Assembly (NCBI GenBank): GCA_019058315.1
Contig: JAHPZH010000001.1
Location: forward strand, 149,466-213,465
Direction: 5' to 3'
Source: Candidatus Helarchaeota archaeon
GTDB lineage: Archaea; Asgardarchaeota; Lokiarchaeia; Helarchaeales; RDOG01
Length of the DNA stretch: 64,000 nucleotides
A model generated the notes under the pieces. That model saw nothing but the letters and a program-made list of their open reading frames with translations. It was not told the DNA's origin and ran no database searches. How positions within the stretch are numbered: the first letter of the stretch is position 1; every line of letters starts with the position of its first letter. A program made the position numbers and the translations under genes. This document shows positions 1 through 64,000 of this stretch, one piece after another.

Positions 1-705
1 AGATATAAGATTCGAATGAGTCAACATTACACCTTTTGGTAGACCTGTAGTTCCACCTGTGAATAAAAGTCCCGCCAAATCCTCATACACATTTATTTTT
101 ACATTTGGTTCTTTTGGAGGATATTTTTCCAATAATTTTTGAACGGTTAAGTCATCAGGGTTATCAGAGGATATTTTTATTATATTTTCAATACCAATTT
201 CTTTAGAAGCTCGTTTTACAATTCCAACAAATTGTCTATCTGTTATGAAAACTTTAACTATTCCTGCCGAATCAACAATGTGTTTAACTTCTTTCTTTTT
301 TAATAAATAATTGACGGGTATTAAAGTAGCACCCGTCTGCCCAGTAGCGTACGTTGCAAAGACAAATTCAGGGCAATTTGGGGTCATAACAGCAATTCCA
401 TCACCCCTTTTCACGCCAAACTCGGAAATTAGGGCGTTGCTTAATATATCGGCATTATATTTAGTTTCATAAAATGTATATTTTAAATTTGTCTGGGTAA
501 AATGCATACATACATTATTAGGAAAATATTGAACTGTTCTTTTCAAAAAGTCTGGGAATCCGTTAAGTTTGGGATATTTTACGGTCTTAGCTGCTTCGAG
601 AGGTCTATTTTTTAACCAAGGGCGGTCTGGTCTGACCCATGGACTATCATTTTCCATATCTAATACATCTAGAAAGTTAAAATCATAATTCTCCTTTTCG
701 TTCAT
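1..705 (-). CDS. AMP-forming acyl-CoA synthetase (long-chain fatty acid-CoA ligase family), 5' part; runs off the window start
   Basis: Not in the ORF track. Manual translation from ATG at 705 (RBS GGAAGGTGA upstream) gives MNEKENYDF...VKKGDGIAVMTPNCPEF...LLFTGGTTGLPKGVMLTHSNLIS, which contains the adenylate-forming P-loop. Confidence 0.9.
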   Translation of the reverse strand, partial: MNEKENYDFNFLDVLDMENDSPWVRPDRPWLKNRPLEAAKTVKYPKLNGFPDFLKRTVQYFPNNVCMHFTQTNLKYTFYETKYNADILSNALISEFGVKRGDGIAVMTPNCPEFVFATYATGQTGATLIPVNYLLKKKEVKHIVDSAGIVKVFITDRQFVGIVKRASKEIGIENIIKISSDNPDDLTVQKLLEKYPPKEPNVKINVYEDLAGLLFTGGTTGLPKGVMLTHSNLIS

Positions 706-864
706 TATAATTCACCTTCCATTCTAATATTCATTTAATTGTATTTTTCAGTCTTTATCCCCTATTTATTTTAATTGATAGTTTATTTTTTGTACATTTA
801 TAAATTTAATATTTTAAGTTTATATAACCTATTAAGTATTAGCAGTTAATAATGGAGTTTTTTT

Positions 865-1452
865 ATGAAAAAACCTTTGTTCTGCTTAAAATGCGGAGAA
901 AAAATAGCTGAAGATGCTAAAATATGTGATAAATGCAAGAGTGATGCTTCAAAAAGTCCAAATCCTCTAAAAATTGAGATAAATGATATCAGTCAGAAAT
1001 CTTGTTTTAATTGTAAATCAAAAAATTTAGCTCCTCTAATGTTTATTTACCACAATGGTATACCTCCAGGACGAGAAGGGCATAATGTCGTCTACGGTCA
1101 TTTTTTAATCGTTGAGTGTTTAGATTGTAGGACAGGTTTTATAGAAAAAATGGACCACGATTGTTGGTCTTACGACGAAATTTGGGATTTAAATGAATGG
1201 TATGTATTAAATGAATATAATATGGGGATACTAAAAAATATATTAGAAAATTGCCCGCAGCCTCTCTCTTCATTATGCACTTGTACTCTTCACAAAACAT
1301 TTAGGTCAGAAATATATTCATTACCAACCGAGCCATGGGAAAGTGTTTCTAAAGATTTTAAACACGTCCCAAAATTTGATAAAAAACATGTACATGAAAT
1401 ATCATTGAAAATAGAAGGTACCAAACCAAATTTAGAAATTATATTAAAATAA
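865..1452 (+). CDS. Cys-rich hypothetical protein with N-terminal zinc ribbon
   Basis: CLKC..CDKC ribbon, further CFNC, CLDC and CPQPLSSLCTCTLH clusters; GGAG RBS upstream. Confidence 0.6.
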   Translation: MKKPLFCLKCGEKIAEDAKICDKCKSDASKSPNPLKIEINDISQKSCFNCKSKNLAPLMFIYHNGIPPGREGHNVVYGHFLIVECLDCRTGFIEKMDHDCWSYDEIWDLNEWYVLNEYNMGILKNILENCPQPLSSLCTCTLHKTFRSEIYSLPTEPWESVSKDFKHVPKFDKKHVHEISLKIEGTKPNLEIILK

Positions 1453-1471
1453 AGTTAAAAAACATAGTTAA

Positions 1472-2374
1472 TCATTGAGATTTCTTTGATTTTAAATCCT
1501 TCAATATGAGTTTAATTTGATCAAACGCATCCATAATTCCATCAAATCGAGTTTGTAAACCTCTTTTCCACGAAGGTCCTGTTTCTGTATAGATATAAAA
1601 TATATTTTTACGAATTGCCTCAAACACAACATCACCAACTTGATCAGCTGAAGTTCCGTAATCCCATAATTTTGGAAGTTCTTCAGCCAATTTTTCAAGT
1701 TCGGGATAATTTTTTTTAACTCTATCTATGCACGGTTCATAATCAGAATCACAAAATTCTTCTGGACGATTTCTTTCGCTATTAGCAATTTTAGTGTTCA
1801 CTATTCCTGGACAAAGAACTGAAACATTAATTTTCTTTCTCAATAGCGTCAAACATGATCTTAAACTCTCAGAAAGACCTATTACTGCATGCTTAGAGAC
1901 AGTATAGATTCCATTCCAAGCTTCTCCAAGTAGTAACCCCGCCATAGATGATGTATTAACAATATGACATTCATTATCTTGCTCAATCATTATAGGAATA
2001 AAAACTCGGATCCCATGAATAATACCCCATAAGTTTACTCCTAAAGCCCAATTCCAATCAGATAAATTTAACTCCCAAAGAATTCCTGGAGCGGCAACCC
2101 CAGCATTATTACATAATATATGGACTTCTCCAAACGCATCAATCGTTTTTTTGGCTAATATTTCAATATTTTCGGCTTTTGAAACATCTGTCAATACAGA
2201 TATTACCTCTATCCCAGATGATTTTAATTCTTGTTCGGCTTGATTTAGAGAATCTTTTTCAATATCACACAATACTACTTTCATACCCTCTTTCGCAGCT
2301 CTTCTGGCTATACCAAGACCGATTCCGCTTGCCGCACCAGTTACAACTGCTACTTTATCTTTAAATTCTTTCAT
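1472..2374 (-). CDS. Classical short-chain dehydrogenase/reductase
   Basis: TGAASGIG, NNAG, catalytic YTVSK, VLCPG motifs. Confidence 0.92.
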   Translation of the reverse strand: MKEFKDKVAVVTGAASGIGLGIARRAAKEGMKVVLCDIEKDSLNQAEQELKSSGIEVISVLTDVSKAENIEILAKKTIDAFGEVHILCNNAGVAAPGILWELNLSDWNWALGVNLWGIIHGIRVFIPIMIEQDNECHIVNTSSMAGLLLGEAWNGIYTVSKHAVIGLSESLRSCLTLLRKKINVSVLCPGIVNTKIANSERNRPEEFCDSDYEPCIDRVKKNYPELEKLAEELPKLWDYGTSADQVGDVVFEAIRKNIFYIYTETGPSWKRGLQTRFDGIMDAFDQIKLILKDLKSKKSQ

Positions 2375-2477
2375 AATTTTTAAGCTCTTTTTTTTTTAAT
2401 AATATTAATAAAATAACATAGAATTACTAATCTTAAAAATTAAAAATTATAATAATAAATAACGATACTTTATCTAA

Positions 2478-4172
2478 TCAGACTGTTGTCCAACGTGGTT
2501 GTGGTTTTAAATTCCATGCTTGAGTTGCATACTCACTTACCATTCTGTGAGTGTTGAAATAAGGTATTAATCGAATTGCCTGTTTCATTCTTTCAATCCA
2601 ATCATTTTGCTTATTATAATATGTTGGAATAATCTCATCTTCTAATGTTTCATAAATATCATTTGCGTCTGCCTCATCATTATTAATTTCTGCATTTGGC
2701 TCGTTTGGTTTTGGTCCAATTTTCCAGCCTGCCATGCCACCGCTTATTGCGTAGCCTTCTATAAACCAACCATCTAGTACAGAAAAATTTAAAACACCAT
2801 TATGTGCTGCTTTCATTCCACTCGTTCCCGATGCCTCCATGTATCTCATGGGATTATTTAACCATACATCTACACCAGCAGTCATTAATGCGCCTAAGTC
2901 CATATCATAATTTCCTAGAAAAGCAAGACCAACCCTATAATTATCCCATAAATATTGTGAAGCCCAGAAGATATGCTTTATTATATTTTTTCCATCTTGA
3001 TCCCTTGGATGAGTCTTCCCACACCATATAAACTGTGCTCTACCTTTTGCTATTTTTCCCAATCTATCAATATCGTTCAGAATCAAAGTGGCTCTTTTAT
3101 ATTTTGTCACTCTTCTTGCGAATCCAATTGTTAATAATTTTTGATCTGAAAGTACCCAACTATGTGATTTTTCATAATCTAATAGCTTTGATTTTATTTT
3201 TTGATGGATTCGCCAAATTTCATTTGAATCTAAAAGATAGGCTCTATCAAAAACTGAAGGATCATGTTTCCAATTTGGAAGGGCTTCTCTGTAATAATCT
3301 GCAAATTCAGGGTGTATCCACCTTACTGTATGAACGCCGTTAGTAATTCCGTGTATTTTATAATTTGGGTACATTTTCTGTGCTACTTCACTGTGTTTTT
3401 TAGAAACACCGTTGATATATCTTGAGAAATATAAAGCTAAATGAGTCATGTTTAATTGGTCTTTTCCTGCATATTTCTTAATCTCTTCTGGTATAAGTGA
3501 ATTTCTAAAAACATCATAAACTAATCCATAATCAAACCTATCATGTCCTGCGGGGACTGGTGTATGAGTAGTAAAAACGGTTCTTTTTCTGACTTCATCG
3601 ACATCTTTCAAATCTCTTAATAATTCTAAAGTAAGAAATGCCGCATGCCCCTCATTACTATGAAAAGTATGAATATCATTATATTTCATAGCTTTTAGAA
3701 TTTTAACACCACCAATACCTAATATGATTTCTTGACAAATTCGTTGAAATGGTGTTGCATCGTATAAAACTCTCGTGAAATTTTTTTGCCATTCCTCATT
3801 TCCTTCAATATCAGTGTTCAAAAGATAAACTGGAACTCTGTGTCCTGTATGTCCAATAATTTCATAAACCCAAGCATCAACTAAGACATCTTTTCCTTGA
3901 ATATTGACCTTAACTGTTACAGGGGCTTTATCAAGAACAGATCCAAAGTCCCATCTAACATCTCGCTCAATTTGGGTCCCATCATGGCCAAGCATTTGAT
4001 AGAAATATCCAGAGTTGTAAGCAAGCGTCACAGCTATAATAGGTATCTCCAAATCTGCACAAGATTTTAAAGTATCTCCCGCAAGTACTCCTAAACCACC
4101 AGAATAGGTAGGAATATCCGCATTAAGTCCAATTTCCATGCTGAAATAAGCAATTTTAGGAACGATTTTCAT
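2478..4172 (-). CDS. glgP: Alpha-glucan (glycogen/maltodextrin) phosphorylase, short form (GT35)
   Basis: YFSMEIG, YSGGLGVLAGD, NEGH, FARRVTKYKR, PLP-lysine motif EASGTSGMKA. Confidence 0.95.
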   Translation of the reverse strand: MKIVPKIAYFSMEIGLNADIPTYSGGLGVLAGDTLKSCADLEIPIIAVTLAYNSGYFYQMLGHDGTQIERDVRWDFGSVLDKAPVTVKVNIQGKDVLVDAWVYEIIGHTGHRVPVYLLNTDIEGNEEWQKNFTRVLYDATPFQRICQEIILGIGGVKILKAMKYNDIHTFHSNEGHAAFLTLELLRDLKDVDEVRKRTVFTTHTPVPAGHDRFDYGLVYDVFRNSLIPEEIKKYAGKDQLNMTHLALYFSRYINGVSKKHSEVAQKMYPNYKIHGITNGVHTVRWIHPEFADYYREALPNWKHDPSVFDRAYLLDSNEIWRIHQKIKSKLLDYEKSHSWVLSDQKLLTIGFARRVTKYKRATLILNDIDRLGKIAKGRAQFIWCGKTHPRDQDGKNIIKHIFWASQYLWDNYRVGLAFLGNYDMDLGALMTAGVDVWLNNPMRYMEASGTSGMKAAHNGVLNFSVLDGWFIEGYAISGGMAGWKIGPKPNEPNAEINNDEADANDIYETLEDEIIPTYYNKQNDWIERMKQAIRLIPYFNTHRMVSEYATQAWNLKPQPRWTTV

Positions 4173-4303
4173 ATTTTCATCTCAAGTTCACTTTTTAAAT
4201 ATCAAATTAAGTAATCTTCAATAGAATTTAAATTTAGCATAATATCATAAAATGTAAAATTAAACTTTTTCAATAATCAAAGATTTATATCTTCAAAAAA
4301 TTT

Positions 4304-6436
4304 GTGATTGATATGAAAGAAAAAATCAATTTTGCACTAGTTTTTCATTTTCATCAGCCAATAGGTAATTTTGATCATGTAATTGAGCATGCTTATCAAA
4401 AATCATATTTACCATTAATTAAAATGATTAAGAAATTTCCAAAAATTAAAGTTAGTCTTCATTATACTGGCTATTTACTAGAATGGCTAGAAAAAAATCA
4501 TCCAGAATATGATGATATATTAAAAGAGATGTCAAATGAAGGGCAGATTGAAATAATTGGTGGAGCTTTTTACGAACCAATTATACCAATAATTCCTGAT
4601 AGAGATAAGAAAGCTCAAATTGAATTATTAAGAGATTATATCAAAAAACATTTTAATTTAGATATAAAGGGATTTTGGTTAGCAGAAAGGGCTTGGGAAC
4701 CCCATTTGCCTAAAATCTTGAGTGAATGTGGCATTGAATATATATTAATTGATGATTTTCATCTAAGAGCGAATGGTCTTTATGAAGAAGAAACATTTTT
4801 TCCTTATATTACCGAGGAACAAGGTTACATAGTAAAAGTAATACCAATAAACGAACCTTTAAGATATATGGTTCCATGGAAACAACCTTGGGAACCAGTA
4901 GAATATTTAGAAAAAAATAAAAATACAGAAGGAAGTAGATTAATTACTCTCATTTCAGATGCAGAAAAGATGGGTGTTTGGCCTGCAGGTGATATGACGA
5001 CTTATGATATATGTTATGTAAAAGGATATGATGGAACACCTTGGCTTGAATCTTGGTTTCGACGGCTCACAGAAGGTATGGACAGTTGGCTTAATATGCT
5101 TCATATAAGCGAATATTTGAAAAATTATAAGCCCAAGGGTCTAATTTATATGCCTACAGCATCATATGATAAAATGTCATATTGGGTTCTGCCTACTCGT
5201 GCAAGAAGGAGCTTGGAAAACCTCATTCAAAAAGCAAAATGGAAACAATTCGGAGAACCCTTTTCAGATGAACTTCTACAATTTTTAAAGGGAGGATATT
5301 GGAGAGGATTCCTCGTAAAATACCCCGAATCTAATTTAATGCATAAAAAAATGTTATATGTAAGACAAAAACTTATAAATTATGAAGAAGAGTTTGGAAA
5401 AAGTGAGAATTTAAAAGAAATTTGGATTGACATCTATAAAAGCCAATGCAATGATCCTTATTGGCATGGTCAATTTGGAGGAGTATACTTTTCATTTATG
5501 CGCGAAACAATTTATTCATGCCTGATAAATGCAGAAAGAAAAATTGATAAATTATTAAAGCAAAGAAACCAGCCAACTAACAATTTATATGAAAAAGATT
5601 TAACTTTTGATGGCAGATCTGAAATTTTGATGGAAAATGAGTTTTTAAATGTATATATTCAACCTCATTACGGAGCCAGCATATTAGAAATTGATATCAA
5701 AAACGCAACCCATAATATTTTAAATGTATTTACTAGAAAAGAGGAAGCATATCATGATCCTAAAGAGAAATTTCCAATTGATCGATGGAGAAAACAAGCT
5801 TTTATTGACCATTTTATTCAAAATGCTTTTATTATGAACCAATTACAGATTCCAATCGATAAACTAGAGGAAAATTCATTAGAGAAAAAAGTCTATTTTG
5901 ATGAATTCGAAGAAAGGGGTAATTTTGCAGGAACTACTTATGAATATGAAATCACCTCTAAAGAAGAAAATCAAATAGCAAATTTAACTAAGAAGGGTAA
6001 GATTAAAGGGAATAATGTTCAAATCGATAAAGTAATCGTTTTAAAAAATAAAACAATCGAAATTAAATATAAAATTATTAACAATTCAAAGGAAAAATTG
6101 GACACTCATCATTATGTTGAATTTCCAGTATATATTGATTCTGATATTTCACAAAATATAATATTAGCAAATAATAACGAAATAAATGTTAAAAATATTT
6201 CTAATTGGAAAGGTAGTCAATTACACATCAAGAATTCAAAGAAAAATTTGTTTCTGACAATTTCTACGCAAAAATTTTGCAATTTTTTAATTTATCCATT
6301 AATGACCTATGTAACTACTGATGGAGGATATGATACCTTATTTCAAGGAGCGGTAATTGGCTTACAGAGTAAAATAGAATTAAAACCAAGTGAGGTTTAT
6401 AATAACTCAATCATTATTGATTTTAAGGACGAATAA
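4304..6436 (+). CDS. GH57 4-alpha-glucanotransferase/alpha-amylase
   Basis: HFHQP, nucleophile WLAERAW, acid/base SDAEKMG, QCNDPYWHG, C-terminal beta-sandwich. The start may be the ATG at 4313. Confidence 0.88.
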   Translation: MIDMKEKINFALVFHFHQPIGNFDHVIEHAYQKSYLPLIKMIKKFPKIKVSLHYTGYLLEWLEKNHPEYDDILKEMSNEGQIEIIGGAFYEPIIPIIPDRDKKAQIELLRDYIKKHFNLDIKGFWLAERAWEPHLPKILSECGIEYILIDDFHLRANGLYEEETFFPYITEEQGYIVKVIPINEPLRYMVPWKQPWEPVEYLEKNKNTEGSRLITLISDAEKMGVWPAGDMTTYDICYVKGYDGTPWLESWFRRLTEGMDSWLNMLHISEYLKNYKPKGLIYMPTASYDKMSYWVLPTRARRSLENLIQKAKWKQFGEPFSDELLQFLKGGYWRGFLVKYPESNLMHKKMLYVRQKLINYEEEFGKSENLKEIWIDIYKSQCNDPYWHGQFGGVYFSFMRETIYSCLINAERKIDKLLKQRNQPTNNLYEKDLTFDGRSEILMENEFLNVYIQPHYGASILEIDIKNATHNILNVFTRKEEAYHDPKEKFPIDRWRKQAFIDHFIQNAFIMNQLQIPIDKLEENSLEKKVYFDEFEERGNFAGTTYEYEITSKEENQIANLTKKGKIKGNNVQIDKVIVLKNKTIEIKYKIINNSKEKLDTHHYVEFPVYIDSDISQNIILANNNEINVKNISNWKGSQLHIKNSKKNLFLTISTQKFCNFLIYPLMTYVTTDGGYDTLFQGAVIGLQSKIELKPSEVYNNSIIIDFKDE

Positions 6437-6438
6437 AA

Positions 6439-8934
6439 ATGACAATCGATGATGATAGATTCGTTTGCATTCACGGACATTTCTATCAGCCACCCAGGGA
6501 AAATCCTTGGATTGAAGAAATAGAATTAGAAGACTCTGCAGCACCATTCCCAAATTGGAATGAAAAAATTACCCATGAGTGTTATGCACCTAATGCATAC
6601 GCTAGAATTTTGGATAAAGATGGTAAAATATCTAAGATTAAAAATAATTATGAAAAAATGAGCTTTAATTTTGGACCCACTCTATTAGATTGGCTTGAAA
6701 AAAAAGTTCCATCTGTTTATAAGAAGATACTAGAGGCAGATGAAAATAGTAAAAAATTTAATGGAGGACATGGTAACGCTATTGCTCAGATATATAATCA
6801 TATTATTATGCCTCTAGCTTTGAAACATGATAAAGAGACCGAAATTATCTGGGGCATTAAAAGTTTTCTACGGGATTTTAAAAGAAAACCTGAAGGGATG
6901 TGGCTTTCTGAAACTGCAGTCGATTTAGAAACAATCGAGCTCCTAATAAAGCATGGTATTAAGTTCATAATTCTATCACCTCATCAAGCTTCAAAAATTC
7001 GAAAAATAGGCACAGAAGATTGGACTGATATTGATGTCCAAAGTCTAGATACTTCAAGATGTTATAAGTTAAATATTTCTGATGATAAATCAATCGCCAT
7101 TTTTTTCTATGATAAGGGTTTATCCAGTGATATAGCATTTAATGGGATCCTAAAAGAAGGAATTCGATTCATTGATCGCATTACTTATTCATTTGATCCA
7201 TCCAAAAATACTCCTCAATTAGTAAATGCTGCTACTGATGGAGAGAGCTATGGACATCATAAAAAATTTGCAGAAATGGCTCTTGCCTATGCACTAGAAT
7301 ATATTGAATCAAGAAAACTTGCGACAATTATAAATTATGGTTATTATTTAGAACTTTTTCCACCCCAATATGAAGTAGAAATTTTAGAAAATACATCATG
7401 GAGTGATTCTCAAGGTGTTGAGCGATGGAGAAGTGATCTTGGGGATTCCATTTCTGAAAAACCTGGTTGGAATCAAAAATGGAGAACTCCTCTTCGAGAT
7501 GCTATGAATTTCTTAAAAGAAAAAGTAGATGTTCTCTATGTTCAAGAGGTCTCAAAATATCTTCAAGATCCTTGGGATGCTCGTAATTATTATATTGATG
7601 TTGTAATTAATCGAACCGATAAACAAAGAGAAAAATTCTTCTCAAAATATCAAAAGAAAGATTTAGATGAGGAGGAGATACATAAAGTTATCAGTTTAAT
7701 GGAAATGCAAAGAAATGCTCTATTAATGTTTACTAGCTGTGGTTGGTTCTTTGATGATATGGGAATTGAAACCAAACAAATTCTAAAATACGCAATTAGG
7801 GTTATTCAAATAGCAAGAGAATTTAACTGGGATTTAGAAAATGAATATAAGAATATAATGAAAAAAGCCAGAAGTAATATAGCTCCCTATAAAACTGGTG
7901 ATATGATATTTGAAGAGGTAAAAAAGGAATATATTGTTAATTTTGAAAAAGCAATTTCCAATTATGCATTATTATCAACAATGGTTCCTATGGAAAAAGA
8001 ATGTGAACTTTATGTCTATAGAGTTCGTAATTTAGATCATGTAAGATTGGAGTATGGATTCGCTGTTTGCGTTATAGGCTACTTAGAAATCTTTTCCAAT
8101 TTAACTTGCCATTTTGAAAAGTCTATGTTTATTGGGATAAAAATGGAAAGAGATTTTATAGCAGGTGCAAAAATAATCCAAGATTTTGATGAATATGAGC
8201 GAAATAAAAAAACATTGATGAAAATTTTTGAAGGTGAATCAATAACAGAACTGATTAGAGCAGTTGATCATATTTTTAAAGATCACATCTTTGGGATTAC
8301 AGATTTATTCTTTAAGGAACGAAAAGAAGTTTTAAATAAGTTAATAACCTCTAATTTTATATTTTTAGACACAGAATTTAATCAATTTTATAATATAAAT
8401 CTCAAATTCATGAGATATTTGAAAAATATTAGTGTACAAATTCCAGATAAATTCAAACTTGTACTAGAATATGTGTTAAATCAAGATTTGACACAAGAAT
8501 TTGATAATTTTTTAAAGGAAAAAAATTATGAAAACCTAGAAAAGACATTACAAAAGGCTGAATATTGGGGAATTAAATTAAATACAACAAGATTTGACAA
8601 AGAAATCACAAGAACCATTATTAATCTATTAAATACAATTTTAAAATCAAGTTTAAAAAATCCAAATGCAATAACTTATCTCGAACAAATCGAAGAGGCA
8701 TTAAATTTCGCAGTTAAATACAAACTTAATATTATTATGTGGGAAATTCAAAATGAATTTATCCATATAATTGAAGAAAATATAGAATTGCTTAAGGAAA
8801 TTAAAAGAATGAAAAGATCAGAAATAGATTTCAAATATGTCCAAATTTTAAGTTTAATAAATACTATTGGAACAAATCTTAATCTTGATATTGAAATAAT
8901 TATGAGATCGATAATTGGAAGTAAAATGATATAA
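6439..8934 (+). CDS. GH57 family protein (DUF3536 type)
   Basis: HGHFYQPPRENPW, WLSETAVD, TDGESYGHH, MFTSCGWFFDD. Confidence 0.88.
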   Translation: MTIDDDRFVCIHGHFYQPPRENPWIEEIELEDSAAPFPNWNEKITHECYAPNAYARILDKDGKISKIKNNYEKMSFNFGPTLLDWLEKKVPSVYKKILEADENSKKFNGGHGNAIAQIYNHIIMPLALKHDKETEIIWGIKSFLRDFKRKPEGMWLSETAVDLETIELLIKHGIKFIILSPHQASKIRKIGTEDWTDIDVQSLDTSRCYKLNISDDKSIAIFFYDKGLSSDIAFNGILKEGIRFIDRITYSFDPSKNTPQLVNAATDGESYGHHKKFAEMALAYALEYIESRKLATIINYGYYLELFPPQYEVEILENTSWSDSQGVERWRSDLGDSISEKPGWNQKWRTPLRDAMNFLKEKVDVLYVQEVSKYLQDPWDARNYYIDVVINRTDKQREKFFSKYQKKDLDEEEIHKVISLMEMQRNALLMFTSCGWFFDDMGIETKQILKYAIRVIQIAREFNWDLENEYKNIMKKARSNIAPYKTGDMIFEEVKKEYIVNFEKAISNYALLSTMVPMEKECELYVYRVRNLDHVRLEYGFAVCVIGYLEIFSNLTCHFEKSMFIGIKMERDFIAGAKIIQDFDEYERNKKTLMKIFEGESITELIRAVDHIFKDHIFGITDLFFKERKEVLNKLITSNFIFLDTEFNQFYNINLKFMRYLKNISVQIPDKFKLVLEYVLNQDLTQEFDNFLKEKNYENLEKTLQKAEYWGIKLNTTRFDKEITRTIINLLNTILKSSLKNPNAITYLEQIEEALNFAVKYKLNIIMWEIQNEFIHIIEENIELLKEIKRMKRSEIDFKYVQILSLINTIGTNLNLDIEIIMRSIIGSKMI

Positions 8935-8953
8935 TCTTTTGTGGTGATATGAT

Positions 8954-10678
8954 TTGAGTCCAGAAGTTAAGGGATATTTTTCTTTTGTATTACACTCTCA
9001 TCTACCTTATGTAACAAACCATGGCATTTGGCCACATGGTATGGATTGGTTAAACGAGGCTAGCGCAGAAACATATATTCCCATCCTCAATACGCTTTAT
9101 CAATTGAGAGATGAGGGATTTAAACCAAGATTAACCATAGGATTGACTCCAATTCTATGTGAACAAATGAGAAATGGTACATTTATTGAGGGCTTTATTA
9201 ACTATCTAGAAAACAAGATAACGATGGCAGAAGATGATAAGAAATTATTTATTGAGTGGAAATCTGAAAATCTAATCAGATTAAGTGACATGTGGAAGCA
9301 ATTTTACACCGATATTATTGTTGATTTTAAAGAAAAGTATAATAGAGATTTGGTTAATGCGTTTAAAATCCTCCAAGACGAGGGAATAATAGAAATAATT
9401 ACATGTGCTGCTACTCATGGATATCTACCACTCTTAAGTCAAGATTATAGTATTGAAAATCAAATTAAAGTAGGAATTCAAAATTATAAAAAACATTTTA
9501 AAAAAGCCCCTATTGGAATCTGGTTACCTGAATGTGCTTATAGACCCGCTTACAATTGGAAAAATCCAATTTTTACAGATGAACATGAATATGCTAGAAA
9601 AGGGGTAGAAGAAATTCTTAATTCGAATGGAATTAAATATTTTGTAATCGACACACATCTCCTAATGGGTGGAGAAGCCATAGGAGTTTATGCAGCACGA
9701 TTTGAAGCTTTAAAAATGCTTTGGGAAAATTTCAAAAGACAATACAAACCTCCACCTGTAGATTTTAATAAATCTCCCTATAGATCATATCTGGTTTCGT
9801 CCACTTCTAATTTTGAAGCTCAGGTCGCCATCTTTGTAAGAGATCCAAAAACTTCAATCCAACTATGGTCTGCCGAACATGGTTATCCTGGGGATGGATG
9901 GTACTTAGAATTTCATAAGAAACATTTTCCATCCGGTCATCGATATTGGCGAATCACGTCTGTTAAATCTTCCCTCGGTGATAAATTGGAATATGTCCCT
10001 GAAAATGTTGAAGCGAGATTAGTGGAAAATGCAGGTCATTACAAGCAACTCATTAAAGATATTCTATTTGATTTTCATTATAAGAATAACAAAGAATTAG
10101 GTATAGTAATTGCACCATACGATACTGAGCTTTTGGGTCATTGGTGGTTTGAAGGCCCCCGGTTTCTCTATAAGGTTTTAAAATGGGTAGAAATGGACCC
10201 TGAAATCGAATTAACAACTTGTGGAAAACATTTGACAGAATTTCCACCGATTAATATAGTACATATACCTGAAGGCTCTTGGGGAGAGGGTCAAGGGCAC
10301 TGGATTTGGCTAAACGAATGGACCACATGGACCTGGGAAAAAATTTATGAAATTGAAAGGAAACTTAAAGCTATTTTCGAAAAATATAGGGGCACCAAAG
10401 ATGAAAACTTGGGAAGAATAATTGTCCAAATCGAACGAGAGAATTTACTCTTACAATCTAGCGACTGGCAATTTCTCATTTCAACTTGGAGTGCTCGGGA
10501 TTATGCGGAAAATCGAGTAGCACAGCATTATAACCGCATCAATAAACTTATCGGAATACTAGAAGTCTATGAAAATACCAAAAATCTCTTACCTGAGCAT
10601 CAAAATTATTTAAATAAACTCGAATCCATTGATAATATATTCGGAGCTGAAATCGAAGAAGTTCTAGACTTAAAATAA
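8954..10678 (+). CDS. GH57 glycogen branching enzyme (DUF1957 type)
   Basis: LHSHLPYV, WLPECAY, PYDTELLGHWWFEG, LLQSSDWQF; TTG start after GGTGA. Confidence 0.9.
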   Translation: MSPEVKGYFSFVLHSHLPYVTNHGIWPHGMDWLNEASAETYIPILNTLYQLRDEGFKPRLTIGLTPILCEQMRNGTFIEGFINYLENKITMAEDDKKLFIEWKSENLIRLSDMWKQFYTDIIVDFKEKYNRDLVNAFKILQDEGIIEIITCAATHGYLPLLSQDYSIENQIKVGIQNYKKHFKKAPIGIWLPECAYRPAYNWKNPIFTDEHEYARKGVEEILNSNGIKYFVIDTHLLMGGEAIGVYAARFEALKMLWENFKRQYKPPPVDFNKSPYRSYLVSSTSNFEAQVAIFVRDPKTSIQLWSAEHGYPGDGWYLEFHKKHFPSGHRYWRITSVKSSLGDKLEYVPENVEARLVENAGHYKQLIKDILFDFHYKNNKELGIVIAPYDTELLGHWWFEGPRFLYKVLKWVEMDPEIELTTCGKHLTEFPPINIVHIPEGSWGEGQGHWIWLNEWTTWTWEKIYEIERKLKAIFEKYRGTKDENLGRIIVQIERENLLLQSSDWQFLISTWSARDYAENRVAQHYNRINKLIGILEVYENTKNLLPEHQNYLNKLESIDNIFGAEIEEVLDLK

Positions 10679-10829
10679 ATTAAAAATATCATTTAATTCT
10701 TAAATATGTTATAGATTGAGCCAATTTTAATATAGACTGAAAAGACATAAAATTAATTTTAATAATTTTATTTTTTACAATTTCACAAATTTAAATCATT
10801 AACTAATATTTCTAATCAGTTATAACCAT

Positions 10830-12440
10830 TCATTTATTAGCTATAAAAATCTTAAATTTATTAAAATCGAACTCGAATTCCTTTTTCTTATCATTAAATA
10901 ATTCCCAGATGCGGAAAGCGGGGTAATAGATAGTACTGGCAATATAATATAACTCGATTTTAATGGGAAGCTCGTTTTCACTAAACAATTTAAAGAGAGG
11001 AAAACTCCCAACTGGCATATGAAGCCAGCCAACGACAAAAGCATCTTTTGGATCATTTATATTCTGACAATGTGTGATATTGAAATATGGAAAAATGGAA
11101 AGGAGTTTTATCAAATAGTTAATTTCACCTATTGTAGATGCATTAACTTTGATAAAATAGACCTCTAATTGGTCTGTTCCATAAACAAATGGGAACCTAA
11201 TCCCATGACTTTCCAACTGTTCTCTACGAGTTTTTATTTGTGGTAATGGTGCTCTACATATGTTTTTAAGATATTGATCTGAAACATTAGTATTTCCCTG
11301 AAGATATTCAAAAATTTTTAATGTTAATAAATCTATATCCCCTTGTGTGGGTTTTACAGGTTCATACATTTTATTATTTTTTGTATATTCGCACTCTTTA
11401 AAATGTGTATCTACCTTATTCCAGTCTATTATGGTCTTCCCCTCATGTGGGTTATAAAATTCCAGTGAGAAGTGACATATTGGAATAATATATGTTTTAT
11501 ATGCATTTATTGAGATTTTACACGATTTTTCAACGTATCTATGCATCTTTTCAAGATATTTTATAGGGACAGAGGGGACTAAGAGAGTGAATTTCTTGTT
11601 TGTGGATTTAATTTTGTATTTTCTATAAGAATAATTCGATTTCACTCGAATATCGGTCGGAATCATAAATAATAATGATTGCATACCATAATAGTGACTA
11701 TCCACCCACAAGACTTGTCGTAGCAGTTTTATGGATATAAGTTCGTCTAAGTGCTTTCTAACAGTTTTATAGGACTTCCCCATTCTATCTACGAGTTCTT
11801 TTACATATTTAGGACTTTTATCAATCGAAGCACCTTTGGAGTATAAATTTTCAAGATAGAGGTTAATTTCTTCTACATCTTGGGAATAAAATGGTAAAAT
11901 TGAATTTAATATTTCAATTTCTAGGGGGTTTAAACTGAATTCTTGTGATTTCCAAGCATAATAATAGAGTATTTCTTCAAATAATTCAGAATTTATTTCC
12001 AAATTCTTAAAAGATCTTAAAGTTTTTAAAAACTTACTAAAATCCTTAAATCGGGGTCTAGGGCGAGCAGGGTGAGCGAAATTTAATAGGCTTGTTACGG
12101 GATGGTAATAATTTTCTGCCGAGACCGCTAGATCATTTATACAATCAACATTCCAAGGGAAAAATTTGGTGATATTATAATGTTTACTTATATAATCAGT
12201 TACCTCAATTCGTTTATTACTAGGCATAAGCATTAGAACTATTGTGGCAGCTAAATCATAACTTGTATCATAATTACCGATTTTTTCGATCTTGGGAACG
12301 AAACTTTTTGCTATTGTAATCCTTTTATCAAGTTCCTCTGGGATATTTTTAATATGATCTAAATCTAATTCGTTTAAGGGATCTAGTTCGAAATTTCGTA
12401 TAATTTTCTTTAGATAAACCACCGGATCAGCTATTTTCAT
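10830..12440 (-). CDS. Hypothetical protein with two Lrp/AsnC-like winged HTH modules, putative regulator
   Basis: ELVDRMGKSYKTVRKHLDELISIKLL and DLLTLKIFEYLQGNTNVSDQYLKNICRAPLPQIKTRREQLESHGI both resemble HTH motifs. Confidence 0.5.
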   Translation of the reverse strand: MKIADPVVYLKKIIRNFELDPLNELDLDHIKNIPEELDKRITIAKSFVPKIEKIGNYDTSYDLAATIVLMLMPSNKRIEVTDYISKHYNITKFFPWNVDCINDLAVSAENYYHPVTSLLNFAHPARPRPRFKDFSKFLKTLRSFKNLEINSELFEEILYYYAWKSQEFSLNPLEIEILNSILPFYSQDVEEINLYLENLYSKGASIDKSPKYVKELVDRMGKSYKTVRKHLDELISIKLLRQVLWVDSHYYGMQSLLFMIPTDIRVKSNYSYRKYKIKSTNKKFTLLVPSVPIKYLEKMHRYVEKSCKISINAYKTYIIPICHFSLEFYNPHEGKTIIDWNKVDTHFKECEYTKNNKMYEPVKPTQGDIDLLTLKIFEYLQGNTNVSDQYLKNICRAPLPQIKTRREQLESHGIRFPFVYGTDQLEVYFIKVNASTIGEINYLIKLLSIFPYFNITHCQNINDPKDAFVVGWLHMPVGSFPLFKLFSENELPIKIELYYIASTIYYPAFRIWELFNDKKKEFEFDFNKFKIFIANK

Positions 12441-12581
12441 TATCTATACCACAGATAAAACATGATCTAATGTTCATTAATGGTAATTGATATTTGATAA
12501 TGTCTACCAAACTCGTTAATACATCTTTTTATTACATCAATAAATTACAATTACATATTAATTTTTTTTATTTAATAAATT

Positions 12582-14177
12582 TCAAATTTTAAATATACTA
12601 TCATATGAGTTATTAAAAATAATTAAAGGGACAACATAATTATCTTTTCTATATTTTAATTCATAAAAAATCTCCCTAATTAAACGATCAAATTTATAAA
12701 TTTCACAGCCTTTTTGGAAAGTATTTAAATCTACTTTTTCTCCATTATCGAATATTTTTACATATTTATCATAATAGTTTTTTATTAGATTTCTAATTAA
12801 ATAATCAGTCCATAGTTTTGCCTCGGTCATTGTTGTAGATAATGATCCTATTTCCTCCTGAAATTGGTTTTTTGCATCAGCAAAACTCTCTACTACTTTC
12901 AAACCTTCCTTAGTAAGTGAAGAGGTATGGAGAACACTATTTACTTCAATATAATGAAAGGCAGTTATTAATGAAGCCAAATCTCTAAAAATTAAATCTC
13001 GTTTCCATATTTCTTCTCTAGGTCGGTTGGGATCTCCTTCCAAATCTGTTATATATAATTTTTTCTGACATTTTTCATTAGATTTAACTAAAATCTGTGC
13101 AAGATGTAAGTCTTGATGAACTGTAATTTTATCAAGACTAATGAAATTTTCCAAAACTTGCGAATCTTTTCGAATTTGACTAAAATTTCTAGAAATATTT
13201 TTAAAAATCTTTAAATTTTCATCTCTATGTTTTAGAATTTCATCCATTATTTTTTTTTGAGAATCTTTGAATGATTGAATATCTTCATTCGTGAACTTTT
13301 CTTTTTCAAATTTGTGAAATTTTAGATTTAAAGATTTTTGATGAAAATTAATAACTAAATCTACTAGCCCTAATAAATTAAGGTTTAAATTTGAATCATT
13401 AATCAAAGCAACTTGGTGTTCGGGAGAAGGATATTCTAATCTATGTATTAAATTTTCCCAAAAATAATAACCTAAATCATTATCAAATATCAAAAATTCT
13501 TGTAAATTAAAGCAGATAATTTCTTCTCCGTTTCCTAACTTAGCAAAACCTATAGGTTGAGGCAAATTTTCATAATTTAATTTAAAAAGTTCTCTAATCA
13601 ATATTGGTTCTCTTGAAGTTGAAATTTTCCTGTATGATTTTAAAAATAAATTACTTTTCTTCCCCTTTATCTTTGTCAAAAAATTCGTGGTTTCCCCTTT
13701 TTTAAAAACTTCCGAATTTACCAATTCGAAATTTTCTATTAATTGCTCATTTTCTAGATCAAATTTAAAGTAGTTCCCTTTTTTCAATTCTTGAGTTGTC
13801 TGTTTTTGAAAATTTTCAATTAAAAGGTTTATAAAATCTTGAGAACATTCAGCTTGACATATATAAAATTCAGAAGAATTAGTATTTATTACAATTTCAG
13901 GTGAACTGTCAATTTTTTGTTTATCTAAATAATAAATTAGTGGTAAAAAAAAGGATGTTCTAGTATTAATTGCATTTATATTTAGAAAATAACCAAATAT
14001 CTTTAAACCCGATTCTTCTTTAAAAAATAGATCCCCAGCTAATTCTAAATCAAACTTATCAACATTTGATAATCCTGACCATCTTTGCTGCTTTAACCAA
14101 GGTTTTAGAAATGGTATAATTAATCCTAAATTATCCCAAATCTCAGAATGGTCTTTTTGAATGTTAATTTGAAACAT
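12582..14177 (-). CDS. Maltokinase (Mak/Pep2-like, aminoglycoside phosphotransferase fold)
   Basis: WLKQQRW N-terminus, LKSYRK, HQDLHLAQIL, DLEGDP.RP, RDLASL, EIFYELKYR..YVVPL. Confidence 0.75.
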   Translation of the reverse strand: MFQINIQKDHSEIWDNLGLIIPFLKPWLKQQRWSGLSNVDKFDLELAGDLFFKEESGLKIFGYFLNINAINTRTSFFLPLIYYLDKQKIDSSPEIVINTNSSEFYICQAECSQDFINLLIENFQKQTTQELKKGNYFKFDLENEQLIENFELVNSEVFKKGETTNFLTKIKGKKSNLFLKSYRKISTSREPILIRELFKLNYENLPQPIGFAKLGNGEEIICFNLQEFLIFDNDLGYYFWENLIHRLEYPSPEHQVALINDSNLNLNLLGLVDLVINFHQKSLNLKFHKFEKEKFTNEDIQSFKDSQKKIMDEILKHRDENLKIFKNISRNFSQIRKDSQVLENFISLDKITVHQDLHLAQILVKSNEKCQKKLYITDLEGDPNRPREEIWKRDLIFRDLASLITAFHYIEVNSVLHTSSLTKEGLKVVESFADAKNQFQEEIGSLSTTMTEAKLWTDYLIRNLIKNYYDKYVKIFDNGEKVDLNTFQKGCEIYKFDRLIREIFYELKYRKDNYVVPLIIFNNSYDSIFKI

Positions 14178-14226
14178 TATAAATATATAAAATTTGAAAC
14201 ATTAAAATAAAATCGGAAATAATAGG

Positions 14227-15081
14227 GTGAATAATTTTTTGAATTTAGGAGAAATAAAAAATCATATTAAAAATATGTATGCAATTGCTTTACTTTGCGC
14301 CTTTTTTAATGTATTTTGTGTTGAATTTTGGGTTAGAGGAATATATTTTTTTACTAAAAATCAATTTTTTTTCCCCTTTGACTCCATTATTGGATTATTT
14401 GCAAATTATTTCATCTATTTTTTATTCGTGGACTACTTAATTATAAAATATCGTTTAAAAGATTACCACATTTTACTAGTTGGGATAATTTACGGATTTA
14501 TCATGGAAATTTATTTTACACAAGCCCAAAATTATTATGCTGATATTCCTTCCTTTTTATTTTACACTATAACAATAAATTTGGTATGGTGGGGTTTGAT
14601 TCAAACGGATTTGGCTTGCTATTTTGCAAATAGATTAGTCGAAAGGGAAATAAGCGATTTAAGACCCAATCACTTTTCATGGATAATTTTCCTTAGTTTT
14701 AACGCAATATCTATTTTGTTTTCACGAATTTATGTAACACCAATAATAATAAACTCATTTATTTTATTCATAATATCTAATGTTGCTCTTATTCTATTAA
14801 TAATTCTCTTAGTTTTCTCTATAAAGAAATTTAAACCAAAAATCTATGAATTTAAAAATGTTTTACTATTTGATATCATTTTAATAATATTTTTCTGCTT
14901 TCCAATCTTCATAACATTAGCATTTCCAAATACTGAAGGATTTGTTTCAGTAATTAATACTGTACTGCATCCAATTGGTATGGAAACAGCGCTTTGGGCA
15001 TTTTGGATTGTATTTTTTATTTTGGTTATATGGAGAATTTATAAAAAACAAGAAATTCCTATTAAAAATTTAAAAGAATAA
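14227..15081 (+). CDS. Multi-pass membrane protein of unknown function
   Basis: About 8 hydrophobic segments; GIIYGFIME motif. The true start may be the ATG at 14275. Confidence 0.6.
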   Translation: MNNFLNLGEIKNHIKNMYAIALLCAFFNVFCVEFWVRGIYFFTKNQFFFPFDSIIGLFANYFIYFLFVDYLIIKYRLKDYHILLVGIIYGFIMEIYFTQAQNYYADIPSFLFYTITINLVWWGLIQTDLACYFANRLVEREISDLRPNHFSWIIFLSFNAISILFSRIYVTPIIINSFILFIISNVALILLIILLVFSIKKFKPKIYEFKNVLLFDIILIIFFCFPIFITLAFPNTEGFVSVINTVLHPIGMETALWAFWIVFFILVIWRIYKKQEIPIKNLKE

Positions 15082-15099
15082 AAAATAGTTGAAAGATAT

Positions 15100-16539
15100 A
15101 TGAAAGTGGTATTAGTATCCTCAGAATCTGTTCCCTACGCCAAAACCGGCGGATTGGCTGATGTTACTGGTGCACTTTCTCGAATAATGGTAAAAAGGGG
15201 AATAAATATTATAAGCTTTTTACCATTTTATAAACAGATTGATAAAAAAGCTTTTGAATTTAAGAATTTAAGAAAAAATCTAGATATTCCAGGGTTCAAT
15301 GAAAAATTCAGCTTATTAAAACATCAAAATGAAGAAACTAATTTAATTACATATTTTATTAAGAATGAAAAATTCTTTGATAGAGAAGAAATCTACGATG
15401 ATTATCCTGATAATCCTGATAGATTCATATTCTTTTCTAAAGCAGTTTTAAAATCATTAGATATCATTGATTTTATTCCTGAAATCATACATTGTCACGA
15501 TTGGCAAACTTCTGCGATACCAATCCTACTTAATAATAAACTATTTAATCCCGATTTATTTAAAAATGTGAAAATTTTATTGACAATACACAATTTAGCA
15601 TTTCAAGGGATTGGAAATAAAGAAATTTTGCTTGAATTAGGATTAGACAATTCATATTTCGTTCCGGAAAAACTCGAGCACTATGAAAAAGTCAATTTAT
15701 TAAAGGGTGGTATTATTTATTCTGATTTTATAAATACCGTATCTAAAACATATGCTCAAGAAATATTAACTGATAAGCTAAGTTTCGGCTTAAAAAGAGA
15801 ACTTACTTCTAAAAAAAATCATCTTACCGGCATTTTAAATGGAATTGATTACGATATTTGGTCTCCTGAAATTGATACTGTTATTTGGAAAAATTATTCT
15901 TATAAAACATTAGAAAATAAGGAATATAATAAAGAAAATCTAAGAAAAAGGTTGGGTTTTTCTCCAATTCCTGGTCCCTTAATAGGAATGGTATCTAGAA
16001 TAACTTCTCAAAAGGGTTTTGATTTAATAATTGAGAGTTTTGATCAAATAATGAAACTAGAATTACAGCTTGTTATTTTAGGTGAAGGACAACTAAAGTA
16101 TTATAAAATTCTCAATAATTTAGCTGAAAAATATAATAATAAATTTATTATCAAATTAGAGTATAATGATAAGTTAGCACATCAAATTGAGGCAGGATGC
16201 GACATTTTTTTAATGCCATCTTCATTTGAACCCTGTGGTTTAAATCAAATGATTAGTTTAAGATACGGAACAATTCCAATTGTATATGAAACGGGTGGCT
16301 TAGCAGATACAATCAAAGATATTCGTTTTAATAAACAAGGAAATGGGTTCACATTTAAAGAGTATAAAAGTGAAGAATTATATGAGACTATTAAACAAGC
16401 TTTGAAATTGTATCATGATAAAGAATTTTGGAAAAACCTGATTAGGAATGCAATGGAATGCAATTATTCTTGGGAAGTTTCAGCAGAAAAATATTCTGAA
16501 CTTTATAAGAAGTTGATTAATTCTAAAAGAGAAAAATGA
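15100..16539 (+). CDS. glgA: Glycogen synthase (GT5, bacterial GlgA type)
   Basis: KTGGLADV, HCHDWQT, TIHNLAFQG, GILNGID, PSSFEPCGLNQM, TGGLADT. Confidence 0.95.
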   Translation: MKVVLVSSESVPYAKTGGLADVTGALSRIMVKRGINIISFLPFYKQIDKKAFEFKNLRKNLDIPGFNEKFSLLKHQNEETNLITYFIKNEKFFDREEIYDDYPDNPDRFIFFSKAVLKSLDIIDFIPEIIHCHDWQTSAIPILLNNKLFNPDLFKNVKILLTIHNLAFQGIGNKEILLELGLDNSYFVPEKLEHYEKVNLLKGGIIYSDFINTVSKTYAQEILTDKLSFGLKRELTSKKNHLTGILNGIDYDIWSPEIDTVIWKNYSYKTLENKEYNKENLRKRLGFSPIPGPLIGMVSRITSQKGFDLIIESFDQIMKLELQLVILGEGQLKYYKILNNLAEKYNNKFIIKLEYNDKLAHQIEAGCDIFLMPSSFEPCGLNQMISLRYGTIPIVYETGGLADTIKDIRFNKQGNGFTFKEYKSEELYETIKQALKLYHDKEFWKNLIRNAMECNYSWEVSAEKYSELYKKLINSKREK

Positions 16540-16627
16540 AATAATATTCAATTTTTAAACTCTTCTTAAAAAATTTAAAAGCTACATATAATTAAATCAA
16601 ATTAGATTTTGAAATGGAGGTTCTATA

Positions 16628-17173
16628 TTGGAAATTGATAATAAAATTTCATTAATTTTTAGTAGACTATTGCTTTATTTAGTTATTATTCCCATATTTT
16701 TATTAATAGAAATGTTGATTCTAGCTGCCCCTATTAAAAAAGAACTATATGGTGAACTTGTATATCGAGTTTGGTTCAATATTGGAATGGTTATTGTGTT
16801 TTTAATTCTTTATATTCCCGCATCGATTTTAACGTTTATTAGTATACGTAAAAATGATGTCAGATCCTTAAGAATTGGATTTGTGTTAGGATTCTCCTCT
16901 TGGTTTCCTGGTTTTTTTGCTATTTCAAATATAATAACATCTTTTATACGAAGATCAGACCAAATCATTTGGGGGTTATTTGGTATATCAATATTACATC
17001 CATCTTTAGAAATTAATCCATTAAATTTACTAATAATACTAGAAATTAATGTTCCTAAGATTCCAATTTTGCTATTAATTCTTTTAGGATTAAACATAGG
17101 TGTATTTTTTATATATTTGGCATTTTCAGCTCATTTAAAAAGTTTTTTTAATAAATCACTTTGGATATATTAA
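16628..17173 (+). CDS. Membrane protein of unknown function
   Basis: Four to five hydrophobic segments; GGAGG RBS before TTG. Confidence 0.6.
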   Translation: MEIDNKISLIFSRLLLYLVIIPIFLLIEMLILAAPIKKELYGELVYRVWFNIGMVIVFLILYIPASILTFISIRKNDVRSLRIGFVLGFSSWFPGFFAISNIITSFIRRSDQIIWGLFGISILHPSLEINPLNLLIILEINVPKIPILLLILLGLNIGVFFIYLAFSAHLKSFFNKSLWIY

Positions 17174-17226
17174 AAATTATATAAGATTTTAATATCACTT
17201 AATCACAAAAATAAGGAATTTTAGAC

Positions 17227-18597
17227 TTGACCTCAAAAAATATTATTCAAAATGATCGATTTTTAGCAAAAGTAAATATAGAAATGACTCCGGAAATTTC
17301 AGCTTCACTAGGTGCTGTTTATGGAACTTATCTCAATAATGAGGGTGTTATTGCTGTTGCACGTGATTACAGACAAGATTCTCGTATGTTAAAAAGAGCA
17401 TTCATGGCAGGTGCAATGAGTGCAGGAATCAAAATTTTGAATCTATTTGCAGTTCCAACCCCCGTTTTACAATTTGCTATCAAAAGATTTGGTATAGATG
17501 GGGGTGTAATGTTCAGTTCTGCCCATAATACTAAAGAAAATGTTGTGTTTAAAATTTATGAACCTGCTGGAGTAGAGTTTAGAGCGAAAAAAATTGAAGA
17601 TTTATACAATAATTACCTTAATTCTAAAATTACTAGGGTAGGACCAAAAAAAATCGGAAGTATTTCAAGTGCGGAAAATGTTATGGATGTATATCAAGCT
17701 GCTATTACTCAATTCATCGATATAAATCTGATATCGAATGCAAAATTGATTATTGTTGCAGATTGTGCTGACGGTCCATTAGGAAAGGTACTCACACCTA
17801 TAATAAATAACTTAAAAATTGATAGTATATTACTGAATACTCAGGAACCTGATTTGAATCAAGTTTTGCCCAATCTAAATTCTATAAGACGAGTATCTAA
17901 GATTATTCGAACTTCTGAAGCAAATCTGGGGATATGTTTTGATACAGATGGCTCAAAAGCACTCTTCTTAGATGAAAATGGAAATTTTATTGAATCTGAT
18001 GATTTGCTTACACTTTTTATATCTGAATTAATTGAATCTCCACTCTCGCAAAAAAAAGTAATTGCTACTGAATCAACAACTAAAATAATAGATGAAATGT
18101 TGAAAAAAGTCAGTGGGAGTGTAACAAGAGTAGAAAATAAGCCGGGATCCGTTTCAAGTCTATTAAAATTTGGTAGGTACGATTTCGGTGCGAGTGACAG
18201 TGGGAAATACAGATTTCCAGAATATGCCCCTTTTTCGGATACTGTTTTAACTACTTTAAAAATTTTAGAACTTGTAGTGAAAAAAAATCTAAAACTTAGT
18301 GAGCTCATTCAAAGAGTTCCTAAATCTATAAAAATATACAAAGAATTATCAGTTGAGCGAGATATTTTAGAAAGTTTTCCAATAAAAATTGCACAAAACC
18401 TTGAAGAACATGTTGAAAATTTTAAATTAATAGATACCTTAATCGGAATTAAAATATTTTTAGGTATTGATAAAGGTTGGATTAATATTAATCCACATCT
18501 TGATCAAAATTTATTATTATTATCCGCAGAATCAACAGATAAAAAATATATTCAGGAAATTTTTAGGATATTGAAAGATATTGTTCTCGAGAATTAA
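17227..18597 (+). CDS. Phosphoglucomutase/phosphomannomutase-like protein with degenerate catalytic motifs
   Basis: ARDYRQDSRMLKRA, VPTP and ADCADG identify the family. SSAHN replaces (T/S)ASHN and DTDGSK replaces DxDxDR. Confidence 0.8.
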   Translation: MTSKNIIQNDRFLAKVNIEMTPEISASLGAVYGTYLNNEGVIAVARDYRQDSRMLKRAFMAGAMSAGIKILNLFAVPTPVLQFAIKRFGIDGGVMFSSAHNTKENVVFKIYEPAGVEFRAKKIEDLYNNYLNSKITRVGPKKIGSISSAENVMDVYQAAITQFIDINLISNAKLIIVADCADGPLGKVLTPIINNLKIDSILLNTQEPDLNQVLPNLNSIRRVSKIIRTSEANLGICFDTDGSKALFLDENGNFIESDDLLTLFISELIESPLSQKKVIATESTTKIIDEMLKKVSGSVTRVENKPGSVSSLLKFGRYDFGASDSGKYRFPEYAPFSDTVLTTLKILELVVKKNLKLSELIQRVPKSIKIYKELSVERDILESFPIKIAQNLEEHVENFKLIDTLIGIKIFLGIDKGWININPHLDQNLLLLSAESTDKKYIQEIFRILKDIVLEN

Positions 18598-19775
18598 TCA
18601 TAACATATTTCTTGATCTGGAGTTAATGATTTATTCTCCAATTTAACATTCTCTCTTATTTTACAATTAGTAGGAATTATTGTATTCTCTAGAATTGTTA
18701 CTTTATTTCCAATTTCTACATTATCACAAATTATTGAATTTTTTATCAAACATTCATTTCCAATTTTCACGTTATCCCAAATTATTGATTCTCTGATATG
18801 AGTTCCTTCTCCAATTTCTACATTTCTTCCAATTGAAGTTAGCATTTCTATTACTGCACTTTTTTTTATTTTGCATCTTTCACCAATTGCAACGTGTGGA
18901 TCTATAGCAATATTTTCTCCAAATTCGATTGTATCAATATTTTCAAACCATTTAAAGGGATCTTTCTCTTCACCTACTGGGACTATAGGCCAAGACCATT
19001 TACGAAGAAGATCCCAATTTGTATATTTATAATATTGTGGATTTCCAGCATCCATCCAATAATATTTTGAAATATATCCATAAATAGGATAATCACTTGC
19101 CAAAAGATAGGGGAAAACGTTCTTGCCGAAATCCATAAGATTGATTTCGTTTAAAATATCTAAAATTTCTCTTTTAAAATAATAGATACCCGTATTTATA
19201 AGATTTGTATGTTTAAGTAGCGAATTTTTTGAAACTAAACTTGAAAGATATAATTCATCATGACCAGGCTTTTCAAGAAATCCTTGAATTCTTTGGTTAC
19301 CATTAAGTACAATAACTCCAAATTGTCTAGGCTGATCACTAGACAACAAAGAAATCGAACTGAATGCATTTTTCTTTATTGAAAAGTCCATAAGCTCTTT
19401 CATATTTATGTTTGTTATTATATCTGCCATAGAAATAATAATATTATCACAATCAATTAAATTAGAAACTTTCCGTAAAGCATCAGCTGTGTCTAGCGAA
19501 TCCACATTAGGTATACGAATTTCAAGACCCCAATCAATACCCCAATCAATTTCCTCAATATACTCAACGATTTTTTCCCCTAAATGTCTAACAACGATAA
19601 TAATTTTTTTGATACCTGCATATCTGAGCAAATCAATTGCATAATGGACCATTGGCTTATTAGCTATCTTTATCATGGGTTTTGGCATATTCCATGTTAG
19701 AGGCATTAATCTACTTCCCTTTCCACCCGCTAGGATTACTCCACACCAATCTTCCAATTGTATGCTCCCACTCAA
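18594..19775 (-). CDS. NDP-sugar pyrophosphorylase (sugar-1-phosphate nucleotidylyltransferase) with C-terminal hexapeptide repeats
   Basis: ILAGGKGSRLMPLT..PKP, FLEKP, NTGIY, DFGKNVFP, YWMDAG, left-handed beta-helix repeats. Confidence 0.9.
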   Translation of the reverse strand: MSGSIQLEDWCGVILAGGKGSRLMPLTWNMPKPMIKIANKPMVHYAIDLLRYAGIKKIIIVVRHLGEKIVEYIEEIDWGIDWGLEIRIPNVDSLDTADALRKVSNLIDCDNIIISMADIITNINMKELMDFSIKKNAFSSISLLSSDQPRQFGVIVLNGNQRIQGFLEKPGHDELYLSSLVSKNSLLKHTNLINTGIYYFKREILDILNEINLMDFGKNVFPYLLASDYPIYGYISKYYWMDAGNPQYYKYTNWDLLRKWSWPIVPVGEEKDPFKWFENIDTIEFGENIAIDPHVAIGERCKIKKSAVIEMLTSIGRNVEIGEGTHIRESIIWDNVKIGNECLIKNSIICDNVEIGNKVTILENTIIPTNCKIRENVKLENKSLTPDQEICYD

Positions 19776-19912
19776 AATATTTGAAAATTTTTTAAATTCG
19801 ACTTAAACCGTTCATATCTAATTTATTTGTTCATTTATAATATAGAATTAAAAAATAAAAGGTATTGTATTGATGTAAATAATGAGTTCTCAAGAATTAA
19901 ATTTCATAGAAA

Positions 19913-20947
19913 GTGAAGAAATTGAAATTGGATAAAATAGAGATAAATATTGAGCAAATTCTTCCTGAACCTCTACGAAAAGTAGGAAAAGAGAATTATA
20001 TTAACGAATTACGTTTACATCCTTTATTAAAATGGTTCTGGGCTGCAATAGCACCAGCTAGAGAAGAATATCAACCTTATAAAGTGCAAGAAGATATTAT
20101 TAAAGAGCTGTTAACACCTAGAGTACATTATTTTCTTGATCCGGAGAAAAATACACCCAAAGATCCCCTGTATGGCAGAATAAAACTTAATGAAGCGATA
20201 ATTTTTCCGAATCTCTGGAGTTGGGCAAAAATTGCTGTTTGTCGTCTTACAGAAAAAGAATTTATGTTATTAAAAAATATCTCTATTGAACAATTATTTG
20301 ATGGATTTTTAGCTTCAGAGCAATTTTTCAAAATCCATTATGAAAAGGGAAAAGATAAGAACCTATATCCCTCCATCAATATGAATTTTTTAAGACCTTC
20401 AGCATCGTCCGTTGTACATCCACATTTTCAATTGCTTATAACACCAATTCCTACCCCACTACTAGGGATGTATTTAGAACAAAGTAAATCATATTTTCAA
20501 GAGAATAAAACTTCATTTTTTGAAGATTATATAGCACTTGAAAAACAAAATCATGTTCGTTTTTTGGGTGAAATTGGAAGGGGAGAGAATAAAGTGACAT
20601 TTTTAACTGCTTGGTGTCCAATTGCAGGGAGAGATGAAGTATTTTTTATTGGTCCAAAATCTGCGTTTCCGCTATCTGATAAATGTTGGAATAATATTGC
20701 CGAAGGTTTTCATCGAATTTTTGAAGGTTATCATGAAATGGGAATACGATCAATTAATTTTAACATTAATTCAGATTTATATAATTCTACTAAAGATTAT
20801 TTTAGAATCTTTGGCACAATTTGGTCTCGACCTTTGAAAAATTTAGATGTCAGCGATAGAGGTTTTGCTGAAATAGGTTTTAAAATGGCTTTAACTTATC
20901 GGCTCCCCGAAAAAGTTGCTGAAACTTTAAAAAAATATTGGAAATAA
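19913..20947 (+). CDS. GalT-like HIT-superfamily nucleotidylyltransferase
   Basis: ELRLHPL, IFPNL, and MNF..SASSVVHPHFQ (HxHxQ active-site motif). Confidence 0.75.
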   Translation: MKKLKLDKIEINIEQILPEPLRKVGKENYINELRLHPLLKWFWAAIAPAREEYQPYKVQEDIIKELLTPRVHYFLDPEKNTPKDPLYGRIKLNEAIIFPNLWSWAKIAVCRLTEKEFMLLKNISIEQLFDGFLASEQFFKIHYEKGKDKNLYPSINMNFLRPSASSVVHPHFQLLITPIPTPLLGMYLEQSKSYFQENKTSFFEDYIALEKQNHVRFLGEIGRGENKVTFLTAWCPIAGRDEVFFIGPKSAFPLSDKCWNNIAEGFHRIFEGYHEMGIRSINFNINSDLYNSTKDYFRIFGTIWSRPLKNLDVSDRGFAEIGFKMALTYRLPEKVAETLKKYWK

Positions 20948-20983
20948 TCACATTTTTATTCCATAGACCATATAACTTTCTTT

Positions 20984-21559
20984 ATGTCAAATCTTAATGA
21001 AGAACTTATTGAGGCTGCTCGGAATGGAAATATGCAAGGAGTAATTATGGCGTTAGGGAAAGGTGCAGATGTTAATTATAAAGATGAAAATGGTCGTAAT
21101 GCTTTAATGTATGCTGCTTATAACGGATTTGCTCAGATTATAGTGCTATTCCTTGCCGAAGAAGCAGACTTGAATGCAGTGAGTGATGCAGATTATACTG
21201 CTTTGGATTATGCTTGTAAAAATGGACAAATGGAAGTTATGAAACTTTTAGTTGAAAAAGGAGCAAAACTTGGTGATAGGGATAGTGTATTAATGTTTGC
21301 TTGTGATAATGGCTCACTTGAAGTTGCAAAATTAGCTATTGAAGAAGGTGCAGATGTAAATCTTAAAGGAGAGGCTGGAATGACAAATTTAATGTATGCT
21401 GCCTGGAAAGGTTATAAGGATATAGCCAAATTACTCTTAGAAAATGGAGCTGATGTGAACGCAAAAGCAAGTAGCGGTTATACCGCCTTAAAATTTGCTT
21501 CTAGCTATAAGCATGATGAAATTGTAGACCTCTTAAAAAAATATGGGGCAAAAGACTAG
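20984..21559 (+). CDS. Ankyrin repeat protein
   Basis: About 5 repeats of GxTALxYA...LLxxGADVN. Confidence 0.95.
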   Translation: MSNLNEELIEAARNGNMQGVIMALGKGADVNYKDENGRNALMYAAYNGFAQIIVLFLAEEADLNAVSDADYTALDYACKNGQMEVMKLLVEKGAKLGDRDSVLMFACDNGSLEVAKLAIEEGADVNLKGEAGMTNLMYAAWKGYKDIAKLLLENGADVNAKASSGYTALKFASSYKHDEIVDLLKKYGAKD

Positions 21560-21583
21560 TTTATTTAATTTTGAAAAAACAAA

Positions 21584-22387
21584 TTGGATACTTGGGTAAT
21601 TTTAATGCCAAATGAGATTGAAGGTAAAGACTCCAATGAATGGTTTCTAACTGGATATTCATTTTATGAATTTGATAATTATCATTCAGCAATAGAATGT
21701 TTTGAAAAAGCGGTTAAAATAGATCCACAGAATGTTGATGCTTGGGTTAATATGGGAAGTTCTTATTTGGGTTTACAGGATTATCAAAAAGTGATCGAAT
21801 GTAACGAAAAAGCAATTAATATTGATCCAAATCATAAAATAGCATGGTACAATACGGGAAAAGCCTATTTTGGATTAGAAAATAATCAGAAATCCCTAGA
21901 ATGTTATAAAAAAGCTGTTGAGATCGACCCTCAACTAAGTCAGGCCTGGAATAACATGGGAACTATCTATGTTATTTTGGAAAAATATCAGAAAGCGATT
22001 GAATGTTTCGAAAAAGCTATCAAAATCGACTCTCGAGCTGATGCATGGAATAATATGGGTGTTATTTACCTTAATTTACAAAAATATAAAAAAGCAATTG
22101 AGTGTTATAAAGAAGTTGTTAAATTAGAGCCCCAAAATAGCAATGCATGGAGTAATATGGGAGTGGTATACCGTAGGTTAGAAGAATATCAAAAATCAAT
22201 TGAGTGTTACGAAAAAGCTACTGAAATCGACCCTCTATATGCTGATCCTTGGATAAATATGGCAGTAGTGTACGAAAAATTAAAAAATTATCAAAAAGCG
22301 ATTGAATGTTGCGAAAAAGCCTTTGAAATTAACCCCAATGATGAAGAGGTTTTGAAATATATTGATTTTTTGAAATCAAAACTCTGA
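21584..22387 (+). CDS. Tetratricopeptide repeat protein
   Basis: About 7 repeats of AWxNMG..Y..L..YQKAIECxEKAxxIDP. Probable start is the ATG at 21605. Confidence 0.95.
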   Translation: MDTWVILMPNEIEGKDSNEWFLTGYSFYEFDNYHSAIECFEKAVKIDPQNVDAWVNMGSSYLGLQDYQKVIECNEKAINIDPNHKIAWYNTGKAYFGLENNQKSLECYKKAVEIDPQLSQAWNNMGTIYVILEKYQKAIECFEKAIKIDSRADAWNNMGVIYLNLQKYKKAIECYKEVVKLEPQNSNAWSNMGVVYRRLEEYQKSIECYEKATEIDPLYADPWINMAVVYEKLKNYQKAIECCEKAFEINPNDEEVLKYIDFLKSKL

Positions 22388-22469
22388 TTTTTAAAACTCT
22401 AAATATTTTCTTTTTTATACATTATTTGGACTAGCAATAAATTTATTATTTTATAGATTAGGTTTACAT

Positions 22470-23045
22470 ATGCATTTAAATTTTCATGCTGCTATTGGAA
22501 TTCTCATTTCTATGATATTTTCACAGTATCTATCAAATTTTCAGATCGATTTTATTATTTTCGCTTCGATGATCATCGATCTGGATTTTTTATTTTCAAA
22601 ATTTGCCCAAAAACATAACCATCGAAGATTAATAACACACACATTCTTCCCCTATATAATTATAGCGCTAATCAGTGTATTTTTAATTAATATCACCCCA
22701 TTATGGTTTTATTTCTTTCTTTTTAGTATCTGCGCCATAATTCATGTTTTTGTTGATTTAATTGATTGGGGTATATCCCCGTTTCTTCCCTTTAAAAAAG
22801 ATTTTGTGGGAGGTATTTTGGAACGACCTGAAACTAATGAAGATGAGCCATATTGGATTCGTCGTTGCTATTTTGTTAATAGATATTACAGCTCAAAATC
22901 TATTATTAGCATAGAACTAATTATTGGTGTTCTAGCTTTCTTATCTATACTGTATTTTGCCCCAGATTATTTCGAAATCATTACAATCTATATTTTTTGG
23001 CTAGTAATACATTTAGTTCAATATCTCTTATGTCGTAGGCGATGA
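22470..23045 (+). CDS. Membrane-bound metal-dependent hydrolase (YdjM-like)
   Basis: N-terminal H..FH, IDLDF, HRRLITHT, IHVFVD. Confidence 0.75.
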   Translation: MHLNFHAAIGILISMIFSQYLSNFQIDFIIFASMIIDLDFLFSKFAQKHNHRRLITHTFFPYIIIALISVFLINITPLWFYFFLFSICAIIHVFVDLIDWGISPFLPFKKDFVGGILERPETNEDEPYWIRRCYFVNRYYSSKSIISIELIIGVLAFLSILYFAPDYFEIITIYIFWLVIHLVQYLLCRRR

Positions 23046-23070
23046 CTTAGATTTTATAATATGTATAAAA

Positions 23071-24096
23071 TTATTCTCTACCCAATTCATATCCATAAAT
23101 TCCTTTATGGATAATTTCACCTTTTTTTAATTGATCAAGACCATGAGAAATTTTCATTAAAATTTGAGGTTTTGTTAAATCTATGATATCTAGTAATTCT
23201 TTATTTTCTGATGCAAAATTTGCTAATTGTCTTCTATTACCCTTTTTAATATGAAATAATATTCTAATTACTAACATTGAATTAAAACTGGAAATGCTTC
23301 TTAAGACATTATCTCCCGAAATTAATTGAATTTTATCTTCTAAATTTAAATCATTAATAATTGCTTGTAATAATTGTAATTTTTCATTTTTATTTCCCCT
23401 AAGATGTTTAGTAAAAATATTCCAAAATTCTTTTTCTAATCCATACTCAATTAGCCAACTTCGAAAAATTTCTATTGAAAAATAATTTTTTATTTTACTG
23501 ATATCTTTAATTGCTTCTTTTATGACTAATTTTAACATATCTGTTTTAAATTTCATAGTTCGAAATTTATTCTGTAAAAATTCGTATATTTTAGTGTCTT
23601 TATAAGCTTCTTTTAATTTCTTACTATCGCTAATATTTGCTTCAAATAATCTTTTCTGGATTTCAACTATTTCTAAATCATTTATTTCTTCAGGTTCAAA
23701 TTTATACTCTTTTTGAATTTGTGTTCCTTTCGAAGCATATTCTCCAGATTTTAAAATATCAAATTCTCGCTGTAATAGATTAATATCTTTTGCAGTCGGA
23801 AGAGAATCCATTTTAGAGATTATTTCTTGCATATTTCGCAGTATTGCTAATTGTTGTTCTTGAAAATCTTTTTGGTCTTTTCTTAACTTTTCAATCTCTG
23901 AAAAATCCTGAACAACAGGTTTGGCTTTTTTTTTCTTACTTTTTTCCTTAACTTCTTCTATACAATCAACACAATAGAATTTCTTTCTATATTGAGTTAA
24001 ATCATCTTTAGGAAATTTTTTTTCACAATTACTACAAAAATAATCTTTAATTTCTTCTTCAGCATCTTCTTCAATATCAAATAAAAGTTTACTCAA
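23071..24096 (-). CDS. Hypothetical protein: C4 zinc finger, coiled coil, possible C-terminal winged helix
   Basis: CSNC-x16-CVDC, heptad-like segment, C-terminal ISHGLDQLKKGEIIHKG..GYEL; 2 bp downstream of the RHH gene. Confidence 0.55.
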   Translation of the reverse strand: MSKLLFDIEEDAEEEIKDYFCSNCEKKFPKDDLTQYRKKFYCVDCIEEVKEKSKKKKAKPVVQDFSEIEKLRKDQKDFQEQQLAILRNMQEIISKMDSLPTAKDINLLQREFDILKSGEYASKGTQIQKEYKFEPEEINDLEIVEIQKRLFEANISDSKKLKEAYKDTKIYEFLQNKFRTMKFKTDMLKLVIKEAIKDISKIKNYFSIEIFRSWLIEYGLEKEFWNIFTKHLRGNKNEKLQLLQAIINDLNLEDKIQLISGDNVLRSISSFNSMLVIRILFHIKKGNRRQLANFASENKELLDIIDLTKPQILMKISHGLDQLKKGEIIHKGIYGYELGRE

Positions 24097-24098
24097 TA

Positions 24099-24473
24099 TT
24101 ATTCCTCCTCTAACCCAAATTTCTCTTCTAATTTATCTATTAATTCTAAATCAACTGTTTCTTGAAAATGAGAGAGATATAATTTCGGGTTTTTTAATAT
24201 TATTTTATGATTTTTCTTTACCCAAAGAAAAAAATTAAATAACATTTTAAATCCATTAATTAAATCACCATTATTTTTTGTTTTCGGCTTTTCGCTCACT
24301 TCTTTTTCGGATTCATCAATATAAGCCGTTAATGCTCCTCTAATTAAGTCAGTTACATTATTAAAATTCATTTCTTCTGCTTTTTTAGTTAAAATCTCCT
24401 TGGAAATTTGAGTTCTAAATGTTATAGGCTTCTTTTTTTCTTCATCTTTTAATTTTGGTCTGCCACGATTCAT
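24099..24473 (-). CDS. Ribbon-helix-helix (CopG-like) DNA-binding protein
   Basis: GRPK arm, strand PITFRT, helix ISKEILTKKAEEM, turn, NVTDLIRGALTAYI. Confidence 0.7.
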   Translation of the reverse strand: MNRGRPKLKDEEKKKPITFRTQISKEILTKKAEEMNFNNVTDLIRGALTAYIDESEKEVSEKPKTKNNGDLINGFKMLFNFFLWVKKNHKIILKNPKLYLSHFQETVDLELIDKLEEKFGLEEE

Positions 24474-24484
24474 GCTATAATTAT

Positions 24485-24595
24485 TGTCTTACACATATTT
24501 AAATGTGTCTTACACAAAATATCATTTGTAATACAAAAAAATTTTTCAAAGTATCCATTTTTTAATGTAAGACGGAAATTCCTTTTTGTAAGACA
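24485..24595. promoter_or_regulatory. Five TGT-N3-ACA/G boxes around the RHH gene promoter (putative operator)
   Basis: TGTCTTACA at 24485 and 24506, TGTAATACA at 24527, TGTAAGACG at 24566, TGTAAGACA at 24587; spacings 21, 21, 39 and 21 bp. Minus-strand TATA box TTTAAATA at 24496-24503 lies between boxes 1 and 2. Confidence 0.65.
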
Positions 24596-24619
24596 AAAAA
24601 TTATGTGCTAGATCAAGTA

Positions 24620-24945
24620 TCAAGAAAAAATTTGACCTCAAGAAATTTTAATTTTGATCATAATCAAAATCCTGAAAAAAATTAATTCAAAAAAAAATAC
24701 ATAATCCAGAAAAATTTGATCTTGAATTAAGTCTGAACTTGAAAAAAAATTTGTTAAAAAAAAAATTTTTTTAGTTTGTAATCTCAAAAAAATTTTAAAT
24801 TGAAAAATCCAAATTTCAAAAATTTTATTCAAAAAAAATCTCAAAAAATCTGTCTTCAAAAAATGTTAATTATGTAAATCTTGATTTTGAAAAAACTTAG
24901 TCTCAAAAAATTTTATTTTAGAATTAAAAGATCGAAAAAAATTTC
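24620..24945 (+). repeat. Degenerate array of TC-A-tract-TTT units
   Basis: About 14 units such as TCAAGAAAAAATTTG, TCCAGAAAAATTTG, TCAAAAAAATTTT and TCGAAAAAAATTTC; no credible ORF. Confidence 0.55.
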
Positions 24946-25524
24946 TTATGAGCATGATTCATAATTTAACCTTGATTTTATTAATTTTCGATTATATGAT
25001 AAAAATAAACTGGTTTATTCTAAAAATTTTAACAAAAAAATTATGAAGATATATATATCTCCTCGTATTTTATTCTATTACTGATTCTCTTATTTTTGAG
25101 ATTGGAATGATCCTTATGGAACATATGACGTAGCGAATAGGATTCCGGAAATTCAAGAAATCACTTTAGGATCAAAATTTTAATCTAGTGATTTAAAGGT
25201 CAATAAGTATTACATATTTATGACTTTATAAATTCCTGGATCTTATTCAGCGAGTATCGTTCGGAGGTTAAATAAGCCAAAACAAGGCTACTATGCGATT
25301 CGTTGAATAATAAAAGGATCAAATTACTAAAAAATTAATTCTATAAATTACAATAGAGATTTTTCTAATATGGGTTAGGCTACACCATTTACCGCATTCT
25401 AAGCGCAATATAGGAAGGTTTATAAACAATGGACTGATCATAGAATACAAAATAAATCAAAAATGAAAAAAAAGAAATAAAATAATGAAATGTCTCTAAA
25501 AACTGAAAAATAGGTGGTGAAAAA

Positions 25525-25746
25525 TTGGTAAAAAAAATCAAAGTCAAAGTACTCTCGGTAAATGGACATGAAACTTATTCAGTCGCAATTCAAAAAATTC
25601 CTGAATTTATGGAATCACAATTAGACAATAATCATGTTGCATATTGTGAACCTATGAAAAAGATTGTTGAAACTGAAACAGAACTAGAATATATCTTAGA
25701 AATGGTTAGTGAAATTACAATCATCCCTAAAATTCGTGGAGGTTAA
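25525..25746 (+). CDS. Small protein with C-terminal Gly-Gly, putative beta-grasp ubiquitin-like/SAMP/MoaD-like modifier
   Basis: 73 aa; N-terminal strand KIKVKVLS; C-terminus EITIIPKIRGG-stop; strong RBS AGGTGGTGA. Confidence 0.55.
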   Translation: MVKKIKVKVLSVNGHETYSVAIQKIPEFMESQLDNNHVAYCEPMKKIVETETELEYILEMVSEITIIPKIRGG

Positions 25747-25747
25747 T

Positions 25748-26473
25748 ATGAAAAATCAGAAAAATAAACAAATTCGCTTAAAATTATCTCATGATTGGTC
25801 CAAGTTTAATGGAAAAGAATTTGAAAAAGTTAGAAATCAACGAAATTTTCAGATTGGTGAAATTTTAAAGAAAGCAGATCAATTTTATTTGACCACAAAA
25901 AAGGGTCTTAAAGAAATTACGAAAAAATTTGCTTATAAAAAAATAATCAAACATGAAAAGATTAACCCTGAGGAACTTACGAAAGGTTATTTTCCTAGAA
26001 GCGGATATCGAAGATCATTTGGTTCTAAAAAGAAAATTGTGATAAAACATAACAAAACACCTGGCCTATACTGCTATGAACGCTACTTGGGAGCATCAAT
26101 TAAAGCAGGAATTTCAATAACTCTCCATACAAGTAATAAAAAAGTTAAAGATCTCATTAAAATATTTAATGCTCGAATTGGTCGTCCATATCAGCCACCA
26201 ACATTTTCTCCTGAAGCTATAAACAAGGCAAAGAAAGAATTGAAAAATTTGATAAAAATTAATAATCAATTAAAAGTTGTAAATGATAATTTGGTGGTTA
26301 CTAGTAAAAATGGAAGAATTTATAATATAAATCTTCTTTCTGGAGCTGTTTCATCTAAAAAGAAAAGTTATATTTGTACTTGGAGTTCAACCACAAGACT
26401 ACCTTTACCTGATGAAATTATTGCTAAAGCTTTAACTATTGCTTATAAACCAAAACAAATTAGAACGCTATAA
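25748..26473 (+). CDS. Basic hypothetical protein translationally coupled to the Gly-Gly protein
   Basis: ATG at 25748, 1 bp after the upstream stop, with a GGAGG RBS (the ORF track extends it to 25709). C-terminal LVVTSKNGRIYNINLLSGAV..YIC..LP.PD.IIAKAL. Confidence 0.65.
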   Translation: MKNQKNKQIRLKLSHDWSKFNGKEFEKVRNQRNFQIGEILKKADQFYLTTKKGLKEITKKFAYKKIIKHEKINPEELTKGYFPRSGYRRSFGSKKKIVIKHNKTPGLYCYERYLGASIKAGISITLHTSNKKVKDLIKIFNARIGRPYQPPTFSPEAINKAKKELKNLIKINNQLKVVNDNLVVTSKNGRIYNINLLSGAVSSKKKSYICTWSSTTRLPLPDEIIAKALTIAYKPKQIRTL

Positions 26474-26475
26474 TT

Positions 26476-26516
26476 AAGGCGATGATGATTTTAAGCAGCG
26501 ATCTGAGCTAAAAAGC
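26476..26516 (+). ncRNA. Candidate C/D-box (K-turn) RNA element
   Basis: Box C ATGATGA at 26482-26488, box D CTGA at 26503-26506, and a short GGC/GCT flanking stem, in a 74-bp intergenic gap. Confidence 0.3.
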
Positions 26517-26547
26517 CGGGAAATTAAGGATCTAAAGGTGTCAATAC

Positions 26548-26829
26548 ATGTCTGGCGAAGGTTGGAAGACTTACAATCGACGAATAAGATATCGAATGAA
26601 TAATGCTATTAAGAGGCTCAAAAATAATATTAATTCTAATATCTTTATTGAAATTTTTTTAAAAAAACCAGTTAAACCACGAGGTTGTCCATGTTGTGCT
26701 TATTCAAAAAAACATTATATGTCCCCAGTTAGAATTAACCATCCAAAGAAGAATAAACACCATAACAGCACTCTAATGCGAAATTCCTATCAAATACTTG
26801 CTAAATTAAAAAAATCTACAAGAATTTGA
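26548..26829 (+). CDS. Small very basic protein with CPCC and HPKxNxHHN motif
   Basis: AGGTG RBS; Arg/Lys-rich; motif shared with the next ORF. Confidence 0.6.
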   Translation: MSGEGWKTYNRRIRYRMNNAIKRLKNNINSNIFIEIFLKKPVKPRGCPCCAYSKKHYMSPVRINHPKKNKHHNSTLMRNSYQILAKLKKSTRI

Positions 26830-26835
26830 AGTCAA

Positions 26836-27084
26836 ATGTATATAAAGTTTAAAAATCGATTCAAAAGAAGACAAATAAAAGGCTTACGTGCTAGAATTAG
26901 GTCAGATTTAACCCATAAAAAATTTGATGATGCTAATAATTGGTTCTTACAATTACATTATAGATACTACTATTATCATGCTCGTAGATCCCATCCAAAA
27001 CATAATCTTCATCATAATAATACAAGAAATCGTTATTTTATACGAAAATTAAGGGTCGTAAAAGCCTTTAAACAAAAATTTTAA
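26836..27084 (+). CDS. Small very basic His-rich protein, paralog of the preceding gene
   Basis: SHPKHNLHHNNTRNRYFIRKL aligns with NHPKKNKHHNSTLMRNSYQILAKL; 6-bp gap. Confidence 0.6.
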   Translation: MYIKFKNRFKRRQIKGLRARIRSDLTHKKFDDANNWFLQLHYRYYYYHARRSHPKHNLHHNNTRNRYFIRKLRVVKAFKQKF

Positions 27085-27103
27085 AGAAAACTCTCCTTTT
27101 AAC

Positions 27104-28366
27104 TTAGCGTTCTGGGTGTTGTATACTTTTTGGAATCCATTGTATTTCAGCGCCCCGTTTTTTTAATTTTTTAACCACTTTCTTAGTTGGGTTGCCCTGT
27201 TTTTTCAATGTTTCTGTTAAAGTAATATTTTTTAACAATTCGCACTCCAATAATGATTCGGGGAGGACAATATTTTCATTTTCTTGAAGATTTAATCTCT
27301 TTAATGATGATATTTTACCGATTGAGTAAGGTAATGTGTTTAAAGCACAATTACTTGCATCTAATTCTTCAAGTTGAGTTAATGTGCCTATTTCAGCTGG
27401 TAATTTCTTAATTGGGTTTTCTCCTACATTAAGAGATTTAAGAGATGAAAGTGAGCATAAAGATTCTGGAAGTGTTGATAAATTATTTCTCCAAACTCCA
27501 AGAACTCTTAAAGATTTTAAATTTCCGATTGATTCTGGGAGCTGGGAAATCGAATTATCATATAAATTAAGTTCTTCCAAAGATTTCAAATTTCCAATAC
27601 AAGCCGGAACGTTTTTAATTTGATTATTGCTTAGCTGGAGATGAGTTAAATTCTTTAAAGAACAGAGCCAATTTGGTATTTCTTCAATTCCTCCTACTTT
27701 CACGCTAGATCCTGGAGGGTCTGTACGAGGTTCTGGCCATTCCTCCCTCGCGTTATCATTGGCATAAAGTTGTTCTAATTCTTTTAATCCGCTTAACACT
27801 TCTGGGAGCTTTGTAAATCTATTACCACTCATCCATAATATCTTCAAAGAAGTTAGATTACTGAAGCTAGGTGGAAGATCTGATAATTCCATTTCATAAG
27901 GACTACCTGTTAAATATAACTCTTCAAGATTTACAAGGGCATCTAATGAATCGGGTATTTCTTTTAATTGATTTCCTCCTAAATGGCATCTCCGAAGTGA
28001 ACTCAGCGAAGTAAACATAGCTTTTGGTATATTATTTAATTGATTATTATGAAGATAAAGATCTTCAAGATTTGAGAGTGAACCTAAAGATGTGGGAATA
28101 TTTTTTAATTGACCTTCATAAACCCAAAGTGTTTTAAGAAATTTGAGAAACCCAATGGTATCTGGCAATGATTTTAAATTAAATTTATGGAGTCCAAGAC
28201 CTATGACATGATTATCTTCGGCAGCAAACCCGACTGTGTCGTGTTCAATAGAATTTACAAGTAAAAGTCTTCTATTTAATTTTTTTTCTATGGTTCTAAG
28301 AACTTGTGCTTCGATTCGAGGGAGTTCAGCTTTATTAAAATTAATAAGTTCAGATTCCATATACAA
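27104..28366 (-). CDS. Leucine-rich repeat protein
   Basis: About 13 LxxLxLxxNxLxxLPxxI repeats and an Asgard-like N-cap (GFAAEDNHVIGLGL). Confidence 0.93.
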   Translation of the reverse strand: MYMESELINFNKAELPRIEAQVLRTIEKKLNRRLLLVNSIEHDTVGFAAEDNHVIGLGLHKFNLKSLPDTIGFLKFLKTLWVYEGQLKNIPTSLGSLSNLEDLYLHNNQLNNIPKAMFTSLSSLRRCHLGGNQLKEIPDSLDALVNLEELYLTGSPYEMELSDLPPSFSNLTSLKILWMSGNRFTKLPEVLSGLKELEQLYANDNAREEWPEPRTDPPGSSVKVGGIEEIPNWLCSLKNLTHLQLSNNQIKNVPACIGNLKSLEELNLYDNSISQLPESIGNLKSLRVLGVWRNNLSTLPESLCSLSSLKSLNVGENPIKKLPAEIGTLTQLEELDASNCALNTLPYSIGKISSLKRLNLQENENIVLPESLLECELLKNITLTETLKKQGNPTKKVVKKLKKRGAEIQWIPKSIQHPER

Positions 28367-28372
28367 ATTCCC

Positions 28373-29560
28373 TCAGATTATTCCTTGCTTCTTTAAATTT
28401 ACTAGATCATCTTCTGAATAATTTAAAAGATCACAAAAAATTTCTTTATTATTAACACCAAGATCAGGAGCTTTAGTATCTACAGATCCTGGGGTTTTAG
28501 AATACTTTAAAATAACTCCAGGAATGGTTGCCTTTTCAACTCCTTTAAATTTAAACTTAGTAATTAACATATCTCTAGCCTTTAGTTGAGGATGATCTCT
28601 AATTTCATCACTTTTAATAACAGGTCCACACGGAATTCTTTCTTTTTCAAGGATATCTATTATTTCATCTCTAGTATGTTCTAAGGTCCATTCATCGAGA
28701 TATGCGTCCCATTCTTCAGCATTTCTAATTCTTTTCATAGGATTGCTAAAACGTTTATCACGATATAATTCTGGTTTCCCTATGCAATTACAAAGTCTTT
28801 CAAATTGTTTTTCTGTAATACACACAATTGCAACTCGGTTATCATCGCCAGTTGGATATTGATTATAAGTAGGTAAGATAATAGGTGAGTCTAAATCCCT
28901 TTCTTTTGCGACATCAATAAATTCTCGAGCATGTGCAAAAAAATTCATAGCATACATCATGTCATGCATGCTTAAATCAATTGCTTGTCCAACTCCTGTC
29001 CTCTCACGGTAAAATAGTGCTTGTGAAATTCCAAGAGCTATAAAATTTCCCGCAGAAATGTCTGCTATCGGCATTCTTGGAGCTTTTTTAATATTCATTG
29101 TGTGCAAAACGCCCCCAACTGCTTGGGCAATAACATCAAATGCTGTTTTCTTACAATATCTTTCAATGCCTTTCTGACCAAACCCAGAAATTGCTGCGTA
29201 AATTAATCGGGGATTGATTTTTTTTAACACAGTTTCATAATCAAGATTCCATTTAGCTAATGTGCCTGGAGTAAAATTTTCAAGTAAAACATCGCATTCT
29301 GTTATTAGTTTTTTAAAAATCTCTTGTCCTTCTTTTACTCTTAAGTTTAAAGTTATTGATTTCTTATTTCTATTTAATATACAGAAAAGTGGTGCAACTT
29401 GCTTATCGAACATTAGAAAAATTCTAAAGGCTTCTCCAGCACCAGGAGGTTCTATTTTTATAACTTCTGCTCCTTGATCTGCCAATAACATAGAGCCCCA
29501 AGGTCCAGAAAGAAATTGAGAAAGATCTGCTACTCTTATTCCTTCTAATAATTTTGCCAT
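28373..29560 (-). CDS. Family III CoA-transferase (CaiB/BaiF)
   Basis: LEGIRVADLSQFLSGP, GAEVIKIEPP, NRNKKSITLNL, ENFTPG, catalytic Asp in PIADISAG. Confidence 0.93.
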   Translation of the reverse strand: MAKLLEGIRVADLSQFLSGPWGSMLLADQGAEVIKIEPPGAGEAFRIFLMFDKQVAPLFCILNRNKKSITLNLRVKEGQEIFKKLITECDVLLENFTPGTLAKWNLDYETVLKKINPRLIYAAISGFGQKGIERYCKKTAFDVIAQAVGGVLHTMNIKKAPRMPIADISAGNFIALGISQALFYRERTGVGQAIDLSMHDMMYAMNFFAHAREFIDVAKERDLDSPIILPTYNQYPTGDDNRVAIVCITEKQFERLCNCIGKPELYRDKRFSNPMKRIRNAEEWDAYLDEWTLEHTRDEIIDILEKERIPCGPVIKSDEIRDHPQLKARDMLITKFKFKGVEKATIPGVILKYSKTPGSVDTKAPDLGVNNKEIFCDLLNYSEDDLVNLKKQGII

Positions 29561-29727
29561 GATTATTCAAGTCTTTTTATTTACTATAAAATTAAAACAA
29601 CATAATTCCAATTTAGAATTAATATTTAAATTATTTTCAGATAAAATGGTGATATTTTGGTTTAAAATTAATTTGAAATGAGTTGTAATATAAATATAAA
29701 AAATTCCTAAAAAATACTAGGGTTTAT

Positions 29728-30483
29728 ATGATAAGATCTAAATTTTTAATAACTTCTATAGGCAGTATATTTTTTACGGCGATTTCATTCCTATATGCTA
29801 TTATTCAAGATTTTATTCCTTTCTTAAAAATTAATAACACTCAATTTTTTTTCTTGATTTGTCCAGGATTAATCTCAATAGCGATTGGATTTTTGAAGTA
29901 CTATCAAGAATGTGAAAGTAAATACGCAAAGATATTACCTTTAGTAGTTTTTATTCTTGCTTTAGTTATTAGTGCCCTTTTAATTATATATTACTCCCTA
30001 TTGACAATTTATGAGTCGAATATTATATTTATACAAAATTATTTTACTTTATGGGCTATTTCGCACCATTTTTTTTGTCTATTATTTTTTTTAATTTCAT
30101 TCTATTTCTTTTTAGCTTCATATGATGAGAGACATTCTTCAACTTCAAGTGAAAGTACAAGTATTATTTCACTTAAAATATTAAGCGGTCTTGCAATATT
30201 AATTTTAATTTGCTATCATTGGAGTTGTTATAGTGTATATTATCAATCACAATTAAAGGATATTACGCTTAATTACACTGAAGAAATTGGATCTTTTTAT
30301 GGTGGAACTTGGAAATTTAAATATAGCGATGAAGAGATTTTTGGTTTTATAATGGCACTAATTTTTCTTATAAAAAGTGGAATTGTTTTTGATTTAAAAC
30401 GATGGACATTGTCTTTTTGGTCTATTGGGGTAATAGGGATCCTTATTAGTCTAATTATGTATTTTGAATATACTAGAGACTGA
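29728..30483 (+). CDS. Multi-pass membrane protein of unknown function
   Basis: About 7 hydrophobic segments. Confidence 0.55.
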   Translation: MIRSKFLITSIGSIFFTAISFLYAIIQDFIPFLKINNTQFFFLICPGLISIAIGFLKYYQECESKYAKILPLVVFILALVISALLIIYYSLLTIYESNIIFIQNYFTLWAISHHFFCLLFFLISFYFFLASYDERHSSTSSESTSIISLKILSGLAILILICYHWSCYSVYYQSQLKDITLNYTEEIGSFYGGTWKFKYSDEEIFGFIMALIFLIKSGIVFDLKRWTLSFWSIGVIGILISLIMYFEYTRD

Positions 30484-30487
30484 ATTT

Positions 30488-31597
30488 TTATTGGGATTTC
30501 CATCCTCCGGGTAAAAATCCAAAATATTTTTCAACAGCTTCATCAGCGGGCTTAAAAACTGACATTTCCACGGATCCTTCTAAATAATTGGAAAATTCAG
30601 ATTCAAAAAAATCAGTAAATTTGTTCAATGCTATTTTTAAAGTCCCTGATGATGTATTAGAAACAATGAAAGCACCCATACTTTCTCTTAAATCCAATAA
30701 AATATGATGGTCTCCAAAGATAATCTCTTTCATTTGTGATTTAATCCCGAAAGCTTCTTCCATAAAGGCTCGTATTCCTGAAATCATGCCAGAGATAAGA
30801 CCCTCATCAAGTTTTTTAGAAGGATCAAAAATTTTAGTAAAAAGATTAATTCCTGAAGCATTAATTACCATAAGACTCTCAACCTCAAAGGGTAAAACAA
30901 AAGCAACGTCTGGATCTTTTACGTATGCCATTCCTTGCAAAGCCACACTAATTCCACTGACTAATAACATTAATGCTGGAAAAAAAATGATCATTCTAAC
31001 TATAGAGGCAATTATATTTCCAAAAACTCCAAATACAGCGCCCACTATAAACCAAATTGCTTGATCTTTTTGTGCAGAAGTAACTGCAACTTTTCTAACT
31101 CGATATGCAGTTATTATGTATTCTAGACCAATTCCTAGTAGAATTATTGCCTGAATAATGGAGAATAAAGTAGAAGGTCTTGTTAAATATCCAAAATTTT
31201 GAATATCTTCTAATCTTAAATAACTGTAGAATGGATTAATTATCATCAATACGATAGTCCAACTTACTGCACAAGCAAAGAAAATAGCCCTTGGCATATT
31301 TATTTTATCATAATTTATAATTTCTAGAAATAAGAAGAGAGCATAAAATCCTAAATAGGAAGAAGTTATAGCAACAACTGCAAAGGAATAAGCAGCGATT
31401 CTAGGTTCGAATATTGGATAAAATGTAGAACCTATTGCCCAAAAATTAGCAAGAGCAAAATAGCTTGCAAAGATTAAAGTAGATGAGTTTCTCGATTTAA
31501 AATAACTATGTATTAATATTATTATAATTATAGTCATAATTATAACTGCAATTATTCCTATGATTAAATGGGGATAAAACGTACTTCCAATTGGCAA
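30488..31597 (-). CDS. Multi-pass (about 7TM) membrane protein with C-terminal longin-like domain
   Basis: Hydrophobic N-terminal 230 aa, then VINASGINLF..LISGMISGIRAFMEE..LNKFTDFFESEF..F..ADEAVEKYF; GGGAG RBS before TTG. Confidence 0.65.
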   Translation of the reverse strand: MPIGSTFYPHLIIGIIAVIIMTIIIIILIHSYFKSRNSSTLIFASYFALANFWAIGSTFYPIFEPRIAAYSFAVVAITSSYLGFYALFLFLEIINYDKINMPRAIFFACAVSWTIVLMIINPFYSYLRLEDIQNFGYLTRPSTLFSIIQAIILLGIGLEYIITAYRVRKVAVTSAQKDQAIWFIVGAVFGVFGNIIASIVRMIIFFPALMLLVSGISVALQGMAYVKDPDVAFVLPFEVESLMVINASGINLFTKIFDPSKKLDEGLISGMISGIRAFMEEAFGIKSQMKEIIFGDHHILLDLRESMGAFIVSNTSSGTLKIALNKFTDFFESEFSNYLEGSVEMSVFKPADEAVEKYFGFLPGGWKSQ

Positions 31598-31699
31598 ATA
31601 ATTACTCCCTTTTTTTTATTATTTTTTATTATTATTAGTTATAGATTTTAAAATTATATTTTAAAATATCACGATTACAGTATTAAAATAATTATAAAA

Positions 31700-31719
31700 T
31701 ACTATGAATGTTCATAGTA
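31700..31719. promoter_or_regulatory. Inverted repeat immediately downstream of the thiolase TATA box (putative repressor operator)
   Basis: TACTATGAA-TG-TTCATAGTA with perfect 9-bp arms, directly after TTATAAAA (31692-31699). Confidence 0.6.
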
Positions 31720-31747
31720 AATGTTTTTTTTAAATAGGTGAAGAATT

Positions 31748-33037
31748 TTGACAGAATTAAAAGAATGTGTAGTAGTTGATGCTATCAGATCCCCTCTTGG
31801 GCGATCTGGTTGGAAAGCCGCTAAAAAGAAAGGACAATTATATTATTCAACAGCTCACGAATTAGCATCTCAAGCACTTTCGACCCTAGTGAAACGAGTT
31901 CAAAACAAAGCACCAGATTTCAAACCTGAAATGATAGAAGACGTTGGCTGGAGTGTTTCCGCCCAATTTGGTGAACAAGGTGGAAACCTTGGCAGAATTG
32001 CAATCCTTGTTGCTGACTTACCAAACCAAATTGCAGGATGGACCGTTGATCGCTACTGTAATGCGGGATTACAAGCTATAAACTCCCAAGCACAAGCAAT
32101 CATGACTGGATGCGGTGATATTATGGTTGCAGGAGGTTGTGAATTTATGTCAAAATATCCTCTAGGATCTTCTATTTTAGCAGAGGTTAAAGATGGGCGT
32201 AAAAATAAACCGCATAAGAAATTCATAAAGAAGACAATAATAATGGGACTTGCCGCAGAAAAGGTGGCGGCAAAGTGGAAACTTAAACGAGAAGAATTAG
32301 ATGAATTCAGCGCCTCAAGCCACCGTAAAGCGGTGAAAGCGATGCGAGATGAAGAATGGTACAAAAAACGAATTTGTCCACTTGAGGTGGAAGAATATGA
32401 TCCAAAAACTGATAAAAAAATAAGAGATGAAAATGGGAAGACGAAAATCAAAATAGTTAATAAGGATGAAACACCCAGAGCAGTTTATTTAGATAACCCC
32501 GAAGCAGCAATGGAAAAAATTAGAAGTTTAAAACCTCGTTTTCAAGCCGATGGTGTAGTAACAGCGGGAAATTCGAGTCAAATTTCAGATGGAGCTTCAG
32601 CTGTTATGCTTATGTCACGTGAAAAAGCAGAGGAATTAGGATTAAAACCAATGGTTGTTATACGTTCAATGGCAGTATCTGGATCAGATCCAATTTTAAT
32701 GCTTGAAGGTCCTATTCCTGCCCAAGAAAAAGCATTAGCCCGTTCGGGGATGGAAATGTCAGAAATGGATATTATTGAACCGAACGAAGCTTTTGCCAGT
32801 CCTGTCTTGGCATTTGCAAAACATTTTGAATATGATTTTATGGATCCACGTGTTAACCCTACTGGTGGTGCTATTGCTTTAGGACACCCAATTGGAAACT
32901 CTGGTGTGTTATATTTTGTAGAAATGATATGGGAACTAATTCATAAAAATAAGCGATGGGGCATCGAAACTCTTTGTGGTGGTGGTGGAGTTGGCATTGC
33001 AACTATTGTGGAAAATGAAAAAAAGTTCAAACCTTAA
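31748..33037 (+). CDS. Thiolase (acetyl-CoA C-acyltransferase)
   Basis: DRYCNAG catalytic Cys, TAGNSSQISDGA, NEAF, GGAIALGHPIG, CGGGG. Confidence 0.95.
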   Translation: MTELKECVVVDAIRSPLGRSGWKAAKKKGQLYYSTAHELASQALSTLVKRVQNKAPDFKPEMIEDVGWSVSAQFGEQGGNLGRIAILVADLPNQIAGWTVDRYCNAGLQAINSQAQAIMTGCGDIMVAGGCEFMSKYPLGSSILAEVKDGRKNKPHKKFIKKTIIMGLAAEKVAAKWKLKREELDEFSASSHRKAVKAMRDEEWYKKRICPLEVEEYDPKTDKKIRDENGKTKIKIVNKDETPRAVYLDNPEAAMEKIRSLKPRFQADGVVTAGNSSQISDGASAVMLMSREKAEELGLKPMVVIRSMAVSGSDPILMLEGPIPAQEKALARSGMEMSEMDIIEPNEAFASPVLAFAKHFEYDFMDPRVNPTGGAIALGHPIGNSGVLYFVEMIWELIHKNKRWGIETLCGGGGVGIATIVENEKKFKP

Positions 33038-33100
33038 TTTTTAGAAATTAAATAAATTAAAAAATTTTCAAAACCTCTTTTTTTAATTAGGTGAAAAATA

Positions 33101-33685
33101 TTGTTAGAATTAAAATCAAAATATTTTGAAAAAGCTGGTAAGGAAAATACTGAAGAAACATTAAAAATTGCTAAGAGTTTTGCTGAAAAAAAAGGAATTA
33201 AAGATATAGTTGTTGCATCCACTGTTGGAGAAACTGGAGTACAAGCTGCAAAAATATTTCCTACAAGTGATTATAATTTGGTTGTAGTCACTCATTCTTA
33301 TGGATTTATGAAAAATATTAAGCAAGAACTTGATGATAATAATAGAGCCATATTAGAAAAGAATAAAGTAAAAATTTTATCAGCGACTCATGCATTTTCT
33401 GGAGTTGAAAGAGCATATAGAACAGGGTTGAAACCTCAAATATGGTTTCCAGTTGAATTAATTGCGAAAACAATAAGGTCAGTTTTTGGACAGGGAACAA
33501 AAGTGTGTATGGAAATTGGACTTATGGCAGCTGACGCTGGCTTGATAGACATGGAAAGTGACGTTATTTGTATAGGAGGAACTGGAAGAGGGGCTGATAC
33601 GGCAGTAATACTGAAACCTGCTTATTCATCATACTTCTTAAAAATGAAAGTAAGAGAAATTATATGTAAACCAAGAGATTTTTAG
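33101..33685 (+). CDS. Pyruvate kinase C-terminal-like alpha/beta protein (MTH1675/DUF1867 type)
   Basis: YFEKAGKENT, VVASTVGETG, VVVTH, FGQGTKVCMEI..MAADAG, GGTGRGADTA. Confidence 0.85.
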   Translation: MLELKSKYFEKAGKENTEETLKIAKSFAEKKGIKDIVVASTVGETGVQAAKIFPTSDYNLVVVTHSYGFMKNIKQELDDNNRAILEKNKVKILSATHAFSGVERAYRTGLKPQIWFPVELIAKTIRSVFGQGTKVCMEIGLMAADAGLIDMESDVICIGGTGRGADTAVILKPAYSSYFLKMKVREIICKPRDF

Positions 33686-33687
33686 TA

Positions 33688-34245
33688 TTATTCGCTAGAA
33701 AACCCTAATTCCTCTATTTCTTGTAATAATTGTTGAACAGCTTGCTGAACATCGGTTTCTGATTTTGCTCCAACACAAACAATTTTTCCACTAGCAAAAA
33801 TTAGGAATACAACTTTTGGTGTTTGCATTCTATAAATAAGACCCGGAAATACTTCAGGTTCATATAATGCTCTCTCTAAACTTATTGACATTAAATCTAA
33901 GTTTAATCTTAAATTAAGATCTCCACTAGCAACAATATTCTGAATCTTTATTTCGGGTTCACTTGTTACTTTTGCCCCAAACTTCTTTATAACTTTTAAA
34001 ACTTTTTCGGTAATGGGGCCAACATCTTTCTCCTTTTTCAACCCTGTTAAAACAAGCTTTCCTGTAGAAAAAACTAGGATAGTACTTTTTGGATTTTGTA
34101 TCCGAAAAATTAGTCCCGGAAAGGTGTCGGGATTATATTCCGTATTTTTATTCTTCATAGCTATATTATTTAGGTCAATAATTTTCTCAATTCCAAATCT
34201 AACGGAGGCAACAATATTCACAATTTTATACGTCGGTTTTGACAA
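33688..34245 (-). CDS. tbp: TATA-box binding protein
   Basis: Two repeats: NIVAS...YNPDTFPGLIFR...VFSTGK and NIVAS...YEPEVFPGLIYR...IFASGK. Confidence 0.97.
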   Translation of the reverse strand: MSKPTYKIVNIVASVRFGIEKIIDLNNIAMKNKNTEYNPDTFPGLIFRIQNPKSTILVFSTGKLVLTGLKKEKDVGPITEKVLKVIKKFGAKVTSEPEIKIQNIVASGDLNLRLNLDLMSISLERALYEPEVFPGLIYRMQTPKVVFLIFASGKIVCVGAKSETDVQQAVQQLLQEIEELGFSSE

Positions 34246-34413
34246 ATAAAATCCTCTTTTATTGGTTATAAATCTAAAATTTCATGAATTTTTACATTTT
34301 CTTGGCAAAATATGTTTAAAAAATTAAGATTATCCACATTTATAAATAAAGTGTTTTTAAACCTTATAAATATTCTTTATAAATGAAGTTTTTTATTTAT
34401 AAAGGATTTTTTA

Positions 34414-35514
34414 TTATCCCACGGTAAATTTATCCACTGACCCGCCAAGCGGATCTTTAATTATAACTCCTTTTTTATTAATAATATTTCCGATTAGTTT
34501 CCCCTCAATTTTATGTTTATCACAAATTTTCTGCATTATTTCTAAATTATCTTTAGAAGTTACAATACAAAAACCAATTCCCATATTAAAAGTCCTATAT
34601 GCTTCAACATTAGAAATGTTGGTAATTCTTTGAATGTCTTGAAAAATCATTGGAGGTTTTGGAAGGGATGTAAGTTCAAATCCGATTTCTTTAAAACTTA
34701 GCCTCATAAGTTTTGAGAATGCACCACCTGTAATATGAGCTAGTCCATGCACTTCCACGTTCTTAATTATATCTAATACTACTTTTACATAGATTTTTGT
34801 AGGTCTTAAAAGTTCATCTCCTATTGAATGCCCAGTATCACAGAATTCGTCTGTGACTTTACATTTTTCTTTTTCAAAATATGTTTTTCTCGCCAAAGTT
34901 AAACCATTTGAATGGATACCATTACTTTCCAAACCAAATATTATATCATCAACTTCAATTTTTTCCCCATTGATGACTTCTTCTTTCTGGACAAACCCTA
35001 AACTTACTCCTGCTAAGTCAAATCCCTTTTCTTTAACTGATCCTTTAATAATATCCGGAATGATTGCTGTTTCTCCTCCAATAACTGCCATATTTGCTTC
35101 TTTAGCTCCAGCGACAACTCCTTTCATTATCTCTGAAACGATTTGATCATCAATTTTTTCGACTGCTAAATAATCAAGGAGACAAATAGGTTCGGCACCT
35201 ATACAGATTAAATCATTGGCATTCATAGCGACAAGATCAATACCAACAGTATCATATTTATTCATCATTTGTGCAACTAAGACTTTTGTGCCGACTCCGT
35301 CAGCGTGTAGCGCTAAGCAAATATTTCCTACATCTATTAAGCTAGCATAATGCCCATATTCACCAAGAACTCCTCCAAACTCTCCTTTACGAAATTTGAA
35401 AGTTTCTTTTATTAGTTCCCCAATTATATTATGTGCATCTTTCGCTTTCTTTACACTTACACCAGATTTTTCATATGTATATGAATCTTTCACAGAATCC
35501 GTCTTTAATTTCAT
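34414..35514 (-). CDS. purM: Phosphoribosylaminoimidazole (AIR) synthetase
   Basis: TYEKSGV, DGVGTK, GIDLVAMNAND, GGETA, SNGIHSNG, AHITGG, TFNMGIG. Confidence 0.95.
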   Translation of the reverse strand: MKLKTDSVKDSYTYEKSGVSVKKAKDAHNIIGELIKETFKFRKGEFGGVLGEYGHYASLIDVGNICLALHADGVGTKVLVAQMMNKYDTVGIDLVAMNANDLICIGAEPICLLDYLAVEKIDDQIVSEIMKGVVAGAKEANMAVIGGETAIIPDIIKGSVKEKGFDLAGVSLGFVQKEEVINGEKIEVDDIIFGLESNGIHSNGLTLARKTYFEKEKCKVTDEFCDTGHSIGDELLRPTKIYVKVVLDIIKNVEVHGLAHITGGAFSKLMRLSFKEIGFELTSLPKPPMIFQDIQRITNISNVEAYRTFNMGIGFCIVTSKDNLEIMQKICDKHKIEGKLIGNIINKKGVIIKDPLGGSVDKFTVG

Positions 35515-35661
35515 TTCTTGTTACCAACAAACTATTTTTTATAGACATAATTACAAAGATAATTGAGATTTTAAAATTTTTAATAATTTTAGATTAAATT
35601 AATATTATAAAAGAGAATAATTCTGATCTGAATTAAAATCTATTTCAAATCTATTAATTGG

Positions 35662-36036
35662 TTGAATATTATGAGTAAAGAAACTAGATTAAAGCATAGA
35701 GCGAAACCAAAAAAACAAGAAATCAAAATCAGTGAAGAAGAAAAGAAGCTTTTAGAGAAAATGAAGGATTTGGATAAAGGTCCAGAAATAACTAATGAGG
35801 AAGCATCAGTCTTGGATATTTTAACAAAAAGGAAAACAATTGACCAAATCACTCGTGAATTTAACCTCGCTCTAAAACCTTTAGGAAAACCAATCCTCTC
35901 TAAAGATCAAATCCTCAAGCTTTTAGATAGTTTGGAACAAAAGATGCTAATTAAAAAAATCGAGGCACCAATTGGCACGGTCTATGTGGATATAAAGCAT
36001 CTAAGATATAAAAAATTTGGCACAGATAAGCTCTAA
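35662..36036 (+). CDS. Hypothetical protein, winged-helix-like C-terminus
   Basis: SKDQILKLLDSLEQKMLIKK...GTVYV; probable start ATG at 35671. Confidence 0.55.
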   Translation: MNIMSKETRLKHRAKPKKQEIKISEEEKKLLEKMKDLDKGPEITNEEASVLDILTKRKTIDQITREFNLALKPLGKPILSKDQILKLLDSLEQKMLIKKIEAPIGTVYVDIKHLRYKKFGTDKL

Positions 36037-36068
36037 TATTGCAATCTACTTAAAAAGCAAAAAAGAAT

Positions 36069-36599
36069 TTATTTAGAAAAATGACTAGCACAATCAACAG
36101 CTAATTTTTGAAAAGTATCTTGAACATTTAAGCCGGACTTAGCTGAAGTCATGAAATAAGTTATACCTAATTCATCAACAAGTTTTTTAATTTCTTCTTC
36201 ATTAACTACAATTTGGTTAGTTAAATCTGACTTATTACACATTAGAACAAGAGGTATCTTTTCACCCGCACCAGTTAAAATATCTGTTACCCATTTTTTA
36301 ACATTATCAAAGGTTTCTTTTCGAGTTAAATCAAAAGCTATTATTCCTCCATGGGCTCCACTATAGTAAAAAGATCTAATCGATTGAAATCGATCATGTC
36401 CTCCAATATCCCAAACTGTCATTATAACTTGTGCATCGGGCAATTCAATAACTTTAAGATTAAAATCTGCTCCAATTGTTGGTAGATATGATGTATCGAA
36501 TTTGTTTTCAGAAAATCTTCGAATCAAAGAAGTCTTTCCGACTGCCGGATCCCCAATTACCACAATTTTAAAAGCTAATTTCTTCTCAATACTTGGCAT
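36069..36599 (-). CDS. Rab-like small GTPase
   Basis: G1 GDPAVGKTS, G2 YLPTIGADF, G3 WDIGGH, RFQSI/YYSGA, G4 NKSD, G5 TSAK. Confidence 0.93.
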   Translation of the reverse strand: MPSIEKKLAFKIVVIGDPAVGKTSLIRRFSENKFDTSYLPTIGADFNLKVIELPDAQVIMTVWDIGGHDRFQSIRSFYYSGAHGGIIAFDLTRKETFDNVKKWVTDILTGAGEKIPLVLMCNKSDLTNQIVVNEEEIKKLVDELGITYFMTSAKSGLNVQDTFQKLAVDCASHFSK

Positions 36600-36737
36600 A
36601 ATAAATGACTCCCTTTATTCTTTCATTTTTTAATGTTTGATATTTTTTTAAATCTTTATTCAATAATTGTACAATAGGATTATTTTCATTATTTAAATAA
36701 TTTTATCTTCAATAATAATAAATTAATATATTAAAAG

Positions 36738-37007
36738 ATGAATTATATGGTTTGGAGATACGTATTTTTTATTGTTTCCGTTATAATAACTATTTTATCA
36801 TTTTTCCTTTACATTTTTTTTGATTTTCCATTTTTATTCTTTTTATTATTTTTACCTCCTTTTTACTTATTTAATCGAAATAAGAAATCACAAGTTATTT
36901 CTCCCCCTCAACTCAAATGTAAAAATTGTGGAAGGGAGATTTATCAAAAAAATTATAAATTTTGTCCCTATTGTGGCGATAAACAAGATTGGAATAATAA
37001 AGAATAG
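36738..37007 (+). CDS. Small membrane-anchored zinc-ribbon protein
   Basis: Two hydrophobic helices followed by CKNC..FCPYCG. Confidence 0.65.
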   Translation: MNYMVWRYVFFIVSVIITILSFFLYIFFDFPFLFFLLFLPPFYLFNRNKKSQVISPPQLKCKNCGREIYQKNYKFCPYCGDKQDWNNKE

Positions 37008-37096
37008 AATGATTAATTAAAATTAAGATAAAGATTAAATTTTCACATTTTCAAAAATAATTAAGAAATGGTTTTGAAAAGCGAAAGGTTATTTTT

Positions 37097-37870
37097 ATGG
37101 CTTATTTTGATGTGCATTGTCATTTAGCTATATATCCAAATATTCAAAAAATAATTGAAAGGGCTAAAAAATTATCAATATCTATTATTGCAGTGAGTAT
37201 GGACCTTTCAGATAATAAAAAAACCTTGGATTTAGCTGAAAAATATAATAATGTATTTCCAATGTTAGCCTTACATCCCTTTTCACCGATATCAAGGAGT
37301 GCTCCAAATTTAGAAGAAGCAAAACTAGTTGCTACTATGATTGAGAAAAATCTTAATAAGCTAGCAGGTATCGGAGAAGTTGGACTAGATCATTATTTTT
37401 TAAAAGATAAGAATTCTTACGCAATTCAAAATGAAGTATTTAATTATTTTTTAGATCTTGCAGAAAAATATCAACTAGGAATTACTGTTCATGGAAAAAA
37501 TGCGGAAAGGGAAGTATTTGAACAATTAAAATCGAGAAAAATTCACTCTATTAGTATCCATTGGTATTCTGGTCCACAAGATTTAATAAATGAGGGTATT
37601 AAACGAGGTTATTATTTTTCAATAACACCTGCAGTATTGTATTCTGCTAAACACAGAATCGTTGTTGAAAAAGTCCCACTTGAACAATTATTAACCGAAT
37701 CAGATGGTCCTGTTAATTATAAAATTAAAAATAAATCGATAACAGGTGAACCAATTCATGTAGCTGATGTTGTTTCAGAAATCGCTAAAATAAAGAACCT
37801 TGAAACCGAAAAAGTCAAGCAAAAATTATATTTAAATGCAAAAAAAATATATGAAAAATCTAACCTTTAA
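37097..37870 (+). CDS. tatD: TatD family nuclease
   Basis: DVHCH, LHP, IGEVGLD, VH, IHWYSG, LLTESDGP. Confidence 0.92.
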   Translation: MAYFDVHCHLAIYPNIQKIIERAKKLSISIIAVSMDLSDNKKTLDLAEKYNNVFPMLALHPFSPISRSAPNLEEAKLVATMIEKNLNKLAGIGEVGLDHYFLKDKNSYAIQNEVFNYFLDLAEKYQLGITVHGKNAEREVFEQLKSRKIHSISIHWYSGPQDLINEGIKRGYYFSITPAVLYSAKHRIVVEKVPLEQLLTESDGPVNYKIKNKSITGEPIHVADVVSEIAKIKNLETEKVKQKLYLNAKKIYEKSNL

Positions 37871-37879
37871 ATTTTTTAA

Positions 37880-39052
37880 ATGTTAATTGATGTTTTCCTC
37901 ATGCAAAATATTATTATCTGGCTTCAAATAAACACTGCGAATTTTTTACGAGAGTGGCAGATAAGCAGTTTATTAGTTCAAGCTGCATTATTATTGGTTG
38001 GTTTTGCAATCTATTTTAAAATGGGGATCTCTGTTCCGGAAGTTCCAGATTTAAGAGTATATTATTATAAACTTTCACAATTTTTTGGAATTTTTTCATT
38101 TAGTATTGTTATAAACATTGCTGGAGTCTATTATGCATCAAATTTACAACTTTCATATATGTTAAAAACCTTATCTATTGGAATAGGACTTTTAGATATA
38201 ACTATATTAATCAGAAATTTGAATAGATTGGAAATTATCAAGCTTAATAAAAATATATTATATATATTATTAGGAATGACTGGTTTTGTTCTAATTCTTA
38301 GCTTAGCTCCTAATAATATAATTGCTCCAATAATTTCTCTCCCAATTTGGTTCTTAATTCCCTCTATCTTCTTCTATATCTCATATCGTAAAGAAGATAA
38401 ACTGCGCTTCCAAAGTATTTTTCTCGCTCTAGGGTTTTTATTATTTTTTGGAGGAGTAATCGAAATTCCAAATATACTTGATTCTTTAATTCCTAATATT
38501 CGCTATTCTTCGGACTCTATTTTTTCCCTTTATTACAATTTCTTAAGTTTTGGAATGACATATATCGGTTTAATATTAGTTTTATACTTTGGACAGGTAA
38601 ATTATTTAAAAGAAACAAAATGGTTAGCAAGAATAAATTCAATTTATGTTTTGAGGAAAACTGGGGAATTTATTGTTTATAAAGAATTTAAAACTGATGA
38701 TATTTCTCCAAAAATAGCTGAAAAACAAGAGCTGATTAAGGAAATTATTGAGAGCTCAATTAAATCACAAAAATCCTTAAAATTATTACTTGGAAATCTA
38801 ATTAAATTAGATAAGTCTATGAAAATAATAGAAAAAGAGGATAAAGTCTATATTTTTAAAGAGGGGATTCATGTAAATGCTCTATTAATTACAAATGAGA
38901 AGGGAGAATTCTATGAAAACAAATTACAAAGATTTGTGAGAAATTTTGAATTATATTATGATGAATTTTTATTAAATTGGACTGGAAACCTTGATCTTTT
39001 TGAAACTTCTTATGCATTAATTGATCAATATTTTCCAATAGGAGGGGAATAA
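37880..39052 (+). CDS. Multi-pass membrane protein with C-terminal longin-like domain
   Basis: About 7 TM segments, then IYVLRKTGEFIV...KLQRFVRNFELYY..WTGNLDLF..LIDQYF. Confidence 0.65.
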   Translation: MLIDVFLMQNIIIWLQINTANFLREWQISSLLVQAALLLVGFAIYFKMGISVPEVPDLRVYYYKLSQFFGIFSFSIVINIAGVYYASNLQLSYMLKTLSIGIGLLDITILIRNLNRLEIIKLNKNILYILLGMTGFVLILSLAPNNIIAPIISLPIWFLIPSIFFYISYRKEDKLRFQSIFLALGFLLFFGGVIEIPNILDSLIPNIRYSSDSIFSLYYNFLSFGMTYIGLILVLYFGQVNYLKETKWLARINSIYVLRKTGEFIVYKEFKTDDISPKIAEKQELIKEIIESSIKSQKSLKLLLGNLIKLDKSMKIIEKEDKVYIFKEGIHVNALLITNEKGEFYENKLQRFVRNFELYYDEFLLNWTGNLDLFETSYALIDQYFPIGGE

Positions 39053-39054
39053 GA

Positions 39055-40116
39055 ATAGAAATCTATTATTTCTTCAGGGAGATAGAATTAGCTAACATCC
39101 AAATCGCTTTTACTTTATTATTAATTTCATTCTTAAATACAATAAGAAAAGTATACAAACCAGAAGATACTTCATTAGGGATATACAATACAGGTTTAGC
39201 TAGTTTTTTTCTATGTAATGCACTAAATTTTATTTTTAGATATATCGATCTATATTATCCTTCATTTATTCATTATGAAATGTTAATATATTCTAGAATT
39301 GTAATCATGATTGGAGTAACTTCATTAATTGCAACATTTGAAATATCAAAAATTTTGAAATCAAAAGGTATCGTTACTATTTCATTTATTATCGTGACTA
39401 TAATTAGTAATATTATTGCTCCGATGTCGATAATCATAATGTTCATCTCAGGTATTATGCATGTAATTGCTTCTACTGTATATTTCTACTTTGCAATAAA
39501 AGAAAAAGGTCTTATTCGCTATCAAGCCTTTTTTACTGGTTTAGGAATTTTCGCCGTATTAATAGGAGCAACACTTCGCCCTTCAGATATTAAAACAATT
39601 TTTCCTAATTTAGTTCAATTTTTTCAAGCTAATATCATATTACCCATTGAAATTTATCCATTTTTTCTAATTTATGCTGGATTATTGTTAATGGTTATAT
39701 TTCAAGTTAATTTCATCATCAAACTTCAATGGATGAAACAAATTAAAAGTCTATATTTGCTTACTCCTTCTGGAATATCTTTACTTGAAAAGCATTATGA
39801 AGACAGAACTCCCACTAAATACTCCCAAGATAAGAATATTGATATTAGAAATATTCTTGATAAAATTGATAAAGAGAAAAAAATTGAAAAATTGGATTTA
39901 AACAATTCAAAAATATTATTGGGCTATGGTGATCGAATTATTGGCGTCTTAGTAGTAAATGAAGCCTTAATGATATTGTCCAAAAAATTAAAAAAATTTA
40001 TTAAAGACTTTGAATGTTTATTTCGCGATATTTTACCCAAATTAGAAAATGTCAATTTAGAGATATTCAAACCAGCCTATGTCCTTCTAAATCGCCAATT
40101 TTCACCCTCGAATTAA
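39055..40116 (+). CDS. Multi-pass membrane protein with C-terminal longin-like domain, paralog of the preceding gene; probable AUA start
   Basis: The frame is open from 39025 with no ATG/GTG/TTG before 39280. ATA at 39055 lies 7 nt after GGAGGGG, and the extension aligns with the N-terminus of 37880..39052. Confidence 0.65.
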   Translation: MEIYYFFREIELANIQIAFTLLLISFLNTIRKVYKPEDTSLGIYNTGLASFFLCNALNFIFRYIDLYYPSFIHYEMLIYSRIVIMIGVTSLIATFEISKILKSKGIVTISFIIVTIISNIIAPMSIIIMFISGIMHVIASTVYFYFAIKEKGLIRYQAFFTGLGIFAVLIGATLRPSDIKTIFPNLVQFFQANIILPIEIYPFFLIYAGLLLMVIFQVNFIIKLQWMKQIKSLYLLTPSGISLLEKHYEDRTPTKYSQDKNIDIRNILDKIDKEKKIEKLDLNNSKILLGYGDRIIGVLVVNEALMILSKKLKKFIKDFECLFRDILPKLENVNLEIFKPAYVLLNRQFSPSN

Positions 40117-40238
40117 TTAAAAATACTCAAATAAATACAAAATTTTTATAAATTTAATTATCCATTAAAAAAAATCAAGATAAGATATAATTAATTTAAA
40201 TATTTTTAATATTTTAATAAAATCTGGTTATTAAAGTC

Positions 40239-40544
40239 ATGAAAAATAATAATGAGCAAAGTGGATATCCGTTTGGAATTTATTTATGTGAATGTGGCAT
40301 ATTATATATTTGGTATCCCGATTCTAAGAAGGATCCGAATCTAAACTTCTTTCCAGAAACCGTTAAGTGCGAATGTGGATTAGAAGTATGTATTACTGAA
40401 AAATTACGAATAAAAGATATTTGGACTGATTTAGTTCCCTCTTTTTTACAAACCTCAACTAAATATAAGTTTAAAAAACTTATGATGATAGATGAGGAAC
40501 ATGTGCATTTAGTATGGCAAACTGGCAAAGATTTTATTAATTAA
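40239..40544 (+). CDS. Small hypothetical protein, putative zinc binding
   Basis: Two CECG motifs. Confidence 0.5.
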   Translation: MKNNNEQSGYPFGIYLCECGILYIWYPDSKKDPNLNFFPETVKCECGLEVCITEKLRIKDIWTDLVPSFLQTSTKYKFKKLMMIDEEHVHLVWQTGKDFIN

Positions 40545-40750
40545 GGTATGATATAACAAAAATACTTTAAAGATCTCATAAATTTTCTTCTCTAAATATT
40601 AAAAATCTTATATTTGTTTATATTAAATCATTTTTCTTTTATAAAATCAAAATTTAAGACCGATAAATAATATAAAAGAATATAAATAAATTAAGTTAAT
40701 TTTAAATTAAACCAAAAGAGATAGTGATATTCACTAGAGGCAGTCGATAA

Positions 40751-41278
40751 TTGATTTACAACCTTTTTATTTTAACAAAATCTGGCATAGCGATTTTTTA
40801 TAAAACTTATTCGCCAGAATCTATTATTAATAATGAGGTTATGGTAGCTGCTTTTTTTTCAGCAATGTTTTCGTTTTCTAACAATCTTACAGGACGTTCT
40901 CTAGATTTATTACGTGTAGGCGAAAGACAATTCGTTATAAAAGAAACAGCTGATTTATTAATTATAGTTTTAGTCGATAATGACGATAATATGTCCGAGA
41001 TTCTTGAAAAATTAGACTCTTTAGTTGATTTTTTGTATAAGAACTATAGTGTATATATTACAAAAAGAACGTTTGACGGAGATTTAGAACGTTTTGCAGG
41101 TATCGAGCTAGAAATTGATAATATAATATTAAAAAAGCCAGTTTCTAAAACAAGTAGTAGTGTTTTGGAAACTCTTGAAGAAATTAAAAGATTATTGAAC
41201 ACTCGTAAGAAAGGTACAAAATTAAAATTGGATAAGTTATTGGATGAAAAAATAAAAGAAGCGAAAAAACAATCTTAA
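40751..41278 (+). CDS. Stand-alone longin-like domain protein
   Basis: MIYNLFILTKSGIAIF..MVAAFFSAMFSFS..LIIVLVD..FDGDLERF..IDNII. Confidence 0.7.
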   Translation: MIYNLFILTKSGIAIFYKTYSPESIINNEVMVAAFFSAMFSFSNNLTGRSLDLLRVGERQFVIKETADLLIIVLVDNDDNMSEILEKLDSLVDFLYKNYSVYITKRTFDGDLERFAGIELEIDNIILKKPVSKTSSSVLETLEEIKRLLNTRKKGTKLKLDKLLDEKIKEAKKQS

Positions 41279-41330
41279 TAATCTTGTACTACTAAAGAAA
41301 TCTTGTTAAACTCTTTTTTTTTTAGATTTG

Positions 41331-42443
41331 TTAGATAATTATTGAAATTGTAAACATCGCAATACTACAAATAACTGGATTTAATATGTTATCTGATGCT
41401 TTTATTGGTGGAGAATAAAAATCAATTAGAAATAGAACTAATGCACCAGTTAAACTAATAATTATACCTTCTAATAAATTGCCATCAGGATATTGGGGAA
41501 GTAGAACCAAATATGATAGAAGTGAAAAACCAAAGCCGGCAATAAAACCACCAATACAACCTTCCCAAGTTTTTCTAGATTTTCCTCCATGTAATTTATG
41601 CTTTCCATAACTAATTCCAATAATTGTAGCAAATGCATCTCCTAATGCGGCAATTGCTATAGTTGCCATACCTATTTTTGGTGGAAAAAATAAAACTGCA
41701 AATAAACCTCCTGCAGCTAAATAAATATGTGGTCCAAAAAAATATCGTTCTTTTTCTCGATAAATATTACTTACTGCCTTTATCGGGTAATAACGGAATT
41801 TATAAAGCCTAATGAGGTCAGAAAAAGATGCAATAAAAAAAACAATTAATATCGCGAAAACAGTTATCATCTGACCTGCATTTGGGATTATATATGGTGT
41901 TTTCATCCAGATTAATGCATGAACTATAAAGAAAAACTGTGTATAACCATGTGTTGTTCCCATTGCAGTAGCTGATGAAAAAACTGCTATAGAAACAAAA
42001 TCACCAATAAATAAATAACAGATAAGTACTGCATCAATAACTGTATGGAAAAGTTTTCGTGCAATTTCTAAATCCATGGGCGCAATTGCATCTTTATGTA
42101 TTACTTTCTTTTGAGCTTCTTCGGTTATATATTTTTTTTGAATATATTCTTTAATTGCATAAACTCCAAAGAAATATATTAGAATTGGAATGAAAAGAAG
42201 AATAGTATTTGGAAAAGGAGGAGTTAACGGAAGGTTCATTGCTGCGGAAGGGTCATATGGGCTCTCCAGCATAACTAATAAACCACGTAAAAAGAAATAT
42301 ATTCCTATAACAATTATTACTATTGATGTAATCACTGTTGAATAATAAGCTTCTTTATTATCAAAATTTTTTGCAGTTTTTATAAAAACTACTGAAATTA
42401 TTAGTAGGATTACCCCTATTACCGCATTAGCAATTCCAAAAAT
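41331..42443 (-). CDS. Dolichol/phytol kinase-like (cytidylyltransferase family) membrane protein; probable AUU start
   Basis: RKLFH, LGDAFATIIG..GKHK..KTWEG, DNILNP. The frame extends 36 codons upstream of GTG 42335 to ATT at 42443, 7 nt after GGTGA. Confidence 0.75.
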   Translation of the reverse strand: MFGIANAVIGVILLIISVVFIKTAKNFDNKEAYYSTVITSIVIIVIGIYFFLRGLLVMLESPYDPSAAMNLPLTPPFPNTILLFIPILIYFFGVYAIKEYIQKKYITEEAQKKVIHKDAIAPMDLEIARKLFHTVIDAVLICYLFIGDFVSIAVFSSATAMGTTHGYTQFFFIVHALIWMKTPYIIPNAGQMITVFAILIVFFIASFSDLIRLYKFRYYPIKAVSNIYREKERYFFGPHIYLAAGGLFAVLFFPPKIGMATIAIAALGDAFATIIGISYGKHKLHGGKSRKTWEGCIGGFIAGFGFSLLSYLVLLPQYPDGNLLEGIIISLTGALVLFLIDFYSPPIKASDNILNPVICSIAMFTISIII

Positions 42444-42521
42444 TTTTTTCTCACCTATAATTGAATGTATTAATAGATAGGAATAATACTTTTATTATTA
42501 TCTTGGGACTTAAGAAATTGA

Positions 42522-42716
42522 ATGAAGTTAACTGATTTTTATTTGTTAGAAGTTCTCGGGCTAATTTCGATAATGTTTATTGTAGGTACGGTCATTTTTT
42601 TTATCTTGGCGGTAATTTATGAAAGAAATTCAAAATTTTTTGCAATCTTGGGAGGAGCAACAAGTAGTATTACGTTAGTTCTTTTTATAATTTCAATGAT
42701 TGTCGGGACGGCTTAA
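42522..42716 (+). CDS. Small two-helix membrane protein
   Basis: 64 aa with two hydrophobic segments; fills an intergenic gap. Confidence 0.45.
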   Translation: MKLTDFYLLEVLGLISIMFIVGTVIFFILAVIYERNSKFFAILGGATSSITLVLFIISMIVGTA

Positions 42717-42857
42717 TTTATTTGAAAGATTTTACTTTTTTCAGATTTATTCTATTGTTTTTCAAAATTTGCATAAATCTAAACTTATTAAACTAATATT
42801 TTTTATATTACATAACAAAGAAATTTTAGAATAAATTTACAAAATTTGGCGATTTAA

Positions 42858-43484
42858 TTGTCAAAAGATTGGAAAGAAAATTTTAATGACTTTAAATGCA
42901 AGGTTTGCAATTTTCCTTTAATCTTATATGAAGTTCAAGCTAAAAAAGATACCACTATTTTTAAAGCCAAATGTCCAGCTCATGGATTTGGAACTATAAA
43001 AATTCCAACAGGTGTGGTTTCAAATTTCATTCCACAAATTACAGATCAGATTTTTCGTTGTTTTACATGCGGTGGATCTGCCACTCTTGATCAAATGGTA
43101 GATAAAGATGTCTGGAAAATTATAAAAGTAAAATGTCCAATTCATGGTATTTCAAAAAAATATAAATATAATTATCACGTGTTTTCAGAAGTTTGGGCTT
43201 TTAAACAGAAAGGAATTTCGGCAACTAAACCAATAGAAAAGAAAATCCCTATAAAAGAACCTCCGAAGGAAAAGAAAAAGACTGAAAGAGAAGAAATCCA
43301 ATTCTGTAGGGAATGTGGAGTTAAATTAAAACCAGATTATCTTTTTTGTAATAAATGTGGAGTTAAAATAATCAAAGTTCCAATTAAAAAAGATGCACCT
43401 AAAGAACAGAATTTTTGTGGGGAATGTGGCTATCCGACTGACCATAAATATAAGTTTTGTATTCGATGTGGAACAAAATTATGA
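42858..43484 (+). CDS. Multi-zinc-ribbon protein
   Basis: Two CxxC...CPxHG modules, a Lys/Pro linker, and two FCxxCG..FCxxCG ribbons. Confidence 0.75.
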   Translation: MSKDWKENFNDFKCKVCNFPLILYEVQAKKDTTIFKAKCPAHGFGTIKIPTGVVSNFIPQITDQIFRCFTCGGSATLDQMVDKDVWKIIKVKCPIHGISKKYKYNYHVFSEVWAFKQKGISATKPIEKKIPIKEPPKEKKKTEREEIQFCRECGVKLKPDYLFCNKCGVKIIKVPIKKDAPKEQNFCGECGYPTDHKYKFCIRCGTKL

Positions 43485-43594
43485 GAGATTTTAACAAAAA
43501 ATCTTAAATTTCTAGATATAAAACCGTCAAAAACATAAAAAGTCTGGAATTAAATAATTTTTTACGCTAATAGAATAAATAAATTAGATTTAAG

Positions 43595-43606
43595 TGTGAT
43601 ATCACA
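43595..43606. promoter_or_regulatory. Perfect 12-bp palindrome upstream of the ACR-associated gene pair
   Basis: TGTGATATCACA, 11 bp upstream of TATA-like TTTAATAA (43618-43625). Confidence 0.45.
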
Positions 43607-43671
43607 AACAGATCAAATTTAATAATTATTTCATTCTCACAATATTTAATTCAGATCTGGAAGATTAGAAG

Positions 43672-44703
43672 TTGAGATTTGACATTTATAAACAGATGTG
43701 GCCTTTAGCCCGTCATATTTATCAAGCATTATGTATCGAAAAGACAATTGAGATTCCAAATGTTACCAATGATACAAAGATAGACGATATTTATTTAAAA
43801 GAACCATGGTTCTCAATAACGCAAGAAATAATTAATGAAGTTTCTGCAAGAATGGATACGGCAATTGTGCATGCTAAAGAATATCAAGAAAATAAAGAAA
43901 AAATTTATACTGATTTCTGGATGTTACCTCCAAGCGTCGCAATATCTTCAAATATTCAAAAAGATACTACACAACTTATTTATGGAAAAAAATGTACTTG
44001 TAGCTTCGTCCTCTTAGATGATTTTACCGGTGAGCTACTCGCTATCTGGAGTAATTATCTCGAAGCAGGTTTTCCAGTAGATCGCTATTATATAGCCCCT
44101 ATTTTGGAAGGTCATGAAAGTGATAACGAGCTTTTCAATAGGAGGCATTTAAAATTAGGGGAAAAGCTAAGAGATATTGCAAAGAAGAAAGATAGAACAT
44201 TAGTAGAATCTGCTAAGTATATTTTAGACATTCTGTATGATCTTAGAAATGAAAAACATCCGGAGCGAGTAAAAGCAAACTTCTTTATTTGTATGTCATT
44301 AATAAGTGGTTCAATAAATCAAATGGTTATGAGATCTAATTATGATGTCCTAGCAACAATTTGGGATGGGGTTAATTCAAAGAATTTGGGATATCCAGAG
44401 CAATATTTTTTCTATTATCCCTGGCCACCAATATTAAATACATTATTTGCTGCTCCCCGTGACATTTGGATTCAAAGACTCACATCTCTTACAACTAAAG
44501 GTCGATTTTACCTTAATCATCAAGAGACCAAATGTTCCGTAATGAATGAAAAATTCGGTCGGTATCGATATTTAATACCTAATAAAGAACAATTATTAAA
44601 AGCTAAAATTCCATCAATAAAAGAAGGACGGAATGAGTATATTTTCCCAGAAACTGAAAATCCCATCCCTCTTGATATTAAAGAAAGAAGCTTTATTGAA
44701 TAA
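43672..44703 (+). CDS. ACR-associated protein of unknown family, paralog 1
   Basis: Shares TT.LIYG, E.G.PVD, RRH.KLG.KLR, ILDIL.D.RNE, IWDGV and PWPPIL.TLFA with the next ORF. Confidence 0.8.
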   Translation: MRFDIYKQMWPLARHIYQALCIEKTIEIPNVTNDTKIDDIYLKEPWFSITQEIINEVSARMDTAIVHAKEYQENKEKIYTDFWMLPPSVAISSNIQKDTTQLIYGKKCTCSFVLLDDFTGELLAIWSNYLEAGFPVDRYYIAPILEGHESDNELFNRRHLKLGEKLRDIAKKKDRTLVESAKYILDILYDLRNEKHPERVKANFFICMSLISGSINQMVMRSNYDVLATIWDGVNSKNLGYPEQYFFYYPWPPILNTLFAAPRDIWIQRLTSLTTKGRFYLNHQETKCSVMNEKFGRYRYLIPNKEQLLKAKIPSIKEGRNEYIFPETENPIPLDIKERSFIE

Positions 44704-44736
44704 TTTTTAATAATTTTTAATGAAATTGTGTAGATA

Positions 44737-45891
44737 ATGAGCCAATTTAATTATGGTGATATTCCGGATTCAGTTCCTTCAAAACCTTTGCTTCCTTTAG
44801 GTGAACATCTATGGAAATTATATAAGAAACTCGGATGGGATTATTTCATACAAAAATTTACTGATCCGAGTGTAGGTTATTTCCCAGAATTTGCAGAATT
44901 TATCAGTGAAAAGTTTCAAACAGCCGTTGATACAACTAAAAAAGTTCTTAATGAGGAAATCAATGAACCTGATAAAGTTCTAACAACTTGGTTTTTTCCT
45001 CCAGTAATTTTCGTCCGTTCTGACCTTCAAATGGGGACTACAAAACTTATTTACGGGGATTCAACTGATATAACGTTTACTATTATGAATGATACCAACT
45101 ACGAAATAGAATTGCTATGGAATGGGCATATGGAGGAGGGTCTACCTGTCGATTATTGGTACATCAGTGGCGAAGATGAAGTATTTGATAGGAGACATAT
45201 GAAACTAGGGTACAAACTTCGGGAAATTCCCAAAAAAATTAAAAATTTTGTAAAAAGTGGAAATCGTATTTTAGATATATTACGAGATGTTCGAAATGAG
45301 CGAAGTCCACAATGGGCTGACGCTGCGTATTCCACATGTATGCTTTGGATTTCTGGGGCTACCAATATATTTTGTGAACCTTCAAGTTGGAGTGCGCTTG
45401 CAGAAATCTGGGATGGTGTCACCGCTAAAAAAAATTATGGGAGACCTGACCATTGGTTCTGCTATACCCCCTGGCCTCCTATTTTAAGAACTCTATTTGC
45501 TATGGACCGTGATGAATGGACTATTAGATTAACAGGTCTATTAACCAGCCATCATTTATTTATCAATGGCTTTGAACCAAAGATGAAGAGTTTTCATAAG
45601 AATATTATACCCGAAATTTGGGAATGTATAATAGATAATATGAAAGAAAAAGGAGTTCCTACTCCAAGGCAGACCCTAGGTTGTAAAATCCCCAATCTAA
45701 AAAATAAAAAGAAATTTCAACGAGAAGAATTTGAATTTAATTATCCAAGTGGTACCAAAATTATGCCTTACGAATGGGGATTAACAGATGATGAAATCTT
45801 TGATGGAATTTATACTGATTTTACCCATGAAACACCATCAGAACTAAATTATGGGAAAGAACATATAATTAAAATTGGAATTGGTAAGTAA
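44737..45891 (+). CDS. ACR-associated protein of unknown family, paralog 2
   Basis: Same shared blocks; longer C-terminus; 178 bp upstream of acrB. Confidence 0.8.
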   Translation: MSQFNYGDIPDSVPSKPLLPLGEHLWKLYKKLGWDYFIQKFTDPSVGYFPEFAEFISEKFQTAVDTTKKVLNEEINEPDKVLTTWFFPPVIFVRSDLQMGTTKLIYGDSTDITFTIMNDTNYEIELLWNGHMEEGLPVDYWYISGEDEVFDRRHMKLGYKLREIPKKIKNFVKSGNRILDILRDVRNERSPQWADAAYSTCMLWISGATNIFCEPSSWSALAEIWDGVTAKKNYGRPDHWFCYTPWPPILRTLFAMDRDEWTIRLTGLLTSHHLFINGFEPKMKSFHKNIIPEIWECIIDNMKEKGVPTPRQTLGCKIPNLKNKKKFQREEFEFNYPSGTKIMPYEWGLTDDEIFDGIYTDFTHETPSELNYGKEHIIKIGIGK

Positions 45892-46069
45892 GAATGATAG
45901 GTACAATTGATAATTAAGATGATTTTACCAAATAATTCTGTATTAAATTATAACAACTTAGAAAGAAAACAAAATAAACAAAAATAATAATTTTAATTAT
46001 ATTATTAGTTTGAATTTTTTAATTTTTTAAATCAAATTGATTTCATTAGAACTTATTTTAGTGATTTGA

Positions 46070-47467
46070 TTGAAATATAAGGATATTTTTGATTTATATA
46101 GTGATACTGGTGAATGTTTGGCTGAGGACGTTCCTCTTGAAGCAATATCCCCAATGTATAACAAACATGTCCAAAAACTTCTAAAAATCTTTCGTACGAC
46201 AGCTTTTATAGATCTCGAAAAAGTCCAAAATATGTTCTCCAGAGGTCGTGCAGGACATACTACGAGTGTTAGACAAGATGAAGTTCAAATGAAACAATAC
46301 TCAAGAAAACTACCTATTATTCGTCAAGCTAAAGAAATTGCAGAGAAAATGGAAGAAATAATAGATATTAAGCCACTTGATGGCAATGGGGAAAAGGATA
46401 CAGAAATTAAATTGTTTAATAACGATAAAATGATACTTGTAAAAATGTCTAACCAAAGAATGGGTATATCCACCAGTAGAGCTCCCGTATTTACAATAAC
46501 GGGTTTAGCCTTTGGACAAGCAGTTTCTGAGATTTTTGATATTACTCCAGAAACAGATCCAGATGCTTGTGCTTTCTTAAAAAACGTCATATTTGGTCGT
46601 TATCCCCAAACAGTTACTTTTCAACCAGGAAATCCTGTGAGTAGTTTTTTGAATCCCCCACAACAACAAGAGGGTATTGGCTTAGGTTATCGTGGAATTA
46701 CGATAAATCACTTAGTTGCGTTATCTAATAGGCGTACCTTTGACGCAGTGGCTCTCACAAGCGTTTTAGAACAAGGTTGTCAATTTGAGACTGGTAATGC
46801 ATTAGGATGGTACGAAAGATATAATTTATTAGGTTTTGCTTACCAGGGGTTAAATGCAGATTGCTTAGTATTAGATTTAATTGAAGATAATGGTGATGGT
46901 ACCGTAGGTACTGTAATTCACTCACTTATGAAACGTGCGTTAGAGGATGGAGTCATTGAACCAAGAGGAGATAAATTTCCAGATGTTCAAACAGGTGGTT
47001 ATAAATTATATAAAACTCCTGACTTTCCTTTATGGAATGGATATACTTGCGCTGGTCTTTTAGCTGCCTGTATAGCCAACGTTGGAGCAAGCCGAGCTGC
47101 TCAATGCGTTTCTGCAGTTTTAGCTGGATTTGGCGATATGCTTACATTTGAATCAGGAGGTTTACCCGACCCAGATTGTGGAAGAGTTATGGGTACAGGG
47201 TTAGGATACTGTTTTTATACTCATAGTATTTATGGTGGGGCAGGTCCAGGAGCATTTCCAATGGATAATGTATTAGTAAAACATACATCTGGGTTTTTTA
47301 CTCCTTGTGTAGCTGCAGCTATGTGTTTAGATGCTGGAACACAAATTTTTGGACCTGAAGCTACTTCAAAGGGTTTTTTTACAATTCGTGAACAATTCGA
47401 AGATTTTAAAGATCCTTTAATAAAAATTGCAGATGCAGCTATAGAAATAAAGAAGAAATTAAGGTAA
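46070..47467 (+). CDS. mcrB: Alkyl-coenzyme M reductase beta subunit (divergent McrB)
   Basis: VPLEAISP, GRYPQT, AYQGLNAD, VGASRAAQ, DCGRVMGT, YTHSIYGGAGPG, AAAMCLDAGTQ. Confidence 0.96.
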   Translation: MKYKDIFDLYSDTGECLAEDVPLEAISPMYNKHVQKLLKIFRTTAFIDLEKVQNMFSRGRAGHTTSVRQDEVQMKQYSRKLPIIRQAKEIAEKMEEIIDIKPLDGNGEKDTEIKLFNNDKMILVKMSNQRMGISTSRAPVFTITGLAFGQAVSEIFDITPETDPDACAFLKNVIFGRYPQTVTFQPGNPVSSFLNPPQQQEGIGLGYRGITINHLVALSNRRTFDAVALTSVLEQGCQFETGNALGWYERYNLLGFAYQGLNADCLVLDLIEDNGDGTVGTVIHSLMKRALEDGVIEPRGDKFPDVQTGGYKLYKTPDFPLWNGYTCAGLLAACIANVGASRAAQCVSAVLAGFGDMLTFESGGLPDPDCGRVMGTGLGYCFYTHSIYGGAGPGAFPMDNVLVKHTSGFFTPCVAAAMCLDAGTQIFGPEATSKGFFTIREQFEDFKDPLIKIADAAIEIKKKLR

Positions 47468-47473
47468 TTAAAA

Positions 47474-48292
47474 ATGACAGAAATAAAAGAAAGAAAAAGA
47501 AAGAAATTTAAGCATAAAGTAGATTATAGCCCACAATTATATCCCGGTTCAGAACCGGTTGCTGAACGTAGACGTAAAATAATGAATCCTAATAAACGAT
47601 TAATTAAACTAAGAGACATTCCAGATGATGAAATTGTAATGATTCTAGGTCATAGATCACCTGGTGCATTATATACCAGTATTCATCCTCCCCTTGATGA
47701 AATTATAGAACCATTTGATCCTGTAAAACATATCATTAAACCCACTGCTGGAGCTCGTGCTGGAGATAGAATGAGATTTGTTCAATTTTCTGATAGTTTT
47801 TGGAGACCCGTAATTGCTCCCTGGTTGAGAGCAAGGTTATATTTTAGTCGATTTCGCGGAGTAGATACAGTAATTTATTCTGGTCGCCAATTATTAGAGA
47901 TGCGTGAAAGAGATATTGAAGAAGCTACTAGAATTCTAATTGAAACCGAATTATTCGATCCAGCCCGAACTGCTTTACGTGGGTTGACAGTACATGGGCA
48001 TGCTTTACGTCTGGATTCGAATGGTTTGATGTTTGATGCTCGAAAAAGGTATGTTTATGATCCTGATATTAATGAAGTTATATATGTGAAAGATATGCAT
48101 GCCCAAGTTCTTGATGAACCAATTGCAGTTGGTAGACCTTTAACTGAAGAAGAATTAATGGCTATGGATGTTACTTATCGTTGGGATTCCGCCCAATACA
48201 AATCTCGTACAGACATATTAGCAGTCATAGCTAGAATTTCAAAATTTAGAATATTAGGGGGATTTAAACCAGATTTAATTAATGGAAGATAA
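47474..48292 (+). CDS. mcrG: Alkyl-coenzyme M reductase gamma subunit (divergent McrG)
   Basis: PQLYPG, LGHRSPG.YTSIHPPL, GDRMRFVQF, RFRGVD..YSGRQ..EMRERD, RGLTVHGHALRLD.NGLMFD. Confidence 0.96.
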   Translation: MTEIKERKRKKFKHKVDYSPQLYPGSEPVAERRRKIMNPNKRLIKLRDIPDDEIVMILGHRSPGALYTSIHPPLDEIIEPFDPVKHIIKPTAGARAGDRMRFVQFSDSFWRPVIAPWLRARLYFSRFRGVDTVIYSGRQLLEMRERDIEEATRILIETELFDPARTALRGLTVHGHALRLDSNGLMFDARKRYVYDPDINEVIYVKDMHAQVLDEPIAVGRPLTEEELMAMDVTYRWDSAQYKSRTDILAVIARISKFRILGGFKPDLINGR

Positions 48293-48305
48293 ATGGTGAT
48301 TTTAT

Positions 48306-50111
48306 ATGGGAAAAGATTTAGCTTTTAAAAAAGATGAAGTCGCAGGCGAAAGTCGTTATAAGTACGAACTTTCTGAAATTGCAAAAAAGTTTCTTCCAAT
48401 AGAAAAAGAAAGGTTAATTTATCGAACCATGAAAAAAGTCTTTGATATTGATCCTATGTCCATTATTGATCCTAAGATGTATCATCGCGGGGGATATAGG
48501 CAGTTAAGCTCAAAGAAAAAATTTACTGAATTAGGGAAACAAATAGCAAAAGAAAGAGGAATTCCGGCATATAGTAGATCCGTAGGGATTCCCTTAGGTC
48601 AAAGGGCTTTGGAGCCCTATGTAATATCTGGTACAGAGATTATTGTAGATTATGATGACTTACATCATGTTAATAATGCAGCCATACAGCAAATGCTTGA
48701 TGATGTTAAGCGAACAGTAATCCTCAATTTAGATCTACCTCATCAAGTATTACAAGTTAGAGCAGGAAAAGAAATAACACCTGAAACTGTTAATTTATAC
48801 TTAGAAACTTGTCAGCATACAATAGCAGGAGGAGCTGTAGCACAAGAACACATGGCAGAAATTAATCCTGGTCTTACTAGTGATTCTTATGTAAAAGTTA
48901 TAACTGGAAGTGATGAAGTTAAAGACAATTTGGATAGACGATATCTAATCGATATAGATAAACTCTTTCATCCTACTCGAGCTGAAGCTTTAAAAAATGC
49001 GATTGGTAATACGATGTTTATGGTAGCAAGAGTTCCTACAATAACAGTTCGTATGGGTGATGGAGGAGTTGTTTACAGATGGGCAGCTATGCAATCTTCA
49101 ATGGCATTTATTTCTGCATACCATCTAACTGGAGAGTCAATAATTTCAGATATAGCATTTGCTGCAAAATCTGCTCAATGTATTGTGATGGGAGAAAGAA
49201 CTTGGTATTCTCGTGCGAGAAGCCAAAATGAACCTGGAGGAATTCCATTTGGATACATAGCTGATATATGTCAATGTTTTTCGGCCCTTCCTGCCGGAAG
49301 AAGTTTTATTGATATTATAGTAGATGATATTGAAGAAGGAAGAAAATATTTACATGCTATGGCAGAAGGTTTGGGAACTGTAGGTACTCTTTTAACAGAA
49401 TTACTTTGGTATGGCTTTTATATGTCTGGCGGACTTGGATTTTCTACAGGAGTAGCCGCAGGTGCTTATTGTGGTAATGTAATCGAAGATTTCGTAGATT
49501 CTTTATCGGAATTAATACATAAATATATGAAAGGAGTAAGGAAAGTTCCTCCTAAATGGGATACTGTAAGATGGATTATCGACACTTCTATCCAAATTAT
49601 GATGGAAACATATGAAAAATATCCTAGCCTCATGGAATACCATTGGGGAGGGGCTCATAGAATTTCACTGATTGGCGGGCTTGCTGGAAATACTGCCTCT
49701 ATGCTTACTGGCTCACCAATTTTAGGTCTTGCTGGAATAAATTATACTATAGCATTACTCATGAAGGAAGGTTGGGTTAGAACTGGCTGGGCAGGACAAG
49801 AAGTCCAAGACCATGTAGGTCTTGCCTATTCTATGGCCTTAAGGATGGAAGAAGGTGGAGTTCCTGAATTAAGAGGTGCGAATTACCCAGTCGCCTCATA
49901 TACCGCTGGACATAGTGCAAGTTATATCGGGGCATGTCTAACATCGGCTATGGCAAGGGGTGATGCATTCGTTTGCAGTCCTCAAGTTAAAGTTGCATTT
50001 GCAGATCCTCATTTAATATTTGATTTCCGTAATCCCAGGTTGGAAATTGCAAAGGCTTGTCTAAAAGAATTTAAACCAGCTGGAGAAAGAAATTTAATAT
50101 CTGCACTTTAA
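48306..50111 (+). CDS. mcrA: Alkyl-coenzyme M reductase alpha subunit (divergent McrA)
   Basis: DDLHHVNNAAIQQ, AVAQEHM, RWAAMQ, NEPGG, YMSGGLGF, HWGGAHR, RTGWAGQEVQDH, ELRGANYP, KVAFAD, F.PAGER. Confidence 0.97.
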   Translation: MGKDLAFKKDEVAGESRYKYELSEIAKKFLPIEKERLIYRTMKKVFDIDPMSIIDPKMYHRGGYRQLSSKKKFTELGKQIAKERGIPAYSRSVGIPLGQRALEPYVISGTEIIVDYDDLHHVNNAAIQQMLDDVKRTVILNLDLPHQVLQVRAGKEITPETVNLYLETCQHTIAGGAVAQEHMAEINPGLTSDSYVKVITGSDEVKDNLDRRYLIDIDKLFHPTRAEALKNAIGNTMFMVARVPTITVRMGDGGVVYRWAAMQSSMAFISAYHLTGESIISDIAFAAKSAQCIVMGERTWYSRARSQNEPGGIPFGYIADICQCFSALPAGRSFIDIIVDDIEEGRKYLHAMAEGLGTVGTLLTELLWYGFYMSGGLGFSTGVAAGAYCGNVIEDFVDSLSELIHKYMKGVRKVPPKWDTVRWIIDTSIQIMMETYEKYPSLMEYHWGGAHRISLIGGLAGNTASMLTGSPILGLAGINYTIALLMKEGWVRTGWAGQEVQDHVGLAYSMALRMEEGGVPELRGANYPVASYTAGHSASYIGACLTSAMARGDAFVCSPQVKVAFADPHLIFDFRNPRLEIAKACLKEFKPAGERNLISAL

Positions 50112-50124
50112 AGATGGTGGTTAA

Positions 50125-50631
50125 ATGAGTAAAATTGGAAAACCTGCATTAGAAATAGGTTATGATTACAAAGAATTAGAAGAAAATTGGTGGAAAAGTA
50201 GGGATTGGCTTTTTCCTCGAGAAGAAGAACCAACTGCATTTGAAGCTATGCATGATTTCATGATAAATCGTATAGTTCCAAGTCCAAAAGCTGTAGAAAT
50301 TGCTGGATATTTTGTCCCTAGAATTATATTATTAGAAGTTCTACACCCTAAAAGAGGATCCGAATTTGTTAGAATAATGTTAAGCCCTACTGATATTGCT
50401 CCAGGAGTCCCAGATGCAGAATCAGATCTTATAATTAAAATTCAATATTATGATCTAATGCGAGTTCTGGATGCAGAAGAAGGATTTGATGTTATGACCC
50501 CACTTTGGGGCGGAAATGCCTTTTTAATAGGAAATGTTACAGCAGGTCTGGATCTTAAAGATCTTTTGGATGCCGCAAATAACAAACCACACATCGATAG
50601 ACCTAGAATCTGGCCTATGGGTAATCCTTAA
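50125..50631 (+). CDS. Putative SCP2-like lipid-binding protein in the acr operon
   Basis: SDLIIKIQYYDLMRVLD..FDVMTPLWGGNAFLIGNVTAGLDLKDLL follows the SCP2 C-terminal pattern; 13 bp after acrA; GGTGG RBS. Confidence 0.55.
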   Translation: MSKIGKPALEIGYDYKELEENWWKSRDWLFPREEEPTAFEAMHDFMINRIVPSPKAVEIAGYFVPRIILLEVLHPKRGSEFVRIMLSPTDIAPGVPDAESDLIIKIQYYDLMRVLDAEEGFDVMTPLWGGNAFLIGNVTAGLDLKDLLDAANNKPHIDRPRIWPMGNP

Positions 50632-50643
50632 TTATACTTTTTA

Positions 50644-51717
50644 ATGGTTAATCGACTATATTATTTAAAGACAAATAAAGTGATTGCACGAGTGGTACTT
50701 GTTTCTATAGTTAAAGGTAAAAATCATTATTCAACTACTAAAAAAGCTTTAGAATTAATTTCAGACCAAATACCTCAGATCAGAAAAAAAGTTTTAATAA
50801 ACCCAAATCTCCTAACTGATAAAAAAATGGAAGCTGTGGTCACAAATCCAAGAGTCTGTATGGCTATAGCCGATTTTTTATATGAAAAGTACGGAACAGG
50901 CAAAAAAATCACCCTTGGAGCAGGAACTACCGCTGGAGAATCAATGAATGCAATAAAAAATAATGAATATCTTAATTTTTTAAATACAAAGTTTCTATTA
51001 GAAAAACCATGGTTACCTATAGATTTGAATAATGATAAGACGGGCGAATGGTTTCCCATTTTTACTCCCGGTCTTGACTATAAAATGGAGCTGGGAATTG
51101 CGAAAAATGCCATCAATACTGACTATTTAGTTAGTGCGGCAAAATTAAAGACACATGATGTTCTAGGATTCACTTTAACCCTGAAAAACCTCATGGGTGC
51201 TTTGAGTGAAGGACGTAGAACCGATACACATGAAATCATTGTTAAAGGTAAAAAAACAAAACCACAAATGCATGGTTTTGGCAATAATAATCCAAATACA
51301 TTAACAGAGGAACAAAATACGGGTGTGTCTAAACTTGCATTAGCAATAAATATTATTAGAATGGGAAAAATTCTATTCAAAAATCGTCCACATCTCGCAG
51401 TATTAGATGCAATTACGGCAATGGAGGGTGATGGACCATTATCTCATGGGATACCCAAACAACTCAATTTAATAATTGCAGGTACTGATGTTATTGCTGT
51501 TGATAGGGTTGCATGTGAAATTGCTGGTTCGGGAAAAACAATTCAATATATACTACAAGCTGGTAAAGTGGGTATTGGTGAAGCAAATTTGGATAATATT
51601 GAAATAGTTGGAGAAACTATTGATAATGTGAAGAATGAATTAAAGATGCATAGATTATTTAAATTCTCAGATTTTTCCCAAAAAGAACTCCGCATTCTAG
51701 ATGATTATACTATTTAA
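50644..51717 (+). CDS. DUF362 family protein
   Basis: VLINPNL, TNP, AKLKTH, TLTLKNLMG, DAITAMEGDGP, IAGTDVIAVD. The true start may be slightly downstream. Confidence 0.85.
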   Translation: MVNRLYYLKTNKVIARVVLVSIVKGKNHYSTTKKALELISDQIPQIRKKVLINPNLLTDKKMEAVVTNPRVCMAIADFLYEKYGTGKKITLGAGTTAGESMNAIKNNEYLNFLNTKFLLEKPWLPIDLNNDKTGEWFPIFTPGLDYKMELGIAKNAINTDYLVSAAKLKTHDVLGFTLTLKNLMGALSEGRRTDTHEIIVKGKKTKPQMHGFGNNNPNTLTEEQNTGVSKLALAINIIRMGKILFKNRPHLAVLDAITAMEGDGPLSHGIPKQLNLIIAGTDVIAVDRVACEIAGSGKTIQYILQAGKVGIGEANLDNIEIVGETIDNVKNELKMHRLFKFSDFSQKELRILDDYTI

Positions 51718-51838
51718 ATTAATTATTTCATTTCAATATTTACTAATTTTTAAAAATTTATAAAAGTAAATAGTTAAATTAGGGGATTTAATTCACATAT
51801 TATTAGAATTTACCTAAAACTAAAAGGAGGTTTTAAAA

Positions 51839-52141
51839 TTGCCAAGGGACAAAGTTATTTATCAAGGAACTTTAAAGGGAATCGTATCTTCAAAACAGAT
51901 GCTCGTCGCTGAGTATCGAATTATTTTCCTTTTAAAATTGGAAGAAAAAATCGAAGGTATACCAGAAGAAATTCCAGTATTATCACAAATCGTTGGAATG
52001 AAGAGATTTCTTTATATTGAAGAGGGAGATCGCGTAATTGTTCATGGGAAATTTGTACAGAGACCTACATTTTGGAAAGATGATCATTTTGGAATGAATG
52101 CTGACCATATATATAATTTTACTCGTAAATGTGGACTTTAA
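51839..52141 (+). CDS. Small OB-fold-like protein
   Basis: GTLKGIV..IEEGDRVIVHGKF..ADHIYN; AGGAGG RBS. Confidence 0.55.
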   Translation: MPRDKVIYQGTLKGIVSSKQMLVAEYRIIFLLKLEEKIEGIPEEIPVLSQIVGMKRFLYIEEGDRVIVHGKFVQRPTFWKDDHFGMNADHIYNFTRKCGL

Positions 52142-52190
52142 TAGAACAATTAGAATATTGCTATTTTTTTATGGTTTTATTACTGTAAAT

Positions 52191-53213
52191 CTAATCCAAT
52201 TTTAATTTTTTTCTAATAATTTTTTCATAACTGTTGATAAAATATTTTTTAGCGGATTCTTTCAGAGTTCCCAAACTTTTCATTCCTTTTTTTTGAACTC
52301 GTGCCCATTCCTTGGCAAATTTACCAGATTCTATCTGTTTAAGTCCCCTCTGCATCTTTTCCATAAGTGGGAGATCGATGAAGTTTGCACCTCTAGTTAA
52401 GCTACCATATTGTGAAGTTGGTGAGTGGAAGTCCATTTGTTTAATTATTCCTGTTTCTGCCATTTCCTTTATTGTAAAACTAAGTTCACCACTCATATAT
52501 AGTTCTACAAATACTGCTTCTGGGGGGTAACCTGCCTCTATTAAGCATTTGATCGAGTTAGAAAGGACTTGACCAAACGCAGGTCCAAATGCTTGTTCTG
52601 TAAATAGATCTAAAACAGCTTCTTGATAAAAAGTAGTTTCTATAGCTCCTTTTTTCGTTGTGCCAAGAGCTTTAGCCAATTCTAGAAGTATTTGTTTAGC
52701 ATTACCCGAGGCATCTTGATAAACTGCAATAAAACTATAAAAACCTTCACCATTTAAATAAGTTTCACGAACTCCTACACCAATCATTCTTGGTGCAACC
52801 ATTATGACATCTACGAAATCAGGTGGTTTTAAATTTGTGATATCTTGAAATGCAATGTTATATCCCGTAGCAAAATTTATAACCATATTTTTTCGAAGAT
52901 TGGGTATTATATCTTGGTTAAATACTTCACCTTGGATCTCATCTGGTATTAAAATCATTATTATATCCGATTTCTTAGTTGCTTCAGCTATTGAATATAC
53001 TTTAAAACCATCTTTTTCTGCTAATTTCTTATAATCATCCTCAATGTTACCTATTATAACATTAAGTTCACTATCGCGTAGATTTAATGCTTCCGCCCTT
53101 CCTTGATTTCCATAGCCAATAACCCCTATGGTTTTATTTTTTATAATCTTAATTTCAACATCTTTATCAAAATAAATATTTGCGGTACATTTTTCTACTA
53201 TTTTCTTTTCCAA
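52191..53213 (-). CDS. ilvC: Ketol-acid reductoisomerase (short, class I)
   Basis: GYGNQG, NLRDS, LIPDE, MVAPRMIG, TFYQE..DLFTEQ, EAGYPPE, SPTSQYG. Confidence 0.9.
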   Translation of the reverse strand: MEKKIVEKCTANIYFDKDVEIKIIKNKTIGVIGYGNQGRAEALNLRDSELNVIIGNIEDDYKKLAEKDGFKVYSIAEATKKSDIIMILIPDEIQGEVFNQDIIPNLRKNMVINFATGYNIAFQDITNLKPPDFVDVIMVAPRMIGVGVRETYLNGEGFYSFIAVYQDASGNAKQILLELAKALGTTKKGAIETTFYQEAVLDLFTEQAFGPAFGQVLSNSIKCLIEAGYPPEAVFVELYMSGELSFTIKEMAETGIIKQMDFHSPTSQYGSLTRGANFIDLPLMEKMQRGLKQIESGKFAKEWARVQKKGMKSLGTLKESAKKYFINSYEKIIRKKLKLD

Positions 53214-53242
53214 AAATAACGACTCCTGAAAATAAAATTAGC

Positions 53243-54655
53243 TTATTTCTTTTTTTCGCCTGTTAAAAATTTGGGATCAAAAATTTTATTTAGTTCTTCT
53301 TTTGTTAAAAGCCCTTTTTGAAGAACCAATTCAAAAATTGATATATTCTTTTCTAGAGACTCTTTAGCTACTTTTGCTGCCTCTAAATAACCAATATAAG
53401 GATTAAGGAATGTTGCTAAAGCTGTATTTTTATCTAGATAATGTAAGCATTTTTCTTTATTTGCCGTTATTCCTAATATACATTTCTCAATAACATTAGG
53501 TAAATAATTAATAAGAATTTGAATAGATTGGAGCACATTATGAATAATTACTGGCATCATTACATTTAATTCAAGTTGTCCTGCTTGAACTGCCATACTT
53601 ACAGTTAGATCATTTCCTACAATTTGAAATGCTACCATATTAAGACATTCTAATATGACAGGATTGACTTTTCCTGGCATAATAGAAGAACCAGGCTGAA
53701 CGGCAGGTAATTTAATTTCAGCAAGGCCAGTTGTAGGTCCAGAACTTAATAATCGAAGATCATTTGCAATACGAATTAATTCTAAAGCTAACTCTTTTAA
53801 ACTACTTGATATAGCTGCCATTCCGACCATACTTTGCATCACTTGACGAAGATCCTTGGGTTTTTTTAATTTTAGATCCGTCAATTCCTTTAATTTTTTG
53901 AGTATTAGATCTTGATATTTTGGATGAGTATTAACACCAGTACCCACAGCAGACCCACCTATTGCAAGTTCCTCGAGTATTTCACCACTTGATTTAATAC
54001 GTCCAATTAGTCTTTTAATGGACTCACTATATGCTAGAAATTCAAAACCTAATGTAGTTGGAACTGCATCTTGTAAATGTGTTCTGCCCGATTTCAAAAT
54101 ATCTTTAAATTCATTCCCTTTATCTAATAATATTGATTGCAAATCTTCTAAAATTGGATATAACTCTTTTAATGACAATAAAGTCGCAATATGCATAGCA
54201 GTAGGAAATGTATCGTTTGTACTCTGAGACATATTTACATGGTCATTTGGGTTAATTTTACTATAATCACCCCTGCTTGATCCCATAATCTCCAAAGCTC
54301 GGTTTGCGATAACCTCATTAACATTCATATTAAAAGAAGTGCCGGCTCCAGCTTGATATACGTCTACAACAAATTGTTCTCGAAACTTACCTTCTAAAAT
54401 TTCATCACAAGCTTGTACTATACTATTGCCTATTTCTTCATCTAATCGCATTAATTCTATATGACATAATGCAGCGGCTTTTTTTATAAAAACATATGCT
54501 TTAATGAAATTAGGATGTTCTTTTATTCCACTTACTGGAAAATTTTCTAAAGCTCTTTGCGTTTGTATGCCGTAATATACATGAGCTGGAATCTTCTTTT
54601 CTCCTAATGAATCTACTTCGATGCGATATATTGTTTGTTCGGTTTCTTCTCCCAA
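53243..54655 (-). CDS. Aspartate ammonia-lyase / class II fumarase family
   Basis: GAGTSFNMNVNEV, SQSTNDTFPT, GRTHLQDA, GSSIMPGKVNP. AspA versus FumC cannot be resolved by eye. Confidence 0.9.
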   Translation of the reverse strand: MGEETEQTIYRIEVDSLGEKKIPAHVYYGIQTQRALENFPVSGIKEHPNFIKAYVFIKKAAALCHIELMRLDEEIGNSIVQACDEILEGKFREQFVVDVYQAGAGTSFNMNVNEVIANRALEIMGSSRGDYSKINPNDHVNMSQSTNDTFPTAMHIATLLSLKELYPILEDLQSILLDKGNEFKDILKSGRTHLQDAVPTTLGFEFLAYSESIKRLIGRIKSSGEILEELAIGGSAVGTGVNTHPKYQDLILKKLKELTDLKLKKPKDLRQVMQSMVGMAAISSSLKELALELIRIANDLRLLSSGPTTGLAEIKLPAVQPGSSIMPGKVNPVILECLNMVAFQIVGNDLTVSMAVQAGQLELNVMMPVIIHNVLQSIQILINYLPNVIEKCILGITANKEKCLHYLDKNTALATFLNPYIGYLEAAKVAKESLEKNISIFELVLQKGLLTKEELNKIFDPKFLTGEKKK

Positions 54656-54831
54656 ATTTATGACCTCTAATGTTGATGTTAATTTATCTTAAAAAAAACT
54701 TTAAATAATTTTTGGAGGGTTATGGAAAATTCCATTCAACTTAGATTATAATATTTTTTATTTTTTCCAAACTTTTTAATAAAATGTTTCATTATCAATA
54801 GTCCCCTTAATAATATGGGAGTAATTCTCAA

Positions 54832-55953
54832 GTGTTGATTGTTATGCAATCAGATAACAAAAGTATAGCGGACATAATTTCTGAAATGATAATAAATGAT
54901 ATTACAAGTAAATTTTCCGAATTTAAAAAAGAAACATTAGGTGGAATAATTGATTTAGGTGAGGACCTAAAGAATTTGGAGACACAATACAATTTAATAA
55001 AAAATGAATTTGGTGATTATCAGAAACAAACAATCAAAGAAATAAATGACTTATCTGAAAATATAACAAATAGATATTCTAATAATCAAGAATTAATTCA
55101 AGAGCAACATAACAAGATCGAAAATTTGGTAACTGAAGCAGTAGGGAATAATTCAAAATCTATTACATCCAAAGTAGAATCTCTCACTGAAGTCACAAAT
55201 AAATTAATGGATTCCTTAAAAAGTGATTTAAATGAAATATCAAATAATTCAGCTAAGAATACAGAAGTAATTGAGGGACAAATTGAGAAGGTAATTATAA
55301 AATTTGAAAATAAACTAAATGAGAATTTAAAAGAAATTGAAAAATCAATTAAAAATTTAGAAGAATTTTCGGATTATTATAAAAAGAATGCAAGTGAAAT
55401 GGGAGATAAAATAGATAAGATTGAAGAATTGATAAAAACACAAGAGGAGAAATATACGAACCTAAATTCAAGTTTCGAAGAATTCCGCCAAAAACAAGAA
55501 TCAATTTTACAAATCATGGAAGAACTTTCTGGTAAATTTAGTCGAATTAAAAGTATTGACATGTTCTCTAAATCAAAAACACCAACTAAGTTAAAGGTAA
55601 TAAAAAGTTCTGATATCGGAGTGTTCAGCTCTCCTAAATTAGAATTTTCACCAAAATTCAAAAGCGAGAGTAGTAGAAATGCAACGATTGATTGTTTAAT
55701 CCAACTTGAAAAAATAGCTAATCAGGAAGGAATTACTGGTAATGAAATCAAAAAATATACCCAAGACGCAAGAGATATAGTCTTTGAAAATCTCCTTCAA
55801 AGAGGGGCTATTATGGAACTACTCAAAGAAGGCATCATGATTTTTAAAAAAAATCCAGATAATATTGATACAGGATATATAAAAGGTTTTGCTAGACAAT
55901 TAAATATATATCGCAAAGTGTGTGAAAACGCACCAATTGATAGTTTAGAATAA
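54832..55953 (+). CDS. Long coiled-coil protein with small C-terminal helical domain
   Basis: About 230 aa of E/K/N/I/L heptad sequence, an S/K/P linker, then a helical C-terminus; probable start ATG at 54844. Confidence 0.6.
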   Translation: MLIVMQSDNKSIADIISEMIINDITSKFSEFKKETLGGIIDLGEDLKNLETQYNLIKNEFGDYQKQTIKEINDLSENITNRYSNNQELIQEQHNKIENLVTEAVGNNSKSITSKVESLTEVTNKLMDSLKSDLNEISNNSAKNTEVIEGQIEKVIIKFENKLNENLKEIEKSIKNLEEFSDYYKKNASEMGDKIDKIEELIKTQEEKYTNLNSSFEEFRQKQESILQIMEELSGKFSRIKSIDMFSKSKTPTKLKVIKSSDIGVFSSPKLEFSPKFKSESSRNATIDCLIQLEKIANQEGITGNEIKKYTQDARDIVFENLLQRGAIMELLKEGIMIFKKNPDNIDTGYIKGFARQLNIYRKVCENAPIDSLE

Positions 55954-55986
55954 TTATTTAAAAAATTAAAAATAATAATAATTTTT

Positions 55987-58920
55987 TTAAAAAAAGATAT
56001 TTTTCCTTCGAGCTCGCCATTTATAAATTTCTACAGCTATAAAACTTTGAATGGAGAGTAATATTACCCATAACCAATCTGTTAATGATAAATACATTTG
56101 ATTAAAATCTATACCCATATCTTGAAAACGTGGAATAATATAACCACTTAAAAAGACTAAAAGAACCTGTGCTACAATTGTCAAAGCGACCATAATTAAT
56201 ATCAATATATTGAACTCTTCTTTTATACTTTTATTTACTGGCGAATTTGGGCGTCTTATATTCCATACCATTATTGGTTCAGAAATAAATAATATTGTCA
56301 TACAAATAGTTGCAGCTTTTTGATGCTCTGGAGGATATCCTGGAGGAATTTTAAAAACATCAATATAACTTATGAAAGGATTTAAATTTACTTCATTAGG
56401 TCCTAAAATTGGTGTTAAGCAAAGTAAGAATCCGGCTGTAACACCAAGTAATAAAAATAAAACATGAAAAATAAGCAATTTTAATACTGAACGTGAAAAA
56501 ATCTCTTCTGAGTCACGAGGTGGCTCTTTCATTACTTCTTTAGGGTGTGAATCAAATGTTAGTGCTAATGGTGGTAGAGAATGAACAGCTAAAACAATGA
56601 ACATATGTTGAATAAATGTGTAAAATTCAAAATTTGGAACAAAAGCTAATGAAAAAAAGAAAATTCCCTCAACCAAATCCATACATATAAAATAATAAAT
56701 TAAAGTTCTGATTTTTGAAAAAAGTCCTCTACCAACCCTTATTCCTCTTTCAATAGAAGTAAAATTATCATCGGAAATAACCATATCCGCAGCTTCTTTT
56801 GCAACATCTGTTCCCGTAATTCCCATAGCAATTCCTGTATTTGATAATTTCAAAGCTAATGAGTCATTAATCCCATCACCAGTCATTGCTACTACACGAT
56901 TTTCTTCATCTTGAAGTCTCTTAACAATAATTTCTTTATCCGAAGGAGAAACTCTAGCAAAAACAGCAGCTTTTGAAAGGTCTTCTTTATTCATATTTTT
57001 AATATCTTTACCTTCAATAACAACTTCTCCTTCTTCAAATATGTCCATTTGAGTAGCAATAGATTTAGCTGTATTTGGATGATCACCTGTTATCATAATG
57101 ACTTTGATTCCAGCAGATTCACAGGAATTTACAGCTTCTTTAACTCCATCTCTAGGAGGATCAAGGATGGCTACAAATCCATGAAAAGTTAAGTTTTTCT
57201 CAATTTCATCTCTCTCATAATTCTTCTTTTTTTCGCTTATTCTTTTAAAAGCAATTGATAAAGTCCTAAACCCTTCATTTGCATATTTATTAATTAAATT
57301 AGATAATTCTTTAAGTTTTGATTTGGTTAATTCTACCTCTTCATCGTTTAGAACAATTTTATTTGATCTATTTAGAATAATTTCTGAAGCTCCTTTAACA
57401 AATGCCATATATTCCCCTTTCTCATCTTCAATAACCGTTGCCATTCTTTTTACTGTTGAATCAAAAGGTAATTCTTGAACAAATTGGAATTTATCTTTCA
57501 TAATAAATGGATTCAGGGCTGCTTTTTCTGCTAATACTAATAGTGCTGTTTCGGTTGGAGCTCCAAGAGATCTTCTAACAACTTTAACATCTTGTCCTTT
57601 CACTTTTACTTTAATTTCTTCTTCTTGAATAGATGAATTATTATTAATTACAATTGAAAGAAATAGTAATTCAAGATAAGGATCTTCACTAATATCTATT
57701 TCTTTACCGGATAATAATATTCTACCCTCTTTATCATAACCAGAGCCCTCAACATCATAAATTTTATCATTATACCAAAATTTCTTTACAGTCATCTGAT
57801 TTTGAGTTATTGTTCCTGTCTTATCAGATAAAATAACTGAGACCCTTCCAAGAGATTCCACAGCAGATAAATTTCTAATTATTACTCCGCCTTTAGCTAA
57901 ATTTAAAACTCCCGTAATTAAAATAATCGTAGTTAATAGTGGTAAATTAATTGGTACTATATTCATTCCAATACTTAAAGCGAATTTAAACTTATCTCTT
58001 ATTACATTGATAGTAATTTCTGGTGCAGTAAGAAGCGAATAAATAAATACAACTACCAATAATAATATTACAACCAAAGCTAGATATTTAGCAAATTTAT
58101 TCATTTTTTTTGTTAAAGGTATGTCTGCCATTTCAACTTGAGCAAGATTTTTAGAAATCTTTCCTATTTCTGTATTGGCTCCTGTTCCGGTAACCACTAC
58201 TTTAGAACGACCTGTACTTATATAAGTTCCCATAAAGAGCATATTTGTTTGATTTTGTAAAGGAATACCATCCTCGAAATCATCATCTTCGATTGAGATA
58301 ATTTTGTTATTTTTTTCAACAGGAATGCTTTCTCCAGTTAGAATTGCTTCATCGACAGTAAGATCTACCGTTTCTATGACGCGTGCATCCGCCGGAACTT
58401 TATCCCCTTGCTTCAGAACAACTACATCTCCAGGAATTAGCTTCAAAGACGAAATCTCCTGTTCTTTACCTTCTCTAATTACATTAGCTGTAAGTGCAGA
58501 TATTTTTTTAAGCGACTCTATAGTTTTTTGGGCTCTAAATTGTTGAACAATAGCTGTTATTGCATTTATAATAATAATTCCAAAACTTATCGCCGCAGAA
58601 CCCATCTCTCCTAGAAAGAGCATTATACAGGCACTTATTATTAATATAACAATGAATATATTAAAAATTGGAGCTAAATAAATCTTAAGTTTAGAAATTC
58701 CAGCTTTTGGAATTTCATTTAAACCAAAATTTAGATGAAATTCGTCTATTTTCCCAATATTTACCCCTTTCTCTGGATCAGTATCTAATTCGTCATAAAT
58801 TTTCTCTAGAGGCATTGAGAATGCATTTTTTATGTGTGGTATTTCTTTTTCTAATTTTAGTTTTATACCCCTACGGAAAAATTCACGAATTTTTTCCTTA
58901 GATAATATTTTTTCGGGCAC
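55987..58920 (-). CDS. P-type ATPase, P2A-like scaffold with atypical membrane site
   Basis: LTGES, SDKTGT, KGA, DPPR, MITGD, FARVSP, TGDGIND; TM4 reads NIVPINLP rather than AIPEGLP. Confidence 0.93.
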   Translation of the reverse strand: MPEKILSKEKIREFFRRGIKLKLEKEIPHIKNAFSMPLEKIYDELDTDPEKGVNIGKIDEFHLNFGLNEIPKAGISKLKIYLAPIFNIFIVILIISACIMLFLGEMGSAAISFGIIIINAITAIVQQFRAQKTIESLKKISALTANVIREGKEQEISSLKLIPGDVVVLKQGDKVPADARVIETVDLTVDEAILTGESIPVEKNNKIISIEDDDFEDGIPLQNQTNMLFMGTYISTGRSKVVVTGTGANTEIGKISKNLAQVEMADIPLTKKMNKFAKYLALVVILLLVVVFIYSLLTAPEITINVIRDKFKFALSIGMNIVPINLPLLTTIILITGVLNLAKGGVIIRNLSAVESLGRVSVILSDKTGTITQNQMTVKKFWYNDKIYDVEGSGYDKEGRILLSGKEIDISEDPYLELLFLSIVINNNSSIQEEEIKVKVKGQDVKVVRRSLGAPTETALLVLAEKAALNPFIMKDKFQFVQELPFDSTVKRMATVIEDEKGEYMAFVKGASEIILNRSNKIVLNDEEVELTKSKLKELSNLINKYANEGFRTLSIAFKRISEKKKNYERDEIEKNLTFHGFVAILDPPRDGVKEAVNSCESAGIKVIMITGDHPNTAKSIATQMDIFEEGEVVIEGKDIKNMNKEDLSKAAVFARVSPSDKEIIVKRLQDEENRVVAMTGDGINDSLALKLSNTGIAMGITGTDVAKEAADMVISDDNFTSIERGIRVGRGLFSKIRTLIYYFICMDLVEGIFFFSLAFVPNFEFYTFIQHMFIVLAVHSLPPLALTFDSHPKEVMKEPPRDSEEIFSRSVLKLLIFHVLFLLLGVTAGFLLCLTPILGPNEVNLNPFISYIDVFKIPPGYPPEHQKAATICMTILFISEPIMVWNIRRPNSPVNKSIKEEFNILILIMVALTIVAQVLLVFLSGYIIPRFQDMGIDFNQMYLSLTDWLWVILLSIQSFIAVEIYKWRARRKNIFF

Positions 58921-59054
58921 TGAACTTGAGCCTCTTTAGTCAATTTATTAATACAAAAAATTATTCTACCAAGTTATTTGAATTTATTTTATTTAACATA
59001 ATTTGTAAATATAGTGAATTGAATCCATCTCAAGTTAGAAATTGGTGATATTTT

Positions 59055-60881
59055 ATGAGTAGTTATATGAAAAAAATTCTTAGAATTGATTTATCAAATA
59101 ATAAGATAAAAGATGAGATTCCTGACGATAAACTCTTGAGGGATTATATTGGTGGATGTGGTTTAGCTTCGAAATTAATCGTTGACGAAATTAATGGTAA
59201 CACAAATCCCTTAGGGGCAGAAAATAAATTATTATTCATGACCGGTCCTTTAGTAGGCACAACTGCTCCAAGTAATGGAAGACATGTTGTTTGTTCTAAA
59301 TCCCCGTTAACTAATATTTGGGGTGAGGCACATTCAGGAGGAAGATTCGGACCAGAATTAAAATTTGCTGGGATAGATGGTTTAATATTTGAAGGACAAT
59401 CAAATAATCCAGTCTATCTCAAAATTGATGATGAATCTATTGAAATAAAAGATGCAAGTCATATTTGGGGAAAAGATACTTATGAGACTGAAAAAGCTCT
59501 AAAATCAGAACTTGGGGATAAAAAGTATAAGGTGGCATCTATTGGGCAGGCAGGAGAAAATTTACTAAAAATTTCTTCAGTAATGAATGACATGGGACGG
59601 GCAGCGGGAAGATGTGGTCTTGGTGCAGTAATGGGATCTAAAAAACTAAAAGCTATTGTTGTGAAGGGCACTAAAAAGCCAACTATTGCAGATGAAAGAT
59701 TTAATACAATGGCTCTGGAATTTCGAAAGAGAATAAGTGAAAGAGGAGGCATCTTAAGAAAATATGGAACGCCAATAGCGATTAGAAATTTATCAAAATT
59801 TGGAGATATTCCTATTAAAAACTGGCAATTGGGGGACTGGGAAGGTCTTGAAACAATAAATGAAATAGCAAATCTTAGCATTTTAAAAAAACCTATTTCA
59901 TGTTATGGATGTCCTGTAGGTTGTGGACGAAATATAGAAATTAAAGAAGGTAATTATAAGACCGAAGGTGCAGGACCGGAATATGAAACATTAGCGGCAT
60001 TTGGGTCTTCATGTTTAAATGCTAACTTAGAATCAATCGTTAAATGTAATGATATCTGTAATCGATATGGGCTTGATACAATTTCTACTGGAACAACTGT
60101 TGCCTTTGCATTAGAATGCTTTGAAAAAGGATTAATTTCTAGAGAAGAATTGGGATTTGAACTGAATTGGGGGGACCATGAAGCAATTGTTAAAATGACC
60201 GAGTTAATGGCAAATAATGAAGGTTTTGGGAAAATTTTTAATAATGGGACTAAAATTGCTTCAGAAAAAATAAAAGGATCAAATGAATTTGCAGTCCATG
60301 TCAAAGGTTTGGAAATTCCTATGCATGATCCAAGAGCTTTCTATAGTATGGGACTAGAATATGCTACTGGAAATAGAGGAGCTTCGCATTTAGAAGGAAC
60401 CCCTTTTAAAGTTGCGTTAGGATCATTAATGCCAGAAATTGGTATAAATAAAATTGTAGACAGATTTGAAACTTCTGGAAAGGGTCGGATTACTGCTCTA
60501 ACTCAAAATGTAAATGCAGTAAGTAATTCTACCATTATGTGTGTGTTTGTAAGAGACTATATAAATGCAAGTGATTTTACTAGACTCTTAAATTATGCAA
60601 CAGGTTTTGATTACACTGTCTCTGAATTATTAAAAATTGGTGACCGAATACATAATGTGAAACGCGTTTTTAATATATTATGTGGAATAACCGAAAAGGA
60701 TGATACTTTACCCCCTCGATCTCTCGAACCCACAAAAGAAGGTGGAAATGCTGGTATGGTGCCTGATATGAAAAGTATGTTAAAAGAATATTATGAATTT
60801 AGAGGATGGAAGAATGGTATTCCGACTAAGGAGAAACTGAAAGAATTGAATTTAAACTACCTTATCTCAAAAATTCCCTAA
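59055..60881 (+). CDS. aor: Tungsten-dependent aldehyde:ferredoxin oxidoreductase family
   Basis: KSPLT, SGGRFG, GRCGLGAVMGSK, CYGCPVGC, EYET, GLDTISTG, NRGASH, IMCVF. Confidence 0.93.
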   Translation: MSSYMKKILRIDLSNNKIKDEIPDDKLLRDYIGGCGLASKLIVDEINGNTNPLGAENKLLFMTGPLVGTTAPSNGRHVVCSKSPLTNIWGEAHSGGRFGPELKFAGIDGLIFEGQSNNPVYLKIDDESIEIKDASHIWGKDTYETEKALKSELGDKKYKVASIGQAGENLLKISSVMNDMGRAAGRCGLGAVMGSKKLKAIVVKGTKKPTIADERFNTMALEFRKRISERGGILRKYGTPIAIRNLSKFGDIPIKNWQLGDWEGLETINEIANLSILKKPISCYGCPVGCGRNIEIKEGNYKTEGAGPEYETLAAFGSSCLNANLESIVKCNDICNRYGLDTISTGTTVAFALECFEKGLISREELGFELNWGDHEAIVKMTELMANNEGFGKIFNNGTKIASEKIKGSNEFAVHVKGLEIPMHDPRAFYSMGLEYATGNRGASHLEGTPFKVALGSLMPEIGINKIVDRFETSGKGRITALTQNVNAVSNSTIMCVFVRDYINASDFTRLLNYATGFDYTVSELLKIGDRIHNVKRVFNILCGITEKDDTLPPRSLEPTKEGGNAGMVPDMKSMLKEYYEFRGWKNGIPTKEKLKELNLNYLISKIP

Positions 60882-60906
60882 TAAAAATGAAAATATTGAA
60901 ATTAAC

Positions 60907-61107
60907 TTATAATGCTTCTTCTTTTATTTCTGGAATAATCTCAACCAGAGGTAATAACGGTTCATACACCTCTAACTCACGAATTCTCCTCCGAAGAAAA
61001 TCAATAACTCTCATTTGACTTTCAATAATTCGAATTTGCGTTTCAATAATTTCATTTTTAGATCTAAGAATAATTCTTTCCCCATTTTTAATTTGCACTA
61101 ATTTCAT
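60907..61107 (-). CDS. Small hypothetical protein, coiled-coil-like
   Basis: 66 aa, lies in an intergenic gap, amphipathic pattern; TATA-like TTTAAATA upstream. Confidence 0.4.
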   Translation of the reverse strand: MKLVQIKNGERIILRSKNEIIETQIRIIESQMRVIDFLRRRIRELEVYEPLLPLVEIIPEIKEEAL

Positions 61108-61211
61108 TTTATTTCAAATAATCAAGTCAAGTTCATATTTAAATAAATAATTAATAAGGCAATTATTTTTGATATAAAATTCAAATTGTAATTGGAAAGG
61201 ATGTAGTTTAA

Positions 61212-61745
61212 TTGTCAAAAAATGAAAAGAAGATAACAGATTCGGGAAGGTTGTCTGAAATTAAATTTCAAAATGCTGTATTTTTTGTTAAAAATATAGA
61301 AAAATCAAAAGATTTTTATACCCGAATTTTAGGTCAAAAAATTTCAGAAGATTATGGTCGATATGTCGGATTTGAAGGAGGTTTTGGAATATGGGAAGCC
61401 GAGTTTGCTCTTCAAACTATCTTTTCAGAAAGTAAGGTAGATTACACCGTTGGTAATACCACAGAAATAGCCTTTGAAAGTCCAGAAGTTGAAAAGATTT
61501 ATTATCAATTGGAAAAAGAAAACATAAAATTTATCCATCCTATTAAAATTCAACCATGGGGACAAAAAGTTTTCAGATTTTATGATTTTGATCATCATAT
61601 TATTGAAATTGGAGAACCATTGAGTATTGTTGTAATTCGTTTTTATAAACAAGGTATTTCTATTGAAAATATTGCTAAAACTACTAATATGCCGTTAGAA
61701 GTCATTAAAGAAATAATTGAACAATTTAAATTTAATAAAGAATAA
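61212..61745 (+). CDS. VOC/glyoxalase family protein with C-terminal HTH-like tail
   Basis: VKNIEKSKDFY..LG, QPWGQKVFRFYDFDHHIIEIGE, GISIENIAKTT. Confidence 0.85.
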   Translation: MSKNEKKITDSGRLSEIKFQNAVFFVKNIEKSKDFYTRILGQKISEDYGRYVGFEGGFGIWEAEFALQTIFSESKVDYTVGNTTEIAFESPEVEKIYYQLEKENIKFIHPIKIQPWGQKVFRFYDFDHHIIEIGEPLSIVVIRFYKQGISIENIAKTTNMPLEVIKEIIEQFKFNKE

Positions 61746-61758
61746 TTTTGTGATTATA

Positions 61759-63102
61759 ATGAGTGAATTAGAAGTATTTTTTAACCCACGCTCAATTGCA
61801 ATCATCGGTGCATCAAATAACCCAAAAAAGCCTCCATACTATCTTGTAAAGAATTTAGTTGATTTAGGTTTCAAGGGTAAGATTTATCCAATAAACCCGA
61901 ATGAAAAAAAGATTTATAATATTCCCGCATATTCTTCAATTTTAGATGTAGAAGGTGATGTAGAACTAGCATTTATCCTTTTACCAAGCCAAATTATACC
62001 CCAAATAACCAAAGAATGTGCAAAAAAATGTGTAAAGGGAATTATTATTGGATCTGGTAGATTTTCAGAGACAAGTATAGAAGGTAAGCAATATATTGAT
62101 GAAGTTTTGAAAATTGCCAGAAAAAATAAGATTCATATTATGGGTCCTAATAGTATAGGCGTTACTAACCCTTATGCAAATTTTACTACTGCATTTATCG
62201 ATATACCAAAGCTTAAAAATGGCAATATCGCTTTTATTACCCAAACTGGAGCTATTGGAGGACCTTTACTCCATTGGTTAATGCCCGTATCAAAAACTAT
62301 ATGTTTGGGAAATAAAGCTGATATTGCAATTCATGAAATATTAGAATATCTTGAATTAGATGATAATACCAGATATATCGGAATTCATTGTGAGCAAATA
62401 AAAGAACCCTCTAAGTTTAATGTGGTAGCTAAAAGAGTAAATGAGAAAAAACCCATAATAATTTTAAAAACAGGGAGCTCTATATTTGGGTCCAAAGTGG
62501 CAAAATCTCATACTGCATCTTTAACCGGAAGAGACGAAATTTATGACTCTTTATTTCAACAAATAGGGTTAATTCGTGTTTCTACATTTGAGGAGTTTTT
62601 TGATACCTTAAAATTAATTAGCAGACGTGGATATTTAGAAAAAGGAAATTTAGGACTAGTAAGTATTAGTGGAGCTCAATGCGTATTAGCGTGTGATTTA
62701 TGTGAAAAATATAATATTGAAATCGCAAAAATATCAAAAAATTCATCAGATAAATTAAAAAAATTGGCAATTAATGATCTGGTGTTATTAGACGTCGGTT
62801 CTTGGCAAGGTGAAATGAATGTTGAAGACTTATATAGATTTATGACAGAAATTGCCTTATCCGAACCAAACGTTAATTATGTGATCGTATTTTTAATTCC
62901 TACACCAAAATTATTTTATTTTGATGTTCCAAGACTTTTTTCAAATTTACAAAAAAAGTATTCAAATAAATTATTGATAATATGTATGTTTGGTGAAGAA
63001 AATATTTGTTTGAAATGGAAAAAAGCACTGGAAAATGTAGGAATAATTACGTTTCCTAGCATTTCAAGAGCATTGAAAGTCATTTCTTATTTTAGATCCT
63101 AA
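61759..63102 (+). CDS. ADP-forming acyl-CoA synthetase, alpha subunit (CoA-binding)
   Basis: FFNPRSIAIIGAS, YPINP, MGPNSIG, TQTGA, GNKAD, phospho-His SHTASL; ATG at 61759 (ORF track starts at 61717). Confidence 0.88.
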   Translation: MSELEVFFNPRSIAIIGASNNPKKPPYYLVKNLVDLGFKGKIYPINPNEKKIYNIPAYSSILDVEGDVELAFILLPSQIIPQITKECAKKCVKGIIIGSGRFSETSIEGKQYIDEVLKIARKNKIHIMGPNSIGVTNPYANFTTAFIDIPKLKNGNIAFITQTGAIGGPLLHWLMPVSKTICLGNKADIAIHEILEYLELDDNTRYIGIHCEQIKEPSKFNVVAKRVNEKKPIIILKTGSSIFGSKVAKSHTASLTGRDEIYDSLFQQIGLIRVSTFEEFFDTLKLISRRGYLEKGNLGLVSISGAQCVLACDLCEKYNIEIAKISKNSSDKLKKLAINDLVLLDVGSWQGEMNVEDLYRFMTEIALSEPNVNYVIVFLIPTPKLFYFDVPRLFSNLQKKYSNKLLIICMFGEENICLKWKKALENVGIITFPSISRALKVISYFRS

Positions 63103-63351
63103 AGTTGAATAATTAATTGAAAGCTATTCAATAATACATTTCTCTTAATTTTTGATTTCAATAAAGTTTCTTTATAAAGGTAAATTGTTATTAATTCTAT
63201 TGATTTTATATTTTGTATTAAAATCTAAATTTTAAAAAAACGTAGAATAATGAGGAATAAACTCAAATTCTATAAAATTTTTAAGATATACATATTGAAA
63301 TAAATTTGTTAGAAACTGAAATATTAAATTCAATTTTTTATGGTAATACTC

Positions 63352-64000
63352 ATGGTTTCTAAACGTTTATACCTTGCAGTTGAAAGCGACGATGAAATAG
63401 ACAAAAATACTGTTGTGATTACTAAAAAAAATGCTGACAAAATCGGTGCAAAGGAAGGAGACGAAGTTATTTATGAAGATGTACCAGGTCAAATTTATGG
63501 TAAAGCTCGAATAATGATATCAGATAGTATCTCGAATGATACAGTCTTAATTAATGAAGAACTTAACAATGAGTGGGGAGAAAGAATTCAATGGTTTGGA
63601 ACTGTTGAAATTAGATTATCAGCAGAGGCAACTTCAGAATCACCACGACCTTTTAAACCTGAAATTCCTCCTGAAATTCCCAAAGTGCTTCCAGAAGAGT
63701 TTCCTGCCGAAAAACCTCAATTTACCCAACCAGAAATTCCCCAAACAATACCCGAAGAATTACCGGTCCCAGAAACTCAAGGAGGTGTTGATTTAGAAAA
63801 TATGCTTGATGATTTAATTGACAAAGACCTTACAACTCAGCCAACCCCTCCAGTAGTTCAGCCAGAATACAAGCCAGCACCACCCGTCCAACCTCAATAC
63901 AAACCAGCACCATCTATTCAACCCGAGTACAAACCAGCACCACCCGTCCAACCTCAATACAAACCAGCACCACCTGTCCAACCTCAATACAAACCAGCAC
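63352..64000 (+). CDS. Protein with N-terminal Cdc48-N-like double-psi beta-barrel and Pro-rich repeats; truncated by window end
   Basis: Not in the ORF track. MVSKRLYLAVESDDEIDKNTVVITKKNADKIGAKEGDEVIYED...TVLINEE, followed by Pro/Glu-rich sequence; open to 64000. An in-frame ATG also lies at 63340. Confidence 0.7.
   Translation, partial: MVSKRLYLAVESDDEIDKNTVVITKKNADKIGAKEGDEVIYEDVPGQIYGKARIMISDSISNDTVLINEELNNEWGERIQWFGTVEIRLSAEATSESPRPFKPEIPPEIPKVLPEEFPAEKPQFTQPEIPQTIPEELPVPETQGGVDLENMLDDLIDKDLTTQPTPPVVQPEYKPAPPVQPQYKPAPSIQPEYKPAPPVQPQYKPAPPVQPQYKPA
63859..64000 (+). repeat. 30-bp coding tandem repeat (QP[EQ]YKPAP[PS][VI])
   Basis: Units start at 63859, 63889, 63919, 63949 and 63979 (partial). 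Confidence 0.95.

Follow-up and report, generated by a model that had tools for sequence, protein, structure and literature searches.

A protein family beside the acrA genes of one clade of archaeal alkyl-CoM reductases, and its possible part in alkyl-CoM handling

Two neighbouring genes of a Helarchaeales archaeon, referred to here as P0001 and P0002, encode members of an undescribed family of soluble proteins, cytoplasmic, archaeal and without a membrane anchor. All lineages in which we found the family carry alkyl-CoM reductase (ACR) and, in the archaeal classes that we scanned, it tracks a single clade of the reductase alpha subunit, AcrA. Very probably, it is a dedicated accessory of that ACR clade. 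What it might do there is a more tentative matter: our best guess, built on sequence, gene order and predicted structure and falling somewhat short of an even chance, is that the protein handles alkyl-CoM and feeds aldehyde oxidation. To our knowledge, how alkyl-CoM is turned into acyl-CoA has been an acknowledged black box of archaeal anaerobic alkane oxidation since 2016. Because of its restriction to one ACR branch and its usual place beside the alpha-subunit gene, the family offers a specific candidate, open to experimental test, for a part of this process that is still missing. Papers of 2023–2024 state that the enzymes of the alkyl-CoM step are not known (PMC10322722, PMC11297162, PMC11543930), and one of the three reports a comparative-genomic screen that found no candidate.

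The stretch of DNA analysed, ‘the window’, is 64,000 nucleotides long. P0001 (43672..44703, + strand; 343 aa) and P0002 (44737..45891, + strand; 384 aa) are separated by 33 bp and lie directly 5' of the acrBGA genes of this Asgard genome. P0001 begins with a TTG codon, right behind an in-frame TAG, and P0002 with ATG. The first-pass annotation of this DNA had delimited the same two open reading frames and judged them, by eye, to be paralogs about 40% identical in the core. They are paralogs: BLASTP aligns them with 107/280 identities (38%; E 1e-58), far above chance, and every conserved block that the annotation had listed reappears in the alignment (W..PP, TT.LIYG, E.G.PVD, F.RRH.KLG.KLR, D.RNE, CM..ISG..N, IWDGV and Y.PWPPIL). 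P0001 belongs to a short subfamily (~342–353 aa). It is without the N-terminal TYGDIPD block and the final ~60 residues of the long forms, retains the YG, E.G, RRH.KLG and D.RNE..P motifs, and departs from the family at two nearly invariant positions (Lys for the Ser of YG.S.D, and Tyr for the His of H.E.G). The ordered motif set is thus full in P0002 and nearly full in P0001, and the pair scores 301 and 613 bits against the family hidden Markov model. A search for repeats in 43400–46100 gave nothing meaningful.

The two genes differ in their histories. Of the two, P0001 is the one that is conserved, syntenic and linked to ACR. It forms the deepest Helarchaeal branch of the family tree, has orthologs of 46–90% identity in other Helarchaeales metagenome-assembled genomes (MAGs), likewise precedes acrBGA in L061, a close relative with the same gene order, and stands tail-to-tail with acrBGA in L063. 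P0002 is a lineage-specific extra copy that stems from a Helarchaeales expansion. It groups, with support of 100, in a four-copy clade with C5:374918, C3:545414 and C9:136143, and this genome is the only one in which it separates P0001 from acrB; L061 lacks it at the same place. Both genes look functional from their substitution patterns, dN/dS being 0.06 between P0001 and its L061 ortholog and 0.12 between P0002 and the paralog nearest to it; both figures are rough because dS is saturated.

The family signature, PP ... YG.S.D ... H.E.G ... RRH.K.G ... D...D.RNE..P, extends over a core of ~230 residues. Twelve positions are invariant in the Helarchaeal alignment (K16, G107, E133, R152, R153, H154, G158, D184, R186, N187, E188 and P191). 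The conservation of a basic patch, claimed at first pass, is borne out: RRH.K.G is invariant in Helarchaeales and, across lineages, so are the first Arg and the His of RRH, while the second Arg is present in at least 90% of members. The same cannot be said of the cysteine proposed to be catalytic (C201 of P0002), which is found in just 18 of the 46 aligned Helarchaeal members. P0001 and P0002 have no match in Pfam or NCBIfam at E up to 1, hence none to a nucleotide-binding or Fe–S family, and none in a sequence search of the PDB; four diverse members were without matches in PADLOC and PHROGs at E up to 0.1. The first-pass description of the family as unknown was, accordingly, correct, and neither sequence profiles nor Foldseek produced a convincing match to a characterised family that would speak for another function. 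Searches of the literature by locus tag and accession (SBU_000316, OFV67023, EF806_05020 and others) returned no mention of it, and SBU_000316 is absent from a portion of Supplementary Data 3–4 of PMC11543930.

P0001 and P0002 are part of a run of co-oriented genes, all on the + strand. Directly upstream of P0001 is a gene for a 208-aa zinc-ribbon protein (42858..43484; Pfam DZR, E 4.5e-10), syntenic in L061, with Cys3His-type CxxC...CPxHG knuckles and a C-terminal double zinc ribbon. It is possibly the counterpart of the small Cys3His protein that accompanies the family in Halobacteriota (see below), although its score against the profile of that protein is not significant (E 0.08), and the profile matches none of this genome's open reading frames of at least 80 aa. 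Downstream come acrB, for the beta subunit of an alkyl/methyl-CoM reductase (46070..47467; MCR_beta 1.6e-87, MCR_beta_N 6e-31), acrG, for the gamma subunit (47474..48292; MCR_gamma 1.1e-91), and acrA, for the alpha subunit (48306..50111; 601 aa; MCR_alpha_N 3.8e-99). In the AcrA tree, and by the class scans, this acrA falls within the clade that has the new family alongside. Next is u168 (50125..50631), an unannotated 168-aa protein without a Pfam match. Among the acr operons examined whose downstream flank is present, nearly all, in every lineage, have it right after acrA, and the proteins in that place in Hadarchaeales, Syntropharchaeia and a tar-biofilm MAG are its homologues (E 1e-20 to 1e-41). 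We regard u168 as a second conserved ACR accessory, one to which no function is assigned. A gene for a DUF362 protein (50644..51717; E 3.7e-33), also syntenic in L061, ends the run, and 13 kb downstream of the P0001–P0002 pair lies a gene for aldehyde:ferredoxin oxidoreductase (AFOR; 59055..60881, + strand; AFOR_C 4.2e-131).

Among 1.84 billion representative proteins, the family has 141 matches at E<=1e-3. The named ones come from Helarchaeota-type MAGs, Hadarchaeales, Syntropharchaeia, Alkanophagales, Ca. Methanoliparum, tar-biofilm ‘Halobacteriota’ MAGs and Archaeoglobi JdFR-42, and they include the butane oxidiser Ca. Syntrophoarchaeum butanivorans. No ethane oxidiser has a member among the named matches, so the family cannot be a universal alkyl-CoM-converting step. 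Its distribution within classes is sharp. In Asgard archaea, it occurs in 7/7 Helarchaeales, all with MCR-type alpha subunits, vs 0/393 other genomes. In Archaeoglobi, it occurs in 2 of 96 genomes, exactly the two that have a long alpha 54–55% identical to that of the window; eight genomes with another type of alpha are all without it. In Syntropharchaeia, 66 of 79 genomes have an alpha subunit and 9 have the family; there, each of the 11 alphas closest to the window AcrA (47–51% identity) has a family gene on the same strand 0.4–1.5 kb upstream, and in one genome (G478), with four ACR-like alphas, a search relaxed to E 0.1 still gave no family member. The AcrAs linked to the family form one clade. 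The link to acr proposed at first pass therefore stands, and is stronger than that annotation could know, since every genome found to have the family also has alkyl-CoM reductase, and the family adjoins acrA in five lineages. As to a distribution independent of acr, the picture depends on scale: in no genome without acr was the family found, but most of the 18–44 copies in each Helarchaeales genome lie away from acr.

In the scanned classes, a family gene is usually within ~1.5 kb of acrA, and often within the operon. In Asgard archaea, Hadarchaeota, Syntropharchaeia and Archaeoglobi, it stands beside or inside the acr operon, on the same strand and tightly spaced. The acr-linked Helarchaeales loci are the window, L061, L063, contig C5 of the same genome, and G125:C94, where a single copy lies inside the operon. 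In other lineages, the companion of a single family member is a small Cys3His protein and not another paralog, and the typical order in Syntropharchaeia and tar-biofilm MAGs is acrB-acrG-[family-small Zn protein]n-acrA-u168. Arrays of three to five such cassettes are found at two loci (L051 and L058), and in tar-biofilm MAGs family copies scale with alpha copies (14 vs 11 matches in one case, and 11 vs 6 in another). The small upstream proteins have no similarity to the family HMM, as split-off pieces of the family would. A search for related loci with the Halobacteriota subgroup used a single C-terminal pattern and so covers that subgroup only. AFOR is a second recurrent neighbour, adjacent to a family gene in five lineages: in Hadarchaeales (where an ADP-forming CoA ligase gene and an SCP2 gene join it), in Ca. 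Methanoliparum (as family-Fer4-AFOR ... AMP-forming ligase, with no acr close by), in tar-biofilm MAG21, in Ca. Alkanophaga volatiphilum, and twice in the present genome.

Like other Helarchaeales genomes, this one has far more copies than its acr operons account for: 33, vs 3 alphas. The paralogs are old and diverged (34–67% identity). Tandem pairs drawn from two subfamilies precede acr at two loci, the window and C5:373415/374918. When the 150 neighbours of the 33 paralogs, three genes to each side, were tallied by Pfam family, the company proved heterogeneous with no dominant partner (MFS 5, radical SAM 5, GNAT 4, GTPase 3, FAD_binding_4 3, AFOR 2 and MCR alpha 2). The idea that the copies are transposases or other mobile elements was dropped; they are old and diverged, they sit within operons, and purifying selection acts on them.

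An AlphaFold2 (AF2) model of P0002 has a pLDDT of 93 and a pTM of 0.91, and a model of a Syntropharchaeia member, P0271, has a pLDDT of 86; both count as confident. No convincing fold match was found for P0002 by Foldseek against the PDB, VIA-align or ESM Atlas searched by shape, for P0271 by Foldseek and VIA-align, or by ESM Atlas searched by features. The best values over all structure comparisons were Z 4.8, TM <=0.35 and cosine 0.76, and Foldseek probabilities were below 0.5 except for one unrelated row at 0.90 with a TM of 0.18. The same two kinds of fold nevertheless recur for both models in VIA-align. SCP2 lipid carriers are matched by P0002 at Z 4.8 (rmsd 3.7 Å over 117 residues) and by the Syntropharchaeia member at Z 4.2, and LCP proteins at Z 4.5 and 4.7 over 120–143 residues, all below the noise of the tool, which is ~Z 7–8. 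Weak Foldseek rows to UvrC-C, PilM, FtsA and Ppx, of ASKHA or RNase H-like folds, have E 0.02–0.5 and probabilities below 0.5 (VIA Z <=4.2). A lipid-binding cleft is, then, only a lead, since the matches (Z<5) are under tool noise.

We suggest, tentatively, that the family protein takes up alkyl-S-CoM, the amphipathic product of ACR. The anionic sulfonate head might be held by the invariant Arg-Arg-His/Arg-Asn-Glu/Glu cluster, and a hydrophobic cleft within the alpha/beta core might accommodate the alkyl tail. The thioether would then be cleaved, or the substrate passed to an oxidoreductase; the aldehyde would go to AFOR, an acyl-CoA synthetase and beta-oxidation, and the family would form part of the missing link between alkyl-CoM and acyl-CoA. 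The many diverged paralogs could differ in the alkyl group or in the partner oxidoreductase that they serve. Pointing this way are the narrow distribution and the gene order, the AFOR adjacency, the invariant basic and acidic cluster, and the weak rows to lipid-tail-binding folds in both models. Against it stand the tight tie, copy by copy, to acrA in tar-biofilm MAGs, which fits an AcrA-specific partner equally well, the lack of members from ethane oxidisers among the named matches, the heterogeneous neighbours of most of the 33 Helarchaeales copies (MFS, radical SAM/B12, GNAT and GTPases), and genome G478 with its alphas and no family. The family has no redox cofactor motif, so a family protein alone cannot perform the required two- or four-electron oxidation. 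A bolder version, which we consider doubtful, would have the family and its small Cys3His partner in Halobacteriota be the missing enzyme component itself, releasing the alkyl group of alkyl-S-CoM as an aldehyde or equivalent by a new fold and new thioether chemistry, and so tying AFOR and beta-oxidation to ACR in the clade of the reductase that is used for C3+ to long-chain alkanes. If so, the paralog expansions would encode substrate range.

The main rival explanation, somewhat less probable than alkyl-CoM handling, is that the family is a maturation factor specific to the AcrA of one clade: a chaperone, or a helper in assembly, cofactor insertion or modification, with a role like that of McrC or McrD. 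The order of the methanogen operon is mcrBDCGA, and the family gene, immediately before acrA and often between acrG and acrA, occupies the mcrD/mcrC slot. It follows one AcrA clade rather than alkane lifestyle overall, and its copies scale with alphas in tar-biofilm MAGs. Short-subfamily genes in L062 and L063 adjoin genes for DUF2102, DUF2112 and DUF8179, which we take to be methanogenesis-marker families tied to MCR activation, and YcaO and B12-radical-SAM genes are near family members in L037 and L042. A maturation factor would not, however, be expected in 33 copies for 3 alphas, mostly far from acr, and the copies of Methanoliparum and L041 are near an AFOR or an HdrA-like gene with no acr nearby. 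There is, besides, no Pfam match to McrC or McrD, and the arrays of cassettes in L051 and L058 are odd for a chaperone. Much less probable is a carrier role, in which the protein would keep hydrophobic alkanes in solution and bring them to ACR, its diversified paralogs being meant for different hydrocarbons. The weak but repeated resemblance to SCP2, the SCP2 gene of Hadarchaeales, the MFS transporters among the neighbours, and expansions in oil- and tar-associated as well as Helarchaeales genomes would suit it, but a pure hydrocarbon has no need of an invariant charged cluster (RRH, RNE, E, D and K), the butane oxidiser has the family although butane needs no carrier, and the SCP2 similarity is below noise.

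The last two explanations are very improbable. After the first-pass annotation, P0001 and P0002 might be the two halves of one heterodimeric enzyme with a catalytic Cys, their pairing, in the strict form judged here, being obligate. Their close spacing and the two-subfamily tandem pairs before acr, here and on C5, suggested as much, but obligate pairing is unlikely because the close relative L061 has the short gene without P0002; G125:C94, too, has a single copy in its operon, other lineages use one copy and a small Zn protein, and the Cys is a minority feature. Equally improbable is a function unrelated to ACR, in regulation, defence or mobile elements, the family merely being carried along when acr islands are transferred horizontally. 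The many copies, the tandem arrays, the heterogeneous Helarchaeales neighbourhoods, and the weak Foldseek matches to folds of the RNase H-like and ASKHA kinds could be read so. Against this, there is no PADLOC or PHROGs match and no DNA-binding domain, the paralogs are diverged and under purifying selection, unlike copies of insertion sequences, and same-strand, tight placement in acr operons recurs in four phylum-level lineages.

Experimenters are thus offered a specific short list of genes, such as SBU_000316 in the cultured Ca. Syntrophoarchaeum butanivorans. Should the family prove to be an enzyme or carrier acting after ACR, it would be the first candidate to fill the pathway gap. We know of no functional heterologous expression of an ACR, which has resisted attempts so far; an ACR-specific maturation factor would aid such expression for alkane bioconversion. 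As a genomic marker of its ACR clade, the family is sharper than acrA alone.

Several known systems invite comparison. The best structural rows of both models span almost the whole of the SCP2 domain (PF02036; PDB 2cx7, 2nbm and 3bn8), at Z values below noise. SCP2 holds alkyl tails in a tunnel between its sheet and helices, which is what a binder of alkyl-CoM would need. The family differs in having no sequence match to PF02036, in its threefold larger size, with additional stretches at the N and C termini, and in its invariant cluster of charged motifs, which SCP2 lacks. LCP (LytR-CpsA-Psr) enzymes (PF03816; PDB 3owq, 2xxp, 6uf6 and 6uex) give comparably weak rows. In these, conserved arginines hold an anionic head group and a hydrophobic groove holds the polyprenyl tail, an arrangement analogous to the one suggested above. 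LCP enzymes act on the bacterial cell wall outside the cytoplasm, whereas the family is cytoplasmic, archaeal and without an anchor, and has no PF03816 match. McrC (PF04609) and McrD (PF02505) are, like the family, small to medium, soluble, operon-specific proteins encoded between reductase structural genes; the family matches neither in Pfam or NCBIfam, differs in size and accompanies one ACR clade only, and massive paralog expansion is a feature of the family and not of McrC/D. An AFOR route for alkyl-CoM oxidation has been proposed for Ca. Ethanoperedens and Hadarchaeota (PMC10811742, PMC10322722). Those proposals name AFOR alone and not the family; the adjacency of family and AFOR genes in five lineages fits such a route, from alkyl-CoM to aldehyde, to acid and finally to acyl-CoA.

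P0001 and P0002 belong to an undescribed protein family that is very probably an accessory of one clade of alkyl-CoM reductases (ACRs). Their genes (43672-44703, 343 aa, and 44737-45891, 384 aa) lie in a co-oriented run on the forward strand, in a genome of 5.79 Mb and ~30% G+C. The run opens with a gene for a zinc-ribbon protein (42858-43484), continues past the pair with acrB (46070-47467), acrG (47474-48292) and acrA (48306-50111), for the beta, gamma and alpha subunits, and closes with genes for a 168-aa protein without a Pfam match, directly after acrA (50125-50631), and a DUF362 protein (50644-51717). The locus is flanked by typical Asgard 'eukaryotic signature' genes, for a Ras-family small GTPase (36069-36599, reverse strand) and a weakly matched longin/clathrin-adaptor-sigma-like protein (40751-41278, forward strand), syntenic with the related locus L061.

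The first-pass annotation took the two proteins for paralogs of an unknown family, and both points hold. They are 38% identical across 280 residues (E 1e-58); neither matches Pfam or NCBIfam at E up to 1, PADLOC and PHROGs returned nothing, and the family profile matched no PDB sequence. AlphaFold2 produced a confident model of P0002 (46 homologs; pLDDT 93, pTM 0.91) and a second of a Syntropharchaeia member (38 homologs; pLDDT 86), with secondary-structure elements in the same order. Neither model matched the PDB in Foldseek at E<=1e-3, and ESM Atlas gave no convincing match (shape search TM <= 0.35, feature search 0.76). In exhaustive VIA-align searches, the top row, SCP2 (Z 4.8; rmsd 3.7 A, 117 residues), and the LCP rows (Z 4.5-4.7) fell below search noise (~Z 7-8); these weak rows, common to both predicted structures, are a lead and not a finding.

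The family is rare: its profile found only 141 matches among 1.84 billion representative proteins. Named homologs of P0001 and P0002 come from Helarchaeota, Promethearchaeota or Helarchaeales MAGs. All seven Helarchaeales genomes carry the family (18-44 first-look candidates each) and, likewise, MCR-type alphas; none of 393 other Asgard genomes carries it. The source genome has 33 full-length paralogs (33-67% identity), many in tandem, and three MCR-type alpha genes. Distant full-length matches occur in Hadarchaeales, Syntropharchaeia, Alkanophagales, Ca. Methanoliparum and tar-biofilm 'Halobacteriota' MAGs, to which a scan of the genome collection adds Archaeoglobi JdFR-42, an Archaeoglobaceae MAG, Ca. 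Alkanophaga volatiphilum and Ca. Syntrophoarchaeum butanivorans (SBU_000316). The suspected tie to acr is borne out: beyond Asgard, every lineage in which the family was seen is an ACR lineage, and its genes usually lie beside acrA. Each non-Asgard genome bearing the family also has a second, far more divergent relative of ~330-400 aa (E 1e-7 to 1e-27; G400:C1:171135-171962, G402:C26:629-1093, and on contigs G401:C48, G404:C6, G405:C41, G479:C31 and G572:C87); in JdFR-42 the distance between it and the other alpha gene is ~6 kb.

The association is with a particular kind of AcrA. Counted over related genomes, which are non-independent data points, the alpha subunit occurs in 66 of 79 Syntropharchaeia and the family in nine. 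The 11 Syntropharchaeia alphas closest to the window AcrA (47-51% identity, 593-646 aa) are each preceded, at 0.4-1.5 kb and on the same strand, by a family gene; other ACR paralogs in the same genomes (42-44% identity) are not. In Archaeoglobi the alpha occurs in 10 of 96 genomes, and the family only in the two whose long alpha is 54-55% identical. The AcrA tree groups the alphas linked to the family (Helarchaeal group I, Hadarchaeal, Halobacteriota and Archaeoglobi) in one clade, split from a second Helarchaeal ACR group with support of 100. No family gene lies near the four loci of that second group with upstream flank; the fifth is at a contig edge. The contrast is repeated in three separate higher taxa. 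The second-clade loci (L022-L026, on G123:C154, G127:C97, G126:C103, G128:C27 and G124:C15) have alphas 40-48% identical, and their operons retain the small post-acrA protein.

Gene order varies among lineages. Syntropharchaeia have acrB-acrG-141 aa-family-acrA-205 aa, or 117 aa-family-acrA; tar-biofilm MAGs have acrB-acrG, one or two family/small-protein cassettes, acrA and the 168-aa-type gene, plus arrays of 3-5 cassettes. In Archaeoglobi, acrBGA and the 168-aa-type gene diverge from the family and small-protein genes. Hadarchaeales have acrA-194 aa-(CoA ligase)-156 aa-family-(SCP2)-AFOR (aldehyde:ferredoxin oxidoreductase), and Methanoliparum has 388 aa-family-Fer4-AFOR and an AMP-forming ligase, with acr not nearby. 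The small partners of Halobacteriota and Archaeoglobi are mutually homologous, sharing a Cys...Cys...Cys-x-x-Gly-His pattern and a WADVP.VPPGTIK block.

In these two lineages the family gene is always paired with such a Cys3His gene (103-184 aa; outside the window, L039:7563-7988, L035:7645-7998 and L042:6361-6687, also in L051 and L058), as single cassettes between acrG and acrA or 3-5 in tandem. In Ca. Syntrophoarchaeum (L047:8001-9683, L048:8001-9674) the two genes are in-frame, separated by barely more than one stop codon; in S. butanivorans the stop is TGA, and read-through gives a 560-aa open frame. The arrangement may be coincidental; it may also reflect a recent gene split or fusion, or read-through of the stop. 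The zinc-ribbon protein at 42858-43484 (208 aa, two CxxC...CPxHG knuckles and a C-terminal double zinc ribbon; syntenic in L061) may play the role that the small partner plays in Halobacteriota, although the similarity between them is not significant.

The annotation also proposed that P0001 and P0002 form a heterodimer, with a conserved and possibly catalytic Cys. P0001 belongs to a conserved short subfamily (342-353 aa, 46-90% identity), the deepest Helarchaeal branch of the cross-lineage tree, whose remaining Helarchaeal copies form a single clade (support 94; midpoint rooting only in both cases); P0002 is one of a four-member clade within the Helarchaeal expansion. L061 has the zinc-ribbon protein, a short-subfamily gene, acrBGA, a 167-aa counterpart of the post-acrA protein and DUF362, and lacks a P0002-type gene; in L063, acrBGA and a short-subfamily gene lie tail-to-tail. 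The L061 order and the tree mark P0001 as the conserved copy tied to ACR and P0002 as a local addition, which argues against an obligate heterodimer. Nor does the Cys survive, occurring in only 18 of 46 Helarchaeal members. In the second acr locus of the source genome (contig C5), acrA is preceded by a different subfamily pair; the 20-kb stretch examined around the third (C11) contains no family copy, the closest lying ~15 kb from acrA. On two other Helarchaeales contigs (L062:613-3027, L063:4067-6441), short-subfamily genes adjoin a DUF2112-DUF2102-DUF8179 set, which we take to be methanogenesis-marker-type proteins linked to MCR activation.

The 168-aa protein is a second undescribed ACR accessory. 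Nearly all acr operons with downstream flank available have it after acrA, and it has homologs in Helarchaeales, Hadarchaeales, Syntropharchaeia and tar-biofilm MAGs (30-43% identity, E 1e-20 to 1e-41), one with a faint SCP2 match (E 0.17).

What the family does is less certain than its affiliation. Twelve residues are invariant in the 46 Helarchaeal members (K16, G107, E133, R152, R153, H154, G158, D184, R186, N187, E188 and P191, in P0002 numbering), and PP, G(107), H.E.G, RRH..G and D.R.E are kept across all lineages. AFOR recurrently adjoins family members, with acyl-CoA ligases alongside in Hadarchaeales and Methanoliparum. Together with this cationic/acidic cluster and the models' faint resemblance to tail-binding folds, these neighbors suggest a role in binding alkyl-CoM, a reading we favor tentatively. 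The sulfonate would sit on the Arg/His cluster and the alkyl tail in a putative cleft; the protein would then cleave alkyl-CoM or present it to an oxidoreductase, leading to aldehyde, acid and acyl-CoA. Against alkyl-CoM handling, the family lacks a cofactor motif, ethane oxidisers are absent among the named matches, G478, a Syntropharchaeia genome with four alphas, yields no match to the family even with E relaxed to 0.1, and the one-to-one linkage to acrA would be explained just as well by a factor for AcrA maturation. We consider such a maturation role somewhat less likely than alkyl-CoM handling; alkane delivery is improbable, and the remaining readings have small odds.

Of the 15 AFOR paralogs in the source genome, two have a family member no more than 3 kb away (C3:1476971, C9:179835); the window AFOR (59055-60881) is 13 kb downstream of P0001 and P0002. 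Elsewhere in that genome (C8:17424-25149, C3:898178-902577, C9:130647-137297), several family paralogs adjoin pairs of FAD-linked oxidase (VAO-type) and CCG/HdrD-like genes and an amine-oxidase-like flavoprotein, possible redox partners for oxidation of a thioether or alcohol. In the literature, the step from alkyl-CoM to acyl-CoA is unsolved, and AFOR is one standing proposal for it.

Follow-up and report, generated by a model that had tools for sequence, protein, structure and literature searches.

The 977-residue P-type ATPase described here represents, with a probability of about 0.7, a new branch of the P2 group with a rewired single cation site that is not typical of Ca2+; the same joint figure covers the statement that it is neither a lipid flippase nor a step towards the P4 ATPases. 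The protein belongs to a large and apparently undescribed branch of Asgard-archaeal pumps that is sister to the calcium-pump family, and the clade, here termed PxN/M6-His, was not found in the searched literature, including work on Asgard P-type ATPases and flippases. Judged from its membrane residues, the pump probably transports a small cation other than Ca2+.

The gene lies on the reverse strand of the window (the whole stretch of DNA that was analysed, 64,000 nucleotides long), and its reading frame contains the catalytic motifs at the following positions.

55987 to 58920, (-) strand: complete P-type ATPase gene, 977 aa, GTG start, stop-free frame
58327 to 58338, (-) strand: dephosphorylation motif TGES of the A domain, residues 195–198, of the P2/P3 type
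57811 to 57825, (-) strand: phosphorylation site DKTGT, Asp366, invariant within the family
56863 to 56880, (-) strand: hinge motif GDGIND, then Leu688, which is Pro in canonical P2A pumps

Five Pfam domains were recognized above cut-off (Cation_ATPase_N, E1-E2_ATPase, Cation_ATPase, Hydrolase and Cation_ATPase_C), and the score for the P-type ATPase (HAD-IC) superfamily profile TIGR01494 was 286.8 bits against a cut-off of 62.3. The recomputed motif coordinates bear out the initial annotation, made from the sequence before this analysis, in that TGES, DKTGT and GDGIND are intact. Because this catalytic machinery is standard, the usual E1/E2 phospho-enzyme cycle would be expected. The AF2 model (pLDDT 85, pTM 0.79) allowed helices to be assigned to ten TM segments, and the N-terminal extension of the pump is also carried by close homologues. 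The pump is intact and its gene is under purifying selection (dN/dS = 0.116 with respect to the nearest orthologue, which is syntenic and 89% identical). The initial annotation had considered that its unusual motif might be a one-off in a decaying gene, which is ruled out by this ratio and by the conservation of the residues in 215 relatives. The probability of a non-functional paralogue whose odd motifs are the product of drift is negligible in view of the open frame with every catalytic motif, the dN/dS of 0.12 and the retention of the same residues in relatives down to ~35% identity.

The closest known proteins are the P2A pumps (LMCA1, SPCA1/PMR1 and SERCA), which share with the query the domain order (with PF00690 and PF00689), the SERCA-like membrane domain seen in the model and the TGES, DKTGT and GDGxND motifs, together with the TM5 NxxE, the TM8 Glu and the TM10 D-W...E..K features. 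They are the best PDB sequence matches (E 1e-123 to 1e-100) and the closest folds (TM-score up to 0.78/0.85), and the best 50 Foldseek matches are all P2 pumps, headed by SPCA1, LMCA1 and SERCA. The best-scoring NCBIfam models are also the P2A pair TIGR01116 and TIGR01522, but the scores fall below both equivalog cut-offs (456.5 vs 703.4 bits and 453.9 vs 798.3 bits, respectively).

The membrane residues of interest lie at the following positions; those of TM4, TM5 and TM6 were mapped through a HMMER alignment to the Listeria Ca2+-ATPase LMCA1.

57940 to 57966, (-) strand: TM4 MNIVPINLP, with PINL at 57943–57954 (LMCA1 alignment)
56668 to 56679, (-) strand: TM5 D748-L-V-E751, at the SERCA N768/E771 positions (LMCA1 alignment)
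56572 to 56610, (-) strand: TM6 QHMFIVLAVHSLP, with the His780 codon at 56581–56583
56278 to 56280, (-) strand: Glu881 in predicted TM8, kept in 213 of 215 relatives
58540 to 58542, (-) strand: Gln127 at the cytoplasmic end of TM2 (QQFRAQK), Gln in 200 of 215 relatives

In TM4, Ile324 aligns with the Glu of the PE(A/G)L motif (SERCA E309) and Asn325 stands where PEGLP has Gly (G310). Pro323 is kept in all 215 relatives, Asn325 in 209 and Ile324 in 182, nearly all others having a hydrophobic residue at the latter position, and the helix is unwound at residues 322–325 in the AF2 model. Met replaces Asn325 in three of the 215 relatives; this exchange was counted as support when the substrate was considered, Met being no ligand for hard cations. 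In TM5, Asp748 aligns with the Asn of LMCA1, and Glu751, three residues further, occupies the position of SERCA E771. Glu751 is present in every relative (215/215), and position 748 is Asn in 198 of them and Asp in 14, which form the query's own clade. TM6 reads VHSLP where Ca2+ pumps read TDGLP; when IVLAVHSLP is aligned with INLVNDSLP of LMCA1, each of the two Asn residues is matched by a Val and the Asp by His780. In SERCA numbering, the equivalents of N796 and T799 are Val and that of D800 is His. His780 is kept in 213 of the 215 relatives, Gln771 in 214 and a second His (772) in 167, and the helix breaks at residues 780–781 in the model. Glu881 is presumed to be the equivalent of SERCA E908 from its position in predicted TM8. 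The position of Gln127 is occupied by Glu in 96% of canonical P2A pumps, and the P2A motif GDGxNDxP has become GDGINDSL. The family is told apart from canonical pumps by N325, H780, Q127 and P84. The PINL string, which recurs across the family, the TM6 changes N796V, T799V and D800H, the Asp at N768 beside a retained E771 and the kept TM8 Glu had all been pointed out in the initial annotation, and these observations hold, the SERCA equivalence of the last one being positional.

Ile324, Val776 and His780 are thus found at the positions of the TM4 Glu, the TM6 Asn and the TM6 Asp, in the query and family-wide. Because these site-II Ca2+ ligands are lost, an ordinary Ca2+ pump is unlikely, in line with the loss of Ca2+ ligands described initially. 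A hard divalent cation (Ca2+ or Mg2+) might be transported if a single ion were held by N/D748, E751, E881 and N325 and a protonated His780 served as a counter-ion only, in which case no H+ counter-transport would be needed. The nearest sequence and fold relatives are indeed Ca2+ pumps, the site-I residues are retained, members of the family are publicly annotated as 'Ca2+-transporting ATPase' or cation pump, a survey of the Asgard transportome lists putative Ca2+-ATPase orthologues (PMC7997004), and other P-type ATPase subfamilies provide examples of built-in counter-ions (PMC10654040; PMC8880997). Such a pump is nevertheless improbable, as both TIGR Ca-pump equivalogs are missed by more than 240 bits, a canonical Ca2+ pump is present in the same genome, the oxygen ligands left are too few for Ca2+ and some members have Met at the Asn325 position. 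Moreover, the known single-site Ca2+ pumps LMCA1, SPCA and PMCA retain site II and not site I, whereas the query retains site I.

The family comprises at least 215 clusters at 90% identity, with 31 full-length clusters at 50% identity, and the recurrence of the residue changes along the aligned relatives is far beyond what chance would produce. A tree was built after stripping the TM4 and TM6 columns, with canonical P2A, P3A and P3B pumps as references and without P2B, P2C, P2D, P4 or P5 sequences; in it the family forms a single clade (SH-aLRT 99) whose sister group consists of 27 canonical prokaryotic PEGLP Ca-ATPases (91), with P3A and P3B outside. The query protein (P0001) carries all the marks of the Asgard PxN/M6-His clade, namely P-hydrophobic-N in TM4, (N/D)xxE in TM5, Q...H in TM6 and E in TM8, and lies inside this clade, which itself has a support of 99%.

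All named family members but one are Asgard. Secure members were recognized in ~130 of the 201 genomes sampled from this phylum, a figure read from the hit table of the family HMM at the retained threshold of E<1e-300. A first count of 192 of the 201 genomes at E<=1e-100 was dropped, the canonical Ca2+ pump of the host itself reaching 852 bits on this HMM. Ten genomes with a best family-HMM E value between 1e-219 and 1e-273 contain solely PEGLP/TDG pumps. The family is widespread within the phylum, not universal, and it is often tandemly duplicated. A scan of genomic contigs with an alignment of the basal clade placed one of 80 loci in the family, that one being Asgard and the rest canonical pumps, and this saturation by canonical pumps leaves little information on the range beyond Asgard. 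The ESM Atlas search returned generic P-type clusters alone.

The preferred reading, a rewired single cation site, would involve the following arrangement. With site II dismantled through the replacement of the TM4 Glu by Ile and of the TM6 Asn and Asp by Val and His, one site-I-like pocket would be left, made up of Asp/Asn748 and Glu751 of TM5 and Glu881 of TM8. This pocket would be supplemented by the near-invariant Asn325, in the unwound stretch of TM4, and by His780, at the TM6 break, and the change of Glu to Gln127 would remove an acidic charge from the cytoplasmic end of TM2. Homology to SERCA and LMCA1 predicts that the five pocket residues cluster. In each cycle a single small cation would be moved from the cytoplasm to the outside, His780 acting as a ligand and/or as a built-in counter-ion. 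The first-choice substrate would be one of the transition metals Mn, Fe, Zn, Co or Ni in divalent form, a tentative assignment with a chance of about one in three. It is favoured because two carboxylates, a His and one or more amides make up a typical environment for these metals but a poor one for Ca2+, Mg2+, Na+ or K+. A parallel is found in the P1B-4 pumps (CoaT, CtpD), where a conserved M6 His that packs next to the residues on either side of the M4 Pro has been proposed as a built-in counter-ion and possible metal ligand (PMC8880997); in CoaT the M6 His is described as a built-in counter-ion or ligand that packs against the M4 SPC motif (PMC8880997; PMC10654040). The analogy is mechanistic only, P1B-4 pumps being another subfamily with eight TM helices, SPC and HEGxT motifs and no close homology to the query.

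The initial annotation had linked the TM4 motif to the P4 flippases and to a possible lipid substrate. The TM4 strings, N-x-V-P-I-N-L in the query and N-x-I-P-I-S-L in P4, resemble each other in that an Asn precedes P-I-x-L and the Ile occupies the E309 position. The P4 motif is PISL, and P3 H+-ATPases also have Ile or Val after the TM4 Pro (PMC4937031). The query has PINL, with Ile in 182 of the 215 relatives and a near-invariant Asn at the position of the Ser. The Ile after the TM4 Pro is the only feature in common and is shared by P3 pumps too, and the proposed link is unsupported. A transporter of lipids, amphipathic molecules or organic cations, whose substrate would pass Ile324 of TM4 as a hydrophobic gate along a flippase-like route convergent with or ancestral to P4, would fit this motif, the loss of the Ca2+ ligands and the Asgard host, but it is very improbable. 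The features distinctive of P4 (ATP8A2, Drs2p) are missing: the profile TIGR01652 gives 133.5 bits against a cut-off of 431.25, the A-domain motif is TGES and not the conserved DGET of P4 (PMC4937031), TM5 (YYFICMDLVEGIFFF) has no Lys equivalent to K873 of ATP8A2, and a His is found at the position of the P4 TM6 Asn. A search of the 94%-complete genome for CDC50 (PF03381), the beta-subunit of P4A pumps, run with no positive control, gave no hit. The counts against a true P4 raised at the outset (TGES, a TM5 without Lys and no CDC50 gene in the window) are borne out by these results. A survey of 61 phylum genomes at least 90% complete, at E<=1e-60 and again with no positive control, yielded no P4-like gene, and no P4 structure appears among the best 50 Foldseek matches. 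In the tree, built with P2A, P3A and P3B references, the clade falls with the P2A pumps, and the invariant buried Glu, Glu and His point to an ion site.

The same genome also carries a canonical Ca-pump paralogue (PEGLP/NxxE/TDGLP) and a P3A-like pump (L002). Because these two coexist with it, the query would be an additional pump, presumably for another substrate. Comparison of 24 loci by ORF clustering revealed no conserved neighbour gene, whether a metal regulator, a chaperone or a partner subunit, and no candidate subunit gene. Neighbouring genes are shared only inside individual taxonomic families, namely a subtilase with PanB in f8 and a Zn-ribbon protein in f2, and the 373-aa ORF adjoining the gene is missing at the syntenic Helarchaeota locus L091.

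A pump for H+, Na+ or K+ is possible, if rather unlikely. In such a pump His780, together with Glu751, Glu881 and Asn325, would be a protonatable carrier or a built-in counter-ion, comparable to the Asp/Asn/Arg centre in P3A pumps. The query resembles the P3A pumps (AHA2, Pma1 and archaeal homologues) in its hydrophobic residue after the TM4 Pro, at the E309 position (PMC4937031; SIPVALP in L092, L093 and the host's L002), and would likewise have a few-ligand transport site relying on one key protonatable TM6 residue. A protonatable His beside a hydrophobic TM4 residue fits such a function, as does the lowered net charge of the site, including the TM2 change of Glu to Gln127, and the frequency of the family in the phylum, with its tandem duplications, would suit a housekeeping ion pump. 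However, P3A pumps have an Asp in TM6 (LLNDAP) and an Arg in TM5 (YRITETIR), measure ~800 aa and form their own clade, whereas the query has the TM6 His, lacks an intramembrane TM5 Arg, lies apart from L092, L093 and L002 in the tree and scores 343.9 bits on TIGR01647 against a cut-off of 615.5. In addition, the genome already holds L002, in which the M6 Asp and the M5 Arg are canonical, His is seldom a ligand for Na+ or K+, and many genomes of the phylum lack the family and have canonical pumps only.

P-type ATPase subfamilies generally track their substrates, and in P2 and P3 pumps the residue at the SERCA Asp800 position plays a central part in binding the cation. In the present archaeal clade, which is large and strongly conserved, a near-invariant His stands at this very position, and its members have so far been filed as Ca2+ or cation pumps. 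The present evidence has no bearing on the origin of eukaryotic lipid flippases. Transportome surveys that count such genes as Ca2+ pumps, and as evidence of eukaryote-like Ca2+ signalling, may over-interpret them (PMC7997004). If characterised, the family would probably constitute a new specificity class in the P2 group, and could provide a second example in the superfamily of a His acting as a built-in counter-ion or ligand.

The pump is encoded by a stop-free open reading frame in which all three catalytic motifs could be located, as the initial annotation had stated, and recomputation of the motif coordinates agrees with those reported there. The five Pfam domains found in a domain search are the full set of a P2/P3-type cation pump.

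55987-58920, minus strand: P-type ATPase, stop-free translation of 977 residues
58327-58338, minus strand: TGES
57943-57954, minus strand: TM4 PINL
57811-57825, minus strand: DKTGT
56863-56880, minus strand: GDGIND
56572-56610, minus strand: TM6 QHMFIVLAVHSLP

An HMMER alignment with the solved Listeria Ca2+-ATPase LMCA1 places VPINL opposite IPEAL in TM4, MDLVE opposite GNLGA in TM5 and IVLAVHSLP opposite INLVNDSLP in TM6. Therefore, Ile324 corresponds to the Glu of PE(G/A)L, Val replaces both TM6 Asn residues and His780 takes the position of the TM6 Asp, while the TM5 Asn position is occupied by Asp748, with Glu751 three residues on. Since these are the substitutions called from the sequence alone, those calls were correct. 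The site-II Ca2+ ligands are lost in a protein that keeps its catalytic motifs and a P2-pump fold. In addition, Gln127 is found at the position of a TM2 Glu that is 96% conserved in canonical pumps (prokaryotic P2A Ca2+-ATPases with PEGLP, NxxE and TDGLP in TM4, TM5 and TM6), and in the family Pro84 stands in place of their TM1 Gln.

These residues are maintained across the family. Pro323 and Glu751 are kept in all 215 family proteins, Gln771 in 214, and the family-specific Asn325 and His780, treated here as invariant, in 209 and 213, respectively; position 748 is Asn or Asp in 212, the Asp being confined to the small clade of the query (14/215), and Ile324 is kept in 182, the remainder having V, F, L, W or T. 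The TM8 Glu, also described as retained, is represented by Glu881, which lies inside predicted TM8 and is present in 213 of the 215, its equivalence to SERCA E908 being positional. In three metagenomic relatives (P0008, P0009 and P0134; PTMLP, PIMLL and PIMIP) Asn325 is changed to Met. Another metagenomic member, P0148, has lost Asn325, His780 and Glu881 together (to Ser, Gln and Gln), which suggests that the three act as one unit. A search with residues 260–400 matched 120 clusters (90% identity), with P-(I/T/V/F)-(N/M)-(L/I)-P in all but one scored fragment. In an exhaustive HMMER search over 1.84 billion representatives, the first ~36 clusters (50% identity, fragments included; 1063 down to ~515 bits) carry P-hydrophobic-N in TM4, NxxE in TM5 and H(S/T)xP in TM6, and the boundary is sharp, nearly all lower-scoring matches reading PEGLP, NxxE and NLVTDGLP. 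Strong purifying selection acts on the gene: dN/dS is 0.116 (dS 0.50) against L091, an 89% identical orthologue at the syntenic locus of a Helarchaeota MAG, and 0.115 against locus L090. A one-off motif in a decaying gene, the case envisaged against the initial reading, is contradicted by a motif spread over 215 relatives and a dN/dS of ~0.12.

None of the subfamily-specific NCBIfam models (P2A–P2D, P3A, P3B, P5, P4) reaches its curated cut-off on the query, the scores being 456 and 454 bits for the P2A models, 399 for P2D, 385 for P2B, 362 for P2C, 344 for P3A, 329 for P3B, 246 for P5 and 133 for P4; TIGR01494, the generic P-type model, is the sole one to exceed its cut-off (287 bits against 62). 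The AlphaFold2 model, built from a family alignment of 52 sequences, is confident (pLDDT 85, pTM 0.79) and shows the TM4 helix unwound at residues 322–325 and the TM6 helix broken at 780–781, exactly the ion-binding places of P2 pumps. Among its best 50 PDB matches in Foldseek, SPCA1, LMCA1 and SERCA come first, followed by Na,K- and H,K-ATPases, and no P4 flippase appears. The 31 family rows form a single clade (99) in both the FastTree and the IQ-TREE trees. In the latter, calculated after deletion of the TM4 and TM6 columns and rooted on a P1B pump, its sister group (91) consists of 27 canonical PEGLP pumps, and the archaeal P3A loci L092 and L093, both above the TIGR01647 cut-off, and the bacterial P3B loci L095 and L096 fall outside. 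Relative to this reference set of canonical PEGLP, archaeal P3A, bacterial P3B and P1B pumps, the family belongs to P2 as sister to P2A.

The proposed link to P4 flippases is not supported, the TM4 string being the sole likeness. The Ile of PISL does occupy the position of the PEGL Glu, and Ile or Val is found there in P3 ATPases too (PMC4937031); L092 and L093 read SIPVALP. P4 pumps have DGET and a TM5 Lys, whereas the query has TGES and no such Lys, and the P4 profile gives 133 bits against a cut-off of 431. CDC50 was undetectable in the query genome (94% complete), and a search made without a positive control found no P4-like gene at E<=1e-60 in 61 phylum genomes at least 90% complete. A lipid or organic substrate, as suggested from the TM4 motif, is very improbable: Glu751, His780 and Glu881, invariant, buried and ionisable, resemble an ion site and not a lipid groove.

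Asp/Asn748, Glu751, Glu881, Asn325 and His780 would form one site-I-like pocket, predicted to pick up a single cytoplasmic cation in each cycle. By established coordination chemistry, two carboxylates with an imidazole and amides are typical for transition metals and poor for Ca2+, Mg2+, Na+ or K+, and Met is not known to be a ligand of hard cations. A divalent transition metal is the first-ranked predicted substrate, at roughly one chance in three, because of this site chemistry and the Met variants at Asn325; however, metal-related neighbour genes are absent from the 24 loci compared, which weakens the assignment. H+ or a monovalent cation ranks second, as a tentative prediction, and Ca2+ or Mg2+ with His780 as counter-ion is third and rather unlikely. 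An analogue for such a His is found in the P1B-4 pump CoaT, whose M6 His packs between the M4 SPC residues and has been proposed as a built-in counter-ion (PMC8880997; PMC10654040).

The flanking genes of the pump are:

53243-54655, minus strand: class II fumarase
54832-55953, plus strand: coiled-coil-rich open reading frame, 373 residues, between fumarase and ATPase
59055-60881, plus strand: aldehyde:ferredoxin oxidoreductase (AOR)

The AOR-ATPase-fumarase order recurs in L091, followed by KARI, which points to a Helarchaeota-like Asgard archaeon as the source of the window. L091 lacks the coiled-coil frame, so that this frame is an insertion specific to one lineage, or perhaps no gene at all; its only matches are weak, sub-cut-off ones to Apolipoprotein and Mce4_CUP1. 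In a comparison of 24 loci spread over several groups, conservation of neighbouring genes never extended past one taxonomic family, and no candidate beta-subunit, chaperone or regulator was found.

Named members are Asgard in all but one case (Hel-, Loki-, Thor-, Odin-, Hermod- and Hodarchaeota, Ranarchaeia and Harpocratesius), a range that includes the basal AIP(F/V/W)NFP...HxFP sub-clade. The exception, P0321, is named 'Candidatus Nanopelagicaceae bacterium', probably through a binning error. The family HMM matches 192 of 201 phylum genomes, an over-count to which canonical pumps contribute: these score ~730–910 bits (852 for that of the query genome), so thresholds looser than ~1e-300 inflate the family, and ten genomes with best E values of 1e-219 to 1e-273 hold PEGLP/TDG pumps only. 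Read by hand from the match table at E<1e-300, the family occurs in ~130 of the 201 genomes sampled and in 13 of the 28 family-level groups. Although widespread, it is not universal, and tandem pairs are frequent; many other Asgard genomes have a PINIP/THxFP type beside a PINLP/VHSLP type (e.g. L007, 6001-11861), and the query genome has the latter only, without a tandem partner. Members are publicly annotated as cation or Ca2+ ATPases, and an Asgard transportome survey of five proteomes listed putative Ca2+-ATPase orthologues in every one of them (PMC7997004). No paper describing the clade was found in the literature searched, and we regard it as an undescribed subfamily.

The 5.8 Mb query genome encodes four P-type ATPases, the query among them. 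One of the others is a CPC-type P1B pump (L001); the remaining two are:

contig C5, about 791040-794570: P3A-like pump of ~800 residues (L002), with AAIPVALP, YRIAETIR and LLNDAP
contig C6, about 22153-25758: canonical P2A Ca pump (L003), with AAVPEGLP, SCNTGE and WVNLTTDGLP

L002 clusters with archaeal P3A H+-ATPase homologues. Since L003 (a normal Ca pump) and L002 (putatively an H+ pump) coexist with it, the rewired pump is an addition to the genome's repertoire and replaces neither.
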